Assembly (NCBI GenBank): GCA_963790305.1
Contig: CAWBOC010000009.1
Location: forward strand, 608,001-672,000
From: an uncultured Gemmatimonadaceae bacterium
GTDB taxonomy: Bacteria; Gemmatimonadota; Gemmatimonadetes; Gemmatimonadales; Gemmatimonadaceae
Length of the DNA: 64,000 nt
Reading direction: 5' to 3'
Positions 1-64,000 of the stretch are shown here, piece by piece (positions within the stretch are counted from its first letter, which is position 1; every line of letters starts with the position of its first letter). The position numbers and the translations under genes are program-made. Below the pieces are notes generated by a model that saw nothing but the letters and a program-made list of their open reading frames with translations, had not been told where the DNA came from and did not search any database.

Positions 1-1670
1 CAGTCTGATCGAGACCTCGCCAGGCGGCGAAGCGAACCAGGAGCGCGTCGTGCGGTTTGCGCAGCGCGTGTTCGAGGAACTCCCCGACGTGAGAGCGGTC
101 GCCTACGCCGACGCGCGCGGCATCGTGCGTGGCGTGTTCCCGCGAGATAGCTGGCCACGTCTGCGACCAGGCACGAACCTCCGCGACTCCGTGGACATCG
201 CGTCGGCCCTCGACGAAGCCCGCTTCACGCGCGACGCGGCGGCCACGCGGACGATACGGCTCCCCAGCGAGCGCGGCATCGTTCTCGTCCAGCCGGTTCT
301 GCGCGAGCGCCGCATCACCGGCTACATCGTCGGCGCGATCTCCTATCCCGGGCTGTTCGCCGATGCGTTAGGCGGCCGCCTGCTCGGCAGCTTCGCGTAC
401 CAGATTCGCGATGATTCCCTGGGGGTCATTGCGCGCTCGCCCGCCTTCAGTGATGCCTACTCGACGATCGAGCGCCGGCAAGTCCGCTTGCCGGGCTCGC
501 ATTGAATGGGTGGTCGACGTGGCGATCCCGCGCATGCACCCCATCGTGCCCCGGCTCCTCAACTGGCTGGTCGGGTCGCTGCTGCTGCTCGTGGTCGTGC
601 TCCTTGTCGTCCGGGAAGAGGCACAGTCCCGGCGCTTCGCCGAGCGCACGGAGGAGTTGGAGCTGCTCTCCCGGGACCTCCTCGACGCCAACGTACGCCT
701 CGAGGAGCGGTCTCAGCAGATCGCCGAGGCGAACCGGGCGAAAAGCAGGTTCCTCGCCAACGTTTCGCACGAGCTCCGTACACCGCTGAACGCGATCGTG
801 GGATACAACTCTCTCGCGCGCGACGACGTGTACGGTGAGCTGTCCTCGCCGTTACGCGGTGTGCATGACCGGATTGCCGCAGCCGCTGACCACCTGCTCG
901 GGCTGGTGAACGACGTGCTCGATCTCTCCAAGATCGAGGTCGGTCGCATGGCGGTGGATCCGCAGCCGGTGAACGTCGGCGCGCTGGTGGACGCCGTCGC
1001 GACCGTCATCGAGCCGATGGCGGCAGCGAAGCGACTGCACGTGGATGTGGTCGTCGGGCACGACGTCCCCGATCTGCACACCGACCCGGGCCACCTGCGC
1101 CAAATTCTGCTCAACCTCGTGGCGAACGCCGTGAAGTTCACCGAGCGCGGCACGATCACGATCGTCGCGCGGAAGCAGGACGCGGATCTCGGCGCAGGCG
1201 TCGCCATCATCGTCGAGGATACCGGAATTGGGATCGCTCGCGAGGATCAGGATCGGATCTTCCAGGAGTTCGAACAGGTGCGGCCGTCCGGACGCGGCGA
1301 TTCCCTCGAACGCGGGACAGGACTTGGATTGGCGATCGCTCGAAAGCTGGCGCGCCTGCTGGGTGGCGACGTGCACGTTCGGAGCGCGCCTGGTGCGGGC
1401 TCTCGATTCATCGTGACGCTCCCGCTGTCCTCGCCATCGGTGAGCATCGGCTCTGAGCATCTCCGGGCGCCCGAAGCAGCGAGCTCGGGCAAGGCCGAGC
1501 GATCGGCTGAGCGGCCGCAACCATCGCGGGCCTCGGGTAGTGCGACGGTCGACAGCGGTCCAGCGACGGAAGACACGCCGCCCGAGGTTCGGGCGATTCT
1601 CGATGCGTCGCTCGAGGCGAGACGCGTGAGTGGCGCACGGAAGAAGGAAGGCGACGCCGACCGGTCTTGA
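1..1670 (+). CDS. Sensor histidine kinase (extracytoplasmic sensor, TM, HisKA, HATPase); 5' end outside window; apparent frameshift near 500
   Basis: ORF 411..1670 has H-box FLANVSHELRTPLN, N-box NLVANAVKFT, and G-boxes DTGIGI and GTGLGL. ORF 50..505 in another frame reads as the sensor region and stops just before the TM segment. Confidence 0.85.
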
Positions 1671-1695
1671 CTGCCGATTTTGTGAGGGCTAGCTT
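1667..1695 (+). promoter_or_regulatory. sigma70-type promoter for tRNA cluster
   Basis: TTGACT-17 nt-TAGCTT about 90 nt upstream of the first tRNA. Confidence 0.6.
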
Positions 1696-1783
1696 TCACT
1701 GTTCACGGCGGACCGCGCCTCCGCAGTCGAGTCGCGCGACCGCCGTTGTCGTCTCCATGAGCAGTGGTGTGAGACGACGCCGT

Positions 1784-1857
1784 GCGCCCGTAGCTCAATT
1801 GGATAGAGCATCTGACTACGGATCAGAAGGTTGGGAGTTCGAGTCTCTCCGGGCGCG
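1784..1857 (+). tRNA. tRNA-Arg(ACG)
   Basis: Acceptor GCGCCCG/CGGGCGC, D arm AGCTCAATTGGATAGAGC, anticodon arm TCTGA-CTACGGA-TCAGA, T loop GTTCGAG. Confidence 0.97.
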
Positions 1858-1887
1858 CCTGATGAATCGAGCTCGTGGGTTCATCCG

Positions 1888-1965
1888 CGGGGCGTGGCGC
1901 AGCCCGGTTAGCGCGCCTGGTTCGGGACCAGGAGGTCGGTGGTTCAAATCCACTCGCCCCGACCA
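1888..1965 (+). tRNA. tRNA-Pro(CGG)
   Basis: Acceptor CGGGGCG/CGCCCCG, anticodon arm CCTGG-TTCGGGA-CCAGG, GTTCAAATC, encoded CCA. Confidence 0.97.
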
Positions 1966-2003
1966 TGGCAAGGGGAGCTCGCCCGCGAGCTCCTTTTGCG
2001 TTT

Positions 2004-2077
2004 GCGCGAGTAGCTCAGTTGGATAGAGCGTCGGCCTCCGGAGCCGAAGGTCGTGGGTTCGAGTCCCGCCTCGCGCG
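2004..2077 (+). tRNA. tRNA-Arg(CCG)
   Basis: Acceptor GCGCGAG/CTCGCGC, anticodon arm TCGGC-CTCCGGA-GCCGA, GTTCGAG. Confidence 0.97.
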
Positions 2078-2192
2078 TTGTGTTGAAGCAGGTCCCGCCG
2101 CCCAGGCTTCGCGCCTTGGGCGGCGGCGTCCTAACGGGACTCGCGCCTGACGCGCGCGACCAGTCGGCGCGACCCTTGCCCGTAACGCAGCC

Positions 2193-3191
2193 GTGACCGA
2201 CGCCTCGTCCTCCCGTACCGCGGGCCCTCCGGCATCTCCGCACCACCGCACCGGATGGCGCACGCTTCTGCCCGGCGTCATCATCGTCGCCCTCATCGCA
2301 GGATTCACGGTGGCGGTTCTGGTCTATGCGCGCGTGGGACGGCTCCATGGCGACACCTACCGACTGTTCATCCTGACGGATGCCGCGCGCGGAGTCATCC
2401 AGGGTACCGAGGTCTGGCTCGCTGGTCAGAAAGTCGGCCTGGTCAAGGAGATTCGTTTTCAGCCTCCGGGACGCGATACGCTCTCTCGACTCGCCATCGA
2501 GCTCGAGTTGCTCGAGGAAGTCCAGGAGTTGATTCGCGAGGATTCGTTCGGACAAATCCGCAGTGGTGGCAGCTTGATCGGCGCACCCGTGGTCTACATC
2601 ACGACCGGGACGGCGACGCACCCTGCGCTCGCGCACGGGGACACCGTGGCCGCCAAACCCCAGGTCGATACTGAGGGGCTCACATCGGCGGTGGCGTTGG
2701 CGGGACGTGAGCTTCCCATCGTCATACGTGAAGCGAAGCAGGTCCGCAATGACATGCAGCGCGCGACATCTCGACTGAGTGAGCTGCAGGACGACGGAGG
2801 CGTGACGCTGTCCGGCGTCGGGTCGCGCGCGGCCGGAATTACGCGACGCGCCACGCGCGGCGGGGGAGCGGTTCCCCTGCTCATGCGCGATCGTGTCATC
2901 ATGGCTCGCGTCACGAGCGCCATGCAGAGCGCGGACACGATCCGCGCCCTGCTCGCGAGCGACGCCGCGAGCTACGGTCGCTTCAAGCGCGACTCGTCGC
3001 TCGTACGCGAGATCGCGTCGGTGCGGAACGAGATGTCCATTCTCCGCGGTCTCCTCGATCAGTCGCGCGGCACCGCTGGCCGCATGGCGAACGACAAAGC
3101 GGCCACCGATGCATTGGCCAGTGTGGAGAAGGAGCTGGGGAGAACGATCGAGGACATCAAGCGCGATCCCCTTCGCTATGTGCGGTTCTGA
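2193..3191 (+). CDS. MlaD/MCE family protein
   Basis: N-terminal TM, MCE signature ARGVIQGTEVWLAGQKVGLVKEI...SLIGAPVVYITTG, helical C-terminus ending DIKRDPLRYVRF. Confidence 0.85.
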   Translation: MTDASSSRTAGPPASPHHRTGWRTLLPGVIIVALIAGFTVAVLVYARVGRLHGDTYRLFILTDAARGVIQGTEVWLAGQKVGLVKEIRFQPPGRDTLSRLAIELELLEEVQELIREDSFGQIRSGGSLIGAPVVYITTGTATHPALAHGDTVAAKPQVDTEGLTSAVALAGRELPIVIREAKQVRNDMQRATSRLSELQDDGGVTLSGVGSRAAGITRRATRGGGAVPLLMRDRVIMARVTSAMQSADTIRALLASDAASYGRFKRDSSLVREIASVRNEMSILRGLLDQSRGTAGRMANDKAATDALASVEKELGRTIEDIKRDPLRYVRF

Positions 3192-3221
3192 GGCGCGCCA
3201 CGCGGGCGTGTGTGATCCGCC

Positions 3222-3250
3222 TTGACCCTGTTTTTTGTGAGACGTATCTT
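3222..3250 (+). promoter_or_regulatory. sigma70-type promoter of rho
   Basis: TTGACC-17 nt-TATCTT followed by a C-rich leader of about 150 nt. Confidence 0.65.
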
Positions 3251-3407
3251 CTGAGGACTTCCGCGCGTCGGCTGCTCCCCACCGCGGACCTCACCCCTCG
3301 CCACCCCGACTCGCCGTTTCTGCGCGGGCGCCCTCTGGGCAGAACTTGCGCGCCGCTACCGCCGCCGCGCCTCGCCGCCCCGCTTTTCTCTCCCGGAGCA
3401 TGTCCTC

Positions 3408-4658
3408 GTGGATATCGCTGAGCTGAAGCAAAAGTCGGTGACAGAGCTCCACGAGATGGCGGAAGACCTCAACATCTCGAACTACTCCGGGCTCCGGAAG
3501 CAGGATCTCATCTTTCGCATCGAGCAGAACCTGCTCGATGCGGATGTCGTGCTTCATGGCGAGGGCGTGCTGGAGATCTTGCCCGAAGGGTATGGGTTCC
3601 TGCGCAGTCAGGACTGGAACTATCTCTACGGACCCGATGACATCTACGTCTCCCCGTCTCAGATCAAGCGATTCGATCTGCGAACGGGCGATACGGTCAT
3701 GGGACAGGTGCGCCCGCCGAAGGAGGGCGAGCGGTATCTCGCCCTGCTCAAGGTCGAGAACATCAACGGCTCGGACCCCGAGACCGCCAAGCACCGCGTC
3801 GCGTTCGACAATCTGCGGCCACGCTATCCGGATTCGCGCCTTCGCCTCGAGCCGCGAAGCGGCGACATCAACATGCGCGTCGTCGATCTGGTCACGCCGA
3901 TCGGCAAGGGGCAGCGCGGGCTCATCGTCGCGCCGCCACGCGCCGGCAAGACGATTCTCATGCAGAAGATCGCGAACTCGATCACCGAGAATCACCCGGA
4001 GGTCACGCTCATCGTGCTGCTCATCGACGAGCGGCCCGAGGAAGTGACCGACATGCAGGAGAACGTGAAGGCGGAAGTCATCAGCTCGACGTTCGACGAG
4101 CCCGCCGATCGCCACGTGCAGGTCGCGGACATGGTGATCGAGAAGGCCAAGCGGCTCGTCGAGCATGGGAAGGACGTCGTGATCCTGCTCGACTCCATCA
4201 CGCGCCTGGCGCGCGCGCACAACGTGGTGGTTCCGCATTCGGGGAAGATTCTCTCCGGCGGCGTCGACGCACACGCGCTGCACAAGCCGAAGCGATTCTT
4301 CGGCGCCGCACGGAACATCGATGAGGGCGGGTCGCTGACGATCATCGCGACGGCACTGATCGAGACCGGCTCGCGGATGGACGAGGTGATCTTCGAGGAG
4401 TTCAAGGGCACCGGAAACATGGAGCTCGTGCTCGACCGCAAGATCGCCGATCGTCGCATCTTTCCCGCCATCGACATTCAGCGCTCGGGGACACGCAAGG
4501 AAGAGCTGCTTCTCTCGACGGAGGAGCTCAATCGTGTCTACCTGCTTCGCAACTTCCTGGGCGACATGCCGCCGACGGAAGCCATCGAGTTCCTGCTCGA
4601 GCGCATGAAGCGCACGAAGAACAACAAGGAGTTCTTCGCCACGATGGCGCAAGGGTGA
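3408..4658 (+). CDS. rho: Transcription termination factor Rho
   Basis: [54 protein letters not shown]. Confidence 0.99.
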
Positions 4659-5110
4659 CGACCGCGATCGGAGAGCCGGTGACGACAGATCCAGGGCGTG
4701 TGCTCGCGATCGATTATGGGGAGCGTCGCATTGGGTTGGCGGTGAGCGATCCTACGCGGACGATCGCGTCGCCGGCAGGATTCGTGACGCGACGCGCCGG
4801 AAAGCGCCCGCCAGTCGCCGAGCTCGTACGGCAGGCGCAGACGCTCGAAGCCACGGCGCTCGTGCTCGGCCTCCCGCTCGATGACGAGGGCAATGAAACG
4901 CCGCGCAGTGAGGAGGTCCGCCGCGTCGCGTCGGAGCTCGAGCGTCGCATGGGATTGCCGGTCACACTCGTGGACGAGCGCTACACGACCGCGGCCGCGC
5001 TCCGCGCCATTCGAGAGATGGACGGATCGACCCGGGGGCGTCGCGGCGACGTCGATGCCTTGGCCGCGGCCATTCTGTTGCAGCATGCGCTGGCGACGCT
5101 GCCGCGCTGA
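4655..5110 (+). CDS. ruvX: YqgF/RuvX pre-16S rRNA nuclease
   Basis: [38 protein letters not shown]. Confidence 0.95.
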
Positions 5111-6128
5111 TCGCCGCTCCGGCCCTCGGGCGGTGGCGTTCGGCATGGCCGTCGGCCTGCTGCTCGCGTGCGGGGACGAGGGAGCACCGGTGCGCCGCGT
5201 CACCATCCCGCAGGGCTCCAGCTTCGCGGCCGCCGCCGACTCGCTGGAAAGTGCGGGCGTGCTGGGGACGCCGCGTCTCTTCCGCATCTACGCCAGCGTC
5301 ACCGGACGCGACCGGGACATCAAGGCAGGGACGTATCTCCTCGAGCCCGGCCTCTCGTGGAACGAGCTCATCCAGGCGCTATCGGCGGGCCGCGGGATCG
5401 AGCAGAACATTACGGTGCCCGAAGGGCTGCCACTCCGGGACATTGTCCCGCTGCTGGGGCGGAGCATCGGAGCGCCCGTCGAGTCGCTGTGGATGGCCGT
5501 GCGCGACTCGGCGACGCGACGACGACTGGGAGTGCCTACCCCCGATCTCGAGGGCTACCTGTTCCCCGACACCTATCGCTTCATGTACGGCACGTCCGCT
5601 CGTGAGGCGGTGCGAGAGATGGTTCGGCGATTCGAGGATGTCTGGGAGCCAGGCTGGGATGCGCGCGTCGGGGAAATGGGGATGACGCGCCACGCCGTGA
5701 TCACCCTCGCGTCGATCGTCGAGAAGGAAGCGCGCCTCGCGGAAGAGCGGCCGGTCATCGCCGCCGTCTATCACAATCGACTGCGTCAGGGGATGCCGTT
5801 GCAAGCCGATCCCACGATCCAGTACGCCATCGGCGAGCACCGCACCCGGGTGCTGTACCGCGACCTCAAGATCGACTCGCCGTACAACACCTATCGCAAT
5901 CGGGGACTGCCACCCGGGCCTATCGCGTCGCCGGGGCGGGCGAGCATCGAGGCGGCACTGTTCCCGGCCAACGTCCCCTATCGCTACTTCGTGGCGCATC
6001 CGGATGGGCACCACGAATTCCGGGTGACGTTCGAGGAGCACACGGCCGCGCGGCGGCTCGTGCAGCGACGCCCTTCGAGTGCTCGCGGGCGGAGCACCCG
6101 CGGCAGCTCGGCGACGCGCCCCCGTTAG
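5085..6128 (+). CDS. mltG: Endolytic transglycosylase MltG (start approximate)
   Basis: LEGYLFPDTY, LASIVEKEA, LQADPT, SPYNTY, GLPPGPIASPG; follows ruvX. Confidence 0.95.
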   Translation: MRWRRCRADRRSGPRAVAFGMAVGLLLACGDEGAPVRRVTIPQGSSFAAAADSLESAGVLGTPRLFRIYASVTGRDRDIKAGTYLLEPGLSWNELIQALSAGRGIEQNITVPEGLPLRDIVPLLGRSIGAPVESLWMAVRDSATRRRLGVPTPDLEGYLFPDTYRFMYGTSAREAVREMVRRFEDVWEPGWDARVGEMGMTRHAVITLASIVEKEARLAEERPVIAAVYHNRLRQGMPLQADPTIQYAIGEHRTRVLYRDLKIDSPYNTYRNRGLPPGPIASPGRASIEAALFPANVPYRYFVAHPDGHHEFRVTFEEHTAARRLVQRRPSSARGRSTRGSSATRPR

Positions 6129-6526
6129 GCAGTCGGCTCCCCGGTCGGCCCGTCTGCCCATTCGGGACGCAGCCCACGCGCTCCCCGCAAATAGACGTGC
6201 CGCAGGTGCTTCCTCGGCGTGGACGTTTCCACGTGCAGCAGCACGCGAACGCACCGCGCGATCGCGCCCGGGACCGGGATCTCCATCGTGCAGAGGAGTG
6301 CGACGTCGGTCCAGCCGAGCTCGCGCGCGGCATGCGCCGGGAACGCGCTGCGAAGGTCGGGGGTCACCGTGAAGAGCGCGCTGATGATGTCGGCGGTGGT
6401 GAGATCGTTCAGCGCGACCATGCGTCGAAGCAGCTCGGCCGTCGCGGCACGAATGGCCGAGGCGTCGTCTTCGTCGACCGTGGTCGCTCCGCGAATCGCC
6501 CCGAATGTCGTTCGTGGGGCACGCGA
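6125..6526 (-). CDS. aroH: AroH-class chorismate mutase (start codon unresolved)
   Basis: Upstream of the listed ORF the same frame reads GAIRGATTVDEDD; also SALFTVTPDL, FPAHAAR, HVYLRGARGLRPE. Confidence 0.9.
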   Translation of the reverse strand, partial: SRAPRTTFGAIRGATTVDEDDASAIRAATAELLRRMVALNDLTTADIISALFTVTPDLRSAFPAHAARELGWTDVALLCTMEIPVPGAIARCVRVLLHVETSTPRKHLRHVYLRGARGLRPEWADGPTGEPTA

Positions 6527-7342
6527 TCAGGGAGGAGACGCCGCCGGGCCGGCGCGCCACCGGAACTTCACGTCAGGCACCTTGGCTTCCTCGCGGTGCC
6601 GCCGCTCGTCGCGCTGCGGCGGGTGCGTGCGCCAGCTGCGGCTCGCGATGCGCCGAACGCGGGTGAGCACCTTGGGCTCCAAAAAGATCGCGACCAGGAT
6701 GGGATCGAACTGCGTGCCGCTTCCCTCGGCCAGCGCGCGCACTGCGTCGTCGAGCCGGTGTGCGGGGCGGTAGCGGCGACTGTGGGTGATCGCATCGAAG
6801 GTGTCGGCGATGGCGACGACACGCGCCTGAATCGGGATGTCCTCCGCGACGAGCCCGTGTGGATACCCTGATCCATCCCAGCGCTCGTGGTGGGCGATCA
6901 CACCGTCACACAGGTCAGGGTAAAAGTACGACAAGGGATTCAACACATCGGCCCCGCGTTCCGGGTGGGTCGCAATGAGGCGGCGCTCCTCCGGAGTTAC
7001 GTCGTCCTCGTCATCGTGCATGATGTCGAAGAGGGCTTCGTGGATCTTACCGATGTCGTGAAAGAGTGCGACGCGCTCGATGCTGCGAACGGTCGCTTCA
7101 TCAAGCCGGGCGGCACGAGCGAGCGTCATGCTGTAGGCCGCGACGCGACGCACGTGCGCGCCCGTGAGGGCGTCGTTGGCGTCGATGGCGTTGAGCAGTG
7201 TCTCGAGCGCCGCCGCGGCGAGGCGCGCGGACCGTCGCCACTCGCGGTGCTGTCGAACGAGGAGAGCCCCAACGCCGGCGCCGAGGGTGAGGAGCATGGG
7301 CCGTCGCACATCGTGGAGCGGGGCAAGAACAGGACCGAGCAC
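6527..7342 (-). CDS. HD-GYP domain phosphodiesterase with N-terminal hydrophobic segment
   Basis: TGAHVRRV, FHDIGK, HHERWDGSGYP, IADTFDAIT, GTQFDP. Confidence 0.92.
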   Translation of the reverse strand: MLGPVLAPLHDVRRPMLLTLGAGVGALLVRQHREWRRSARLAAAALETLLNAIDANDALTGAHVRRVAAYSMTLARAARLDEATVRSIERVALFHDIGKIHEALFDIMHDDEDDVTPEERRLIATHPERGADVLNPLSYFYPDLCDGVIAHHERWDGSGYPHGLVAEDIPIQARVVAIADTFDAITHSRRYRPAHRLDDAVRALAEGSGTQFDPILVAIFLEPKVLTRVRRIASRSWRTHPPQRDERRHREEAKVPDVKFRWRAGPAASPP

Positions 7343-7389
7343 TTCCGAGAGGTCCTCGAGACCTCAGATGACATCCAGGGGCAACTTCT

Positions 7390-7497
7390 GAAGACGTCAG
7401 GGGTCAGACGTCAGGGGTCAGGAGGCAGGAACGTCAACCGCGGGCGTTGTTGAAGTGTCTGACCGCTGACGTCTGACGTCTGATCCCTGACGTCTTC
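7390..7497. repeat. Palindrome of 7-nt tandem repeats (TCAGACG/TCAGGGG type)
   Basis: Left arm gaagacg-tcagggg-tcagacg-tcagggg-tcaggag; right arm tctgacc-gctgacg-tctgacg-tctgatc-cctgacg-tcttc. Confidence 0.85.
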
Positions 7498-7544
7498 GGC
7501 CGTGGTCCCTGCCGTTTTCGCTTTTCGGACTCGAGAGAAAGACA

Positions 7545-7578
7545 AGAACCCCGAGAGACATTGTCTCTCGGGGTTCTC
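7545..7578 (-). terminator. Intrinsic terminator of 23S-5S transcript
   Basis: Hairpin AGAACCCCGAGAGACA-T-TGTCTCTCGGGGTTCT just past the 5S 3' end, with a pyrimidine-rich tail on the minus strand. Confidence 0.8.
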
Positions 7579-7585
7579 AGGGAGA

Positions 7586-7702
7586 TGCCGGCGGCGGCCT
7601 ACTCTCCCGCGATCTCTCGATCGGAGTACCATCGGCGCTGCAGGGCTTAACGACCGTGTTCGGGATGGGAACGGGTGTGGCCCCTGCGCTCCAGCCGCCA
7701 GC
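7586..7702 (-). rRNA. rrf: 5S rRNA
   Basis: Plus strand CCTACTCTCCC...AGTACCATCGGCGC...GTGTTCGGGATGGGAACGGGTG is the reverse complement of conserved 5S motifs. Confidence 0.97.
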
Positions 7703-7825
7703 GATTCGAAATCGTTCTTCCTACTAAACTGGCAAGTGAGTGATCGAGTAGTGTCGGGTCACGAGAGCCATGCGGCTCTCGTATTCGAAGCGATTGCTCT
7801 GCTTGGTGAGGCTGACTACGGGTGG

Positions 7826-10870
<3,045 letters not shown>

Positions 10871-11057
10871 CCTCTTCGAGATATCCAAGCAGAGCACGCG
10901 CATCGAATGTGCAATCACATCATCAAGTCATCGAACGCCGCGTCCCTCGCGGGAAACGTCGCTCGCACTCGATGAGAATTCACATCCCAACGATCTACTC
11001 GATCATCACTTGTCAAACAGCGGCCGCGCAAAAAAAACCCGCGCGGACAAGACTCGA

Positions 11058-11086
11058 ATTTTAGCCGATTGAAGGGAGTCAGTCAA
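11058..11086 (-). promoter_or_regulatory. sigma70 promoter of the 23S-5S unit
   Basis: Minus strand TTGACT-17 nt-TAAAAT about 190 nt upstream of 23S; boxA-like GCTGTTTGACAAG near 11008-11021. Confidence 0.8.
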
Positions 11087-11190
11087 CGCGCGCATCGCGC
11101 GCACGCATGACGCCGCCACTCCAAAAGGGCGCGAAGAATACACAGCCCGACACCGCATTTCAAGTGGGTGTTAAACCACCGATCTCGCCC

Positions 11191-12358
11191 GTGCCTCCAA
11201 TCGCCCTGGTCTCTCCGAAAGGCGCTCGTCAATGGGCGAACGGCCACCCGTGGATCTATCGCAGTGACGTCGTCAGACGTCCCGACTCGGACGCGGGCGC
11301 CGCACTGGTGCGAGAATGGCGCCGGGGCTCCACTCGGCTGGGCGCTGTGGAGTCCGCGCTCGGAAATCTCACTGCGTCTCCTCGACCGATCGCCAAACGC
11401 CCAGATCGACATCGCGTGGTGGCGCCGGCGCCTGGAGCACGCGATCGCGCGACGAGCCCCGCTCGACGATGTCGCGTCGGCGTTCCGGCTGGTGCACGGC
11501 GAAGCGGATGGTTGTCCCTCGCTGATCTGCGACCGCTACGATCAATGGCTGGTCGTTCAACTGCTGAGCGCGGGGCTCGAACGATTCCGGGATGACATCG
11601 TCCAGTCGTTGATCGAGCTCGTCGATCCTCAGGGAATCCTTGCGCGCAACGACGTTCCCGTGCGCGCGAAGGAGGGCCTCCCGCGCGAAACGGCGGTGCT
11701 CTTCGGCGATGTCCCGCGGGAGATCGAGGTGACGGAATACGGCCTCCGCTATCTCGCGGCGCCGTGGGATGGTCAGAAGACTGGCGCCTTCCTCGACCAG
11801 CGCGAAAATCGCGCGCTCGCGGGCGCTGTCGCGCGCGGACGAGCGCTCGACTGCTTCAGCTACCACGGGTCGTTCGCACTTCACCTGGCTCGGCAGGCTA
11901 CCACAGTCATCGCGCTGGACGCCTCGGCGCCCGCGCTCGCGCGTGCACGTGACAATGCCGCGCGCAACGACCTTCACAACATCGAGTTCGTCGAGGCGGA
12001 TGCGTTCGAGTGGCTTCGGGCCGCCGAGCGACGGCGCGACCGGTTCGACACCATCGTGCTCGATCCGCCGGCGTTCGCCAAGACGCGCGATGCCCTTCCC
12101 TCCGCGCTCCGCGGCTACAAGGAGATCAACCTGCGGGCAATGCGACTTCTCGCGACGGGTGGGACACTCTTCACCGCGAGCTGCAGCTACCATCTGACCA
12201 AAGCGCTTTTTCTCGAGGTGCTCGAAGCGGCCGCCGCTGACAGTGGGAGGCGCATCGCGATGCGCGAGCTTCGCGGGCAACCGCTCGATCATCCAGAAGT
12301 GCTGACGATTCCGGAGAGCGGCTACATCAAGGGCGCTTTGCTGGAAGCGCTGGATTGA
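11191..12358 (+). CDS. rlmI: RlmI-like SAM-dependent rRNA methyltransferase (frameshift near 11310)
   Basis: PUA start GHPWIYRSDV in one frame; RLVHGEADG, GQKTGAFLDQREN, IVLDPPAF, TASCS and DHP in the next. Confidence 0.88.
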
Positions 12359-13133
12359 CCTGGCAGCCCGGACACCAGTACGTCGATCGAGCAGCCTGGA
12401 TGATGCGCGCGATGGACGTCCCGCACCGTGTACAGCGCTTTCCCTCGCGATCGTACACGTTCAGCCGTGCGGACCCGGTCGTCGTGTAGCGCCCAGATCC
12501 GTCGCGACCCCGGGAGAGCACGCGTTGAATCGCCCGCACGAGTCGCGCGACGTCGCGAGCACCGAGCTTCGACGCGGGAACCCGCGGGTCAATGCGTGCG
12601 AGCCAGAGCGCTTCAGCCGCGTAGATGTTACCGATACCAGCGACGACGCTCTGGTCGAGCAGCGCCGGCTTGATCGCGATGCGCCGGCGCGCGAGCACGG
12701 CGAGAAGATGCGCATCATCGAACTGAGCGCTCACCGCGTCAGGACCGAGCATCGTGGCGAGCGAAACGCCCGGCTCGAGGACCTCCACCGTCGACAGTGC
12801 GCGCGGGTCCGCGAGCACGATGCGCGAGCCGTTCTCGAGCTCGAGGACGAATCGCGCGAACCGCGGAAGCTCGTCTTCGCTTCGACTGACGACCCAGTCA
12901 CCGGTCATGCGAAAGTGCACGTGCAGCATGGAGCCATCGTCGAGCACCGCGAGCTGATGCTTACCGCGCCGCTCCACGCGGGCGATCGACCGTCCCGCGA
13001 GGCGTCGCAGGCTCGCTTTCCGAAGGTTCCGCCCGACGTAGGGATGGAGGACCTTCGCGCGGACGATGCGCGCCCCGGACGTCGCGCGTGCAAGTGCGCG
13101 CGCGGCATACTCGACTTCAGGAAGCTCAGGCAC
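12327..13133 (-). CDS. mutM: Formamidopyrimidine-DNA glycosylase
   Basis: PELPEVE N-terminus, RRGKH, HFRMTG, GIGNIYAAEAL, zinc finger CTRC...CPGCQ. Confidence 0.97.
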   Translation of the reverse strand: MPELPEVEYAARALARATSGARIVRAKVLHPYVGRNLRKASLRRLAGRSIARVERRGKHQLAVLDDGSMLHVHFRMTGDWVVSRSEDELPRFARFVLELENGSRIVLADPRALSTVEVLEPGVSLATMLGPDAVSAQFDDAHLLAVLARRRIAIKPALLDQSVVAGIGNIYAAEALWLARIDPRVPASKLGARDVARLVRAIQRVLSRGRDGSGRYTTTGSARLNVYDREGKRCTRCGTSIARIIQAARSTYWCPGCQVNPALPAKRP

Positions 13134-13140
13134 GACCGGC

Positions 13141-13169
13141 AACGTACTCCCGGGGGAGTACGCACTCAA
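13141..13169 (-). promoter_or_regulatory. mutM promoter overlapped by a perfect inverted repeat
   Basis: Minus strand TTGAGT-17 nt-TACGTT ending 7 nt before the GTG; palindrome CGTACTCCC-GG-GGGAGTACG at 13143-13162. Confidence 0.6.
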
Positions 13170-13251
13170 GCGCCCGCGATTGACAGCGCCGGCCGGCCCC
13201 GGCGAGTATGAGCGCGTGCTGAAGCCCCCTCGCTCGACGGAAACGCCCCCA

Positions 13252-14118
13252 ATGGTTCGCGCGCTGCGCGCCCCCGCGGTGCGTCGTACGCTGCTCGTCA
13301 TCCTGGTTCTCAATCTCTTCGTCGTCGTGATCAAGGTGATCGTCGGCGTACGCACGAACTCGCTGTCGGTGCTGGGCGCCGCGCTCGAATCGTCGCTCGA
13401 CCTCATCAATAACATCGTCGGGATCGCGCTCGTGAGGCTCGCCGCCATCGAGCCTGACGAGGACCATCCGTACGGCCATGGAAAGTTCGAGACGGTGGGC
13501 GCCCTCGGCATCGTCGTGTTTCTCTCGATTACGTGCTTCGAGCTGCTTCGCGAGGGCGTGCTCAGCGTCATGCGCGGACGTGAGCCGCGCCCGCCGTCGG
13601 TGCTCGAGCTCTCCGCCATTGCGGCGACGATGGTGATCAACCTCTTCGTCGTGTGGTACGAACGGCGGCGTGCGACTCAGCTGGGGAGCTCGTTTCTCAT
13701 GGCCGATGCCGCGCACACGCAGAGCGACATCTACGTAACCCTGGCCGCAGTGGGCTCGCTCATCCTCACGCGCGCCGGCTGGGGCTTTGTCGATCCGATC
13801 CTCGCCATCATCGTGGCGCTGATCATCGCGTGGCACGGGTACGAGATCGTGCGGTCGACGGTGCCCGTGCTGGTCGATGCACGGGCGGTCGACGCGGCGG
13901 AGATCCGCCGGCTCGTCTCAGCGATCCCCCGCGTCGTCGATGTGCGCTCGGTCCGATCGCGGGCCAGCGCGTCGGGAGCCGTGCTGGCGGAGGTGACGAT
14001 CGTCGTCGACGGCGACATCAGTGTCTCGGACGCACACGCGGTGATGGATGCGGTAGAGGAACGGATCGCCGCGGAACTCGGCGCCTCCGAGGTGCACGTG
14101 CACGTCGAGCCCGTGTGA
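13252..14118 (+). CDS. Cation diffusion facilitator (FieF-like) metal transporter
   Basis: PDEDHPYGHGKFE, ADAAHTQSD, six TM segments, C-terminal HVHVEP. Confidence 0.93.
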   Translation: MVRALRAPAVRRTLLVILVLNLFVVVIKVIVGVRTNSLSVLGAALESSLDLINNIVGIALVRLAAIEPDEDHPYGHGKFETVGALGIVVFLSITCFELLREGVLSVMRGREPRPPSVLELSAIAATMVINLFVVWYERRRATQLGSSFLMADAAHTQSDIYVTLAAVGSLILTRAGWGFVDPILAIIVALIIAWHGYEIVRSTVPVLVDARAVDAAEIRRLVSAIPRVVDVRSVRSRASASGAVLAEVTIVVDGDISVSDAHAVMDAVEERIAAELGASEVHVHVEPV

Positions 14119-14231
14119 GACTTGCGGAGTATTAGTGCTGTATTGCGGCTAAATGCTGGCGTAATCGATACTTGCGCGTCTTCAAACCCCGTCTAGGTTA
14201 GGAGCGTCGTCCCCACCCGCAGCCATCGTCA

Positions 14232-14996
14232 ATGGCCCAACGCCTCCAATCGCTGCAACACGAATACACGCTCTTCGTGGAGCAGGAGATCGAGCACTAC
14301 AAAGAGTCGGTGTCCCGGGGAATTCTCCTCGGAATCGGCGACGAGGCGGTTCAAATGTTGGCGACGCAGCAACAGCTTGCGCTCACCGAGCTCATTCTGT
14401 GCGACGAGGTCGATCGCATCATCAAGGCTCGGCTCCGTCTCCCGAGCTATCAGACATGGCGACGGCGCCGGCTTCGCGCGATCAAGGACTACTCGCGTCC
14501 GGAGCGCTGGGGCTTGAGCCCGAACGAGCCGCTCGTGCGCGAAGTCCCGACGACCTCCGATGGCCACGTCCTCGTCGCGGGAGCGGCGGCCGAGGGGCCG
14601 GCGCTCTACCTGGCGGCACGAGGGTGCGCGGTTACGTCGGTCGAGTCGGAGGAAGAGGTCGTCGAGAAGGTGATCAGCTGCGCGGTCGAAGTCGGACTCA
14701 CCGGGCGCATTCGCGGCTTCGTCTCCGATCTCGGCGTGTGGCGTCCCGACATCCCGCTCAATGCCGTGGTGTGCACGCCGGCGGCATTTGGCGGGCTCTC
14801 CGACAGCGAGCGGGCGCACGTCATTACGCTGCTTCAGAATGCGACCGCCGATGGCGGCGTCCACCTCGTCCAGACGCTCGTCGCGGGCCGGCGAGCGTTG
14901 TCGATCGAGGAGCTGCGGCAGCGATACTTGGGGTGGACCGTCGAGCTACAGGACGACGAGCGCGAGACTTTTCTGGCTCGGAAGGCGGTCGCCTGA
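14232..14996 (+). CDS. Hypothetical protein; C-terminal class I SAM-methyltransferase-like fold
   Basis: Clean 254-aa ORF; VLVAGAAAEGPALYLAARGCAVTSVE resembles a degenerate motif I region. Confidence 0.6.
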   Translation: MAQRLQSLQHEYTLFVEQEIEHYKESVSRGILLGIGDEAVQMLATQQQLALTELILCDEVDRIIKARLRLPSYQTWRRRRLRAIKDYSRPERWGLSPNEPLVREVPTTSDGHVLVAGAAAEGPALYLAARGCAVTSVESEEEVVEKVISCAVEVGLTGRIRGFVSDLGVWRPDIPLNAVVCTPAAFGGLSDSERAHVITLLQNATADGGVHLVQTLVAGRRALSIEELRQRYLGWTVELQDDERETFLARKAVA

Positions 14997-15117
14997 CGTA
15001 GAACGACACAAATTCTACGATTCTAGACGTGTCGGAGTGCAACACCGGAGGCATCACCGGTGTTGTTGTGTTTTTAGAACTCGCTATTTGACAATGAGTT
15101 ACAGAATGGGAACGAAA

Positions 15118-15134
15118 CGGCACGTGGGGTGCTT
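15118..15134 (+). promoter_or_regulatory. sigma54 (-24/-12) promoter
   Basis: cGGCACGtgggGTGCTt, GG-N10-GC spacing; AT-rich tract and GTGT-N9-ACAC inverted repeat (15029-15045) upstream. Confidence 0.65.
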
Positions 15135-15206
15135 GTACGGTACGCGCCCGTGGGCATCAGGGCGCGCCCCGACCGTTCCGGGGCGCTCATTACATCGAGG
15201 TGTGGG

Positions 15207-15356
15207 ATGGCCAAGACGAAGCGCATTCACGCAGTGGACGAGCCGCGCGGCATCGTGATCTCTCGCGGCTCGCGCGAGGAGCCGCCGCCGACGTTCAGCG
15301 TCTACGTGTGGGGACCAGCGCCTGAGCCGGAGCCGTCCGATTCGAAGGCCGCGTAA
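15207..15356 (+). CDS. Small hypothetical protein, 49 aa
   Basis: GAGG RBS, then MAKTKRIHAVDEPRGIVISRGSREEPPPTFSVYVWGPAPEPEPSDSKAA; sits behind the sigma54 site. Confidence 0.6.
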   Translation: MAKTKRIHAVDEPRGIVISRGSREEPPPTFSVYVWGPAPEPEPSDSKAA

Positions 15357-15419
15357 CGAATTCCGCACGACCGCGAGCGCCGGGAGCAACCAGCTTCCGG
15401 CGCTCTTTCATTTCAGGGT

Positions 15420-16472
15420 ATGCCGCTTGCCCATGACGTGTGCGTGCACGACACCTCCGAGGACTGGGAAGGACAGCGCCGTGCGCTGCTCTCCCAGCGC
15501 ATCTCCGAGCTTGGGTTGTCGATCCGTGGGACGCTCGTGGAGCAGCTCGTGGAGCGATTGTACCGCGAGCTCGACGAGCGTGGCCTCGCCTTTCGTCCGC
15601 CCGTGTATCTCAGCGACCAGTGGGGCTGTCCCGACGGCACGCCGCTCATCGGAGTCCCCTTCTACCTCGCCGACCCGCGCCTAACGAAGATCGAGGAGGA
15701 GATGGCGGTCGACGTGGAAGGGGAGCTCGACGCGATGCGCTATCTCCGCCACGAGGCAGGGCACGCGTTCAACTATGCGTACCGTCTCTACGAGCGCGCG
15801 GACTGGCATGCCCTGTTCGGTCCGTACTCCCGTCCCTACCGCGAACGCTACCGCGCGGATCCGTTTTCGCGGGAGCACGTGCGTCACATCCTCGGCTGGT
15901 ATGCACAGAAGCACCCGGACGAAGACTTCGCGGAAAGCTTCGCCGTCTGGCTTACGCCCGGCCTCGACTGGCGGGCGGAATACGCCGGCTGGCCCGCGCT
16001 CGCCAAGCTCGAGTACGTCGACACGGTGATGCGCGAGGTGGGCTCGACCATTCCCATCGTTCCCGCACCCACCGATGACGACCTTCCGGTGGAGGCGATG
16101 CACTACACCATCGAAGAGCACTATCGATCGGCCGAGGAGCGCCTTCCCATCGAGGATGAGCGCCATTTCGATGGAGACCTCCGCACGATCTTCGCGTCGT
16201 CGGCCGACGCCCCGCAGGGAGAGCGTGCGCCGGAATTCCTGCGGCGGCACCGGCGTGAGATCGTCAGGCGCATTGCGTACTGGACGGGCGAGAGCGTCAC
16301 GATTCTGCGGGCGTTCATCGATTTCCTGGCCACCCGCGCCGACTTCCTCGACTTGCGTGTCTCGGGGCTCGAGGCCGCGACGCTCATCGAGCTGACCTCC
16401 TTCGGCACCGCCGTCATGATGAACTACCGCTACACGCGCGCGTTAGGCCGTCGCAAGCGAGCCGACCAATGA
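15420..16472 (+). CDS. Putative zinc-binding (zincin-like) metallopeptidase
   Basis: LRHEAGHA (HExxH) and YAQKHPDEDFAESFAVWL. Confidence 0.85.
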   Translation: MPLAHDVCVHDTSEDWEGQRRALLSQRISELGLSIRGTLVEQLVERLYRELDERGLAFRPPVYLSDQWGCPDGTPLIGVPFYLADPRLTKIEEEMAVDVEGELDAMRYLRHEAGHAFNYAYRLYERADWHALFGPYSRPYRERYRADPFSREHVRHILGWYAQKHPDEDFAESFAVWLTPGLDWRAEYAGWPALAKLEYVDTVMREVGSTIPIVPAPTDDDLPVEAMHYTIEEHYRSAEERLPIEDERHFDGDLRTIFASSADAPQGERAPEFLRRHRREIVRRIAYWTGESVTILRAFIDFLATRADFLDLRVSGLEAATLIELTSFGTAVMMNYRYTRALGRRKRADQ

Positions 16473-17449
16473 AGATCGCGCTACTGCACACCCGCGAGGC
16501 CGCCGAGCCACCGACCGATCCGGTGCTCGGCCAGCTCTCGGATACACTCGCCCGACTGGGGCACGAGGTGCAGCCGGTGGAGGTCGACAAGCGTGTCGAG
16601 CCGCTGGTCAGCGCGCTCCGGCGGTGGGAGCCGGACCTCATCGTCAACATCGCCGAGTCCTTTCAAGGCAAGAGCTCGCTGGAGTCGAACGTCGCCGCAC
16701 TGCTCAATCTCATGGGAATGCGATACACGGGCTCGAGCCCGGCGGGCCTGATCCTCGCGGGCGACAAGATCCTCGCGAAGAAGATGCTCACCTTTCACGG
16801 CATCACGACACCGCGCTTCGCCACGATCTATCGCGGGGCACTCGATTGGGTCGAGGAGCTGCACTTCCCCGTGATCGTGAAGCCACCGCAGGAGGATGCG
16901 TCGGTCGGCCTCACGAGTGCCTCAGTCGTGCGCGACCTCAAGCAGCTCCTCGAGCAGATGGATGCGCTGCAGAGCGAGTTCGAGCAGCCAGTCCTGGTCG
17001 AGGAATTCATCGAGGGGCGGGAGTTCTACGTCGGCGTGCTGGGCAACGCGAACGCCCGAGCGCTCCCGGTGATCGAGCTCGATTTCTCGAAGTTTCCGAA
17101 GGACCGGCCGCGAATGGCGAGCTGGGAAGCGAAGTGGGGTGACGACGAAGGCGGCGGAGCGGAGTTCGAAGGCACGAAGTCGATCTTTCCCGACGATCTC
17201 TCCGAGGAGCTCACCGAGCGTGTGCACAAGGTCGCTGTCGATGCCTTTCACGCGCTGCGACTGCGCGACTACGGGCGGATCGACCTCCGGGTGAATGACG
17301 CCGGCGAGGTCTTCGTGATCGAGGTGAACCCCAACTGCTATCTCGAGCGGGAGAGCGAGTTCGCGCGGGCCGCGGCACACGGAGGTCTCCAGTACGATGC
17401 GCTCATCGAGCGCATCGTCGAGCTCGCCGCCGCTCGTTATGCGCGTTAG
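16469..17449 (+). CDS. ATP-grasp ligase, D-Ala-D-Ala ligase-like
   Basis: YTGSSPAGL, DKILAK, FPVIVKP, LVEEFIEGRE, RIDLR, IEVNPN; 4-nt overlap with the peptidase gene. Confidence 0.9.
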   Translation: MKIALLHTREAAEPPTDPVLGQLSDTLARLGHEVQPVEVDKRVEPLVSALRRWEPDLIVNIAESFQGKSSLESNVAALLNLMGMRYTGSSPAGLILAGDKILAKKMLTFHGITTPRFATIYRGALDWVEELHFPVIVKPPQEDASVGLTSASVVRDLKQLLEQMDALQSEFEQPVLVEEFIEGREFYVGVLGNANARALPVIELDFSKFPKDRPRMASWEAKWGDDEGGGAEFEGTKSIFPDDLSEELTERVHKVAVDAFHALRLRDYGRIDLRVNDAGEVFVIEVNPNCYLERESEFARAAAHGGLQYDALIERIVELAAARYAR

Positions 17450-17468
17450 CGGGTGATCGAATGCGCAA

Positions 17469-17492
17469 AGGGCCGGCGACGTCGCCGGCCCT
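17469..17492. terminator. Hairpin between convergent genes
   Basis: AGGGCCGGCGAC/GTCGCCGGCCCT inverted repeat with a short T tail on the minus strand. Confidence 0.6.
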
Positions 17493-17509
17493 CATGCTCC
17501 ACCAGGTGC

Positions 17510-17626
17510 CTACATCTTCCGGCGCGAGCGCTTCCGGGTGGCCTTCCGAGCGCCGCCCTTCTTGCGTGCGGACTTGCGGGTCGATTTCCGAGCACCCTTT
17601 CTCGCGCCCTTTTTCCTTGCAGGCAT
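17510..17626 (-). CDS. 38-aa Lys/Arg-rich basic protein (histone H1/protamine-like), absent from ORF track
   Basis: GGAGAAG RBS; MPARKKGARKGARKSTRKSARKKGGARKATRKRSRRKM; downstream hairpin. Confidence 0.8.
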   Translation of the reverse strand: MPARKKGARKGARKSTRKSARKKGGARKATRKRSRRKM

Positions 17627-17711
17627 TGGTTCTTCTCCGTTGAAGGAGTGAGGGAACCGCCGATCCCCCGGTGGATCGACGAGTGTGGCGGGTCTGCGGC
17701 CCGCCCACGTC

Positions 17712-19107
17712 TCAGACGGCGTCGGACAGGCTCGTGAAGTTGAAGTCCCGCACCTTGATCGGTGGCATGACCACGGCGCCGCCAGCCTCCGTGCCCGCCA
17801 CGCGCATCGGCCGCCCCAGCATCTCCAGGTTGTTCAGCATGAACAGCGGCGACTCGTTGAACCGCAGATTGCGAATCGCCTTGGCGATCTTTCCGTTCTC
17901 GATGAGGAAGGTGCCATCGCGCGTGAGCCCCGTGTAGAGCACGGTGCGCGGGTCGACCTCGCGAAGATACCAGAGTCTCGTCACGAGAACGCCGCGCGGG
18001 GTGGAGCGAATCATGTCATCGAGAGAGGCCGTGCCCCCGAGCATCTTCACCGAGCTCGGGAATCCCGTGGGGGTGGTGTTGCTCTTCTGCGCCCAGAAGC
18101 GCGAGTAGTACAGCTGCTTCAGGACGCCGTTCTCGATCCAGACCTGGCGCCCCAACGGCAGCCCGTCGCCGTCGTACGGCTGGGCCAGCAGGTCCGGGTC
18201 GGTGGGATCGGAGATGAGCGTGACCCGCGAGTCCACCAGCTTTTCTCCGATCTTGTTGCCGCCGCCCTGCTTCACGAATGGGCTGCGGCCTTCATCGGCC
18301 GAGCGCGCATCGGCGTAGAACACCAGCAGCTGGACGAGATCAGCCACCGCCTGCGGCTCCAGAATCACCGTGTACCGCCCCGGCTCGATCGCGACCGGAC
18401 TGCGCGAGAGACGCGCCTTGTCGATGGCGCGCTTGCTCACTTCGGCGAAGTCGATCTTCGACCAGTCGTTGTCATCGGCGCCGACCCACCCGGAGCCGGT
18501 GCCATCCGACGTACGGACGGTGAGCGTGTAGTTCGCGGTGGTGGACCGGTGATACGCGAACTGGCCCGCCTTGTTACCGATGGCGTTGGACTGCGCCGAG
18601 GTGACGATGTAGCCGGCGGCCGCAAGATCTTTCGCGTCACGAGCAGGGCCTAACGCGGTCAGGGCCGCGCGCGCGCGATCATCGGGAGTCAGATTCGCCG
18701 TCCCGTCGAACCAGCCGTTGACCGTCGAGTATTGCTGAGCGCCAAGCGGCGGCATCGACTCGGGGTCGTCGGGCGCGAGACGCGCCAGGACCTCGGACTG
18801 CTCGACCGTTCGCCGCAACGACGCATCGGAAAGATCATTGGTCGTCACGGCAGCGTGCTTGGGACCGAACGCGCTCTCGATGACGACGTTCGCGTTGGTC
18901 ACGCCGCCCGACGTCGTCATCTGGTTGGCGGCGAAGCGGACGTTGCCCTGGTAGTTGCTGTCGATGGTCGACGCGGACCGACTCGGCCTTCGAGAATCCG
19001 ATCGCCCGCGCGACGATCGCCTGGGCTTCCTCGCGCGTCAGGATGTTTGCGTTGGCCTCGGCAGCAGGGCGAGGCGTCGCGGGAATCAACCGCTTCGGCG
19101 CGCTCAC
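17712..19107 (-). CDS. TldE/PmbA-type subunit, copy 2 (frameshift near 18970)
   Basis: PGRYTVILEP, TGLTRDGTFLIENG, NLRFNESP; N-terminus lies in ORF 18835..19107; no HExxxH. Confidence 0.88.
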
Positions 19108-20738
19108 GCTTTCCTCCCCGTATTGATCACGTTGATCTGACGGAAACGCGCCGGCGGGCAGCCGTGGCTGACCGCGTTGATCTGCGGCGGCTGGCCCTTG
19201 CCGTCGAAGAAGCTGGCCCCGAGCTCGTAGCTGCGCCGCCCGCCGATCATGTCCATGGAATTCCAGAAGTCGGTCGTCTTCATCTGATAGGCGACGTCCT
19301 TCAGCTGGCCGACGATCTTGCCGCCGCGGATCTCGTGGAAGACCTGCCCGCCGAACTGCGCGTTGTACCGCTGCTGATCGATGGAGAAGGACCCATCTCC
19401 GACGATCGCGATGCCGCGGTCGGTCTCGGCGATGATCTCATCCCAGCCGATGTCACGCTCGCCCGGCAGGAGCGAGACGTTCGGCATGCGCTGGAACTGC
19501 ACGCTCGCCCAGGAGTCGCCGTTGGAGCAGCCGTGCGACCGTGGTGTGACGTTCTGCTGGTCGTACCACCACTTCAGCCAGTTGGCCTGCTCACGCGTGG
19601 TCTGATAGTCGTTGAAGACGCCGTTCTTGACGATGAGGAAATCCTCGGGCTTCACGCCTTCGTCGTCATAGCCGATCGTGGCGCAGGCGCCCGGCTGTGA
19701 GCGATCGCCCTGCACGTTCATGAATGCGGGACCGTACTTGAGCTTGCCGAGCATCTTCTCCGGCGGCGCAATGAACGACGTGCCGGCGTAGTTGGCTTCG
19801 TAACCGAGCGCGCGGTCGAGCTCGGTGGGGTGCCCGATGGATTCGTGAATCGTGAGCCACAGATGCGACGGGTGGAGGATGAGATCGTATTTCCCCACCT
19901 CCACCGGCTTCGCCTTGAGCTTCGCAGCCGCCTCTTCCGCCCATTTCGGCGCATTGCCGACGAGGTCCTGGGCAATGACGTATTCGTAGCCGCGCCCAGC
20001 AGGCTGCACGACGCTCGACCGATTCTGGAAGTCCGAGAAGTCCGGCGCGACGGCGGTGATCTGCATCGGCACCCAGCTGCGGATGAGCGTCTGATCGATG
20101 AGCGATCCCTCGGTGCTGGCGAAGTGCCGGTCTTCCTTGACGAAGTACATCACACTGAAGACGTACTTCACCGTCGGCACCTTGAGCGCTTCGGCGTTGG
20201 CGCGCAGCAGCAGATCGACCTTCTGCTCGATCGGTACGGTCCAGGGGTCGATCTCGTAGCTGCTCTTCCAGGTGACGTTGCGATGCACTTCGGTTGGCGC
20301 CATCTCGACCGGCCGATCGCGCGCGATGCGGCTCGCTTTCGCGATCGCGACCGCCTCGCGTGCCGCCGATGCGACTCCATCGGCCGTGAGCGTGCGCGTG
20401 GCGCCAAACCCCCAGGTACCATCGACGAGCGCGCGAACGCCGCAGCCGATGGAATCGGTATCCACGACGTTGATGATCTGCTGCTCGCGCGTGACGATGA
20501 AGTTGTTCCGGTATTGGCCAATGCGGACGTCGGCGTACCCGGCGCCCGCATCACGAGCGGCGTCGAGCGCTCGCATCATGAGCTCGCGCGTCGGAACTTC
20601 GACATCCCGCGGTGGCGTTGGTTGCGTCGTCGGCGTCGGCGCCGGCACGGTTGCCGGGCCACCGCTCGCACAGGCGCCAGTCCAGAGCGCTGCCGCGGCG
20701 AGCGAGCCGTGCTTGAGGAAGTCTCGGCGGTCAGTCAT
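19104..20738 (-). CDS. tldD: TldD metalloprotease, copy 2, with Tat/lipoprotein signal
   Basis: DRRDFLK...TGAC signal; YADVR, HESIGHPTELD, QRMPNV, SHGCP. Confidence 0.92.
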   Translation of the reverse strand: MTDRRDFLKHGSLAAAALWTGACASGGPATVPAPTPTTQPTPPRDVEVPTRELMMRALDAARDAGAGYADVRIGQYRNNFIVTREQQIINVVDTDSIGCGVRALVDGTWGFGATRTLTADGVASAAREAVAIAKASRIARDRPVEMAPTEVHRNVTWKSSYEIDPWTVPIEQKVDLLLRANAEALKVPTVKYVFSVMYFVKEDRHFASTEGSLIDQTLIRSWVPMQITAVAPDFSDFQNRSSVVQPAGRGYEYVIAQDLVGNAPKWAEEAAAKLKAKPVEVGKYDLILHPSHLWLTIHESIGHPTELDRALGYEANYAGTSFIAPPEKMLGKLKYGPAFMNVQGDRSQPGACATIGYDDEGVKPEDFLIVKNGVFNDYQTTREQANWLKWWYDQQNVTPRSHGCSNGDSWASVQFQRMPNVSLLPGERDIGWDEIIAETDRGIAIVGDGSFSIDQQRYNAQFGGQVFHEIRGGKIVGQLKDVAYQMKTTDFWNSMDMIGGRRSYELGASFFDGKGQPPQINAVSHGCPPARFRQINVINTGRKA

Positions 20739-22112
20739 TTACACCGCGTCACTGAGGCTGGTGAAGTTGAAGTCGCGCACTTTGAGGGGCGGGACAACCA
20801 CCGCGACGCCCGGGCTGCCGCTCTCCGACGCGCTCACGCGCACAGGGCGTCCCATGGCTTCGACGTTGTTCAGCATGAAGATCGGCGACTCGTTGAAGCG
20901 CAGATTCTTCACAGCGTTCGTGATCTTGCCGTTCTCGATGAGGAAGGTGCCGTCGCGCGTGAGACCGGTGACGAGCAGTACGCGCGGATCCACCTGGCGG
21001 ATGTACCAGAAGCGGGTCACGAGAATTCCGCGCTGCGTGGACGCGATCAGCTCCTCGATCGTCGCCGTGCCGCCGCTCATCGAGAGCGATGCCACGAATG
21101 GAATAGGCTGCTTCCCACTCTTCTGCGCCCAGAACCGATCGTATGCGAGGTTGCGGACCACACCGTTCTCGATCCACACCGTGCGCGCCGTCGGAATTCC
21201 CTCGTTACTGAACGTGTTCGCCGGCGCCTCCGGATCGAGAGGGTCGGACACGATCGTCACACGCTCGTCGACGATCTTCATTCCGATCTTGTTGCCGCCG
21301 CCCTGCTTCGAGAAGAAGGAGCGTCCCTCGTCCGCGTTTCGTGCGTTGAGGGCGAAGCCCATGTTCTGCACGAGATTGCCAACCGCGGTGGGCTCGAGCA
21401 CGACGGTGTAGCGGCCCGGCTCAATCGCGACGGCGGACGCCGAGCGGCGGGCTTTCTCGATGGCGCGCGCGCCGAGCTCGGCGGGACGGAGGCGCGACCA
21501 GTCGTGATGTGCAGCGCCGGCCCAACCAGAGCCATTGCCGTCAGGAGTGCGCACCGTCGTTGTGAGCGCGGCCCCGGTGCCACGGGCGTACGCGAACAGT
21601 CCCTTCGAGTTCGCGACGGCGAACGAGCCGGCGTTCGTTTCGAGGTAGCCGGTACCATGCAATCCCGCGTCGCGCGTCGCCTGTGTGATGGCGCGAACGG
21701 CATCGGCACGGGCAACGGGATCGAGCGAGGCGGTCGTATCGCTCCAGGAGCGCGAGTCCGCGTACTGTTGTGGCTCGAGCTCGCCCATCTCCTCCGGATC
21801 TTCCGGCGCGAGCTTCGCGAGCCGCTCCGAAGTCTCGACGGCATAACGGAGCCCGGCGTCGTCGAGCTTGTTCGTGGTGACGTTCGCACTGCGCTTTCCG
21901 AACAGGCTGCGCACCGTGACCGTCGTGTTGAAGTCGTCGCCGCCGGTCGAGATCTGGTTGACCGCGAAGCGCGTGTTGCCGCGACTTCCGCTCTGCAACG
22001 TGACTCGCGTCGCATCCGCAGTGGCGAGCGCAAGCGCTCGCTTCGCCAACGCTTCCGCCTCGGCGCGACTGAGGTAGCGCGCCGGCTCGAGGAGTGAACG
22101 GGGAGCGCTCAC
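20739..22112 (-). CDS. TldE/PmbA-type subunit, copy 1
   Basis: TRFAVNQI, PGRYTVVLEP, TGLTRDGTFLIENG; no signal peptide, no HExxxH. Confidence 0.9.
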   Translation of the reverse strand: MSAPRSLLEPARYLSRAEAEALAKRALALATADATRVTLQSGSRGNTRFAVNQISTGGDDFNTTVTVRSLFGKRSANVTTNKLDDAGLRYAVETSERLAKLAPEDPEEMGELEPQQYADSRSWSDTTASLDPVARADAVRAITQATRDAGLHGTGYLETNAGSFAVANSKGLFAYARGTGAALTTTVRTPDGNGSGWAGAAHHDWSRLRPAELGARAIEKARRSASAVAIEPGRYTVVLEPTAVGNLVQNMGFALNARNADEGRSFFSKQGGGNKIGMKIVDERVTIVSDPLDPEAPANTFSNEGIPTARTVWIENGVVRNLAYDRFWAQKSGKQPIPFVASLSMSGGTATIEELIASTQRGILVTRFWYIRQVDPRVLLVTGLTRDGTFLIENGKITNAVKNLRFNESPIFMLNNVEAMGRPVRVSASESGSPGVAVVVPPLKVRDFNFTSLSDAV

Positions 22113-23731
22113 GCTTGTCTCCCCGTGTTGATGACGTTGACGTTCTTGAACCGAGCCGGCACGCAGCCGTGACTCACGGCGTTCGACTGGCTGGGCTGAC
22201 CCTTGCCGTCGTTGAAGGCGCCGCCGAGCATGTAGCTGTCGCGGCCTCCGATCATGTCCATGGAGTTCCAGAACTCCGGCGTGCGGAGCTGGTACGCGAC
22301 GTCTTTCAGCATGCCGACGATCTTTCCCCCGCGAATCTCGTAGAAGACCTGACCACCGAACTGCGCGTTGTATCGCTGCTGATCGATCGAGAACGAGCCT
22401 TCACCGACAATGGCGATGCCGCGATCGGTGGCGGCAATCAGATCGTCCCAGGAGTGATTCTGCTCGCCGGGAAGGAGCGAGACGTTCGGCATACGCTGGA
22501 ACTGGACGTCCGCCCACGATTGCGCGTACGAGCACCCATGCGAGCGTGTCTCGCGATTCTGCCGCGTGTACCACCACTCGAGCCAGGGCGCCTGCTCGCG
22601 GGTGGTCTGATAATCGTTGAAGACGCCGTTCTTGATGATCAGGAACTCTTCCGGTCGAACACCTTCATCGTCCCAGCCGACTGCCGAAAGCGAGCCCGGC
22701 TGCGACCGGTCGCCCTGCACGTTCATGAACTCGGGGCCGTACTTGAGGCTGCCGAGCATCTTGTCGGGCGGGGCAACGAACGATGTGCCGGCGTAGTTCG
22801 CCTCGTAGCCCATGGCGCGATCGAGCTCGGTGGGGTGCGCGATGGATTCGTGAATCGTGAGCCAGAGGTGGGACGGATGGAGAATGAGATCGTACCGACC
22901 GACCTCGACCGGCTTCGCCGAGAGCTTGCGGACTGCCTCTTCGGCCCAGCGTGGGGCGTTCTCGACGAGCTTCGCGTCGAGCACGTGCTCGTAGCCCTTT
23001 CCCATCGGCTGCACATCATTCGACTGGCGCGTCTGGAAATCGCCGGACGCGACCGCGGTGACGGTCAGCGAGGGTTGCGCTCGAAAGATCGTCTGCACGA
23101 CGTAGGTTCCGTCGGTGGTCGCCAGCGTTTTCTCTTCGCGCAGGAAGAACATCTGCGAGTTGACGAATCGCGCGCCCTGGACCCCGAGCGCGGCCGCGTT
23201 CGCCGCGAGCAGGAGCGCGGCCTTGTCTTCGATGGGCACGTCGAACGGGTCGAGTCGCGCGGGGCTGCGCCACGATCCGTCCGGCGTCGGCGTGACCGGT
23301 GCGAGCGTGACCGGGCGCACCATCGTGGTTCGATTCGCGCGCGCTTGCGTGACCGCCTGCCGCGCCACGCGGGCGACCTCTTCCCGCGTCAGATCACGAC
23401 TGGCGGCGAATCCCCATGCGCCGCCGACCAGCACGCGCACGCCGAAGCCGAAGGTCTCGTTATCGACGAGATTCTGAACGCGTTGCTCGCGCGTGAAGAT
23501 GGCCTGATTCCGATTCCGGCTGATGCGGACGTCGGCATAGCTCGCTCCGGCCGACTTCGCCGCATCGAGCGCCAGCATGGCCAGGTCCTTGAAGGTCGGA
23601 TCGCCAGTGGCAGTAGCGGTCGACGGCGCGGGAGCAGGGGGAGGGACGGTGGCCGGCGCGCATCCGGCGATTCCAATCGCCGCGCTTGCGGCCGCGGCTT
23701 GCGTGATGAATTCGCGTCTTGTCTGCGGCAC
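22109..23731 (-). CDS. tldD: TldD metalloprotease, copy 1, with Tat/lipoprotein signal
   Basis: TRREFIT...IAGC signal; HESIAHPTELD, QRMPNV, SHGCV. Confidence 0.92.
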   Translation of the reverse strand: MPQTRREFITQAAAASAAIGIAGCAPATVPPPAPAPSTATATGDPTFKDLAMLALDAAKSAGASYADVRISRNRNQAIFTREQRVQNLVDNETFGFGVRVLVGGAWGFAASRDLTREEVARVARQAVTQARANRTTMVRPVTLAPVTPTPDGSWRSPARLDPFDVPIEDKAALLLAANAAALGVQGARFVNSQMFFLREEKTLATTDGTYVVQTIFRAQPSLTVTAVASGDFQTRQSNDVQPMGKGYEHVLDAKLVENAPRWAEEAVRKLSAKPVEVGRYDLILHPSHLWLTIHESIAHPTELDRAMGYEANYAGTSFVAPPDKMLGSLKYGPEFMNVQGDRSQPGSLSAVGWDDEGVRPEEFLIIKNGVFNDYQTTREQAPWLEWWYTRQNRETRSHGCSYAQSWADVQFQRMPNVSLLPGEQNHSWDDLIAATDRGIAIVGEGSFSIDQQRYNAQFGGQVFYEIRGGKIVGMLKDVAYQLRTPEFWNSMDMIGGRDSYMLGGAFNDGKGQPSQSNAVSHGCVPARFKNVNVINTGRQA

Positions 23732-23913
23732 TCAACACCCTCGTGCTCGCACTGGGAACTCTCGTCGCCGACGCAGCAAGGATGCTGGCGCGACGCGCAT
23801 CGCGTGCGGATATCGTCTGCCGGCGCGAATATAGAAATGGCATCAGACCCACGCAATAGCGCGAGGATGGTTTTTTACAGCATGTCAACCATCATGCGAG
23901 CGAGTCGCGACGA

Positions 23914-25242
23914 ATGAACGATGCACGCGCATCGGCGCACGTGCTGGTGATCGGCGGGGGCTTCAGCGGCGTCGCCGCGGCCGTCGCGCTTCACGCACGA
24001 GGACATGCGGTCACGCTCCTCGAGCGACACGCCGTGCTCGGCGGGCGAGCGCGCAGTGATGCGCGGAGCGAAGGTGCCATCGACACCGGCGCACAGCTCA
24101 TCGCATTGACGTTCACGCGCACGATGAGACTGCTCGCCACCGCGCGCCTCCATCCAACGAACGCACGCGACATCTTCGTGCGGGACGGCAAGCGGCTTCC
24201 CATTCGTTTCGGGTCGATCGCTTCGATGCTGCGCTTCGGCGGATTGGGAGCCGGAGACAAACTGAAGCTCGGTACGACCCTGCTGCCGTTGCTCGCGCGC
24301 CATGCCGGCGCGTTGCGCGCGGACGACAGCGACGGACTGGAAGAGCTCGATCGCGTTTCGGCTCGCGCCTTCGTCACGCAGACGATCAGTGAACGCGCCG
24401 CGAACGTTCTCGTCGAGCCACCGCTCAACGCGTTCTATGGCGCGCGCGGCAGCGAAACGAGTCTGGCGTTTTTTTTGACTCTCGGCAGATACGGCAGCGA
24501 TGCGTCGCTGCTCGCGAGCCACGAGGGATGGTCGGGCGCGCTCGCGACGGTCGCCGCCGGTGTGCGACTGGAGCTCAACACACACGTCGACGTGATTCAG
24601 GTCACGCCATCAGGCGTCGTCGTTCGCGATGCCACACACCGTGAGTGGCGGGCGGACGCAGTCGTCATCGCCACCAGCGCCTTCATTGCCCACGGACTGC
24701 TTGGCCCTGTCGTCGGCGAGTCGCATCCATTGGTGAGCTGGCTCGCCTCGATTGTTACACGACCGACGTGGACCGTGATGCTCGCGCTCAACCGGTCCAT
24801 GCACGCAGAAACGTTCGGCGTGCTGGCCGACCCGACGGAGTCAGCGATGGTGAGTGCGTGCGCACTCCCCGCGGGACGGTGGACTACCCAGGACCGGTCC
24901 GACGGAATCGTCCTCGCGTGGCCGACCCCGAATGCCGTCGATCGACTCGCGAGTCACCCGGCGGCCGAGATCGTCGCCGCCATGATGCCGGAGATCGAGC
25001 GGCTGGTCCCGGATACGCGCGGGGCCATCGAGCGTGCGCGAGTATTTCGTTTCAATGAAGGGACGCCGCTGGCGCGCCCTGGGTTCCTCGCGCATCGGGC
25101 GATCGGCAGGCAGCTCGTGGAGTCGCTGCAATTGCCGGTCGCGCTGGCCGGAGACTACCTCACCATGCCCCTCGTCGAGGGAGCCGTCGTCAGCGGCGAC
25201 TGGGCTGCGGAGCGAATCGCCAGGCTACTGACGAGCGCCTGA
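23914..25242 (+). CDS. FAD-dependent oxidoreductase (amine oxidase/protoporphyrinogen oxidase-like)
   Basis: VIGGGFSGVAAA, LGGRA, IDTGAQ, LAGDY...VEGAVVSG. Confidence 0.85.
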   Translation: MNDARASAHVLVIGGGFSGVAAAVALHARGHAVTLLERHAVLGGRARSDARSEGAIDTGAQLIALTFTRTMRLLATARLHPTNARDIFVRDGKRLPIRFGSIASMLRFGGLGAGDKLKLGTTLLPLLARHAGALRADDSDGLEELDRVSARAFVTQTISERAANVLVEPPLNAFYGARGSETSLAFFLTLGRYGSDASLLASHEGWSGALATVAAGVRLELNTHVDVIQVTPSGVVVRDATHREWRADAVVIATSAFIAHGLLGPVVGESHPLVSWLASIVTRPTWTVMLALNRSMHAETFGVLADPTESAMVSACALPAGRWTTQDRSDGIVLAWPTPNAVDRLASHPAAEIVAAMMPEIERLVPDTRGAIERARVFRFNEGTPLARPGFLAHRAIGRQLVESLQLPVALAGDYLTMPLVEGAVVSGDWAAERIARLLTSA

Positions 25243-26976
25243 CGAGCTCGACGCGGCGGGCGGCGGAGTGCTGTCGGCTGCGGGCGTCGGTGCCGCCGTC
25301 GTCGTATCACCTTGCGGCTGCTGCACTGGCGCCACCCGACGCGCAGGTACCTCGAACGCCGCAACGACGGTGTCGCCTTCGCTCACCTGGACATCATGCT
25401 GGAAGGGCATGAACATGTCGCCCGCGCCGCGCACGGTCACGATGTGCGCTCCCTTGTCGACGCGAATGATCTGCGGCGCCGAGCCGTAGGAGCGACCGTT
25501 GATGATGATCGGCGCTGTTCCGCCGGCGACGGTGACCTTGATCCAGCCATGGCGTGCGCCTGTCATGCGAAAGGGTGCTGGCCCCACTGGCGATCTGACG
25601 AGCGTATCCTCGAGCACGAGCGGCGCGCGCTCGAGGTCCAATGGAGCGGCCAGCGTCGAGTCGGTCGGCTGCGTCGTATCGGCGGGCACGATGGTGTCGC
25701 TCGCGACGAGCGGGTCCCGCGTCGAAGGGACGGGACCGGGTGACTGCGCCGCGGCACCTGACGTGGCGAGGTGCTGCGCTTGATCGCGAGCCAGTCCGGC
25801 GGCGTGGACGAGCCCGCCCCAGAACTCCAGCGCTTGCGCGCGCACGGGCGGAACGCCGTACACGACTGCCGCCAGCGCCGCGACGGCGACCGTCGCCTTC
25901 CAGGGAAATCCTCGGCGCTTTCGCCGAGGCTCATAACGAGGGCCACGGGCGGTGTTGGGTGACGGGCCGGCGGGTCGCCGTCCTGCCAACGCCTCGACGA
26001 ATCCGGTCACGGTGGAGAACCGCTCCGACGACAGCTTCGACATGGCACGACGCAATGCGGCGTCAGCGCTCGCTGGCAATGCCTGACGGATCGCGGTGAT
26101 GTCGGGCATCTCCGCCGAGAGGTGGAGCGTCAGCAGATCTTCGACACGCGCGGTCTCGAACGGACGCACACCGGAGAGCATCTCGTACGCGACAACGGCC
26201 AACGCGTATTGATCGGCTCGCCCATCGAGCTCTTCACCTCGCCACTGTTCGGGCGACATGTACGCGGGCGATCCGATGATGCCTGTACCCGTTACGTTAC
26301 CGGTCGTGTTGCCCAGCGCCTTCGCGATACCGAAATCCGCGACCATCGCGTGACCCGATTCACCCAGCAGAATGTTCGCCGGCTTGATATCGCGGTGCAC
26401 GACGCCTTGGCGGTGGGCGTGATCGAGCGCGGCTGCGACGTCGCGCAGGACGCGCACGCAGTAATCGAACTCGAGCGCCTTCTTGCTGGCCACGATGCTC
26501 TCGAGCGTGCCGCCGCGCACGAGGCGCATGGTGTAATACGCGACCGAGTTGCCGTGACCGACGGCGAAGATCGGAACAATGTTGGGATGGTCGAGCTTCG
26601 CCGCGAGCTTCGCTTCGCGCTCGAATCGCCCGTAGGCCTCGGGGGCGAACACGGGATCGAGCGCGAGCACCTTGAGCGCGACTTCGCGGTCCAGTGCGCG
26701 CTCACGCGCGCGGAAGACGATGCCCATCCCGCCGCGACCGAGCAGCTCCATCAGCTCGAAGGCTTCGCCGATGGACTCCTGAAGGCGCGCCCGGAGCTTT
26801 TCCGTCTGATCACCCGTATATGCCGTCTCGCCGGCGGGCGCCTCGGACAATGCGGCTCCACACTTCGCGCAAAGCGTGAGCGAAGCGGAAAGCGACGCGC
26901 CGCATCGCGGGCACGTCACCGATAGCGTTATGCGCGAGGTGACGACGCTCGCGGGGCGAGCGGGAGTATCGGACAC
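25225..26976 (-). CDS. Hanks-type Ser/Thr protein kinase with N-terminal Zn ribbon, TM and PEGA-like C-terminus
   Basis: CPRC/CAKC, LGRGGMG, VALK, HRDIKPAN, DFG, YMSPEQ. Confidence 0.95.
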   Translation of the reverse strand: MSDTPARPASVVTSRITLSVTCPRCGASLSASLTLCAKCGAALSEAPAGETAYTGDQTEKLRARLQESIGEAFELMELLGRGGMGIVFRARERALDREVALKVLALDPVFAPEAYGRFEREAKLAAKLDHPNIVPIFAVGHGNSVAYYTMRLVRGGTLESIVASKKALEFDYCVRVLRDVAAALDHAHRQGVVHRDIKPANILLGESGHAMVADFGIAKALGNTTGNVTGTGIIGSPAYMSPEQWRGEELDGRADQYALAVVAYEMLSGVRPFETARVEDLLTLHLSAEMPDITAIRQALPASADAALRRAMSKLSSERFSTVTGFVEALAGRRPAGPSPNTARGPRYEPRRKRRGFPWKATVAVAALAAVVYGVPPVRAQALEFWGGLVHAAGLARDQAQHLATSGAAAQSPGPVPSTRDPLVASDTIVPADTTQPTDSTLAAPLDLERAPLVLEDTLVRSPVGPAPFRMTGARHGWIKVTVAGGTAPIIINGRSYGSAPQIIRVDKGAHIVTVRGAGDMFMPFQHDVQVSEGDTVVAAFEVPARRVAPVQQPQGDTTTAAPTPAADSTPPPAASSSSGARQ

Positions 26977-27115
26977 TGATCTGGCCTATGGGCGTGCAGT
27001 CGTCAGAATGACTGTGCCGACCGTTCAAGGGTCACGTTGCGGACACGGTTGAACGAAGGGGGGCGCGCCCTATATATAAGGAAGGCCGCTCGCCCGAACT
27101 CCTCCCGAACCCCGC

Positions 27116-30098
27116 ATGCCAACTCTTTCCGTCAACGGCACCGACGTCACCGTCCGCGACGGCGCGACGATCCTGGATGCGGCGCGACAACTCGGCATCG
27201 ATGTGCCGACGTTATGCTGGTATCCGAAGCTCCCGATCGTGGGCAACTGTCGCGTGTGCCTCGTGTCGGTGGAGGGAGGCGCCGAAGCTCGTGGCAGCCT
27301 GCGCCGCGGCTGCCGTCGATGGAATGAAGGTGACGACCGAGTCGCACGCGGCCGTCGAGAATCGGCGCGCGGTGCTCGGCATGCTTCTCGAGCGGTATCC
27401 GGCTGAGCACATCGACGAGAGTGCCACGCCGAACGAGTTCGAACGGATGGTACGGCGCTACGGCGTGAGCCTGGAGAATCGCTCCGGGCTCCCGCTCCGC
27501 GCGGGCGATGATCGGGCGGGCGACCCGATGATCCAGCACGACATGTCCACCTGCATTCTCTGCACGCGATGCGTGCGCGCGTGCGCGGACATTCAGGTCG
27601 TGGGCGTGCTCGACGTCGCCTATCGAGGCGATCACGCCGAGATCATCGTCGGGGCGGATGGGAATCCCGAGCACGCGGGATGCACGTGGTGTGGTGAGTG
27701 CGTTCGCGTCTGTCCCACCGGGGCCATCCACGACGTACTGCCGCTGGCGAAGTTCGCGCGCGACGCGATGCAGAAGCCCGCGACGACGGTGCGGAGCGTG
27801 TGCCCATACTGCGGCGTTGGCTGCCAGCTCGATCTCGAGGTTCGCGGCACCGATGTCGTTCGCGTCAACAGCCCGTGGATCGAGGAGGCGACGCCGAACA
27901 TGGGCTCGACGTGTGTAAAGGGTCGCTTCGGCACCGACTTCGTCATGCATCGCGATCGCCTCACGACACCATTGATTCGGAAGGGCTGGGTGAAACGGGA
28001 TGGTCGCTGGCGCTTCGAGGGGGACGCGAGCAATGGGAAGCGGTGGGGGCGACGCGGGGGGCCCTGGCGCGACATTGAAGGCGAATCCAACACGCACAAG
28101 TCGCGTCCCAAGATCAATCCTCTGCGTCGTCTTCCCACCCTCGACAGCCCGCTGGGTGACCCGCGCGATCGCGTGGCCACGCCGGCCGACTGGTACGAGC
28201 CCTTCCGCGAGGGCACGTGGGATGAGGCGATGGAGATTGTCGCCCAGGAGCTCACGCGGCTTCGTGACAGCCATGGTCCGGATTCTCTGGCAGTGTTCTC
28301 CTCCGCCAAGTGCTCCAACGAGGAGAATTACGTTCTCCAACGCCTGTTCAGGGCGGGCATTGGCACCAACAACGTCGACCATTGCACGCGCCTGTGCCAT
28401 TCGTCGTCGGTGAGCGCGATGCAGCGGGCGATGAACACCAGCGCGGCTTCGGGGTCGATGCGCGAGGTGGAGTGCGAGTCCGACGTAATCTTCTTGCTCG
28501 GCGCCAACACCACCGAGTCACACCCGGTGTTTGGTGCCGCACTCAAGCGCGCGCAGCGGCGTGGAGCAAAGCTCATCGTCGCCGATCCCCGCCGCATTGA
28601 GCTCGCGCAGCGCGCGGACATTCATCTGCAAATGCTTCCCGGCACCGACGTCGCGCTCCTCAACGCGATGCTGCACCACGTCATCACCACGGATCTGCAC
28701 GACACCAGCTTCATCCGTGAGCGGACCCATGGCTTCGATGAGGTGGCGCGGGCGATAGCGCCGTATACGCCGGAGCGCGCGGAGACGATCTCCGGGGTGC
28801 CGGCCGAGCTCATTCGCCGTGCGGCGGAGCTCTACGCACGGGGTCCGAGATCATCGACGCTGTGGGCGATGGGGCTCACCCAGCACAGGACGGGAACGGA
28901 CATCGTCGCTTCCCTGCTCAACCTCATCCTCGCCACGGGGATGATCGGACGATGGGGCGCGGCGATGCTCCCGATCCGCGGGCAGAACAACGTGCAGGGA
29001 GCGAGTGACGTCGGTGCGATTCCCATGGTGTACACGGACTATCAGCCGGTGACCGACCCCGCGATTCGCCATCGCTTTGCGCAGGCGTGGGGCGTGCCGG
29101 ACGAGCGGCTTTCCCTCACGCCCGGCCTCAAGGTCACGCAGACCGTCGCCAAGGGAAGCCCCGTGCGCGGCATGTACATCATGGGCGAGAACCCCATCAT
29201 CTCGGACCCGGATGTCGCGCACGCGGAGGAGTGGTTTCTCGGTCTCGAGTTTCTGGCGGTGCACGATCTCTTTCTGACCGAAACGGCCCGCTACGCGGAC
29301 GTCGTTCTTCCCGGCGCGTCGTTCGCCGAGAAGGATGGAACGTACGTGAACACCGAGCGGCGTGTGCAGCTGGCTCGTCAGGCAGTCCCCGCCCCCGGCT
29401 CGGCGCGAGGTGATCTCGACACCCTGGTCGACCTGTCCAACCGCATCGGTCTTCCCACGCCGTTCAGGACGGCCGCCGAAGTGATGGTCGAGATCGCGAG
29501 CGTCACGCCGTCGTGGCGAGGGATCACGCACGCGCGGCTCGAGGAGACCGGCGGACTTCAGTATCCGGTGGACCACGCGACGCATCCGGGGACGGCGTTC
29601 CTGTTCGGCGATCGCTTCCCGACTGCCGACGGACGGGCGACGCTGGTACCGGTGGAGTTTCTGCCGCCCGCGGAGCTACCGGACGACGAATTCCCGTTCT
29701 GGATGAACACCGGACGTCAGCTCTACCACTGGCACACCGGCACGATGACGCGCCGCTCGCTCGGCCTGGACTCACGCGAGCCGGTCCCCACGGTGGAGCT
29801 CTCGCCCGCCGATGCGGCCGACATGGGTGTACGAGACGGCGACGCGGTGCGGATCACGTCGCGGAGGAACAGCATCGAGATCGCGGTGCGCCTTTCACCA
29901 CGCGTGGCGCGCCATCAGGTATTCATCCCCATGCACTATCGTGAGGCGGCGGCGAATCTGCTGACGAACCCGGCGCTCGACCCCTACGCCCACATTCCCG
30001 AGTTCAAGGTATGCGCGGTGCGAATCGAGCCGGTGGCGCGGAGTGGGCGTCCTTCCTTGAGCGCCGAGCGGATCGAGCCGCTCGTTCCAGCGGATTGA
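27116..30098 (+). CDS. fdhF: Formate dehydrogenase alpha-like molybdoenzyme with 2Fe-2S and 4Fe-4S domains (frameshift near 27280)
   Basis: VPTLC...CRVCLV, CILCTRCVRAC, CPYCGVGC, DHCTRLCH (Cys ligand), RGQNNVQG, TGRQLYHWHTGTMTRR. Confidence 0.9.
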
Positions 30099-30099
30099 G

Positions 30100-30154
30100 A
30101 GGTGCTCGAGGTGCTCGAGGGAACTGCGGTTTCCCTTGAGCACCTCGAGCACCT
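30100..30154. repeat. Palindrome of 9-nt tandem repeats (AGGTGCTCG)
   Basis: aggtgctcg-aggtgctcg-agggaa...ttccctt-gagcacctc-gagcacct. Confidence 0.85.
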
Positions 30155-30162
30155 TTATGCAA

Positions 30163-30208
30163 TCTGAATTCTCCACTCTGTATTCTGAACTCCGTCATCT
30201 TTGCCGTC
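30163..30208. repeat. Half copy (right arm) of the TCTGA-type heptamer element
   Basis: tctgaat-tctccac-tctgtat-tctgaac-tccgtca-tctttgccgt resembles the right arm at 45928-45974. Confidence 0.65.
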
Positions 30209-30268
30209 ATCTAGCGGCCTGGCCCCGGCCGTGCGAGCTTTCACGCGCTCGCCGCGCCCCCTGCGGCC

Positions 30269-31327
30269 ATGTCCATCGACTCGACGCAGGAGCTGTCGCG
30301 CGTGAAGGCACTCGTCAAGGAGACCGCGGGTCCCGGCTTCAAGCTCAAGAACGTTCCGGAGCCGAACATCCGCGACGACGAAGTGCTCATCCGCGTACGC
30401 CGGGCGGGCGTGTGCGGCACCGACGTTCACATCTACGAATGGGATGACTGGGCGCGAGGCCGCGTGAAGCCGCCCATCGTCGTCGGCCACGAGTTCGCCG
30501 GCGAGGTGGTGGCCGTCGGCTCATTGGTGCGCGATGTACGCGAGGGCGACCGTGTGACCGCAGAAGGACACATTGTCGACGGTCGCTGTCTTCTCTGCCG
30601 CACGGGAAACGCCCACGTATGCCCGCATACGCGCATCATCGGCGTCGACCGCGATGGATGCTTCGCCGAGTACATCGCGATGCCGGCGGTGAACGTGTGG
30701 CACCTCGATGACAACGTGTCGTTCGAGGTGGGCGGCATCCACGACCCCATGGGCAACGCGTTTCACACCGCGCTCACCGCCGACATTCCTGGCGCGACGG
30801 TGCTGGTGACGGGATGCGGACCGATTGGCCTGTTCGCCATTGGGATCTGCAATGCGGCAGGCGCGTCACGGATCATCGCCAGCGATGTGAACGACACGCG
30901 TCTCGCGCTGGCGCGGCGCATGGGCGCCGACGATACGGTGAAGCCGCACGAAGCAGAGCCGGTCGTGAAACGGCACACCGCCGGGCTCGGCGTGGATGTG
31001 GTCCTGGAAATGTCGGGCGTTCCGTCGGCGATCCACCAGGCGTTCGCGCTGGTACGGGTCGGCGGCCGCGTGCAGATGCTTGGGATTCCGGCCAAGCCCA
31101 TGGAGGTCAACTTCGCGACCGAGGTGATCTTCAAGGGCATCACGATCTATGGTGTGGTCGGGCGTCGCATGTACGACACCTGGCACCAGATGACGCGCTT
31201 TCTCCGTTCCGGCGAGTTCGACCCGACACCTGTGATCACACACCGCTTTCCCCTCGAGGCGGCCGACGAGGCGATCGGCGCCATCAGGAGTGGAGAGGCG
31301 GGGAAGGTGATCTTCGAGGTGAGCTGA
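30269..31327 (+). CDS. tdh: L-threonine 3-dehydrogenase
   Basis: GVCGTDVHIYEWD, GHEFAG, DPMGNAFHT, GCGPIG, GRRMYDTW; adjacent to kbl. Confidence 0.95.
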   Translation: MSIDSTQELSRVKALVKETAGPGFKLKNVPEPNIRDDEVLIRVRRAGVCGTDVHIYEWDDWARGRVKPPIVVGHEFAGEVVAVGSLVRDVREGDRVTAEGHIVDGRCLLCRTGNAHVCPHTRIIGVDRDGCFAEYIAMPAVNVWHLDDNVSFEVGGIHDPMGNAFHTALTADIPGATVLVTGCGPIGLFAIGICNAAGASRIIASDVNDTRLALARRMGADDTVKPHEAEPVVKRHTAGLGVDVVLEMSGVPSAIHQAFALVRVGGRVQMLGIPAKPMEVNFATEVIFKGITIYGVVGRRMYDTWHQMTRFLRSGEFDPTPVITHRFPLEAADEAIGAIRSGEAGKVIFEVS

Positions 31328-31332
31328 ATCAG

Positions 31333-31429
31333 GAAGAATGCGGAATGCGGATTGCGGATTGCTCGTAAGACCCCTCGTACGTTTACGGCAGCCAAACATC
31401 CATTCCGCATTCCGCAATCCGCATTCTTC
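31333..31429. repeat. Palindrome of GAATGCG heptamer repeats
   Basis: gaatgcg-gaatgcg-gattgcg-gattgct...cattccg-cattccg-caatccg-cattc with core GTAAGACCC. Confidence 0.9.
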
Positions 31430-31433
31430 TCTC

Positions 31434-32644
31434 ATGAGCCTGAACAGTCGCTTCAACACGGAGCTCGCCAGCGCGCTTCGAGCAGCTTCGCGACGACCGC
31501 GTCTACAAACGCCTCAACTACATCGACTCGCCGCAGTCCGCGCACGTGCAGATGGAAGGGCGCGGTGACGTGCTCATCCTGTCGTCGAACAACTACCTTG
31601 GGCTGTGCGGACGAGCCCCCGGTCATCGATGCGGGACATGAGGCGCTGGACAAGTATGGTGCGGGCACCGGGAGCGTGCGGTTCATCTGCGGCACGTTCA
31701 CGATTCACCGACAGCTCGAGCAGGCGCTTGCGCGCTTCGTCGGTACCGAGTCGTCGATGAGCTACGTGTCGTGCTGGAACGCGAACGAGGGGCTCACGGC
31801 AACGATCGTCGAGGAAGGCGACTTCGTCATCTCCGACGCGCTCAACCACGCGTCGATCATCGACTCGATTCGTCTCGCCAAGGCGATCACCAAGTGCACG
31901 ACGGCGGTCTACAAGCACTCCGACATGGACGACCTGCGCACCAAGCTCGCCGCGAACCGGGGAGCACGACGCAGGCTCATTTGGACGGATGGCGTCTTCT
32001 CCATGGAAGGCGACGTCGCGCGCCTGCCGGAGATCCTCGAGATCGCCCGGGAACAGGACGCCATCGTCGCGATGGACGACTCCCACGCCTCCGGCGTGCT
32101 CGGCAAGACCGGGCGCGGAACCGCCGAGCACCATGGGGTGTTTGGAGAGGTCGACATCATCACGTCCACGCTGGGCAAGGCGTTAGGCGGTGCGGCGGGT
32201 GGCTTCACGGCCGGATCTGCCGCGCTCACGGACTATCTCACCCAACGCTCCCGCCCGCAGCTCTTCTCCAACGCACTGCCGCCGACGGTCGCCGCCAGCT
32301 CCCTCGCGGCAGTCCGGTTCATCGAGACACACCCCGAGCGCGTGACGCGTCTGCACGAGAACACCCGTTACTTCCGCTCGGCGATCACCGATGCCGGATT
32401 CACACCGCTCGAGGGTGACACGCCGATCGTGCCGATCATCGTTGGTGAAACGTCGCTCGCGATTCAGATCAGCGACATGATGCTCGACGAGGGGATCTTC
32501 GTGACGGGCTTCGGCTATCCGGTGGTGCCGCAAGGACACGCACGCATTCGCTGCCAGGTGAGCGCAGGCCACACGCGAGAGGATCTCGACTTCGCGGTGG
32601 GGAGCTTCAAGAAAGTGGGAAGGAAGGTCGGGCTGCTGAAGTGA
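31434..32644 (+). CDS. kbl: Glycine C-acetyltransferase (frameshifts near 31485 and 31605)
   Basis: SSNNYLG in an alternate frame; SVRFICGT, DALNHASIID, DDSHA, TLGKALGGA, QRSRPQLFSN. Confidence 0.93.
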
Positions 32645-32712
32645 ATGCGGAATGCGGAATGCGGAATGGTGTAAGACCCGTACACCATTCCGCATTCCGC
32701 ATTCCGCATTCA
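32642..32712. repeat. Perfect 32-bp-arm palindrome of GAATGCG repeats
   Basis: t(gaatgcg)3gaatggtgta-agacccg-tacaccattc(cgcattc)3a; its ends are the stop codons of the two convergent genes. Confidence 0.95.
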
Positions 32713-33039
32713 GACTTTGCACTTCACCTCGATGACGAGCCGCCGCCAGCTCTCCACATCGTCGCCGTGCACGCGGTCGACGTACGCGCTGCAGCGGCCG
32801 CCCTCGAGCATCCACGGGACGAGCCAGCGGGAAATGTCGGGTGGGAGGTGTCCGATCACATCGCCGCCGGGCGCGTGGACCCAGACCCACGGATCGTCGG
32901 TGCCCGGTGGGTCGGGAACGAGGATGAGGCGATCGCCCGCATGCAAGCGGTGAACGACCGCCGTACGCTGGCCAAAGACGGTGCCGTGCACCGGCGTGCG
33001 AAAGTGATCGTTGTGCGGTGGATATGTCGGTGTTTCCAC
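32710..33039 (-). CDS. Stand-alone HIRAN domain protein
   Basis: VHGTVFGQR, LILVPDP, VIGHLPPDISRWLVP pattern; 109 aa. Confidence 0.75.
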   Translation of the reverse strand: METPTYPPHNDHFRTPVHGTVFGQRTAVVHRLHAGDRLILVPDPPGTDDPWVWVHAPGGDVIGHLPPDISRWLVPWMLEGGRCSAYVDRVHGDDVESWRRLVIEVKCKV

Positions 33040-33138
33040 CCGCTCGCTCCATCGCGCTCGTTGTAGCGAGCGCCTCGCTCTCAGGGTTACCTTCGCGCAC
33101 GCTGTGACCGGCTCTCACCCCGCGCGCACTTCGCTCCT

Positions 33139-35628
33139 ATGACGACTCATTCGATCCTGCCGCTTCTCGTCGCGGTCTCGCTGACGCTGCTCGCTCCTCG
33201 AGACGCTGCCCCGCAGGTTCCCTCGCCACGCGAACATCTCGGTTTCGAGGTCGGTGCGGACCGGCAGCTCGCTGACTGGGGCCAAATCGTCAGCTACTTC
33301 ACGACGCTGGCCGCCGCGTCCCCCGAGCTCGAGCTCGATACGCTCGGGCCCAGCACTCAGGGACGCCCGCTCATCGTGGCGACGATTACCTCCGCAGCGA
33401 ACATGCGCAAGATCGAGTCGATCAGAGCGGCGCAGCGGAAGCTCGCCGATCCTCGGTCGCTCAGCGCCCAGGAAGAGCGTACCCTGCTGGCGTCCCAGCC
33501 TGCCGTCGTCGTGATCCAGTGCAACATCCACTCGACGGAAATCGCCTCAGCGCAAATGGCGATGGAGCTGGCGTATCGACTGGTGACGGTCGACACGCTC
33601 CGGAATGCGCTCAATGAGGTCGTCGTCCTCCTCATTCCCTCGGCAAATCCCGACGGGGAGCAAATGATCGTCGAGTGGTATCGGCGCAACCTTGGCACTC
33701 GCTGGGAGGGTGGCCCGATTCCATGGCTGTATCACCCGTACGTGGGCCACGACAACAATCGCGACTGGTACATGGTGACGCAGGGCGAAACGCGTCTCAT
33801 CACCGATCTGCTCTATCGCCAGTGGTTTCCCGAGGTGTTCTACGACGTGCATCAGATGGGAGATGAGGGGATGCGGCTGTTCGTGCCGCCCTTCGTCGAT
33901 CCGATCAACCCTCACGTCGACCCGCTGATCGTCCGCGGCATCGCGCACATCGGCGCCGAGATGGCGCTGGCGCTGGAGGAGCGGGGAAAGACGGGGGTGG
34001 GCGACCAGGCGATCTACGATCTGTGGTGGCACGGGGGCGCACGATCGACGCCCACGCGACACAACATGATCGGCGTCCTCACCGAGGCGGCAAGCGTGCG
34101 GATCGCCACGCCGATCGTGCAGGACACGGCGACGCTCGCCGGACATTCGCGCGGGCTGCCGAAATACGAGCGCCGCATGAACTTCCCGAACCCCTGGCCG
34201 GGAGGCACGTGGCGCCTTCGTGACATTGTCGACTACGAGCTCATCGCCGCCGAGGCGCTCGTCAGGATGCTCTCGCAGCAGCGGTCGCAGTACGTCGCGA
34301 ATTTCGTTAGGCTCGGCCGCCGTCAAGTGGCGCTGGGGAAAAGCGGATCGCCGAAGGCGTTCGTCATTCCCTCGAGCCAACGCGATCCGTCGGCCGTACG
34401 CCGTTTGGTGGAGGTGCTCACTCTCGGCGGCGTCGAGGTCGACTCCGCCGATGACGTGACGGCCGACGGACGATCGATGGGCCGTTCCTACGTCGTGCGG
34501 CTCGACCAGCCGTATCGGGCGCATGCGCTCGACCTGCTCGAGGCGCAGCGATTCCCCAGACTCGAGCAGCGGCCAGGCGGGCCAATCGAGCGGCCGTACA
34601 ATGTCGCGGGGTGGACGCTTCCCATGCAGATGGGCGTGAGCGTCGTGCCCGCGGAAGCCGTTTCGTACATCGCTCCGCGCGCGCGCACCGTTGGAGTCGT
34701 GGGCGCCGAGTCGTGCGGCCCTGACGTGAAGCTGAGCCGCGTGCTGATGCACGTGTCGAACACCGCCTGCTTCCGGCAAATCATCAGCTCTCTCCGGCGC
34801 GCCAGGCCAGTCGAGGTCGCTGGGTCGGGCGGGAGCTACCAGGTTAACCGAACCCCCCGAATCGGGCTTTACAGGCCCTGGACCGCCAACATCGACGAGG
34901 GGTGGACCCGCTGGGTGCTCGAGCAGTTCGAAATCCCCTACTCCTCCCTGACGGACTCGGCGGTCCGGGTGGGCGGTCTCCGTGACCGAATGGACGCCAT
35001 CCTCGTCACAGACATGAGTCTGCGTGACTTGCGGCGGGGGATGCCGGACTCAGTCGTTCCCCCAGCGTATTCAGGCGGACTTGGTCGTGAAGGAATCGAG
35101 GCGTTGAAGGCGTTCGTGAACGCCGGTGGCACGCTTGTGCTGCTGGATCGCGCTTCCGAGCTGGCAACCGCCGAGCTCGGCGTGGATGTGCGGCTTGTGA
35201 AAGTGCCGCCGCGCCGGGACGATTGGGAGGAGCCGTCGGGAGACACGCTCGACAACACGGCGCACGAGCTGTACGCGCCGGGATCGATTCTTCGCGTGCT
35301 GGTGGACGCGACGCACCCGGTTGGGTTCGGCATGCCGGACACGGCCGCGGTGTACTTCACGAACTCGGTGACGTTCGACGTTTCCTCGAGCTCGCCCGTT
35401 CGGGTGATCGCCCGGTATCCAGCCCGTGGTGATGACATTCTGCTGAGCGGGTACCTCGATGGCGCGACGTCGATCGCAGGGCAAGCCGCCGCGATCGAGG
35501 CGTCAGTCGGACGAGGCCGCGTCGTGATGTTCGGATTTCGGCCGCAGTATCGAGGTCAGTCGTACGGCACGTTCAGAATGCTCTTCAACGCGCTGCTCTC
35601 CGGCGGAGGATCCGTCGGCCGGCGCTGA
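33139..35628 (+). CDS. Secreted M14 zinc carboxypeptidase-family protein with C-terminal GATase-like region
   Basis: Signal peptide, IHSTE, NPDG, DNNRDW, DVHQMG, MFGFRPQYRGQ. Confidence 0.88.
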   Translation: MTTHSILPLLVAVSLTLLAPRDAAPQVPSPREHLGFEVGADRQLADWGQIVSYFTTLAAASPELELDTLGPSTQGRPLIVATITSAANMRKIESIRAAQRKLADPRSLSAQEERTLLASQPAVVVIQCNIHSTEIASAQMAMELAYRLVTVDTLRNALNEVVVLLIPSANPDGEQMIVEWYRRNLGTRWEGGPIPWLYHPYVGHDNNRDWYMVTQGETRLITDLLYRQWFPEVFYDVHQMGDEGMRLFVPPFVDPINPHVDPLIVRGIAHIGAEMALALEERGKTGVGDQAIYDLWWHGGARSTPTRHNMIGVLTEAASVRIATPIVQDTATLAGHSRGLPKYERRMNFPNPWPGGTWRLRDIVDYELIAAEALVRMLSQQRSQYVANFVRLGRRQVALGKSGSPKAFVIPSSQRDPSAVRRLVEVLTLGGVEVDSADDVTADGRSMGRSYVVRLDQPYRAHALDLLEAQRFPRLEQRPGGPIERPYNVAGWTLPMQMGVSVVPAEAVSYIAPRARTVGVVGAESCGPDVKLSRVLMHVSNTACFRQIISSLRRARPVEVAGSGGSYQVNRTPRIGLYRPWTANIDEGWTRWVLEQFEIPYSSLTDSAVRVGGLRDRMDAILVTDMSLRDLRRGMPDSVVPPAYSGGLGREGIEALKAFVNAGGTLVLLDRASELATAELGVDVRLVKVPPRRDDWEEPSGDTLDNTAHELYAPGSILRVLVDATHPVGFGMPDTAAVYFTNSVTFDVSSSSPVRVIARYPARGDDILLSGYLDGATSIAGQAAAIEASVGRGRVVMFGFRPQYRGQSYGTFRMLFNALLSGGGSVGRR

Positions 35629-35667
35629 CGTATCCGCGCAGGACATCCTTCCGAACGAGGTCTCACA

Positions 35668-36315
35668 ATGCGTACGGTCCGCTGGCTGTCCCTCGGCCTC
35701 GCGCTCGCGACGGTTCTTCCGTCGGTCGCGATGGCGCAGGAAGGACGCCTCTTCAAGAACGCGTGGTTCTGGGGCGCCAAGGGCGGCTTTACGTCCTTCT
35801 CCACCGATCGCGTCAAGAACGCCGTCGCCCCATCGCTGGGCGTCGAATGGCTGATCACGCGGTCGCGCGGGGGCCTCTACGCCTCCTACGACCAGGCGTT
35901 CTTCAACGAGGAGACGGTGGTCTTCACGCAGGCATACGGGCCGCACACCATCCGCATGGAGAACATGCGCCGTGTGACGCTCGCCGGTCTCGCCTTCCCG
36001 TTCAACATCGGGACGCTGCGTCCGTACGGTGGCGTAGGACTCGCGCTCAACTTCATTCAGAACGTCTCGCCAGTGGATCCCTTCACGTCGGCGGACCAGG
36101 AGACGCTCGTCGCGCGTCGCGCCATGGACACGAAGGACCGTGCGGCGTTCATCGTAATGGCCGGTGTGCAGCTTCAGTATCTGCGATTCTCGGCTTTCGG
36201 GCAGGCGGCGGTGATGCCGGCGCAAGCGCGGTTCATGCTGAACTCGAGACCGGTATACCACCTCGAGGGCGGCATTCGCTGGAACGTCGGCACCTCGATC
36301 GATCGGCCGGACTGA
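35668..36315 (+). CDS. Exported protein, probable small outer-membrane beta-barrel
   Basis: Signal peptide ending AMA-Q, alternating strands, RPYGGVG, C-terminal GIRWN. Confidence 0.6.
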   Translation: MRTVRWLSLGLALATVLPSVAMAQEGRLFKNAWFWGAKGGFTSFSTDRVKNAVAPSLGVEWLITRSRGGLYASYDQAFFNEETVVFTQAYGPHTIRMENMRRVTLAGLAFPFNIGTLRPYGGVGLALNFIQNVSPVDPFTSADQETLVARRAMDTKDRAAFIVMAGVQLQYLRFSAFGQAAVMPAQARFMLNSRPVYHLEGGIRWNVGTSIDRPD

Positions 36316-36319
36316 CGTA

Positions 36320-36378
36320 GGGGTCAGGGATCAGGAGTCAGGGCGCCCCGTGTCGAGATACCGACTCGGGGCGCCTTG
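36320..36378. terminator. Short TCAGG heptamer run plus hairpin between convergent genes
   Basis: agggg-tcaggga-tcaggag-tcagggc merging into GGCGCCCCG...CGGGGCGCC. Confidence 0.6.
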
Positions 36379-36380
36379 CA

Positions 36381-37028
36381 TTACGAGCCCCGTTTGCCTC
36401 GGGGCTTCACCGAGACGTAGGGTGAGTTTGCGACATGCCATCGAAGGGGCCAGTCCGCCGCTTTCGTGATGCCAATGCGCGGACCGGTGACGATCACGTC
36501 GTCCGGGTACGTAATCCCGCGGGTGATCATCAGCGGTGGGCTTTGAAGTGGAACGCCGTTGTGCTGCGGTCCGATGCCCAGCGCCGCGCAGAGCTTTCCC
36601 GGTCCGTTCGTTAGGTCGCGGTCGGCTTTCGCCGCGGGCCGGCGCGCTCGCATCAGCGGTACGCCTTCGAGTGGCTCGAGCGCGCGAACCAGGACCGCGC
36701 TGGGCTGACCGTGCTCGCGCGTGACCGCGTTGAAGCACCAGTGTACGCCGTAGATGAAGTAGACGTAGGCAATGCCGGGGGCTCCGTAGAGCGGCCGAGT
36801 TCGCTCGGTGAGCCCGGGTCCGGCGGCGTGGCAGGCGGGATCATGCTCCCCCAGGTACGCCTCCGTCTCTACGATGCGTCCCGCGGCGACCCCTTCCGGC
36901 GATCGACACCACAACACGGTACCAAGCAGCTCGCGAGAGACGATCTCCGTCTCGCGGTCGAAGAACGACGCCGGCAGCGCCTCGCCGATACGAGAACGCC
37001 GCGCGGTGGGCGCGGCGTCTCGGATCAC
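36381..37028 (-). CDS. mpg: 3-methyladenine DNA glycosylase (MPG/AAG type)
   Basis: RIVETEAYLG, YVYFIYGVHWC, VLVRALEP, GPGKLC, PRIGI. Confidence 0.95.
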   Translation of the reverse strand: MIRDAAPTARRSRIGEALPASFFDRETEIVSRELLGTVLWCRSPEGVAAGRIVETEAYLGEHDPACHAAGPGLTERTRPLYGAPGIAYVYFIYGVHWCFNAVTREHGQPSAVLVRALEPLEGVPLMRARRPAAKADRDLTNGPGKLCAALGIGPQHNGVPLQSPPLMITRGITYPDDVIVTGPRIGITKAADWPLRWHVANSPYVSVKPRGKRGS

Positions 37029-38821
37029 CCCTCGCCTCCGCTCGCGGCCGGCTTCTTCGCCCGGCCGCGTGGTGGACGGCGTCGTTTCGCCTTTGCCGCG
37101 GCCGTGCCCGCTCCAGCCGCGGTCTCGGGCGCTTCGGGCTTACCCTTCTTCGCGGTCTTGCGGGTGCGCGGCGCACGACTCCGCTTCTGCACCGGCTCTT
37201 TCGCCCGTGCGTCGGGAACAATGCTCTCCGGCGGACCGCCGAGCTCTGCTCCGGGCTCGCGGTCGAGCGGCTCGTCAGGCACCGCGGGCACTCCGAAGTC
37301 GACGACGCCGAGCGAAAGCAGCTCGGGTGGCAGCTCCATCGCACCACTGGTGCGTCCGCCACGTGAGCGCATCCCGCGACGGAATGACGCGGCAGTCGCC
37401 GCCGACCGGCCCGCCTGACTCTGCGACGGGACGGGAACCGCGGCCTGCAGCTGATCGGCAATCGGCGCGACGTCAGCTGCCGGCGCCAACTCCCAGTCAT
37501 CGCCGCGCTTCCGAAGATCGACGACGTTGGCGTCGTGCGCGTCGCGCAGGACGCGTACGAACATGCGCTCGTTGAGCGACTCGCTGTCGCGGCCGAGAAG
37601 ATCACGGGCCTTGCGACGCACGTCGCTGGCGAGCACCGGCGTATCCGCGCCACCGGTGAGAATGTCCACCGCCCGGCGAACGAGATCGAACGCCTCGTCC
37701 CTCGTGAGGCGCTCGCCCCCGGTGCCGATCCCATCACGCGCGGTATCCACGGCTTCGGGGCGTCGCTCCTCGACGGCGGGCGCTGGCGCCACCGCCTCGG
37801 TCGTTGCCGCGGCGGCAACAGCCGGCGTTTCGACGCGCGGCTCCTCGGTGCGCGGCTCGCGCTCGCGATCGCGACCACGCCCCCCACGCCGGCCACGCCC
37901 TCTCTCTTCCCGGCCTCGCCCGCGCGGCCGTTCCTCGCGCGGACGCGACTCCCCTTCGGTCGCTCGCGCGGCCGGACGAACCCCGTCACCCTCGGGAATG
38001 TCGATCTCGAGCTGGCCGTTCTCCAGCTTCGTCATCTTGAGGAGGCCACGCTCCGCGGCTTCCTGCGTGAACCGCGAGAACTTGGAGTGGCCGAGCGTCT
38101 TCTCGTCGAAGTTCGAATCGAGCTCCTGCATGACCTGCTTGAGCCGATCGGAGCGCATCACATCGCCATTCCGCTTCATGCGCTGGATGGCCTCTGTCAC
38201 CAGCTCCCAGGGGTCCTTCTTGACCAACTCTTCCTCGCCCGACTTCACGAGACCGGCCAGCGCGTTGTAGCTGTAGTACTCGTCGCAGTTCATCACCAGC
38301 AGATCGCTCGATGACTCGCGAATGCCCACGCCGATCACGTACTTGCCGTACTCCTTCAGCTTCGTCACGAGCGACGCGAAGTCCGAGTCGCCGGAGAGCA
38401 GGATGTACGTGCCGATCTCGGGCCGGGTGAAGACGAGCTCCATCGCGTCGACGGCGAGGCGAATGTCGGTGGCGTTCTTCTTCGACGATCCGTACGCGGG
38501 CGCCATGATCATGTCGATCGACGACTCGGCGAGCGGGACGATGTATTGCGGGTACCGACGCCAATCGGCATAGGCACGCTGCACGGCAACCTTCCCCTTG
38601 ATGATGTCCGAGGACAGGAGGTTGCGGAGCTCGTTGCCGAGGTCTGACCGGATCCCCATCGTGACGTTGTCGAAGTCGATGAGGAGCGCCGCGTTAGGCG
38701 CGTGGGGCGAGAAGGTCGCCTGGATGGGGGCCGCGGACATCGTGTGTGCCTGCGGGCCGCGGTGGATGGGTGTCGCCGCCGCACGCACGGGGGTGGCGGG
38801 ACGGGGGTGTCGTGGCTTCAT
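37025..38821 (-). CDS. NYN-domain ribonuclease with OST-HTH/LOTUS-like domain and long low-complexity tail
   Basis: IDFDN, RAYADW, KNATDIRL, LSGDSDF, FDEKTLGHSKFS. Confidence 0.9.
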   Translation of the reverse strand: MKPRHPRPATPVRAAATPIHRGPQAHTMSAAPIQATFSPHAPNAALLIDFDNVTMGIRSDLGNELRNLLSSDIIKGKVAVQRAYADWRRYPQYIVPLAESSIDMIMAPAYGSSKKNATDIRLAVDAMELVFTRPEIGTYILLSGDSDFASLVTKLKEYGKYVIGVGIRESSSDLLVMNCDEYYSYNALAGLVKSGEEELVKKDPWELVTEAIQRMKRNGDVMRSDRLKQVMQELDSNFDEKTLGHSKFSRFTQEAAERGLLKMTKLENGQLEIDIPEGDGVRPAARATEGESRPREERPRGRGREERGRGRRGGRGRDREREPRTEEPRVETPAVAAAATTEAVAPAPAVEERRPEAVDTARDGIGTGGERLTRDEAFDLVRRAVDILTGGADTPVLASDVRRKARDLLGRDSESLNERMFVRVLRDAHDANVVDLRKRGDDWELAPAADVAPIADQLQAAVPVPSQSQAGRSAATAASFRRGMRSRGGRTSGAMELPPELLSLGVVDFGVPAVPDEPLDREPGAELGGPPESIVPDARAKEPVQKRSRAPRTRKTAKKGKPEAPETAAGAGTAAAKAKRRRPPRGRAKKPAASGGEG

Positions 38822-39127
38822 GTCGTCGTCTTTGGTGTGGCTGTGTGACCGCGCGCGACCCCGCGCACGATCTCCCGTCGCTTCACCCTTCCGTGCCCGG
38901 AGCGGAAGGGCTCAATGAAGCGAACAAGATCAGGGTGTTCTGACGACGCATGCGCAGATCCGCTCACCCAGACGAATCGTGGGGGACACCGATCGCGCAG
39001 ACGTCGTTCGACTTCGGGTGCGGCTCGGGCTGATCGCTGGCGGGTTGCCCGCACGAGTGATCGGCCGAAGGCGCGGCCCATCGGGACACTTCAATGTACT
39101 TGACGAGCGGGCACGAGGCGAGGGCCT

Positions 39128-39550
39128 TCAGTCACCCATCGCCTTGACGATCACCCGCTTCTTTCGCTGCCCGTCCCATTCCCCATAGAACACCCGCTGC
39201 CAGGGACCGAAGTCGAGCTTCCCATCCGTGACCGGGACAATGACCTCGTGGCCGACGGTGAGGGAGCGAAGGTGGGCGGCGGCATTGTCCTCGCCGGTCC
39301 CGGAATTGTGGCGGTAGTGCTCGGGGTCCCACGGCGCGATGCGATGCTCGAGCCAGTCGAGAATGTCCTTCCACAATCCCGACTCGTGGTCGTTGACGAA
39401 CACCGACGCCGAGATGTGCATGGCCGAGACGAGGACGAAGCCCTCGCGGATGCCCGCCGCGGCACGGCAGGCCTCGACGTCATCGGTGATGTCGATGATC
39501 TCCTGACGGTGCTTCGTATTGAACGTGAGATAGGTCGTGTGCGTCTTCAT
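39128..39550 (-). CDS. yjbQ: YjbQ/UPF0047 family protein
   Basis: IIDIT, HISASV, NAAAHLRS, GPWQRVFYGEWDG. Confidence 0.92.
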   Translation of the reverse strand: MKTHTTYLTFNTKHRQEIIDITDDVEACRAAAGIREGFVLVSAMHISASVFVNDHESGLWKDILDWLEHRIAPWDPEHYRHNSGTGEDNAAAHLRSLTVGHEVIVPVTDGKLDFGPWQRVFYGEWDGQRKKRVIVKAMGD

Positions 39551-39562
39551 TGCGCCGAGATG

Positions 39563-39904
39563 CTAACCGCGGCGAACGGGACGCGCCTCTTCCGGGAGTG
39601 CGGAGCGATTGGCGATGTCGCGAAGTCTGGTCGCTTCATCGCTGTTTCCACCGCGAGCTTCGAGGGCGTCAGCGGCAGCGCGCAAGGCATCGGCGTCGCT
39701 GGATGTGATCGCGACGGACCGCGGCAGCTCGAGCACGCGCACGTCACCCGAGCGCCACCGTGATTGCCGTGGCGCTCCCGCGCGCGATGCTCCTCGCTCC
39801 GCCGCGTCTTCCGCCCGGCGACTCGCGTGAAGCCACGCGAACACCAGCAGGCCGACGCTGGCGCCGATCATCGCGCCAATCAGCAACCCCAGCCAGAATT
39901 GCAT
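39563..39904 (-). CDS. Small membrane-anchored hypothetical protein
   Basis: GGAG RBS; N-terminal TM FWLGLLIGAMIGASVGLLVFAW; upstream sigma54 site. Confidence 0.6.
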   Translation of the reverse strand: MQFWLGLLIGAMIGASVGLLVFAWLHASRRAEDAAERGASRAGAPRQSRWRSGDVRVLELPRSVAITSSDADALRAAADALEARGGNSDEATRLRDIANRSALPEEARPVRRG

Positions 39905-39940
39905 GTCATCTCCGCGCCGCGGCCCCCCAGTGCCTTTCTA

Positions 39941-39956
39941 TGCAAGGGAGACGCCG
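39941..39956 (-). promoter_or_regulatory. sigma54 (-24/-12) promoter
   Basis: Minus strand cGGCGTCTCCCTTGCA, GG-N10-GC with TTGCA. Confidence 0.6.
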
Positions 39957-40081
39957 TAACGGACGTCGAGGTAAATCTAGCGTCGCCTGGCGCCGCCGTG
40001 GTTCAGGGTTCCCCTCCCCTCTACGCGCCATAGATTGGCAGTGTTGCAGAGTGAAACTGCCCCCGCGACCCGGCGTACGGT

Positions 40082-41308
40082 GTGGGTGTGAAGCGACTCA
40101 GCTTCCGAACTCGACTCTTCCTCTATCTCCTTCTGTTCGCCGTCGTTCCCGCAAGCGTGGTCATGCTGGGGGGGACGCTCGCGGCCAGCCGTGCGGTTCC
40201 CCTGGTGAGTGGGACTCGGGCGTGGGAGCGGGTGGCCGAGTCCGGTCGTACCGCTCTCGAACAGGCCCGGCAGGCGCCGCTAACTCCGGCGCAACGGGCG
40301 GCGCTGGACGCTCACGAGCAGGAGCTGCGAAGCTCGTTACTTCAGGCGAGCCGCTTTCGATTTCTCGCCGAACGGGTGGTGCCGGTCATCGCTCTGTTTG
40401 CGCTGGTCGGAACGGGACTGCTCGCGCTCTTCGCCTCGCGGGTCGCCGGCCACCTTAGCCGCCAGATGAGCCGTCCATTGAACGAGCTGGTCGGGTGGAC
40501 CGATTTGATCGGACGAGGCGAGCCGCTACCGGAGGGCGCCCCGAAGAAGCGGGGGGCTCCCGAGTTCGACACGTTGCGGCGGAGGATGCGACGGATGGCG
40601 CGGGAGCTCGAGACCGCGCGGGCCCAGGAGCGCGAAGCGGAGCGCGTTGAGGCGTTCCGGGAGACCGCCAGGCGGGTCGCCCACGAGCTCAAGAATCCGC
40701 TCACGCCGATTCGGTTCGCCGTCGAGCGACTCAAGCGCGATGCGCCGGACTCGCTGCGCGAGCCGGTGGAAGTGCTGGAAGTGGAGTCCGCGCGGCTGGA
40801 GCAGATGGCGCGCAGCTTTTCGCAGTTTGGGCGGCTTCCGGAAGGACCTCCCGCCAATGTCGACATGGCGGAGCTCGCCCGCTATACGGCGCGTTCAATG
40901 GTCGCGGAGCGCGTACCATTGCGATTGGAAATGGGAGAGGAGCTGCCAATGGTGCGCGGGCATCACGATGCGCTCGCCAGGGCCTTGTCCAACGTCCTGA
41001 TCAACGCCGTCGAAGCCTGCCGCGAAGGCGGCGAAGTAGATGTACGCGTCACGAAGGCGCGGCTGGATGGGCGCGACGCGGTCGAGGTCGCCGTGCGCGA
41101 CACAGGCTGCGGGATTCCCGCCGCGCAGCTCGCCCGCATCTGGGAGCCGTACGTGACGTCGAAGCTGGGTGGGACCGGGCTCGGATTGGCGATCGCGCGC
41201 CAGACGGTGCTCGCGCACGGGGGCGCTGTCAATGCGGCGAGCGCCGAAGGTCAGGGCACCGAAATCCGATTCGTCATTCCCGTCGATGGAACTGAGCAGC
41301 CCACATGA
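40082..41308 (+). CDS. NtrY-like membrane sensor histidine kinase
   Basis: Two TM, HAMP-like linker, ARRVAHELKNPLTPI, NVLINAVEA, DTGCG, GTGLGL. Confidence 0.93.
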   Translation: MGVKRLSFRTRLFLYLLLFAVVPASVVMLGGTLAASRAVPLVSGTRAWERVAESGRTALEQARQAPLTPAQRAALDAHEQELRSSLLQASRFRFLAERVVPVIALFALVGTGLLALFASRVAGHLSRQMSRPLNELVGWTDLIGRGEPLPEGAPKKRGAPEFDTLRRRMRRMARELETARAQEREAERVEAFRETARRVAHELKNPLTPIRFAVERLKRDAPDSLREPVEVLEVESARLEQMARSFSQFGRLPEGPPANVDMAELARYTARSMVAERVPLRLEMGEELPMVRGHHDALARALSNVLINAVEACREGGEVDVRVTKARLDGRDAVEVAVRDTGCGIPAAQLARIWEPYVTSKLGGTGLGLAIARQTVLAHGGAVNAASAEGQGTEIRFVIPVDGTEQPT

Positions 41309-41421
41309 TCCACGAGCTATTACCCTTCGCCGTCGCGGTCGAGCGAATCTCCGAGAGCCAGCGTTACACTACGAAGCTGCTCTCGGACAAGGCGCGATCG
41401 TACTCGGAACGCGCGGAGTAG
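41305..41421 (+). CDS. 38-aa ORF, paralogue of the two downstream small proteins; absent from ORF track
   Basis: ATGA overlap with kinase stop; MIHELLPFAVAVERISESQRYTTKLLSDKARSYSERAE. Confidence 0.6.
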   Translation: MIHELLPFAVAVERISESQRYTTKLLSDKARSYSERAE

Positions 41422-41457
41422 GCACGACAGCTCTCTTTACTTGGAGGACGGCTCGTT

Positions 41458-41739
41458 ATGGACCCTGGAATCGTCGTGCCGCTCGGCTTCTTCGCAATGG
41501 TGGCGACCATTGCTGTTGGGGCCCCACTGGCGCGGGCGTTCGCGCGGCGGATGGAGCGAGACTCGAAGACCAAGCTTGCTCCGGAGGTCACGTCGCGGTT
41601 GGAGCGCATCGAGCAGGCGGTGGACGCGATCGCCATCGAGGTCGAGCGCATTTCCGAGGGGCAGCGTTTCACGACGAAGCTCCTCACCGAACGCTCGAGT
41701 GACGCGAGCCGTCTGACGGAGCCGCGGAGGCCCTCGTGA
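41458..41739 (+). CDS. Small TM plus coiled-coil protein
   Basis: GGAGG RBS; TM then RLERIEQAVDAIAIEVERISEGQRFTTKLL. Confidence 0.85.
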   Translation: MDPGIVVPLGFFAMVATIAVGAPLARAFARRMERDSKTKLAPEVTSRLERIEQAVDAIAIEVERISEGQRFTTKLLTERSSDASRLTEPRRPS

Positions 41740-41978
41740 TCAGTGGCGTGATGCTCCTCGCGACGGTGGCGCTCCTCGCGGCGGTCGTCGTTCGCCTGAT
41801 GGACCGGCGGAGCAATGGCGACCCCAAGCGGGTCCAGCGACTCGAGGAGCGCGTAGCCCGACTCGAGGGAAGCCTCGAGTCGATGGCGAGCGAGATGGAG
41901 CGACTCGGCGAAGGGCAGCGGTTCATGACGAAGCTGCTCGCGGAGCGCCCCCAAAGCGGCTCAGAGCCCAAACGGTGA
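41736..41978 (+). CDS. Small TM plus coiled-coil protein (paralogue)
   Basis: GTGA overlap; TM then RLEGSLESMASEMERLGEGQRFMTKLL. Confidence 0.8.
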   Translation: MISGVMLLATVALLAAVVVRLMDRRSNGDPKRVQRLEERVARLEGSLESMASEMERLGEGQRFMTKLLAERPQSGSEPKR

Positions 41979-41988
41979 ACGTAGCGGC

Positions 41989-43371
41989 ATGTCGACGATC
42001 CTGATCATCGACGACGAGCCGAACATCCGGCGCATGGTCGGGGCCCTGCTGTCGGCGGAAGGATTCACCGTTCGCGAAGCCGCCAATGGTGCTGCCGGTG
42101 CCGCCACGGCCATCGAGGACGAGCCGGACGCCATCCTTCTCGACCTCATGATGCCTGGCGAGATCGATGGAATGGGGACGCTCACGCGCCTGCGCGACAA
42201 GGTCCCGGACGTCCCGGTGGTCATGATGAGCGGCCGCGCCGGCCTGAGCGATGCCGTGCGCGCTACCAAGCTCGGTGCGTTCCATTTTCTCGAGAAGCCG
42301 CTCACGCCCGAGGGTGTGCTGCTGGCGCTGCGCTCCGCGCTCGAGCTGCGACGCGTGCGTCGTGAGGCACGGGCGCTCCGCGAGGACCTTGGCATTCCCG
42401 GGCGCATGGTGGGTGACAGCCCCGGCATGCGACAGGTCCGGGAGCTGATCCAGCGCGTGGCGCCGACCGATGCGCGCGTGCTGATCATCGGCGAGTCGGG
42501 AACGGGCAAGGAGCTGGTGGCGGCAGCGATTCACGGTGGCAGCGCTCGACGCGACAAGGCATTCGTGCGCGTCAATTCCGCGGCCATTCCGCGGGATCTC
42601 GTGGAGAGCGAGATGTTCGGGCACGAGCGCGGCGCATTCACCGGCGCCACGGATCGCCGGATTGGGCGATTCGAGCTTGCTCACGAGGGAACGCTGTTCC
42701 TCGATGAAGTGGGCGACCTGGGCGCCGAGGCGCAGGCGAAGCTGTTGCGCGCGATCGAGGCGAAGGAGATCGAGCGTGTCGGAGGCGGAAAGCCCATCGC
42801 CGTCGACGTGCGCATTCTCGCGGCGACGAATCACGACCTGGAGCGCGCGGTGGCTGACGGACGATTTCGTGAAGACCTGTTCTTTCGGCTGAACGTGATC
42901 CCAATGCAGATTCCGCCGCTGCGCGAACGTCCCGACGACATCCCACAGCTCGTCAGGCATTTCTCGGCGCTCTATCGCACGCGGAGTGGGCGGTTGGCGC
43001 CCACGTGGAGTGAGGGAGCGCTCGAATTGTTCGTGCGGTATCGGTGGCCGGGTAACGTTCGAGAGCTGGCGAACATCGTCGAGCGTCTGGCGATTCTTCA
43101 CGCGGGACTGGAAGTGCTTCCGGAGCACGTGCGCGCGGTGCTGCCGGTGGATGGTGCAGTCACGTCGGCCCCGAAGGGGCCATTGCCGGACGCATCCGCG
43201 CTCGAGCGTCCGCTCAGTGACATGCTCAATGAGTACGAGAGGACGCTCATCACGCGCGCGCTGTCCGTTGCTGGCGGCAACGTCGCGGAAGCGGCGCGGC
43301 GTCTCAAGACGGACCGACCGAATCTTTACCGACGCATGCGACGACTGAACATCGGCTGGGGAGGCGGGTAA
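41989..43371 (+). CDS. sigma54-dependent response regulator (NtrC/NtrX family)
   Basis: Receiver [19 protein letters not shown], intact [19 protein letters not shown], Fis-type HTH. Confidence 0.96.
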
Positions 43372-43445
43372 GGTTGCTCAGCCACAGGGGAGTCGCCCTC
43401 GCCGGAAGCTGCCTGTCTCCTCGACCGCTCATTCGCGGAGCCGAC

Positions 43446-45194
43446 ATGCGCCCACTCGCACTGGTTGCACTCGTCAGTCTGCTGGCAATGCATGCTCACG
43501 CGCAGGCGCCCGATTCCGCGCAGGTGGCGCGGGCGCGCACGCCCACTGGTCTGGATATGGAGGTCGCGCAGGACATCGCCGCGCTTTACAACCAGCCGGC
43601 CGCGATGCGTGTGAGCGGCCGGCTCGACATCGCGGCGGCGCAGACGGTGAACGGAAACGTCGCCGTGCTGCGCGGGCCGGTGAGCATCGGCGGGCGCGTC
43701 ACCGGAAACGTCATCGTCATCAACGGCGATCTCACACTGACGCCGGGCGCCCGCATCGACGGCGCGGTGTTCGTCGTCGGCGGCTACTTCGAGGGACGAG
43801 AACGGGCCACGATCGGCGGACCCATCAGACATTATCGCGAGCCGCTCCGTTTCCGCGAGGAAGACGAGAGGATCATCGCAGAAACCGATCAAACGGTCTT
43901 CGACGAAGACGAGAGCTGGGTGACGCGCTGGCGCCGGCGTCGACGTGACTCGGACAGCAAGCTCAGCCTGATGACGGGGGGCTCGTACAATCGCGTCGAG
44001 GGTCTCGCCGTGCACGGAGGCCCGAGCGTTCGCCGGACGACGTCGTGGGGTGACGTGCGCGTCAATGCGTACGGCATCCTGCGCACGGTCGATCACTGGG
44101 AGTGGACCTCCCGGAACGTGGGCCACGATGTCACGGCGCAGGTCGGCCTGGGCCGCCCCGGCACGGTCGCCATCGGAGCGCGGGCGTTCGACATCGTTTC
44201 GCCGGTCGAGGCATGGCAGCTTCGCGACGCCGAGGTCGGGCTCGCAGCGTTCTTTCTGCACCGGGACTATCGCGACTACTGGGCGAGACATGGGGGAAGC
44301 GCCTATCTCGTCCTGCGCGGGGGCGAGGCGTTCTCGTTCACCCCGGCGTACTCCGAGGAGCGGTGGAGCGCGCTTCCCGAGCGCGATCCGTTCACGCTGT
44401 TCCGCGGCGGCCAGCAGTGGCGTCCCAACCCCGTGACCGATGAGGGGCGCTTCCGCCTGACGAGCGCGCGCGTCGCCTACGACACGCGAACCGACGTGGA
44501 TGATCCGTCATCGGGGTGGCACGTCGTTGCCGACGTGGAGCATGGGCGGAGCGCCGCAGTGCGTCTCGCACCGATACCGGTCGAGGTTCGCCCACCCGCG
44601 AGCGAGCCTGTCGGCGTCGAATACACGCGGCTGTTCCTCAATGCGCGGCGCTACAACCGCGTCTCGCCGGATGGGCAACTCAACCTTCGCCTCGTCGCGG
44701 GCGGCTGGCTCAATGGGGATGAGCTTCCCATCCAGCGCCGGTTCGCGTTAGGTGGCGCCGGGTCACTTCCCGGGTACGATTTCCGGCGGCCCCCCGGACG
44801 GGACGTCCTGCTCTGCGGTGGTGTCGACGTCCCCGGCCGACCCGGCCTGTGCGAGCGGATGATCGCGGCGCAGATCGAGTATCGAGGCACACTCGCTTTC
44901 CGCTTCAGCAGCGAAGGGGGATTTGACGAGGAGGAAGACAAGCGCTGGTGGCGGCTCGACTACAGCCGCAAGGGCGAATGGGTGGTGTTCTTCAATGCCG
45001 GGCGTGGCTGGCTGGTCGGGCCGCGCACCGGCGAGCTGCAGTACGGGCGCGGATCGCTTCCGGCGCTCTCGACGTTCCGCACCGACGTGGGTGCGGGCCT
45101 CGACTTCGACTTGATCGGATTCTTCGTGGCGAAATCGGTGTCCGATTCGAAGATCCCCGCGAACTTCTTCGTTCGCCTGCGCCACCGCTTCTAG
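43446..45194 (+). CDS. Outer-membrane protein: N-terminal beta-helix-like repeats plus Omp85/TamA-like barrel
   Basis: Signal peptide, VNGNVAV/VTGNVIV/IDGAVFV repeats, YNRVEG, RFALGGAGSLPGY, C-terminal Phe. Confidence 0.7.
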   Translation: MRPLALVALVSLLAMHAHAQAPDSAQVARARTPTGLDMEVAQDIAALYNQPAAMRVSGRLDIAAAQTVNGNVAVLRGPVSIGGRVTGNVIVINGDLTLTPGARIDGAVFVVGGYFEGRERATIGGPIRHYREPLRFREEDERIIAETDQTVFDEDESWVTRWRRRRRDSDSKLSLMTGGSYNRVEGLAVHGGPSVRRTTSWGDVRVNAYGILRTVDHWEWTSRNVGHDVTAQVGLGRPGTVAIGARAFDIVSPVEAWQLRDAEVGLAAFFLHRDYRDYWARHGGSAYLVLRGGEAFSFTPAYSEERWSALPERDPFTLFRGGQQWRPNPVTDEGRFRLTSARVAYDTRTDVDDPSSGWHVVADVEHGRSAAVRLAPIPVEVRPPASEPVGVEYTRLFLNARRYNRVSPDGQLNLRLVAGGWLNGDELPIQRRFALGGAGSLPGYDFRRPPGRDVLLCGGVDVPGRPGLCERMIAAQIEYRGTLAFRFSSEGGFDEEEDKRWWRLDYSRKGEWVVFFNAGRGWLVGPRTGELQYGRGSLPALSTFRTDVGAGLDFDLIGFFVAKSVSDSKIPANFFVRLRHRF

Positions 45195-45197
45195 CGC

Positions 45198-45848
45198 GTG
45201 CGATCGCTCGTCACCTTCGGCCTCCTGCTGCTGTCCACCGCGGCGCCAGTCATGGCGCAGCGGTCGACGGGCGTGCGCATCGAGCTGCCGGCGCCCGCGA
45301 TGCGAAGCGAAGAAGGCCCAATCGTAAAGGCGCAACGCGTGCTCTCCGATTCGCGCCTTCGCGACTTGCTGCGCAACGGCTTCCCGGCACGGCTGCACTG
45401 GAAAGTGGAGGTGTGGTCGACCCGCGGCTGGTTCGACGACCTCAAGGGCACTGTCGAGTGGGACATCATCGTCCGCTACGAGCCGCTCGGGCGCCGCTAC
45501 GAAATCGTGCACATCGACGCCAATGGCAATCCCACGCCCCTCGGTCGCACCGAGAACTTCGCGAACGTCGAAGCGGTCATCGAGCGCCCGCAAGAGGCGC
45601 CGATTCTGCCGCCGCGGCGCCGGGATCGTGTGTACTACAACGTCGCGCTCGACGTGGAGATGCTGTCGGTGAGTGATCTCGATGAGGTGGAGAGGTGGCT
45701 ACGGGGGGAGCTTCGGCCTGCAGTCAGGGGGCAGAGGAACCCCGGGACTGCGGTGACTCGGGGAGTTCGCACGGTCGTGGCCAAGTTGTTAGGCGCGGAG
45801 AAGAGACACTACGAGGAGCGATCGGTGCGGTTCGACGTTGCTCCCTGA
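45198..45848 (+). CDS. Exported protein, DUF4390-like
   Basis: Signal peptide; LLRNGFPARLHWKVEVW and VRYEPLGRRY; operon context with NtrY/NtrX-like pair. Confidence 0.55.
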   Translation: MRSLVTFGLLLLSTAAPVMAQRSTGVRIELPAPAMRSEEGPIVKAQRVLSDSRLRDLLRNGFPARLHWKVEVWSTRGWFDDLKGTVEWDIIVRYEPLGRRYEIVHIDANGNPTPLGRTENFANVEAVIERPQEAPILPPRRRDRVYYNVALDVEMLSVSDLDEVERWLRGELRPAVRGQRNPGTAVTRGVRTVVAKLLGAEKRHYEERSVRFDVAP

Positions 45849-45856
45849 AACGCCAC

Positions 45857-45974
45857 AACGGCAAAGATGTCAGATGTCGGAATACAGATTTCAGACTTCA
45901 GACGGCGCGGATCCTGGGCCCGCGAATTCTGAACTTCTGAAATCTGTATTCTGACATCTGACATCTTCGCCGTT
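45857..45974. repeat. Palindrome of TCAGA/TCTGA-type heptamer repeats
   Basis: aacggcaaagatg-tcagatg-tcggaat-acagatt-tcagact-tcaga...tctgaac-ttctgaa-atctgta-ttctgac-atctgac-atcttcgccgtt. Confidence 0.9.
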
Positions 45975-45977
45975 CGT

Positions 45978-46583
45978 TCAATACCCCGGCACCACGGGCG
46001 CCACGCGATGCCGACTGCCCTTGTGCTCGAGCAGCTCGAGCTGGTGCAGCACCGCCGATCCGTAGAAGAGCTTGATGTAGTGGGCCTGCGTCGGAGTCAG
46101 ACGGCGCACTGCCCAGCTCAGGTGCACGAAGTGGGGCTCCACCGGGGCCGTGAGCGGGTGCATCCCGATCTCTTCGGCCATGTGGTTTCCCTTCCGCGTG
46201 TTGCAAGGCGAGCAGGCCGTCACGACGTTCGCCCACTCGTTGGTGCCGCCACGCGACAGCGGAATGAGGTGGTCGCGCGTGAGCGACTCCCGAGGCTTGA
46301 GCTCGGGGATGCCGCGTCCGCAGTATTGGCACCGGTAGTGGTCGCGCGCGAACAGGAACGTGTTGGTCACCTGACGACGGAACCGGCGCGGAACATGGAT
46401 GAACCGCGTCAGCCGGATCACAGCCGGCCGTGGCATCGCAAGCCGCTCGGATCGTACGACACGATCCGCGTCAGCCTCGACGATTTCCGCCTTGCCATCG
46501 AGAACGAGCCGCAGGGCCCGACGCATGGGAACCATGGTCAGAGGCTCGAACGAGGCGTTAAGGGCCAAACATCCCTGAATCAC
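45978..46583 (-). CDS. HNH endonuclease (McrA-like)
   Basis: LALNASFEPL, RDHYRCQYCG, TRDHLIPLSRGG, NVVTACSPCNTRKG; GGAGG RBS. Confidence 0.93.
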   Translation of the reverse strand: MIQGCLALNASFEPLTMVPMRRALRLVLDGKAEIVEADADRVVRSERLAMPRPAVIRLTRFIHVPRRFRRQVTNTFLFARDHYRCQYCGRGIPELKPRESLTRDHLIPLSRGGTNEWANVVTACSPCNTRKGNHMAEEIGMHPLTAPVEPHFVHLSWAVRRLTPTQAHYIKLFYGSAVLHQLELLEHKGSRHRVAPVVPGY

Positions 46584-46740
46584 GCCAACCTCCGCTGGCG
46601 CATACGGAAACTCCCGCCACCGTGTCCGGGGCGGGAGTGACACGACGACACGCGCGACGTCGCGCCTCTCAGCGCCGGACGACGATCGGCGCCGATACTC
46701 CCTATTACACTGACGAAGCGGAAATCGTGCCGCAACCCCC

Positions 46741-47694
46741 TCACCGACCGGCGGCTACCGCTTCTGGTACCATCGTCAACCACCCATATGGATCGGGTTT
46801 TCGCCCCATGGCGATACCGAGGAACTCGTCCTGGATCGCACGGCAGACCGGACCCGGCCGCCCGGTTCCGATGGGAATGCGGTCGACCGACTTGATAGGC
46901 GTGATCTCGGCGGCCGTGCCGGTAAAAAACGCCTCATCCGAGATGTAGATCATCTCGCGTGGCACCAGCTGCTCGCGCACCTCAATGCCGAGATCGCGCG
47001 CGATGCGAATCACCGAATCGCGCGTAATGCCCTGGAGAATGCCTGACGCGAGCGGCGACGTGATCAACACCCCATCTCGCACGAGAAAGAAGTTCTCGCC
47101 GCTTCCCTCGGAAACGAAGCCGAAGGCGTCGAGCATGATCCCTTCGACGTAGTGGTCGAGGCGCGCCTCCGTCTTCGAGAGCTGCGAGATGAGATAGTTC
47201 CCACCCGCCTTGGCGAGGGTTGGTAGCGTATCGGGCGCTGGCCGACGCCAGCTGGAGACGCACGCATCGACTCCCGCCGTGAGCGCATCCTCGCCGAGGT
47301 AGCGACCCCACATCCAGGCGATGATGAACGTCTCGATCGGCACACCGACGGGATACACGCCCATGTGCTCACCGGTGCGCGCGACGAGGGGACGCAGGTA
47401 GCAATGCCGGACCTCGTTCGCCGCCACCGTATCGACGCACGCCTGAACCAGCGTCTCGGCGGAATGCGGGATGTCCATGCGGTAGATCTTGCACGAATCG
47501 ACGAGACGCCGGATGTGATCGGGGAGGCGAAAGATCGCGGGCCCGTTCGGCGTCTCATAGCACCGTATGCCCTCGAACACGCTGGAGCCGTAGTGGACGA
47601 CGTGACTCATCACGTGGATGGTCGCGTCCTCCCAGTTCACCATCCGGCCATCGCGCCAGATCCTGCTGGTGGGTCCGTTCGTACGATCCGCCAT
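46741..47694 (-). CDS. ilvE: Branched-chain amino acid aminotransferase
   Basis: HYGSSVFEGIR, YLRP, AKAGGNY, SEGSGEN, LQGITR, GTAAEI. Confidence 0.96.
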   Translation of the reverse strand: MADRTNGPTSRIWRDGRMVNWEDATIHVMSHVVHYGSSVFEGIRCYETPNGPAIFRLPDHIRRLVDSCKIYRMDIPHSAETLVQACVDTVAANEVRHCYLRPLVARTGEHMGVYPVGVPIETFIIAWMWGRYLGEDALTAGVDACVSSWRRPAPDTLPTLAKAGGNYLISQLSKTEARLDHYVEGIMLDAFGFVSEGSGENFFLVRDGVLITSPLASGILQGITRDSVIRIARDLGIEVREQLVPREMIYISDEAFFTGTAAEITPIKSVDRIPIGTGRPGPVCRAIQDEFLGIAMGRKPDPYGWLTMVPEAVAAGR

Positions 47695-47731
47695 GGCAGT
47701 CCTTGTCGGTGAGGGATTGACGTGCCTGAAT

Positions 47732-49084
47732 CTAGCCGCTCGTGCGATTCGGCGAAACAGCGGATGCACGAAGCGCCTCGGCCGTCGCGCGCACGCGCGC
47801 AACGAGTGCGTCATCCGCGCCGAGCAGCAGCCCGTCGACGACCCGAAGCACTCCGGCCACCGCGACGGTGCTCGCACGCGCGCCGCCGAGCGCGAACACG
47901 GCGGTGGCGACGGGATCCGAGTCCGGCACGGCGGCCATTTCATCGAGGGGAAAGGCAGCGAAGTCCGCCGCCTTCCCCACCTCGAGCGATCCAGTCTCGC
48001 CGTCGAGCCCAAGGCAGCGCGCTCCGCCGATGGTGGCAAGCTCGAGTGCACGCAATGCCGGGAGTGCGGGCCGTCCGGGATTGCGCGCGCGATGCGCGAG
48101 AATCGCGAGCCGAGCCTCCTCGAGGAGGTGCATGCGGTTGTTGCTGGCCATGGAATCGGAGCCGAGCCCGACGGTGATCCCCTGCTCCAGCCACTCGTTG
48201 AGCGGTGCAATGCCATGTCCCAGCTTCGCGTTCGACGCGGGACAATGGGCGATCGCGCATCGGGCATGCGCGATGGCACGAATGTCGGCCTCACGAGCGC
48301 GAATGCAGTGTATGAGAAGGGGGCGCCTGCCGAGTACGCCGAGCCGCGCCAGCAGGGCCACCGGCGTCTCGGCGCGGGGGACGACACTCAGTCCGCGCGA
48401 GCAATGCCCATCGGCGAAAGGGCCGGCGGCGTCGCGAACGTATTTGTCTTCGTCCTCGCTTTCGGCAATGTGCACCGCCATCGGCAGCTCCATCTCGGCG
48501 GCAAGCTCGGTCACCGCTTCGAAGAGGCGGTCGGAGACCGTATACGGCGCATGGGGCGAGACGCCGGCGCGAACGAGTGATGACTCCGTCTCGCGATGGC
48601 GCGCGAGCTTCGCCCGGACCGACGCAATGGCGTCGTCGCAGGAGGCGGGATCGGGGCCGAACACTTCCTGGTACATGATGCCGCGCACGCCCATCTCGCG
48701 CATCGCTTCGAGCGCCACGCCTGAATCACAGGTATCCGCGTACGTGGTGATTCCGGCGAGCAGCCCCTCGGCGATGCCAAGCTTCGCCGAATCGAGCATC
48801 GAGTCGGGCGTGAGGACCGTCGTCTTTGCGCGCTGCAGCCGTACGATCCACTCGAAGAAGGGAAGATCCTCGAGGAAGCCGCGCATGGCGGTGAGCTCGA
48901 GGTGGGTGTGCGTGTTGACGAGGCCGGGCAGGAGGAGCGCCGCGCCAAGGTCGTGGACTTCACCGTCCGGCGCTCGCAATGCAGGGCCGACGTAGGTGAT
49001 GCGGCCGTCCTGCACTGCGAGAGCGCCATCGCGCACGGGCGGAGTGGTGACGGGCACCACCCAGCGTGCGCGGTAGACGTGCAT
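47732..49084 (-). CDS. Amidohydrolase (MTA/SAH deaminase-like)
   Basis: PGLVNTHTH, PHAPY, HIAES, HCPASNAKL, GLGSD, GSLEVGKAAD. Confidence 0.9.
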   Translation of the reverse strand: MHVYRARWVVPVTTPPVRDGALAVQDGRITYVGPALRAPDGEVHDLGAALLLPGLVNTHTHLELTAMRGFLEDLPFFEWIVRLQRAKTTVLTPDSMLDSAKLGIAEGLLAGITTYADTCDSGVALEAMREMGVRGIMYQEVFGPDPASCDDAIASVRAKLARHRETESSLVRAGVSPHAPYTVSDRLFEAVTELAAEMELPMAVHIAESEDEDKYVRDAAGPFADGHCSRGLSVVPRAETPVALLARLGVLGRRPLLIHCIRAREADIRAIAHARCAIAHCPASNAKLGHGIAPLNEWLEQGITVGLGSDSMASNNRMHLLEEARLAILAHRARNPGRPALPALRALELATIGGARCLGLDGETGSLEVGKAADFAAFPLDEMAAVPDSDPVATAVFALGGARASTVAVAGVLRVVDGLLLGADDALVARVRATAEALRASAVSPNRTSG

Positions 49085-49842
49085 CAGCGGGCTGCGGGAG
49101 TGCGCCGACCGTGCACGAGGGGATCGTACAGGTCTTCGTCCCGAACGCCCGCGGCGCGGGCCATCGCCAGCGGAGCGGCGATGTCGCCGACCTGCTTCGC
49201 GGTGTGCCCGTCCGAGCCTAACGACATGCGCAGACCGGCGGCGACAGCGCGCCTGACGAGCCGATCGTGCGGTGGATAGCGGGTCGACAGCTCGAACGCG
49301 ATGCCCGCGCGGCGCAATGCCTCCACGAGCCGCTCCTCGTGCGCTTCGCTCCACAGCTCCTCGGCGGACAGCTTGCGCAGCGACATCGGCACCAGAGTCG
49401 GATGGGCGAGAATGTCCACCGGCATCTCGAGGGCGAAGCGCTCGGCGTTCTCGACGTGGATGTCCATGTACGCCGCGGGAGTGAGGCCGGCAGGCATCGA
49501 GCGAAAGGCGTGGACGACCTGATCGGTTCCCGGAAGGAAGACGGCGTGCAGCGAGCCGATGAGGTGCGTGAAGCGTCGATCGACCTCGGGGGGAAGCACG
49601 CGCCACAGCGAATCGTGCCAGCAGAATTCCCCGCCCCGGGCGACGTCGTGCTCCTCGAGCTCCTCGAGGTAATCGGTCACCTCACTCACGTCTTTCAGCG
49701 CGTACGCGACATCGCCTGACAGGTGATCCGCCACGCTCGGGCGGACGCCACGAGCGCGGACGCGCTCCACCAGCTCGGCGACGGTGAGCGTTCCGTCGGA
49801 AAAGGTCGTATGTGCGTGGCAGTCACGAGGCAGCCAGCTCAT
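49084..49842 (-). CDS. PHP domain protein (HisJ/YcdX-like)
   Basis: DCHAHTTFSDG, ADH, IGSLH, ILAHP, GSDGH. Confidence 0.9.
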   Translation of the reverse strand: MSWLPRDCHAHTTFSDGTLTVAELVERVRARGVRPSVADHLSGDVAYALKDVSEVTDYLEELEEHDVARGGEFCWHDSLWRVLPPEVDRRFTHLIGSLHAVFLPGTDQVVHAFRSMPAGLTPAAYMDIHVENAERFALEMPVDILAHPTLVPMSLRKLSAEELWSEAHEERLVEALRRAGIAFELSTRYPPHDRLVRRAVAAGLRMSLGSDGHTAKQVGDIAAPLAMARAAGVRDEDLYDPLVHGRRTPAAR

Positions 49843-49852
49843 GACGTCGAGA

Positions 49853-52149
49853 TCACTCCGGCAGCTTGAAGGGATCCTGGATACGGGTGGTGTCGCGAGG
49901 GCGGAGGCGCCCGGTGTCGCTCGGACGTGCGGGCTGCGGCATCGGGACCGCACCCGGCGTCACCCGTCCTTCCATACCGGGTGCGGCTGGATTGGGATTG
50001 ACCGGAACCAGCGCGCCGGTGCTGTCCGTCTGGAACATCGTGAACGGTGAATGCACGTCGCACTCCCGCATCGGCTCGGTGCCGGGGATGAAGAACTCCG
50101 TGCTCACGACCTCCCGCGGACAGAAGGGATTCTGCAGCAGCCCCGTGGAACGATCGACCTCACGAACGATGAGCCCTTCCGGGCGCGGCCAGTCGGGCGG
50201 CGCCGGCTTCGTCTGATAGACCTCGGTCATGAACGCCGTCCACGCCGGCGCGGCGAGCAGACCGCCCTGCGCGTTCGACTTGATCTTCTGCGGGCTTGTC
50301 GAAGCCCCATCCAGACGCCGGCGACGAGATCGGCGGTGTAGCCGATGTACCAGACGTCGGTGCCGTCGTTCGTCGTGCCGGTCTTGCCGGCCGCACGGGA
50401 CGCGGAAGCCCGATCCCCAGACGGCGCTGTACGCCGTGCCGCGACGGACGACGTCCCTCATCATGTCCATCATCAGCCACGCTTCCTCCGCGCGACAGCA
50501 CTTCCGTGCGCGTCGGCGTCGGGCTCCCAGAGCACATCGCCACGCGCGTTCTCGACGCGCAGGATCGCGTTCGGCTGCGCCCGCACGCCTAGCTTCGCGA
50601 AGGCGCTGTACGCGGCGACCATCTCGAGCGGATAGACGACGGCGGCGCCGAGGTGGATCGACGGATAGGGCGGAATCGGCGTCGTGAGGCCGAAGCCGCG
50701 CGCCATGTCGATCACCGTGCCCTCGCCGAGCTCCATGCCGAGCGCGACCGTCGCGAGGTTGCGCGACATGTACAGCGCGCGGCGCATCGGCATCGGTCCC
50801 TCGAAGCGGCCGTCGTAGTTCTGCGGGGTCCAGTCTTCGCCGCCGATCTGCGGCACCATGATCGGCGATCGTCCTGCACGATGTACGACGGCGGGCGCCC
50901 ATTGCGGACCGCCGCGGCGTACACGATCGGCTTGAACGTCGAGCCCGGCTGCCGAAGCGCCTGCGTGGCGCGATTGAACTTCGAGTCATCGAAGTCGCGG
51001 CCGCCGATCATCGCGCGGACGGCGCCGTTGCGCGGATCCATCGCGATGAACGCGCCCTGGAGATACGGCGAATTCGCTGCCTCGCCATTCTCGTTCGTTG
51101 CAGCCTGCGCGAGATACTTCTCGTACGTCATGTGCCGGTAGCGCGCCGTACTTGCCGCTCTCCACCGCCTTGAGCTGCCGCTCCAGCGCGCGCTCGGCGG
51201 CGGACTGCATGTCGACGTCGAGCGTCGTGAAGACGCTGCAGTCCCTGCTCGTACAGCTTGCGAGCCGAACTGATCGTCGAGCTGACGCCGCACCCACTCG
51301 ACGAAATACGGCGCCATGTCTCCCGCTTCCTCGCGTCGCGCGAGCTGAAGCGGGAATGCCCGCGCGAGCGCTCGCGTCGGCCTGATTGACGATCCCTTCT
51401 CGGCGCATCAGCTCGACGACGGTGTTGCGTCGCTGGATCGCGCGCTCGGGATAGCGCCGGGGATTGTACCGCTCGGGCGCTTTCGGCAGCGCGGCGAGCG
51501 TCGCCGCCTCGGCCAGATTCAGGTCGCGAACGGACTTGCCGAAGTAGCGCTGCGAGGCGGTCTCGACGCCGTAGGCGCCGTTGCCGAGATAGATCTGGTT
51601 GAGATACAGCTCGAGGATCTTCGCCTTCGGGTATTTCGACTCGATCTGCCGCGCGACCTTGGCTTCCTTGAGCTTGCGCGTGAGCGTCTTCTCCCGGGAG
51701 ATGCGCTCGGGAAAGACGTTGCGGGCGAGCTGCATGGTGATCGTCGAGAATCCCTGCGCGTAGGAACCGCTCAGGACGTTGCGACCCGCCGCGCCGGCGA
51801 CGCGGACCCAGTCGATGCCGGCGTGGTCGTAGAAGCGCTTGTCCTCGGTGATGACGAAGGCATCACGCACGTGGTTCGGAATCTCGTTCAGCTTGACGAG
51901 CGTGCGCCGCTCGAGACCGATCTCGGCGATGAAGCGGCCGTCCGCGGCATAGAGCTTGGACGTCTGCTGCGGTGTCCACTCGTCGAGCACCTGAATGGAG
52001 GGGCACGCCCCGCCACGACAGATGAGCGCCCACGCCGCGTACGCGAGGCCGGCGACGAAGGCGAAGACAAAGGTGACGGAGAGGCCAGTGGCACGCGCGA
52101 GGCGGGGGCGCGAGCGCCAAAAGCGGCGCGAGAATGGCGAAGCGGCCAT
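49853..52149 (-). CDS. mrcA: Class A penicillin-binding protein (PBP1A) with about seven frameshifts
   Basis: [38 protein letters not shown] and AGKTGT motifs spread over three frames. Confidence 0.9.
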
Positions 52150-52232
52150 GGTGTCGAAGAAGCTACACTCGTGGTTAGGGCGCGGCAACGCGCGCTACTG
52201 ACGCGCGCGAACCGATTCTCTATCTTTCGGAA

Positions 52233-53504
52233 ATGGTCTCAGATCACAAACGGGTGCTCGATGAGCTCGCGTGGCGCGGGCTCCTCTTTCAGTACACCGA
52301 AGGACTCGGGGAGTCCCTCACCTCGGGGCCTGTCACGGCCTACTGCGGCTTCGATCCGAGCGCGCCAAGCCTGCACGTTGGAAATCTCGTTCCCGTCATG
52401 GGACTCGTGCACCTTCAGCGCGGCGGTCACCGCCCGATCGCTCTCGTCGGCGCGGGCACCGGGATGATCGGTGATCCGAGCGGGAAGCGCACGGAACGGC
52501 TGTTGATGACGCCGGAGATGGTCGAAGCGAATGCGGCGAAGATTCACGAGCAGCTCGAACGATTCCTGGACTTCACTGGACCGGCGGCGGCCCGTATGCG
52601 GAACAACGCGGACTGGCTGCTTCCGCTGACGGCGATCGGGTTCATGCGCGACGTTGGGAAGCACTTCACCGTGAACTACATGATGCAGAAGGAGTCGGTG
52701 AAGGCGCGTCTCGAAGAAGGCATCTCGTACACGGAGTTTTCGTACATGCTGCTTCAGGCGTATGACTACCTGGAGCTGCATCGACGTGAAGGGTGCACGC
52801 TGCAGGTGGGCGGAAGCGATCAATGGGGGAACATCACGGCGGGAATGGAGCTGATCCGCAAGGTCGTCGGCGCCGAGGCGCATGCGCTGACGTACCCGCT
52901 GCTCGCTACCGCGTCGGGTACGAAGTTCGGCAAGACTGAGGCTGGCGCCGTCTGGCTCGATACCGAGCTGACCTCGCCATACAAGTTCTTCCAGTTCTGG
53001 ATCAACGCCGACGATCGGGACGTGGGGAGGTTCCTGCGTTTCTTCACGCTGCTCCCCAGAGAGACGATCGAGGAGCTGGATCGTGAGACGGCCGAGCACG
53101 CCGAGCATCGCGCGGCGCAGTACGCTCTGGCGCAAGAGGTTACGGCGCGCGTCCACGGAGAGGAGGCAGCGCGAATCGCCGGTGAAGTCTCGGCGCTGCT
53201 GTTCGGGAAGGGTGATCCCAAGGCGCTTTCGCTCAAGGCGCTCGAGGCGCTCGCCAACGAGGTGCCCTTCGTGCGGGTTTCTTCCGACGGGCAGGGCATC
53301 GACGTGCTCGAGCTCTTCGCGAGCGCGAAGCTCGTGGCGTCGAAGGGGGCGGCGCGGCGTCTCCTCGAGCAGGGCGGGCTCTACGTGAACGGCGATCGCC
53401 TCTCTGCCGAGGACAAGACGCTCGGGCGCGAATGGATGCTGCCCGGCGGACACCTGCTGATCCGGAAAGGCGCGCGCGAATACGCGCTGGTCAAGCTGGA
53501 CTGA
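52233..53504 (+). CDS. tyrS: Tyrosine--tRNA ligase
   Basis: [30 protein letters not shown]4-like tail. Confidence 0.98.
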   Translation: MVSDHKRVLDELAWRGLLFQYTEGLGESLTSGPVTAYCGFDPSAPSLHVGNLVPVMGLVHLQRGGHRPIALVGAGTGMIGDPSGKRTERLLMTPEMVEANAAKIHEQLERFLDFTGPAAARMRNNADWLLPLTAIGFMRDVGKHFTVNYMMQKESVKARLEEGISYTEFSYMLLQAYDYLELHRREGCTLQVGGSDQWGNITAGMELIRKVVGAEAHALTYPLLATASGTKFGKTEAGAVWLDTELTSPYKFFQFWINADDRDVGRFLRFFTLLPRETIEELDRETAEHAEHRAAQYALAQEVTARVHGEEAARIAGEVSALLFGKGDPKALSLKALEALANEVPFVRVSSDGQGIDVLELFASAKLVASKGAARRLLEQGGLYVNGDRLSAEDKTLGREWMLPGGHLLIRKGAREYALVKLD

Positions 53505-53507
53505 GGG

Positions 53508-54669
53508 TCACACTTCGCGCACGAGCAGGGCCAGTGCGCGCTCGATCTCATCGCGCGTGGTGTAGAGGTGCGGCGAGAGACGTATGGCACCCTCGCGCAG
53601 AGCGCAGACGATTCCGGCGCGCGCGAGCTGCTCGCTGACGCGCTCGCCATTTTTCACCCGCACGGTGACGATGCCGGCACGCCGCCGAGGCTCGGCGGGG
53701 GTGATGACAATTGCTCCGGCGTCACGCAACCGCGACATCATCGCGTCGACCAGGGAGCTCACATGCGCGGCAATGCGCGTGACGCTGACATCGAGCAGCA
53801 ATTCTACGCTCGCGCAGAAGGCGGCCAGATCCTGATAGGGGAGCGTGCCGACCTCGAAGCGGCGAGCGTCGTCGTACCAGACAAGATCGTAGTCGACGAG
53901 GCGATTGAAGTCGTGCGACCCGCGCACGGCCATCCATCCGATCTCGCGTGGCTCGAGCTGTTGGACGAGATCGCGCCGGATGTAGGTGAAACCTGTTCCC
54001 CAGGGCGACAGCAGCCACTTCTGCCCGCCGCAGGCCAGGATGTCGATCTTGCAGGCGGGTGCATTCGAGCTCACGCGCGCCAACGCCCTGAATGGCATCG
54101 ACGACGAAGTAGATACCACGCTCGCGGCACGCGCGGCCAATACGCTCGAGATCGACCGTGTAGCCGCTCGCGAACGAGACCCAGGATAACGTGAGGACCT
54201 TCACGCGTGGGCGATCAAGGGCCTCGACGATCCGCTCCTCGTGAGGCAGCCCGGTCGGTGTGCAGCGAATCTGCTCGAAGGTGACGCCTTCGCGCGCAAG
54301 CGCCATCCAGGGATAGACGTTGGCGGGAAATTCCCGATCGGAGGACACGACGATGTCGCCCGAGCGAAGGGGCAGGCAGCGCGCGGCGATGTTGAGCCCG
54401 TGGGAGGTGTTCGTCGTGAGGGCAATCTCCCCCGCCGCGGCGCCAACCAGCCGCGCGGCGAGCGCCCGCGCACGATCCATGACCTCGAACTCCATTTCGT
54501 CGCTTATGCGCCAGGGCTCGCCGCGTAAGTCGTTCCAGGAGGCGAGAGCCGCTCGCGCCCGCATCGGCAGCGGACCGGTGGACGCGTGATTGAGATAGAT
54601 GCGATCCCCGCGTGCCGTCCACGGGAACTCGACGCGTCGTAAGGCTTCCAGATCGTAAGGTTCAGTCAC
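53508..54669 (-). CDS. Class V PLP aminotransferase/cysteine desulfurase-like (frameshift near 54065)
   Basis: YLNHASTGP, VDAIQGVG, GGQKWLLSPWGTG, RFEVGT, IRLSPHLY. Confidence 0.88.
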
Positions 54670-54703
54670 GCTTGACGTAAGGCTGGGTGCGAGCAGTAGG
54701 TCC

Positions 54704-55540
54704 CTAAACGGTTCGCGGATCCAACGCATCGCGCAATGCATCGCCCAGCAGGTTGAAGCCGAGGACGGTGACGCCGATCGCGAGGCCGGGAAAGAGGGAG
54801 GTCCAGGGCGAGGATCGCAGCTGGCTCAGGTCGCGCCCGTCAGCGATCATCGCGCCCCAGCTTGGCGTCGGGGGCTGAACGCCGAGGCCGAGGAACGAGA
54901 GCGCCGCTTCCGCCATGATCGCGCCGGCCATCCCCAGCGTCGTCGCGATCACCACCGGGGCGATCACGTTCGGAAGGACGTGGCGTGCGATGATGCGGCG
55001 GTCCGACGTCCCGAGTGCGCGCGCAGCGTGGACGTACTCGAGCTGCCTGACGACGAGCACCTGGCCGCGCACCAGCCGCGCCATGCCCGCCCAACCAACG
55101 ATGCCGACCGTCACGAATACCACGATCAAGGATGGCTGCAGCGCGGCGACCATCGCGATGAGGAGCAGCAGCGTCGGAAACGCCAGCGTGACATCGGCGA
55201 GCCGCATGACCAGGTCATCGATCCATCGGCCGAAGTAGCCGGCGATGAGCCCGAGCGTCAGCCCAATGGCGAGCGCGATACTCTGAGAAATCAGGCCGAC
55301 GGCGAGGGAAATCCGGGCTCCGTACACGAGGCGCGCCCACACGTCGCGCCCCTGGATGTCGGTTCCCATCCAATGCTCGGCCGACGGCGGCTGCAGCTGA
55401 CGCAAAAGGTCGACGCGAATGGGGTCGTGTCGCGCGAGGAGCGGGGCGAGAATCGCGAGGAGCAGGAGCATCGCCACCACGATCAGCCCAATGCGCGCTC
55501 GCGTATCGCGCCGCAGACGCGCCCACACCTCGGCGATCAC
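54704..55540 (-). CDS. Peptide/nickel ABC transporter permease (DppC/OppC type)
   Basis: HWMGTDIQGRDV, EYVHAARALG, EAALSFLGLG, WGAMI, GDALRDALDP. Confidence 0.93.
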   Translation of the reverse strand: MIAEVWARLRRDTRARIGLIVVAMLLLLAILAPLLARHDPIRVDLLRQLQPPSAEHWMGTDIQGRDVWARLVYGARISLAVGLISQSIALAIGLTLGLIAGYFGRWIDDLVMRLADVTLAFPTLLLLIAMVAALQPSLIVVFVTVGIVGWAGMARLVRGQVLVVRQLEYVHAARALGTSDRRIIARHVLPNVIAPVVIATTLGMAGAIMAEAALSFLGLGVQPPTPSWGAMIADGRDLSQLRSSPWTSLFPGLAIGVTVLGFNLLGDALRDALDPRTV

Positions 55541-56049
55541 GACGCGGTCACCACCGCGCGTCCGCAGACGCGGACGAGCATGCACCGGGCGCATCGGCGC
55601 GGATCGTGATGATTCGGCGGCACGTCAGCGGCCGTCAGGTCGGCGCGCATGTTGGCGATCGTGCGCAGCAGCTCTCCTCGCACTCGGTCGGTGAAGTCGA
55701 TACGGAAGGTACGGTTCGCGTATCGGAGATAGCCATACCCGGCGAAGCGCGGCTCCGTTTCCTCCAGCAGCAAACAATACGCGGCGAGCTGCACGACGTC
55801 GCGCAGCCAGGGGGAATCGCTCTCGCGCGTCGGCTTGAGCTCGACCGGGGCGATCCGCCCCTGCTCCTCCACCAGATAATCAGGCTTGCCGGCGATGCCG
55901 TGACGTGGCGAGCGGAGCACGCGCGACGGACGCGAGACGACGGAATCGCTCGCGACCACGCGTCCGCGCAGCCCGGAGCGCCGGAGCAGCATCACGCTCA
56001 GGATCCCCAGCACGATCGCGACCGCTACGACCGCGAGCACGATCATCAT
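55537..56049 (-). CDS. Membrane-anchored Cas4-like PD-(D/E)XK nuclease, C-terminal part
   Basis: N-terminal TM; GKPDYL...VELK, QLAAYC, CARC-x5-C; GGAG RBS and ATGA overlap with upstream gene. Confidence 0.85.
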   Translation of the reverse strand: MMIVLAVVAVAIVLGILSVMLLRRSGLRGRVVASDSVVSRPSRVLRSPRHGIAGKPDYLVEEQGRIAPVELKPTRESDSPWLRDVVQLAAYCLLLEETEPRFAGYGYLRYANRTFRIDFTDRVRGELLRTIANMRADLTAADVPPNHHDPRRCARCMLVRVCGRAVVTAS

Positions 56050-56306
56050 CGCCAGGTGCTCCATGCCAGCGCCGCGAGTGCCCCCGCCACGAGAAGCGCG
56101 GCAAGCCACCCTAACGCGCGTGCCCACCACAGCGACCACGCGTGCCGCCAATGCGCGGCGTGGCCCGCGCTGAAGCGCTTTCCTTCCGTGTCCGTTGTCA
56201 CACCCCGGACCGCGCGCAACCACCATGCGCGGCGACAATACGCGTACTCGCCCAGCTCCGAAGCCGAGATGAAGCGATCGGGCCTCGGTTCTGGTGCCGC
56301 GTTCAT
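56046..56306 (-). CDS. Small protein carrying the Cas4-type N-terminal Cys motif plus C-terminal TM
   Basis: ISASELGEYAYCRRAWWL...GHAAH then a hydrophobic helix; ATGA overlap with lpxL stop. Confidence 0.8.
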   Translation of the reverse strand: MNAAPEPRPDRFISASELGEYAYCRRAWWLRAVRGVTTDTEGKRFSAGHAAHWRHAWSLWWARALGWLAALLVAGALAALAWSTWR

Positions 56307-57232
56307 GCCGCGGGATCGCGAAGCTCGGCGGGCGTATCGGAGGGCTGGTGCTTCCAGCGCCGATGCTGCCAGAAGTACTGCTCGGGCGTCTTGCGGACCA
56401 AGCCTTCGAGGATGCGCGTGTACGAGGCCACGATGCCATCAATGTCGCTCTCGCGGTCCCCCGTCTCCTCGTAGGGCACATCCTCGAACGAGAGATGGAA
56501 GCGGCCGTCGGGCTCGCGGACGGCCGAGACGAACAGCGTCGGTGCGTGGTAGCGGAGGGTGAACACCGCGGGCCCGCGCGGCGTTTTCGCCGGGCGTCCG
56601 AAGAACGGCACGTGCGTCGACGCGAGATTGAGCACGCCCTGGTCGGCGAGAAACCCGATCGCGCGTCCCTCCTTGAGCGATCGCGTCGTTCGTCGCACGG
56701 CTTCGGCATCGTAGACGACCGTCATGCCGAGGTCGGCGCGCGTCTGGTTGAGGTAGCGATCGAAGATCGGGTTGGACATGCGTCGCACGATGACGTCGAC
56801 GGGAACCCCTCGCGCGGCAATGTACGCGCCCGAGACCTCCCAATTCCCGAAGTGACCCGCGATGAGCAACAGGCCCCGCTTCGCCTCGATCGCGCGCTCG
56901 ACGAGATCCCACCCCGTCGTCCGCGAGACGAGATCGAGAATACCCTTTCGACCGAGCGATGGCATGAGCGCCGTCTCGACGGCGAGCCGGCCGAGATGGT
57001 CGTACGAGGCGCGCGCGACCTGCGCGACGCGATCAGCGTCCCATTCGGGAAATGCGGCGGCGATCTGCCGCTCTACCACGCTTCGCCGCACGCCGAATGG
57101 TGCGTAGCCCAGGCGGCCAAGTGCGCCCCCGAGCGAGGAGGCACGTCGCCACCCAACGGCTGAGAGCGTGGCCACCGCGGCTCGCAGCCCAACGTACTCC
57201 AGCCGGTGCGCCATGCTGACGGGCCGCGTCAT
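56303..57232 (-). CDS. lpxL: Lipid A late acyltransferase (LpxL/HtrB family)
   Basis: GHFGNWE, FLADQ, VPFFG, PEQYFWQHRRWK. Confidence 0.92.
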   Translation of the reverse strand: MTRPVSMAHRLEYVGLRAAVATLSAVGWRRASSLGGALGRLGYAPFGVRRSVVERQIAAAFPEWDADRVAQVARASYDHLGRLAVETALMPSLGRKGILDLVSRTTGWDLVERAIEAKRGLLLIAGHFGNWEVSGAYIAARGVPVDVIVRRMSNPIFDRYLNQTRADLGMTVVYDAEAVRRTTRSLKEGRAIGFLADQGVLNLASTHVPFFGRPAKTPRGPAVFTLRYHAPTLFVSAVREPDGRFHLSFEDVPYEETGDRESDIDGIVASYTRILEGLVRKTPEQYFWQHRRWKHQPSDTPAELRDPAA

Positions 57233-58326
57233 CTCCGCTTCCAGCGCGAGCGATCGGCCGCGGCAGCGGCGGCTTGCTCGAAGCCGTCGAGCATCGCGGC
57301 CTCGGTGAACTCTCGCGCGACGCGGGCGCGGCCCGCGGTCCCCATGGCCACGCGCTGATCATCGTGCGCCAGTAAGCGAGCCAGGGCCGCCGCGGTCCCC
57401 GGGGCGTCGTTCGCCGGCATGAGGAGTCCAGTAATCCCATCAGCGACATACGTCCCCGCCAGCGGCCCACGCTCGGCGAGCACGGGCACTCGCATCGCCA
57501 TGAAGTCCAGACAGGCGAATGCGGCGGCGTCACCAGTCGCCACGACCCACCCGAGGTCCGCGGCGCGGAGCACCGCCAGATAATCCTCACGCTCGCCCGC
57601 GAACGTCACGATCTTCGTTAGGCCCAGCGCGGCGGCATGCATGCGAAGATCCTCGTCGTCGGAGCCGGGGCCGACGAGGGTGAGGCGGAGGTTGGGGTGA
57701 TTCGGCGCGAGGAGCGATACGGCGCGGACCATCGTGGCCGCGCGGGCACGGGCGCCGTGGTCGCACACGCCGACCACCAGGGCGGTGGAGTCGTCCGCGT
57801 CGAGGGATGAACGAGGTACCGGGCGGATCGCGTCGTAGGTCTCGACGTCGACGCCTAACGGTGCCGCCGCGGGCTCGAAGCGCAGGCGCTTGAGCACCGG
57901 AAGGTCGCGGAGGTCCTCCTCGCTGCCGACCAGCACGCCCGCGGCGGCAAGGCGCGACCCGAACCCTCGCTCGGTCACCTCAGCGGCGGTGCCCGAGGGA
58001 ACGCGACGGATGACGGCGGCGCGGCCGGCAAGGAAGGTCGCCAGCAATGCGACCTTGTGCTCGCGCGGCGTGTGGACGAAGACGACCTCGGTGAAGCGCC
58101 CCTTCAGCGCCCGGCGAAGGCGAAGGGCAGACAGCCCCCACCAGCCATCGGGCCGAATGGGCACGACCTCGTGGCCGGACGCGGCCACCTTCTGCTCGAC
58201 CGTGCTCTCGGGGCTGCAGACGTAGGTGATCTGATGTCCGCGCGCGTGCAGCCCGCGCGCGGCGGCGGCGAATGCCCGCGCCTCCCCGGACCACGCTCGT
58301 GCCGAGTAGTAGAACAGGAGGCGCAC
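57229..58326 (-). CDS. Glycosyltransferase family 4-like (degenerate motifs)
   Basis: GT-B pattern LVGPGS, FAGER, DFMAMRVPVL, DGITGLL. Confidence 0.8.
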   Translation of the reverse strand: MRLLFYYSARAWSGEARAFAAAARGLHARGHQITYVCSPESTVEQKVAASGHEVVPIRPDGWWGLSALRLRRALKGRFTEVVFVHTPREHKVALLATFLAGRAAVIRRVPSGTAAEVTERGFGSRLAAAGVLVGSEEDLRDLPVLKRLRFEPAAAPLGVDVETYDAIRPVPRSSLDADDSTALVVGVCDHGARARAATMVRAVSLLAPNHPNLRLTLVGPGSDDEDLRMHAAALGLTKIVTFAGEREDYLAVLRAADLGWVVATGDAAAFACLDFMAMRVPVLAERGPLAGTYVADGITGLLMPANDAPGTAAALARLLAHDDQRVAMGTAGRARVAREFTEAAMLDGFEQAAAAAADRSRWKRR

Positions 58327-58339
58327 TAGGCGAGCGATT

Positions 58340-60181
58340 TCACGTCAGGATTTCTTCGCGCTTCGCTTTGCCTTCATCCCGGAACTGCAGCTGATACAGA
58401 CGGGCGTAGGCGCCGGCCGCCGCCAACAGATCGCGATGCGACCCGCGCTCCACGACCCGTCCGCGGTCGAGCACGAGGATCTGCGTCGCATGCTGGATCG
58501 TCGAAAGGCGGTGCGCGATGACGAACACCGTGCGGCCCTCCAGCAGGCGATCGATCGCCTCCTGGACGAGGCGCTCCGACTCGGTATCGAGCGCCGACGT
58601 GGCTTCGTCGAGAATGAGAATCGGCGGATCGATCAGAAGTGCGCGGGCGATCGCGATGCGCTGCCGTTGCCCGCCGGAAAGCCGTGCGCCACGCTCGCCC
58701 AGCAGCGTGTCGTAGCCCTGCGGAAGCTCGGTGATGAATCCGTGCGCGTTCGCGGCGCGCGCCGCCGCCTCGATCTGTGCCTCGGTGAAGCGGTCACTCA
58801 TCCCGTAGGCGACGTTGCTGCGCACGGTATCGTTGAAGATGACCGTCTCCTGACTGACGATGCCCATGAGACTGCGCAGCGATGGGAGACGAATCTCGCG
58901 CGTGTCAATGCCATCGATGGTGATACGTCCCGACGTCGGCTCGTAGAAACGCGGGATGAGATCGGCAAGCGTGCTCTTCCCCGCCCCGCTCGGGCCGACC
59001 AGGGCGATCACATCGCCCTTGCGCGCGCCGAACGACACGTTCGCGAGCACCGGCTCCGCCTCGTACGCGAAGGACACGTCGTCGAAGACGATCTCACGCT
59101 CGAAACGCTCAATGGTGCGCGTGCCGCTGTCGGCTTCGATCTCGGTCGGGACGTCCAGTACCTCGAAGAGCCGATCGGCGGCGGCGAGTGACGACTGCGC
59201 AGCCGTCGGCAACTGCGACAGCGCCTTGAGCGGCGCGAGCATGCGCATCACGAGCGTCAGAAAAACGAGGAACGCCGAGGCTTGCAGCACCCGCGCATCC
59301 AGAACCAGCGTCGCGCCGTACCAGAGGAGAAGCACGGTGATCGCCGTCGCCATCGTCTCGGTGATCGGCTGCGCCAGCAGCGCAAGCCGCGACGTGCGCA
59401 CGAGGCCCTTCGAGTATCGATGGCTGGCGTCGACGAACTTGCTTTCCTCGTGACCTTCGGCGCTGAACGACTTGACGAGGCGAATGCCGCTGACGCTTTC
59501 CTGGAGCACGCTCATCATCTCGCCGTGGTCGTCATGCAGCCGGCGATACCGCTTGCGAAGGCGCGAGAGCAGCGGACGCAGCGCGAGAATCAGCGCGGGA
59601 GCGAGCACGAGCGCGATGAAGGTGAGGCGCCGCGAGATCCCCCAGAGATACGCGATGTAAATGAGAACGACGGCAGCGCTCTGGATTGCCGACGTGACGA
59701 TCTGCGTGATGAGCTGCTTCGTCTGCGCCGTGTCGGAGAGCACGCGCGAGAGGATCTGGCCGGTCTTGTTGCGCGTGAACCAGCCGATCGGCAGGCGCTG
59801 GAGGTGGCGATAGACGGCGTCGCGGAGGTCGCGCGTGACGTACTCCTGTAGCTGCACCCCGAGCTGACCGGCGAACCAGACGAAGAAGTTCTTGAGCGCG
59901 ATCGTCACCATGAGGATGACGATGACGTTGCGCAGGGAGTCCATCGGGTTGGCTGGATCGACCAGATCCCCGATGACGCGACGCAGAAAGGTCGTGACCC
60001 AGCCCCCGTCGACCGGAAGCGGATCGGTGCCGAACAGCGCGTTGAGGAACGGGATGAGCAGCGCGAACGCGAACCCATCGAGCGCCGCCGCGGTGACGCT
60101 CGACAGTACCGTCCCCACCATGCGCCACCAATGGGGGCGCAGAAAGGGTATCAGTCGGCGATAGACGTCCTCGCGCGCCAC
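58340..60181 (-). CDS. msbA: MsbA-like ABC exporter
   Basis: TM domain, GPSGAGKST, LSGGQRQR, LDEATSALD, IAHRLST; adjacent lipid A genes. Confidence 0.88.
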   Translation of the reverse strand: MAREDVYRRLIPFLRPHWWRMVGTVLSSVTAAALDGFAFALLIPFLNALFGTDPLPVDGGWVTTFLRRVIGDLVDPANPMDSLRNVIVILMVTIALKNFFVWFAGQLGVQLQEYVTRDLRDAVYRHLQRLPIGWFTRNKTGQILSRVLSDTAQTKQLITQIVTSAIQSAAVVLIYIAYLWGISRRLTFIALVLAPALILALRPLLSRLRKRYRRLHDDHGEMMSVLQESVSGIRLVKSFSAEGHEESKFVDASHRYSKGLVRTSRLALLAQPITETMATAITVLLLWYGATLVLDARVLQASAFLVFLTLVMRMLAPLKALSQLPTAAQSSLAAADRLFEVLDVPTEIEADSGTRTIERFEREIVFDDVSFAYEAEPVLANVSFGARKGDVIALVGPSGAGKSTLADLIPRFYEPTSGRITIDGIDTREIRLPSLRSLMGIVSQETVIFNDTVRSNVAYGMSDRFTEAQIEAAARAANAHGFITELPQGYDTLLGERGARLSGGQRQRIAIARALLIDPPILILDEATSALDTESERLVQEAIDRLLEGRTVFVIAHRLSTIQHATQILVLDRGRVVERGSHRDLLAAAGAYARLYQLQFRDEGKAKREEILT

Positions 60182-60187
60182 GAGCGA

Positions 60188-61750
60188 CTACCGGCGCGGG
60201 GTGAGCAACGCGATGGGGAGAATCATCTCCTCCGGAGTGGCGCCGCCGTGCAGGAAAGATCCGCGGTACCGCGTCTGATACTCGCGCAGCTTGGTCGGGT
60301 AGACGAAGAAGGAGTCGCCCGTCGCCAGCAGAATGTTGCCTCCCATCCCGCGACGCGGCAGCCGGAGGTCGTCCGAGTTGGTGAACAAGAGGGCATACTC
60401 CGGACGCTCCGCGCGCAGATCCTCGCCGAACTTGTAGCGGAGGTTCGCGGTCGCATCGCGCTTCGCGAACACGGTCGCTGGCGACAGGCAGTGAATCGAG
60501 CCGTGGTCCGTCGTGAGCAACACCGGAATACGACGCCGCTGCGCCTCACGCAGCAGCGTGAACAATCCCGAGCGCTGGAACCACTGCCGCGTGATCTGCC
60601 GGAGGGCGATCTCGTCGCGCGCGACCTCGAACAGAATGGCTGATTCGCTGCGTCCGTGCGTGAGCAGGTCCACGAAGTTGAAGACGAACGCGCCGATCCC
60701 CTCGGCCGGCAGCGCACTCGGGAGCCGCCGCACGAGATCGTCGGAGTCGGCGGCGGTCGAGATCTTCTCGTAGCGCACCGGGTAGGGCTTTCCGGCCTCG
60801 GCCAGCTGCGCCTCGAGCAGCTGCCGCTCGTGCGCGTTGAGTGTTTCGTCCTCGCGGTCGCCCCACCAATCAGGGAAGCGCGCGGCGATCTCCCCCGGGA
60901 ACAGGCCGCTGAACAGCGCGTTGCGCGAGTACGGCGTGGCCGTGGGAAGAATCGAGAAGTAGTGCGTGGTCTCGACCTCGAACATCGGCGCCAGCAGCGG
61001 CATGAGGATGCGCCACTGGTCGAGTCGCAGGCAGTCGACGACGACGAACATCGCCGCGCGCTCGCGCTCGAGGATCGGCAGCAGAAACTCGCTCACGACG
61101 TCGATCGACAGCGGCGGGCGATCCCCCTCGAGATCGCGCAACCAGCGTGGATACTCGCGGCGAATGTACGCCGCGAAGTCGCGGCGCATGTTGGGATACA
61201 TCCCCTCGAGCGACTCGTGGAGCCCCATCTCCCCGATCTGCGTCAGCTCGATGCTCCAGTCGACGAGCTCGCCGTACCGCTCGATCCATCCCCGCCAATC
61301 GAGCGCGTGGTCGCGCTCGTTCTGGAGCGCGCGAAACCGCTCGACGAATTGCCGCGCCACCGCCTGCTGTCGGATCTGCGGACCTTCGAGGATGCGTGTG
61401 ACGACGGTGAGCACCTGCCGCGGATTGATCGGCTTGACGAGGTAGTCACTGACGTTGACGCCGATCGCCTCCCGCATGGTCGTGTCTTCCTCACTCTTCG
61501 TGACCATGACGATGGGGAGCGCGGGATCGACATCGCGCAGCTCACGAAAGGCTTCCATGCCGCGCTTGCCGGGCATCTGCTCGTCGAGCAGGACGAGGCC
61601 GTACGGCCGACGCCTGAGCATCTCGACGGCATCGTCGGCGTTGGTCGCCGAGTCGACGTCGTATCCTTTGTCACGCAGGAAGATCCGGTGCGACTCGAGC
61701 AGGTCCGCTTCGTCGTCCACCCAGAGAATGCTCTTCGCGGGAGGGGGCAT
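60188..61750 (-). CDS. PorX-like response regulator (receiver, helical bundle, PglZ/alkaline phosphatase domain)
   Basis: ILWVDDE, LLDEQMPG, VTKSEE, VVDCLRLDQW, SILPTATPYSRNALFSG, TTDHG, FLHGG. Confidence 0.9.
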   Translation of the reverse strand: MPPPAKSILWVDDEADLLESHRIFLRDKGYDVDSATNADDAVEMLRRRPYGLVLLDEQMPGKRGMEAFRELRDVDPALPIVMVTKSEEDTTMREAIGVNVSDYLVKPINPRQVLTVVTRILEGPQIRQQAVARQFVERFRALQNERDHALDWRGWIERYGELVDWSIELTQIGEMGLHESLEGMYPNMRRDFAAYIRREYPRWLRDLEGDRPPLSIDVVSEFLLPILERERAAMFVVVDCLRLDQWRILMPLLAPMFEVETTHYFSILPTATPYSRNALFSGLFPGEIAARFPDWWGDREDETLNAHERQLLEAQLAEAGKPYPVRYEKISTAADSDDLVRRLPSALPAEGIGAFVFNFVDLLTHGRSESAILFEVARDEIALRQITRQWFQRSGLFTLLREAQRRRIPVLLTTDHGSIHCLSPATVFAKRDATANLRYKFGEDLRAERPEYALLFTNSDDLRLPRRGMGGNILLATGDSFFVYPTKLREYQTRYRGSFLHGGATPEEMILPIALLTPRR

Positions 61751-61791
61751 GTTTTTAATCTAACCCGCGAGGAAGAGTGCGTCGAAGAGGT

Positions 61792-61870
61792 GGTCAAGGG
61801 TGTCCAGGTCGTCGAGGTGATCGACGTGACTTTACCTTGATCACCTCGACATCCTCGACGACCTTTGACC
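61792..61870. repeat. Palindrome of 9-nt tandem repeats (GTCGAGGTN type)
   Basis: ggtcaaggg-tgtccaggt-cgtcgaggt-gatcgacgt...accttgatc-acctcgaca-tcctcgacg-acctttgacc. Confidence 0.8.
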
Positions 61871-61873
61871 GAA

Positions 61874-62263
61874 ATGCTTCCCTTCGCCGTCCCCCCCATT
61901 CGCTTTCCCTTTCGCGCGCTCGCGGCGCGCGTGGGGCGCGCGCCGCTCGGCGGAGAGCGCGAGGTTGCGATGGCGGCGCTCATGGTCGCGCGGCTGTCGT
62001 GTGACGCGCTGGGCGTCGGGGCAGCCGACGTGAAGCAACGTGAGGTGCGTGCAACCGCCGCCAAAGGCTGGCTCGCGTCGCTCGCGGTGCCGGCGCGCGC
62101 GCGGCCAGCGCTCTCCCGCGCGCTCAATGCGACCGCTCGCGATCGTGGGGCCATCACCGCGGCGATGGAAGAGCTGCTGAAGGTGGCCGCCCCCTGGCTC
62201 GATGACACGAGCCTCGCCGAGCTGCGTGCCGTAACCGCTGCGCCATTCGTCAATTCCCGATGA
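61874..62263 (+). CDS. Hypothetical Ala-rich helical protein
   Basis: Open frame overlapping the next gene by ATGA; no motif recognised. Confidence 0.6.
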   Translation: MLPFAVPPIRFPFRALAARVGRAPLGGEREVAMAALMVARLSCDALGVGAADVKQREVRATAAKGWLASLAVPARARPALSRALNATARDRGAITAAMEELLKVAAPWLDDTSLAELRAVTAAPFVNSR

Positions 62264-63108
62264 CTCGCATCACCGATCTTTCGCCTCTCGGGCGCGTCAT
62301 GCGGCGCGTGGACGCCATCTCCAATGGCGCCCCTCCCGTGGACACGATCGCGACGGGATTCCCGAGCCTCGACCGCGCGCTTGGCGGCGGTCTGCGGCGC
62401 GGGGACCTCGTGCTGATCGGTGGCGACATCGGCGTTGGAAAGTCGGCGCTCGCACTGGCGATCGCGGTGCGCGCCGCCCAGAACGGGCATGCGTCGACGT
62501 TCTTCACCGGCGAAGCGAGCACGGAGCGGGTGATCGAGCGCGCGCTCGCGCTCGAGGGACGGGCTCGCATCGACGACATCCGTGGCGGAACGCTGGATGA
62601 GGCAACGCGCGCCTCGCTCGGCGCCGCGGCCGTTCGCCTGCGCGAGCGCATGCCCGATGTGTACGGGTTGCCGGGCGCGGGCGTGGACGCGCTCGCGCTC
62701 GAGCTCCGCTCCATCGCCGACGCGGCACTCGTCGTCGTCGATCCCCTCCAGTCACTCGCGGTCGGCTCGACCATACAGGATGAACAGTTCGCGCACGCCA
62801 TTCGCGAGCTCAAGCGGGCGGCGGTCGAGCTCAACATCGCGGTCATGCTGACGGCGCACACGCCCCATCTCGACCCGACGCGCCCCAACCCTCGCCCGAC
62901 CCTCGCCGACCTGGGCGCACTCGGCGCGCCGGGACAGCACGGCGACATCGTGCTCGGACTCTTCCGCGAGGAGCTCTACCCCGCCCTTCAGGGCGCCGAG
63001 GGAGCCACGGAGCTCTCGGTTCTGAAGAATCGGAACGGGCCGAGCGGGATGTACGTGGATCTGTACTTCTACAAGCAGTGGCTCAGGTTCGAGGATATGG
63101 CTGAGTAA
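62260..63108 (+). CDS. DnaB-like C-terminal (RecA-fold) domain protein lacking the N-terminal domain
   Basis: IATGFPSLD...GGL, GGDIGVGKS, VVVDPLQ, RPTLADL, KNRNGP. Confidence 0.8.
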   Translation: MTRITDLSPLGRVMRRVDAISNGAPPVDTIATGFPSLDRALGGGLRRGDLVLIGGDIGVGKSALALAIAVRAAQNGHASTFFTGEASTERVIERALALEGRARIDDIRGGTLDEATRASLGAAAVRLRERMPDVYGLPGAGVDALALELRSIADAALVVVDPLQSLAVGSTIQDEQFAHAIRELKRAAVELNIAVMLTAHTPHLDPTRPNPRPTLADLGALGAPGQHGDIVLGLFREELYPALQGAEGATELSVLKNRNGPSGMYVDLYFYKQWLRFEDMAE

Positions 63109-63111
63109 GGC

Positions 63112-63215
63112 AACGCGGAATGCGGAATGCGGATTAGACCCTTCGGGATGCTTCGAACGCCGGTAGAAGCATCCCGACGTCGTTTATGCGCAGTCCGCAG
63201 TCCGCATTCCGCATT
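63112..63215. repeat. Palindrome of GAATGCG repeats enclosing an internal hairpin
   Basis: aacgcg-gaatgcg-gaatgcg-gattagaccc, TCGGGATGCTTC/GAAGCATCCCGA, then cagtccg-cagtccg-cattccg-catt. Confidence 0.85.
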
Positions 63216-63255
63216 ATATTTCCCCACCCGCCCGAGACCTTCTCTCCGGACCCCC

Positions 63256-63999
63256 ATGGCCGGTCACAGTAAGTGGAAGCAAATCAAGCACTACAAGGCC
63301 GCCGCCGACGCCAAGCGCGGGGCCCTGTTCACCAAGCTCATCCGTGAGATAACGGTCTCCGCCAAGGCCGGGGGCGGCGATCCGGATGGTAATCCGCGGC
63401 TGCGCACGGCCATCGAGGCGGCGCGGGCAGCATCGATGCCCAAGGACAACATCGAGCGCGCGATCAAGAAGGGTACGGGCGAGCTCGAGGGCGTCAGCTA
63501 CTCGGAGATCACCTACGAAGGCTTCGGCCCCGGTGGCGTCGCGATCCTCGTGCACACGCTCACCGACAACCCCACGCGGACCGTGGCCGATCTTCGGCAC
63601 AAGTTCTCGAGGCTTGGCGGCAACCTGGGCGCGTCGAACTCGGTCGCGTGGATGTTCGAGCGGAAGGGGCAGATCTACGTCGATGCGGCGCGCTTCAGCG
63701 AAGACGCCGCGCTCGAAGCGGCCCTGGATGCGGGCGCTGAGGACATGAAGCGAGAGGGGGATCAGTTCATCGTCACGACCGACCCCTCGGCACTGCATCA
63801 GGTGAAAGGCTCCCTCGAGGCGAAGGGCATCGCGATTCAGGAGTCCGAGATCGCGAACATCCCGAAGAACACCGTCCGCGTCGAAGGAAAGACCGCCGAG
63901 CAGCTGCTCAAGCTTCTGGAAGAAGTCGAGGATCTCGACGACGTCCAGAAGGTGGCGGCGAACTTCGACATGGATGTGAGTGAGATGGCGGGGACATGA
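63256..63999 (+). CDS. yebC: YebC/PmpR family protein
   Basis: MAGHSKW, NPRLR, YEGFGPGG, TDNPTRT, LEEVEDLDDVQKV. Confidence 0.97.
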   Translation: MAGHSKWKQIKHYKAAADAKRGALFTKLIREITVSAKAGGGDPDGNPRLRTAIEAARAASMPKDNIERAIKKGTGELEGVSYSEITYEGFGPGGVAILVHTLTDNPTRTVADLRHKFSRLGGNLGASNSVAWMFERKGQIYVDAARFSEDAALEAALDAGAEDMKREGDQFIVTTDPSALHQVKGSLEAKGIAIQESEIANIPKNTVRVEGKTAEQLLKLLEEVEDLDDVQKVAANFDMDVSEMAGT

Positions 64000-64000
64000 A

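Follow-up and report, generated by a model that had tools for sequence, protein, structure and literature searches.

Two adjacent genes of a Gemmatimonadaceae bacterium probably encode the halves of one membrane-held, non-CRISPR Cas4-family nuclease

Within the window, by which we mean the whole 64,000-nucleotide stretch of an uncultured Gemmatimonadaceae genome that was analysed, two short genes on the minus strand lie between a gene of lipid A biosynthesis and an ABC permease gene. We refer to their products, of 86 and 170 amino acids, as the N and C subunits. The features of the locus are the following.

54704..55540, minus strand: Opp/Dpp-type ABC permease gene (DppC/OppC-like), downstream neighbour, whose GTG start overlaps the C-gene stop (GTGA)
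55537..56049, minus strand: C-subunit gene (170 aa and stop), with an N-terminal membrane helix and then a Cas4 PD-(D/E)XK core with CxxCx5C
55564..55593, minus strand: C158-x2-C161-x5-C167, three proposed C-terminal cluster ligands, placed by invariance and codons
55834..55884, minus strand: catalytic motifs P61-D62 ... E75-x-K77 of the C subunit, placed by invariance and codons
55975..56049, minus strand: C-subunit membrane helix at the extreme N terminus, followed by RRSGLRGR (helix 2-30 of the model in 175-aa numbering)
56046..56049, minus strand: ATGA overlap of the N-gene stop and the C-gene start, read from the sequence
56046..56306, minus strand: N-subunit gene (86 aa), a predicted cytoplasmic Cas4 N-terminal segment with a C-terminal membrane helix (tail anchor)
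56052..56126, minus strand: N-subunit membrane helix, residues about 61-85, from hydropathy, with one residue before the stop
56059..56062, minus strand: GGAG ribosome-binding-like motif 9 nt upstream of the C-gene ATG, read from the sequence
56151..56165, minus strand: G48-x3-H52 motif of the N subunit, whose histidine is proposed to bind metal in the nuclease site
56235..56237, minus strand: Cys24 codon of the N subunit, proposed first ligand of a 4Fe-4S cluster
56303..57232, minus strand: lipid A biosynthesis acyltransferase gene (LpxL-like; PF03279, E 4e-43), upstream neighbour, whose stop overlaps the N-gene start (ATGA)

The original prediction, made from the letters of this stretch, had described the two genes, their motifs, the ATGA overlap, the GGAG and the 4-nt outer junctions, and each was found where it had been placed, with the coordinates of both genes confirmed. 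It had also put the pair among envelope genes, and the run of 4-nt overlaps does join them: the junctions of the glycosyltransferase gene with lpxL and of lpxL with the N gene are both ATGA, that of the C gene with dppC is GTGA, and the same-strand neighbours include LpxL, a glycosyltransferase and MsbA. The junction between the two genes is an ATGA or GTGA overlap in seven of eight related loci and a longer overlap in the eighth, and the GGAG motif before the C gene was found in most relatives of the same genus. The C gene could start at either of two ATG codons, at 56049 (170 aa) or upstream at 56064 (175 aa), and the upstream one is not kept as a start in relatives. A scan of the locus stretch found no promoter-like site. 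On the minus strand it found a single terminator-like site, inside msbA, and none downstream of msbA as far as 53300; the number of sites in all was not above that in shuffled sequence.

The larger protein resembles the Cas4 family by itself. It matched positions 53-158 of the 160-position Cas_Cas4 profile (PF01930; E 1.4e-8, 35.4 bits against a cut-off of 22.7), scored 63.6 bits with TIGR00372, narrowly under the 65-bit cut-off, and in a profile search of PDB sequences matched 8d3l (E 2.9e-11). Its motifs are P61-D62, E75-L-K77, Q92-LAA-Y96 and C158-x2-C161-x5-C167. D40, G59, P61, D62, E75, K77, C158, C161 and C167 were invariant in 62 homologues, and both Q92 and Y96 of the QhxxY motif were kept in at least 90% of these sequences. 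An AlphaFold model of the C subunit (pLDDT 94.3) was most similar by Foldseek to 7mi5_A (E 2.4e-7, TMq 0.60), with further matches to 8d3l_I (E 3.5e-6), 4r5q (E 1.1e-4), 4ic1 (E 1.7e-4) and 7mi4, and, outside Cas4, to Dna2 (5ean, E 4e-5), MGME1 (5zyv), AdnAB and EXO5.

The Cas4 likeness of the N subunit, taken alone, is weak. Its matches to PDDEXK_1 (profile positions 2-43, E 0.0028) and Cas_Cas4 (positions 4-39, E 0.15) fell below the Pfam cut-off, its TIGR00372 score was also below the cut-off, and in a sequence-profile search of the PDB its best Cas4 match had an E value of 0.27, with chance antibody matches ranking above it. In that weak match the G-x3-H of the N subunit aligns with the G-x3-H of the Cas4 protein Pcal_0546 (4r5q). 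The segment ISASELGEYAYCRRAWWL at residues 13-30 contains Cys24, GHAAH corresponds to G48-H52, and A15, C24, W28, W29, G48 and H52 were invariant in 40 homologues. By analogy with Cas4 as described in the available part of PMC13621843, the G-x3-H motif would supply a histidine of the metal site. As the two proteins match complementary parts of the Cas_Cas4 profile, we conclude that one Cas4 domain is divided over two proteins, with the split at about profile position 43-53. This division accounts for the database labels given to the two halves, 'truncated Cas4' and 'hypothetical protein'.

A more trivial reading is that a single gene has been broken by an assembly error or a recent frameshift. 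Such damage does occur in the neighbourhood: the window holds a class V aminotransferase gene with an apparent frameshift, and a public relative, L027, has indels in the corresponding locus. L027 looked at first like a single-chain form within the Gemmatimonadaceae; its 1-nt insertion relative to close relatives and a second indel mark it as an assembly or mutational artefact, and we rejected it. However, every one of the eight related genomes with both halves has the two-frame layout. A first genome scan found it in 69 of 80 public loci, which belong to Gemmatimonadaceae and Chloroflexota, and a second scan in 61 of 78 new loci (58 with the halves adjacent, 3 with them apart); the public loci with the split layout come from two domains of life. 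Junction types vary among these loci, a whole gene (YkuD) lies between the halves in 13 loci of the first scan, the invariant residues are kept in both halves, and the exact 170-aa protein is already on record from other assemblies. A membrane helix was present in all 40 N subunits and all 62 C subunits, so that conservation of the two-gene, two-helix layout across genomes, which the original prediction had singled out for checking, is borne out. Because the layout is conserved across genomes, the locus is not a sequencing error, and we consider a broken gene exceedingly improbable.

The ATGA overlap could instead be a site of programmed frameshifting or stop read-through, yielding one hairpin polypeptide like that of the archaeal relatives described below. 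The constant +2 frame offset at the Gemmatimonadaceae junctions and the existence of single-chain relatives are in keeping with this. Among the Chloroflexota, however, the offset may be 0, 1 or 2, spacers reach 260 nt, and the stop may be TGA, TAA or TAG; moreover, some loci have a gene between the halves, in some genomes the two are on separate contigs, and the second gene has its own GGAG and ATG, properly spaced. Recoding into a single chain is therefore very improbable.

The single-chain relatives (80 kept loci, all archaeal) align with the small protein at their N terminus and with the large protein at their C terminus, with 2-4 helices between. Two of them passed the TIGR00372 cut-off of 65 bits (P0153, 98.7 bits; P0222, 76.5 bits). 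These membrane-embedded Cas4 proteins of Thermoplasmatota (Poseidoniales, Methanomassiliicoccales and others) share with our pair the N-terminal Cys/His segment, the core and the insertion point, but are one polypeptide with 2-4 helices and have other gene neighbourhoods. The two-gene form is that of Chloroflexota, Gemmatimonadaceae, Methanothrix and some Thermoplasmatales, and one gene is found in most Thermoplasmatota. The original prediction had counted homologues with one continuous open reading frame as evidence against a divided enzyme. Such homologues exist, as distant archaeal relatives only, and because they retain the inserted helices, they explain the split instead of contradicting it.

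Charge distribution around the two helices suggests how the proteins sit in the membrane. In 40 N subunits the mean number of lysines and arginines was 2.88 before the helix and 0.72 after it, where the tail has a mean length of 3 residues. In 62 C subunits the mean was 0.1 before the helix and 3.53 in the next 15 residues. The outer ends of both helices are thus about 3 residues long, with the positive charges on the side of the soluble domain, and both soluble parts are predicted from this to be cytoplasmic. Placement of the cysteine motifs on opposite sides of the membrane, which had been named as a result that would speak against the idea, is not what the charges predict.

We then considered whether the soluble parts could dock, as the original prediction had suggested examining by co-folding. 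Three runs gave ipSAE values of 0.82, 0.81 and 0.82 against 0.02 for the best control. In calibration, 116 of 157 solved complexes attained that mark, as did 2 of 215 mismatched pairs; our runs, unlike the calibration, used custom alignments and an accompanying ligand, and the halves of a split gene may pass by their likeness to solved Cas4 structures. The partner pLDDT was 70-72, at least 93% of contacts were common to the runs, and 149-172 contacts formed the interface. N residues 8-38 are predicted to meet C residues 87-99, 132-152 and 157-169; N residue 24 touches C residue 150, and C residues 157, 161-163 and 166-167 belong to the interface. Every confident contact is made by the soluble parts, with N residues 8-38 taking part, and the helices contribute none. 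The docking model lends no support to the suggestion in the original prediction that cluster and nuclease assemble only when the two membrane helices pair. The earlier idea of a heterodimer, with four cysteines and an active site spread over two polypeptides, is thus supported by the conserved layout and by the predicted docking.

These data also bear on whether the large subunit might be the whole enzyme, with the small protein a regulator or membrane chaperone only. The large subunit folds confidently in silico by itself, and the solo-Cas4 of Methanosarcina mazei, according to the available part of Rentz et al. 2025 (PMC12501428), is still an active nuclease when it lacks its cluster; that protein was purified as a tag-free, high-oligomer form. 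In the first scan, the 4 kb around the C gene contained no N gene in 7 of 80 loci. Nevertheless, in all five such genomes tested an N gene turned up at a greater distance or on a different contig (E 1e-23 to 1e-28), its product carries an invariant Cys and G-x3-H that match the N-terminal motifs of Cas4, and the predicted interface is large. We therefore regard a self-sufficient large subunit as quite unlikely.

The reading we favour, and hold to be likely, is that the products of the two genes are the subunits of a single membrane-held, non-CRISPR Cas4-family PD-(D/E)XK 4Fe-4S nuclease at the cytoplasmic face. The N subunit would be tail-anchored, and its 55-residue cytoplasmic part would bring Cys24 together with the metal-site histidine of G-x3-H. 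The C subunit would insert a short N-out helix into the inner membrane and hold its domain in the cytoplasm, where it would give D62, E75-x-K77, Q92-x3-Y96, C158, C161 and C167. Docking of the soluble parts would rebuild the Cas4 fold, so that both the cluster, with 1+3 ligands, and the active site, with the histidine and D/E/K, would span the subunit interface. The two helices may each form one arm of a membrane hairpin, unbroken in the archaeal single chains and cut here at its outer turn. We infer cluster binding and membrane location for the pair, and by analogy with Cas4, AddB and Dna2 its activity would be metal-dependent cleavage of DNA ends. This two-protein design is a concrete, testable model.

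Cas4 is known as a soluble helper in CRISPR spacer capture, and many Cas4 genes are of the 'solo' kind. CRISPR-associated Cas4 (PF01930/TIGR00372; 8D3L, 7MI4/7MI5, 4IC1, 4R5Q) shares with the present proteins the PD-(D/E)XK core, QxxxY, the 1+3 cysteines and the fold, but here the domain comes from two polypeptides with one membrane helix each, whereas canonical Cas4 is a soluble single chain. Nor does the locus resemble a CRISPR adaptation module, with no cas gene among the 56 window ORFs scanned. The absence of cas1 from the window, noted in the original prediction, extends to the genome, which is 94% complete and in which Cas1 (PF01867) was not found; the C subunit is the sole Cas4 match in it.

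Other nucleases offer partial parallels. The Fe-S 'staple' nucleases AddB, AdnAB, Dna2, EXO5 and MGME1 have the same nuclease fold as the C subunit. In AddB, Dna2 and EXO5 the Fe-S ligands are likewise cysteines that come from the two ends of the domain, and the nuclease domains of all five are soluble, lie within one polypeptide and are often fused to helicase modules; we know of none recorded as membrane-inserted. EndA of S. pneumoniae and NucA of B. subtilis are membrane-tethered nucleases of DNA uptake with folds unrelated to Cas4. They share the tether with our pair but face outward, whereas the pair is predicted to face the cytoplasm.

Among published Cas4 proteins, solo-Cas4 (Hudaiberdiev et al. 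2017, PMC5704561) is likewise a Cas4-family gene outside CRISPR-cas, and the context here is one of chromosomal housekeeping genes, away from both CRISPR-cas and mobile elements. The available part of that study describes a monophyletic solo-Cas4 in many Chloroflexi, which is plausibly the large subunit of the present family; in this part of the text the word 'membrane' appears once and 'split' never, and there is no mention of membrane helices or of a second gene. In a full-text literature search no paper was found that describes a Cas4 embedded in the membrane or encoded by two genes, the single-chain archaeal form included; an apparent match to DUF839 proved irrelevant. The locus thus represents a large, conserved branch of solo-Cas4 that is predicted to be membrane-built, in its bacterial form from two small proteins sharing a cluster and a catalytic site, and its design suggests some handling of DNA at the membrane that lies outside any known pathway.

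Neighbours of the pair elsewhere are often envelope genes too, but they depend on the lineage and there is no fixed partner. In the first scan the pair was hosted by an frr-uppS-cdsA-rseP cluster, with RseP directly upstream in 35 of 80 loci; UppS, CdsA and RseP are the neighbours in Chloroflexia, while in Anaerolineae a YkuD L,D-transpeptidase gene lies between the halves and the gene before the N gene encodes a translin-like nucleic-acid-binding protein. Such company might mean that the proteins serve envelope biogenesis rather than DNA, perhaps sensing redox state through an Fe-S cluster or acting as a phosphodiesterase on a lipid-linked substrate, since same-strand envelope neighbours occur in three separate bacterial arrangements (LpxL/glycosyltransferase/MsbA, UppS/CdsA/RseP and YkuD). 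Against this, the RecB/Cas4-type nuclease motifs, QxxxY included, are all invariant or nearly so, the structural matches of the C subunit are all DNA nucleases, the archaeal relatives lie among tRNA-modification and transcription genes and not envelope genes, the translin-like gene suggests nucleic acid, and the lpxL-dppC operon also exists without the pair. A role confined to the envelope is accordingly improbable.

Another reading, which goes back to the original prediction and its possible action on DNA entering the cell, makes the pair a guard, a tethered nuclease that would break down DNA of phages or plasmids, or DNA taken up by transformation, as it reaches the cytoplasmic side of the membrane. 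Its predicted fixed site at the cytoplasmic face would suit such a role, and its spread in the Gemmatimonadaceae is patchy and accessory, as in defence systems: a match was found in 12 of 41 genomes, and the pair behaves as an indel between lpxL and dppC, so that in this family it is dispensable. However, no defence, competence or helicase gene was found near the pair among the 56 window ORFs scanned, and PADLOC returned Cas4 models and a weak DruK match only, so that we rejected membership of a defence system. Furthermore, in the class that holds Oscillochloris the pair is present in 53 of 81 sampled genomes, and in the first scan it lay in the housekeeping frr-uppS-cdsA-rseP cluster, a pattern that looks vertical and not like a defence island. 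We consider a guard at the point of entry unlikely.

Our best guess is that the two-subunit nuclease has a housekeeping role in the processing or surveillance of membrane-located DNA ends, not in CRISPR adaptation. A bolder extension, which we think doubtful, would make the membrane-inserted Cas4 family an undescribed ancient housekeeping enzyme that acts on DNA at the cytoplasmic membrane face, is coupled to envelope growth and is gated by its inter-subunit Fe-S cluster and composite active site; one such task might be to remove or process DNA ends, chromosomal or incoming, at sites of membrane and wall construction. In view of the cluster-free activity in the available part of PMC12501428, the shared cluster need not control catalysis.

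In a tree of C subunits, 15 from Gemmatimonadota and the window's own protein formed one clade (SH-aLRT 100), which fell among Chloroflexota when the tree was rooted on the archaeal single-chain forms; the support for the nesting node is only 88, and we therefore claim no donor for the Gemmatimonadaceae pair. A link to Fe-S assembly was also considered, through the class V aminotransferases found both in the window and close to the archaeal genes, and dropped because they fall into different subfamilies (cysteine-desulfurase-like and BhcA/PhnW-like) and are only 26% identical over 107 residues. The aminotransferase gene of the window, the one with the apparent frameshift, lies two genes downstream of the pair.

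The candidate membrane-anchored Cas4-type nuclease is encoded by two adjoining ORFs, read from the sequence:

55537-56049, minus strand, large-subunit (C) gene, 170 aa
56046-56306, minus strand, small-subunit (N) gene, 86 aa

The TGA stop of the N gene overlaps the ATG start of the C gene as ATGA, with GGAG 9 nt upstream of that ATG. The small protein contains ISASELGEYAYC24RRAWWL, then G48HAAH52 and a hydrophobic helix that stops one residue short of the stop codon. The large protein begins with a hydrophobic helix and RRSGLRGR, followed by P61-D62, E75-L-K77, Q92-LAA-Y96 and C158-x2-C161-x5-C167 (175-aa numbering, counted from an upstream ATG at 56064). Several relatives lack a start codon at the position of ATG 56064, so the conserved start is the one within ATGA; the 170-aa form is already a database record. 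The original prediction, which had described these ORFs, motifs, helices, overlap and GGAG site, was correct in all checkable details. In Pfam, NCBIfam and PADLOC alike, the two proteins matched successive segments of a single Cas4 profile: the small one weakly, at about positions 2-43 (E 0.002-0.15), and the large protein at positions 53-158 of 160, scoring 35.4 bits in Pfam (cut-off 22.7) and 63.6 bits against TIGR00372 (cut-off 65). Databases name the halves 'Cas4', 'Dna2/Cas4 domain-containing protein' or 'hypothetical protein'. Modelled alone (pLDDT 94.3), the large subunit best matched the Cas4 structures 7mi5, 7mi4 and 8d3l, then Dna2, MGME1, 4r5q, 4ic1, ACE1, AdnAB and EXO5; its sequence profile also matched 8d3l (E 2.9e-11), 7mi4, 4r5q and 4ic1.

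The pair is the sole Cas4 match in this genome (94% complete), in which no Cas1 match was found. As originally noted, the window lacks cas1 and cas2, and its 56 scanned ORFs include no cas, competence or UvrD-type genes; it is ordinary chromosome encoding Rho, an MltG-like protein, Fpg, TyrS, a transglycosylase and others. The pair is a Cas4-family nuclease by motifs, profile and fold, and a solo-Cas4 by context. It differs from every described Cas4 in being made from two genes and, by prediction, membrane-inserted, an architecture that we regard as solid. The portion of Hudaiberdiev et al. 2017 (PMC5704561) considered here reports a monophyletic solo-Cas4 in many Chloroflexi and does not mention membrane helices or a second gene; its supplementary files may include the genes of this family. 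Excerpts of Rentz et al. 2025 (PMC12501428) describe a Methanosarcina mazei solo-Cas4 that was purified without a tag, in the form of a high-oligomer complex, and whose Fe-S cluster is dispensable for cleavage. Full-text literature searches yielded no account of a Cas4 that is membrane-embedded or split.

We asked how widely the two-gene layout is conserved. A six-frame search of 41 related genomes, this one included, matched the large subunit in 12, some weak matches possibly being ordinary Cas4; by rank, the match was present in 7 of 8 other same-genus genomes, 10 of 24 in the family and 1 of 16 from two sister families. In all eight related loci holding both halves, the halves lie in different frames with the same offset, joined by an ATGA overlap (six), a GTGA overlap (one) or a longer overlap (one). 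Scanning one genome from each species with a profile then gave 518 encoding stretches, of which the best 80 loci (64 Chloroflexota, 15 Gemmatimonadota and one MAG labelled Gracilibacteria) were analysed. A separate, same-strand N gene lay upstream in 69 of these; it was not seen in ten, three of them cut by contig ends, and one (L027) appeared fused. Junctions varied: the frame offset is 0, 1 or 2, each of the three stop codons is used, and spacings run from -13 to +260 nt. The halves are separated in 13 Anaerolineae loci by an entire gene, for a secreted YkuD L,D-transpeptidase (public loci L035, L037, L045-L048, L055, L061, L065, L084, L088, L089 and L092). In five of five tested genomes without an N gene within 4 kb of the C gene, one was found at a greater distance or on a different contig (E 1e-23 to 1e-28). 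A second scan, which drew on more distant members and overlapped the first in places, added 78 new loci: 58 with adjacent halves, 3 with halves apart, 1 single ORF and 16 without an N gene (5 truncated). The added adjacent pairs include some from Methanothrix and Thermoplasmatales archaea, Blastocatellia, and single gammaproteobacterial and Patescibacteria MAGs. The two-gene layout is therefore conserved, with split halves in 8/8 related, 69/80 first-scan and 61/78 second-scan loci, and on these comparisons the split locus is neither an error nor a broken gene. We rejected L027 as a true single-chain form: in this public Gemmatimonadaceae MAG (L027:3680-4520), a 1-nt insertion and a second indel relative to close relatives merge the two frames, with loss of both the first helix and the CxxC motif, probably through assembly error.

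Both halves are under constraint. D40, G59, P61, D62, E75, K77, C158, C161 and C167 are invariant in 62 large subunits, as are A15, C24, W28, W29, G48 and H52 in 40 small subunits. The invariant cysteines would therefore divide the four cluster ligands 1+3 between the small and large polypeptides, as proposed. In Cas4 SSO0001, according to PMC13621843, the G-x3-H histidine ligates the catalytic metal. Since the assignment draws on a weak alignment to 4r5q and on single-chain homologues, we only infer that H52 is its equivalent; the small subunit would then supply this histidine and the large subunit the D/E/K of the active site.

Co-folding from alignments of the two subunits, with a 4Fe-4S cluster included, gave ipSAE values of 0.82, 0.81 and 0.82, whereas the highest of three controls was 0.02 (partner pLDDT 70-72; at least 93% of contacts common between runs). 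The mark used is met by 116/157 solved complexes and 2/215 mismatched pairs, in a calibration that was ligand-free and used other alignments. On the N side the confident interface covers residues 8-38, Cys24 among them; on the C side it covers residues 87-99, 132-152 and 157-169, the last being the cysteine region; neither membrane helix takes part. Because the halves of a split gene can pass through resemblance to solved Cas4 structures, the result indicates likeness rather than binding.

A membrane helix is predicted in all 40 small and all 62 large subunits. Mean K+R counts fall from 2.88 to 0.72 across the small-subunit helix and rise from 0.1 to 3.53 across that of the large subunit; the outer ends average three residues. 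With positive charge on the soluble-domain side of both helices, the positive-inside rule predicts that both soluble parts are cytoplasmic, rather than on opposite sides of the membrane, which had been named as evidence against the proposal. Most single-chain forms have an even number of helices, in keeping with this placement.

Homologues with one continuous ORF had likewise been named as contrary evidence. When 1.84 billion cluster representatives were searched exhaustively, 1097 proteins matched at E <= 0.001, of which 419 reached E <= 1e-10. The best 150 of the 1097 comprised 118 large-subunit-only proteins (150-224 aa) with an N-terminal helix, 13 single chains (243-357 aa) with an N-terminal Cys/His segment, 2-4 helices and the core, 5 other long proteins, 12 fragments or helix-less proteins and 2 unclear cases. 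A scan for the single-chain clade found a relative encoded in 444 of 498 stretches; all 80 kept loci are archaeal, and the clade spans Thermoplasmata, Poseidoniales and Methanomassiliicoccales. Single chains therefore exist, but in an archaeal clade that keeps 2-4 helices between the ends. Because these ends align to the window's two proteins, the bacterial pair corresponds to a membrane-hairpin Cas4 cut at the hairpin's outer turn.

The pair sits in a run of genes for an MsbA-like ABC exporter, a glycosyltransferase, an LpxL-like acyltransferase, N, C, an OppC/DppC-like permease and a class V aminotransferase, in the same order in all relatives with the pair. Four consecutive 4-nt overlaps join genes of the run, with no terminator-like sites between the genes so joined. 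Eight same-family genomes gave no large-subunit match, and in seven of them lpxL is directly followed by dppC (6/7 without G015, a related genome flagged unpublished), so that the Gemmatimonadaceae pair is accessory, an insertion or deletion in an operon also found without it. Gemmatimonadaceae large subunits, the window's own included, group in a single clade (SH-aLRT 100) that falls among those of Chloroflexota; the nesting node has a support of only 88, too little to settle which way a transfer went. Downstream of dppC, the class V aminotransferase (cysteine-desulfurase-like superfamily; 53508-54741, minus strand), one ORF in relatives, is here two overlapping ORFs matching Pfam positions 1-190 and 187-370, owing to a frameshift or to an assembly error in this genome. 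The gene immediately upstream of the msbA-like one (60188-61750, also minus strand) encodes a fusion of a response-regulator receiver domain with a PglZ domain. The minus strand also encodes four tandem TldD/PmbA-family metallopeptidase paralogues (17712-23731), a 598-aa NYN-domain protein (37025-38821) and a 221-aa HNH endonuclease (45978-46643).

In Chloroflexia, the pair lies downstream of frr-uppS-cdsA-rseP, with RseP directly upstream in 35 loci. Envelope genes adjoin bacterial pairs in three unrelated arrangements, a recurrence that is suggestive but was noted post hoc; as no partner is universal, context does not fix the role of the pair. Two small conserved genes of no known family lie ~100-1100 nt downstream of the C gene in Chloroflexia loci (L028-L087), encoding an acidic protein of ~85 aa (19 loci) and one of ~110 aa with a CxxC ... 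CxxC zinc-ribbon-like motif (33 loci). In the class containing Oscillochloris, 53 of 81 sampled genomes, of unstated completeness, have a full-length large subunit with helix (best E <= 1e-42; 51/79 without two positive genomes flagged unpublished), and the number rises to 61 of 81 when any match at E <= 1e-10 is counted. In 19 Anaerolineae loci, a translin-like gene (301 bits against NCBIfam NF011160, cut-off 291; Pfam Translin weak, E 6e-4) precedes the N gene, even where the C gene is elsewhere; in the loci with a YkuD gene between the halves, it adjoins the N gene on the upstream side. Archaeal single-chain genes neighbour genes for an NTPase, Trm1, TruD, RNA polymerase subunit L and a PLD-type nuclease-like protein. 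In 17 Thermoplasmatota loci (for example, L198:1694-3751), a PLD-family protein with a lamin-tail domain, matching NucT and DISARM DrmC models below their cut-offs, is encoded directly upstream of the single-chain membrane Cas4.
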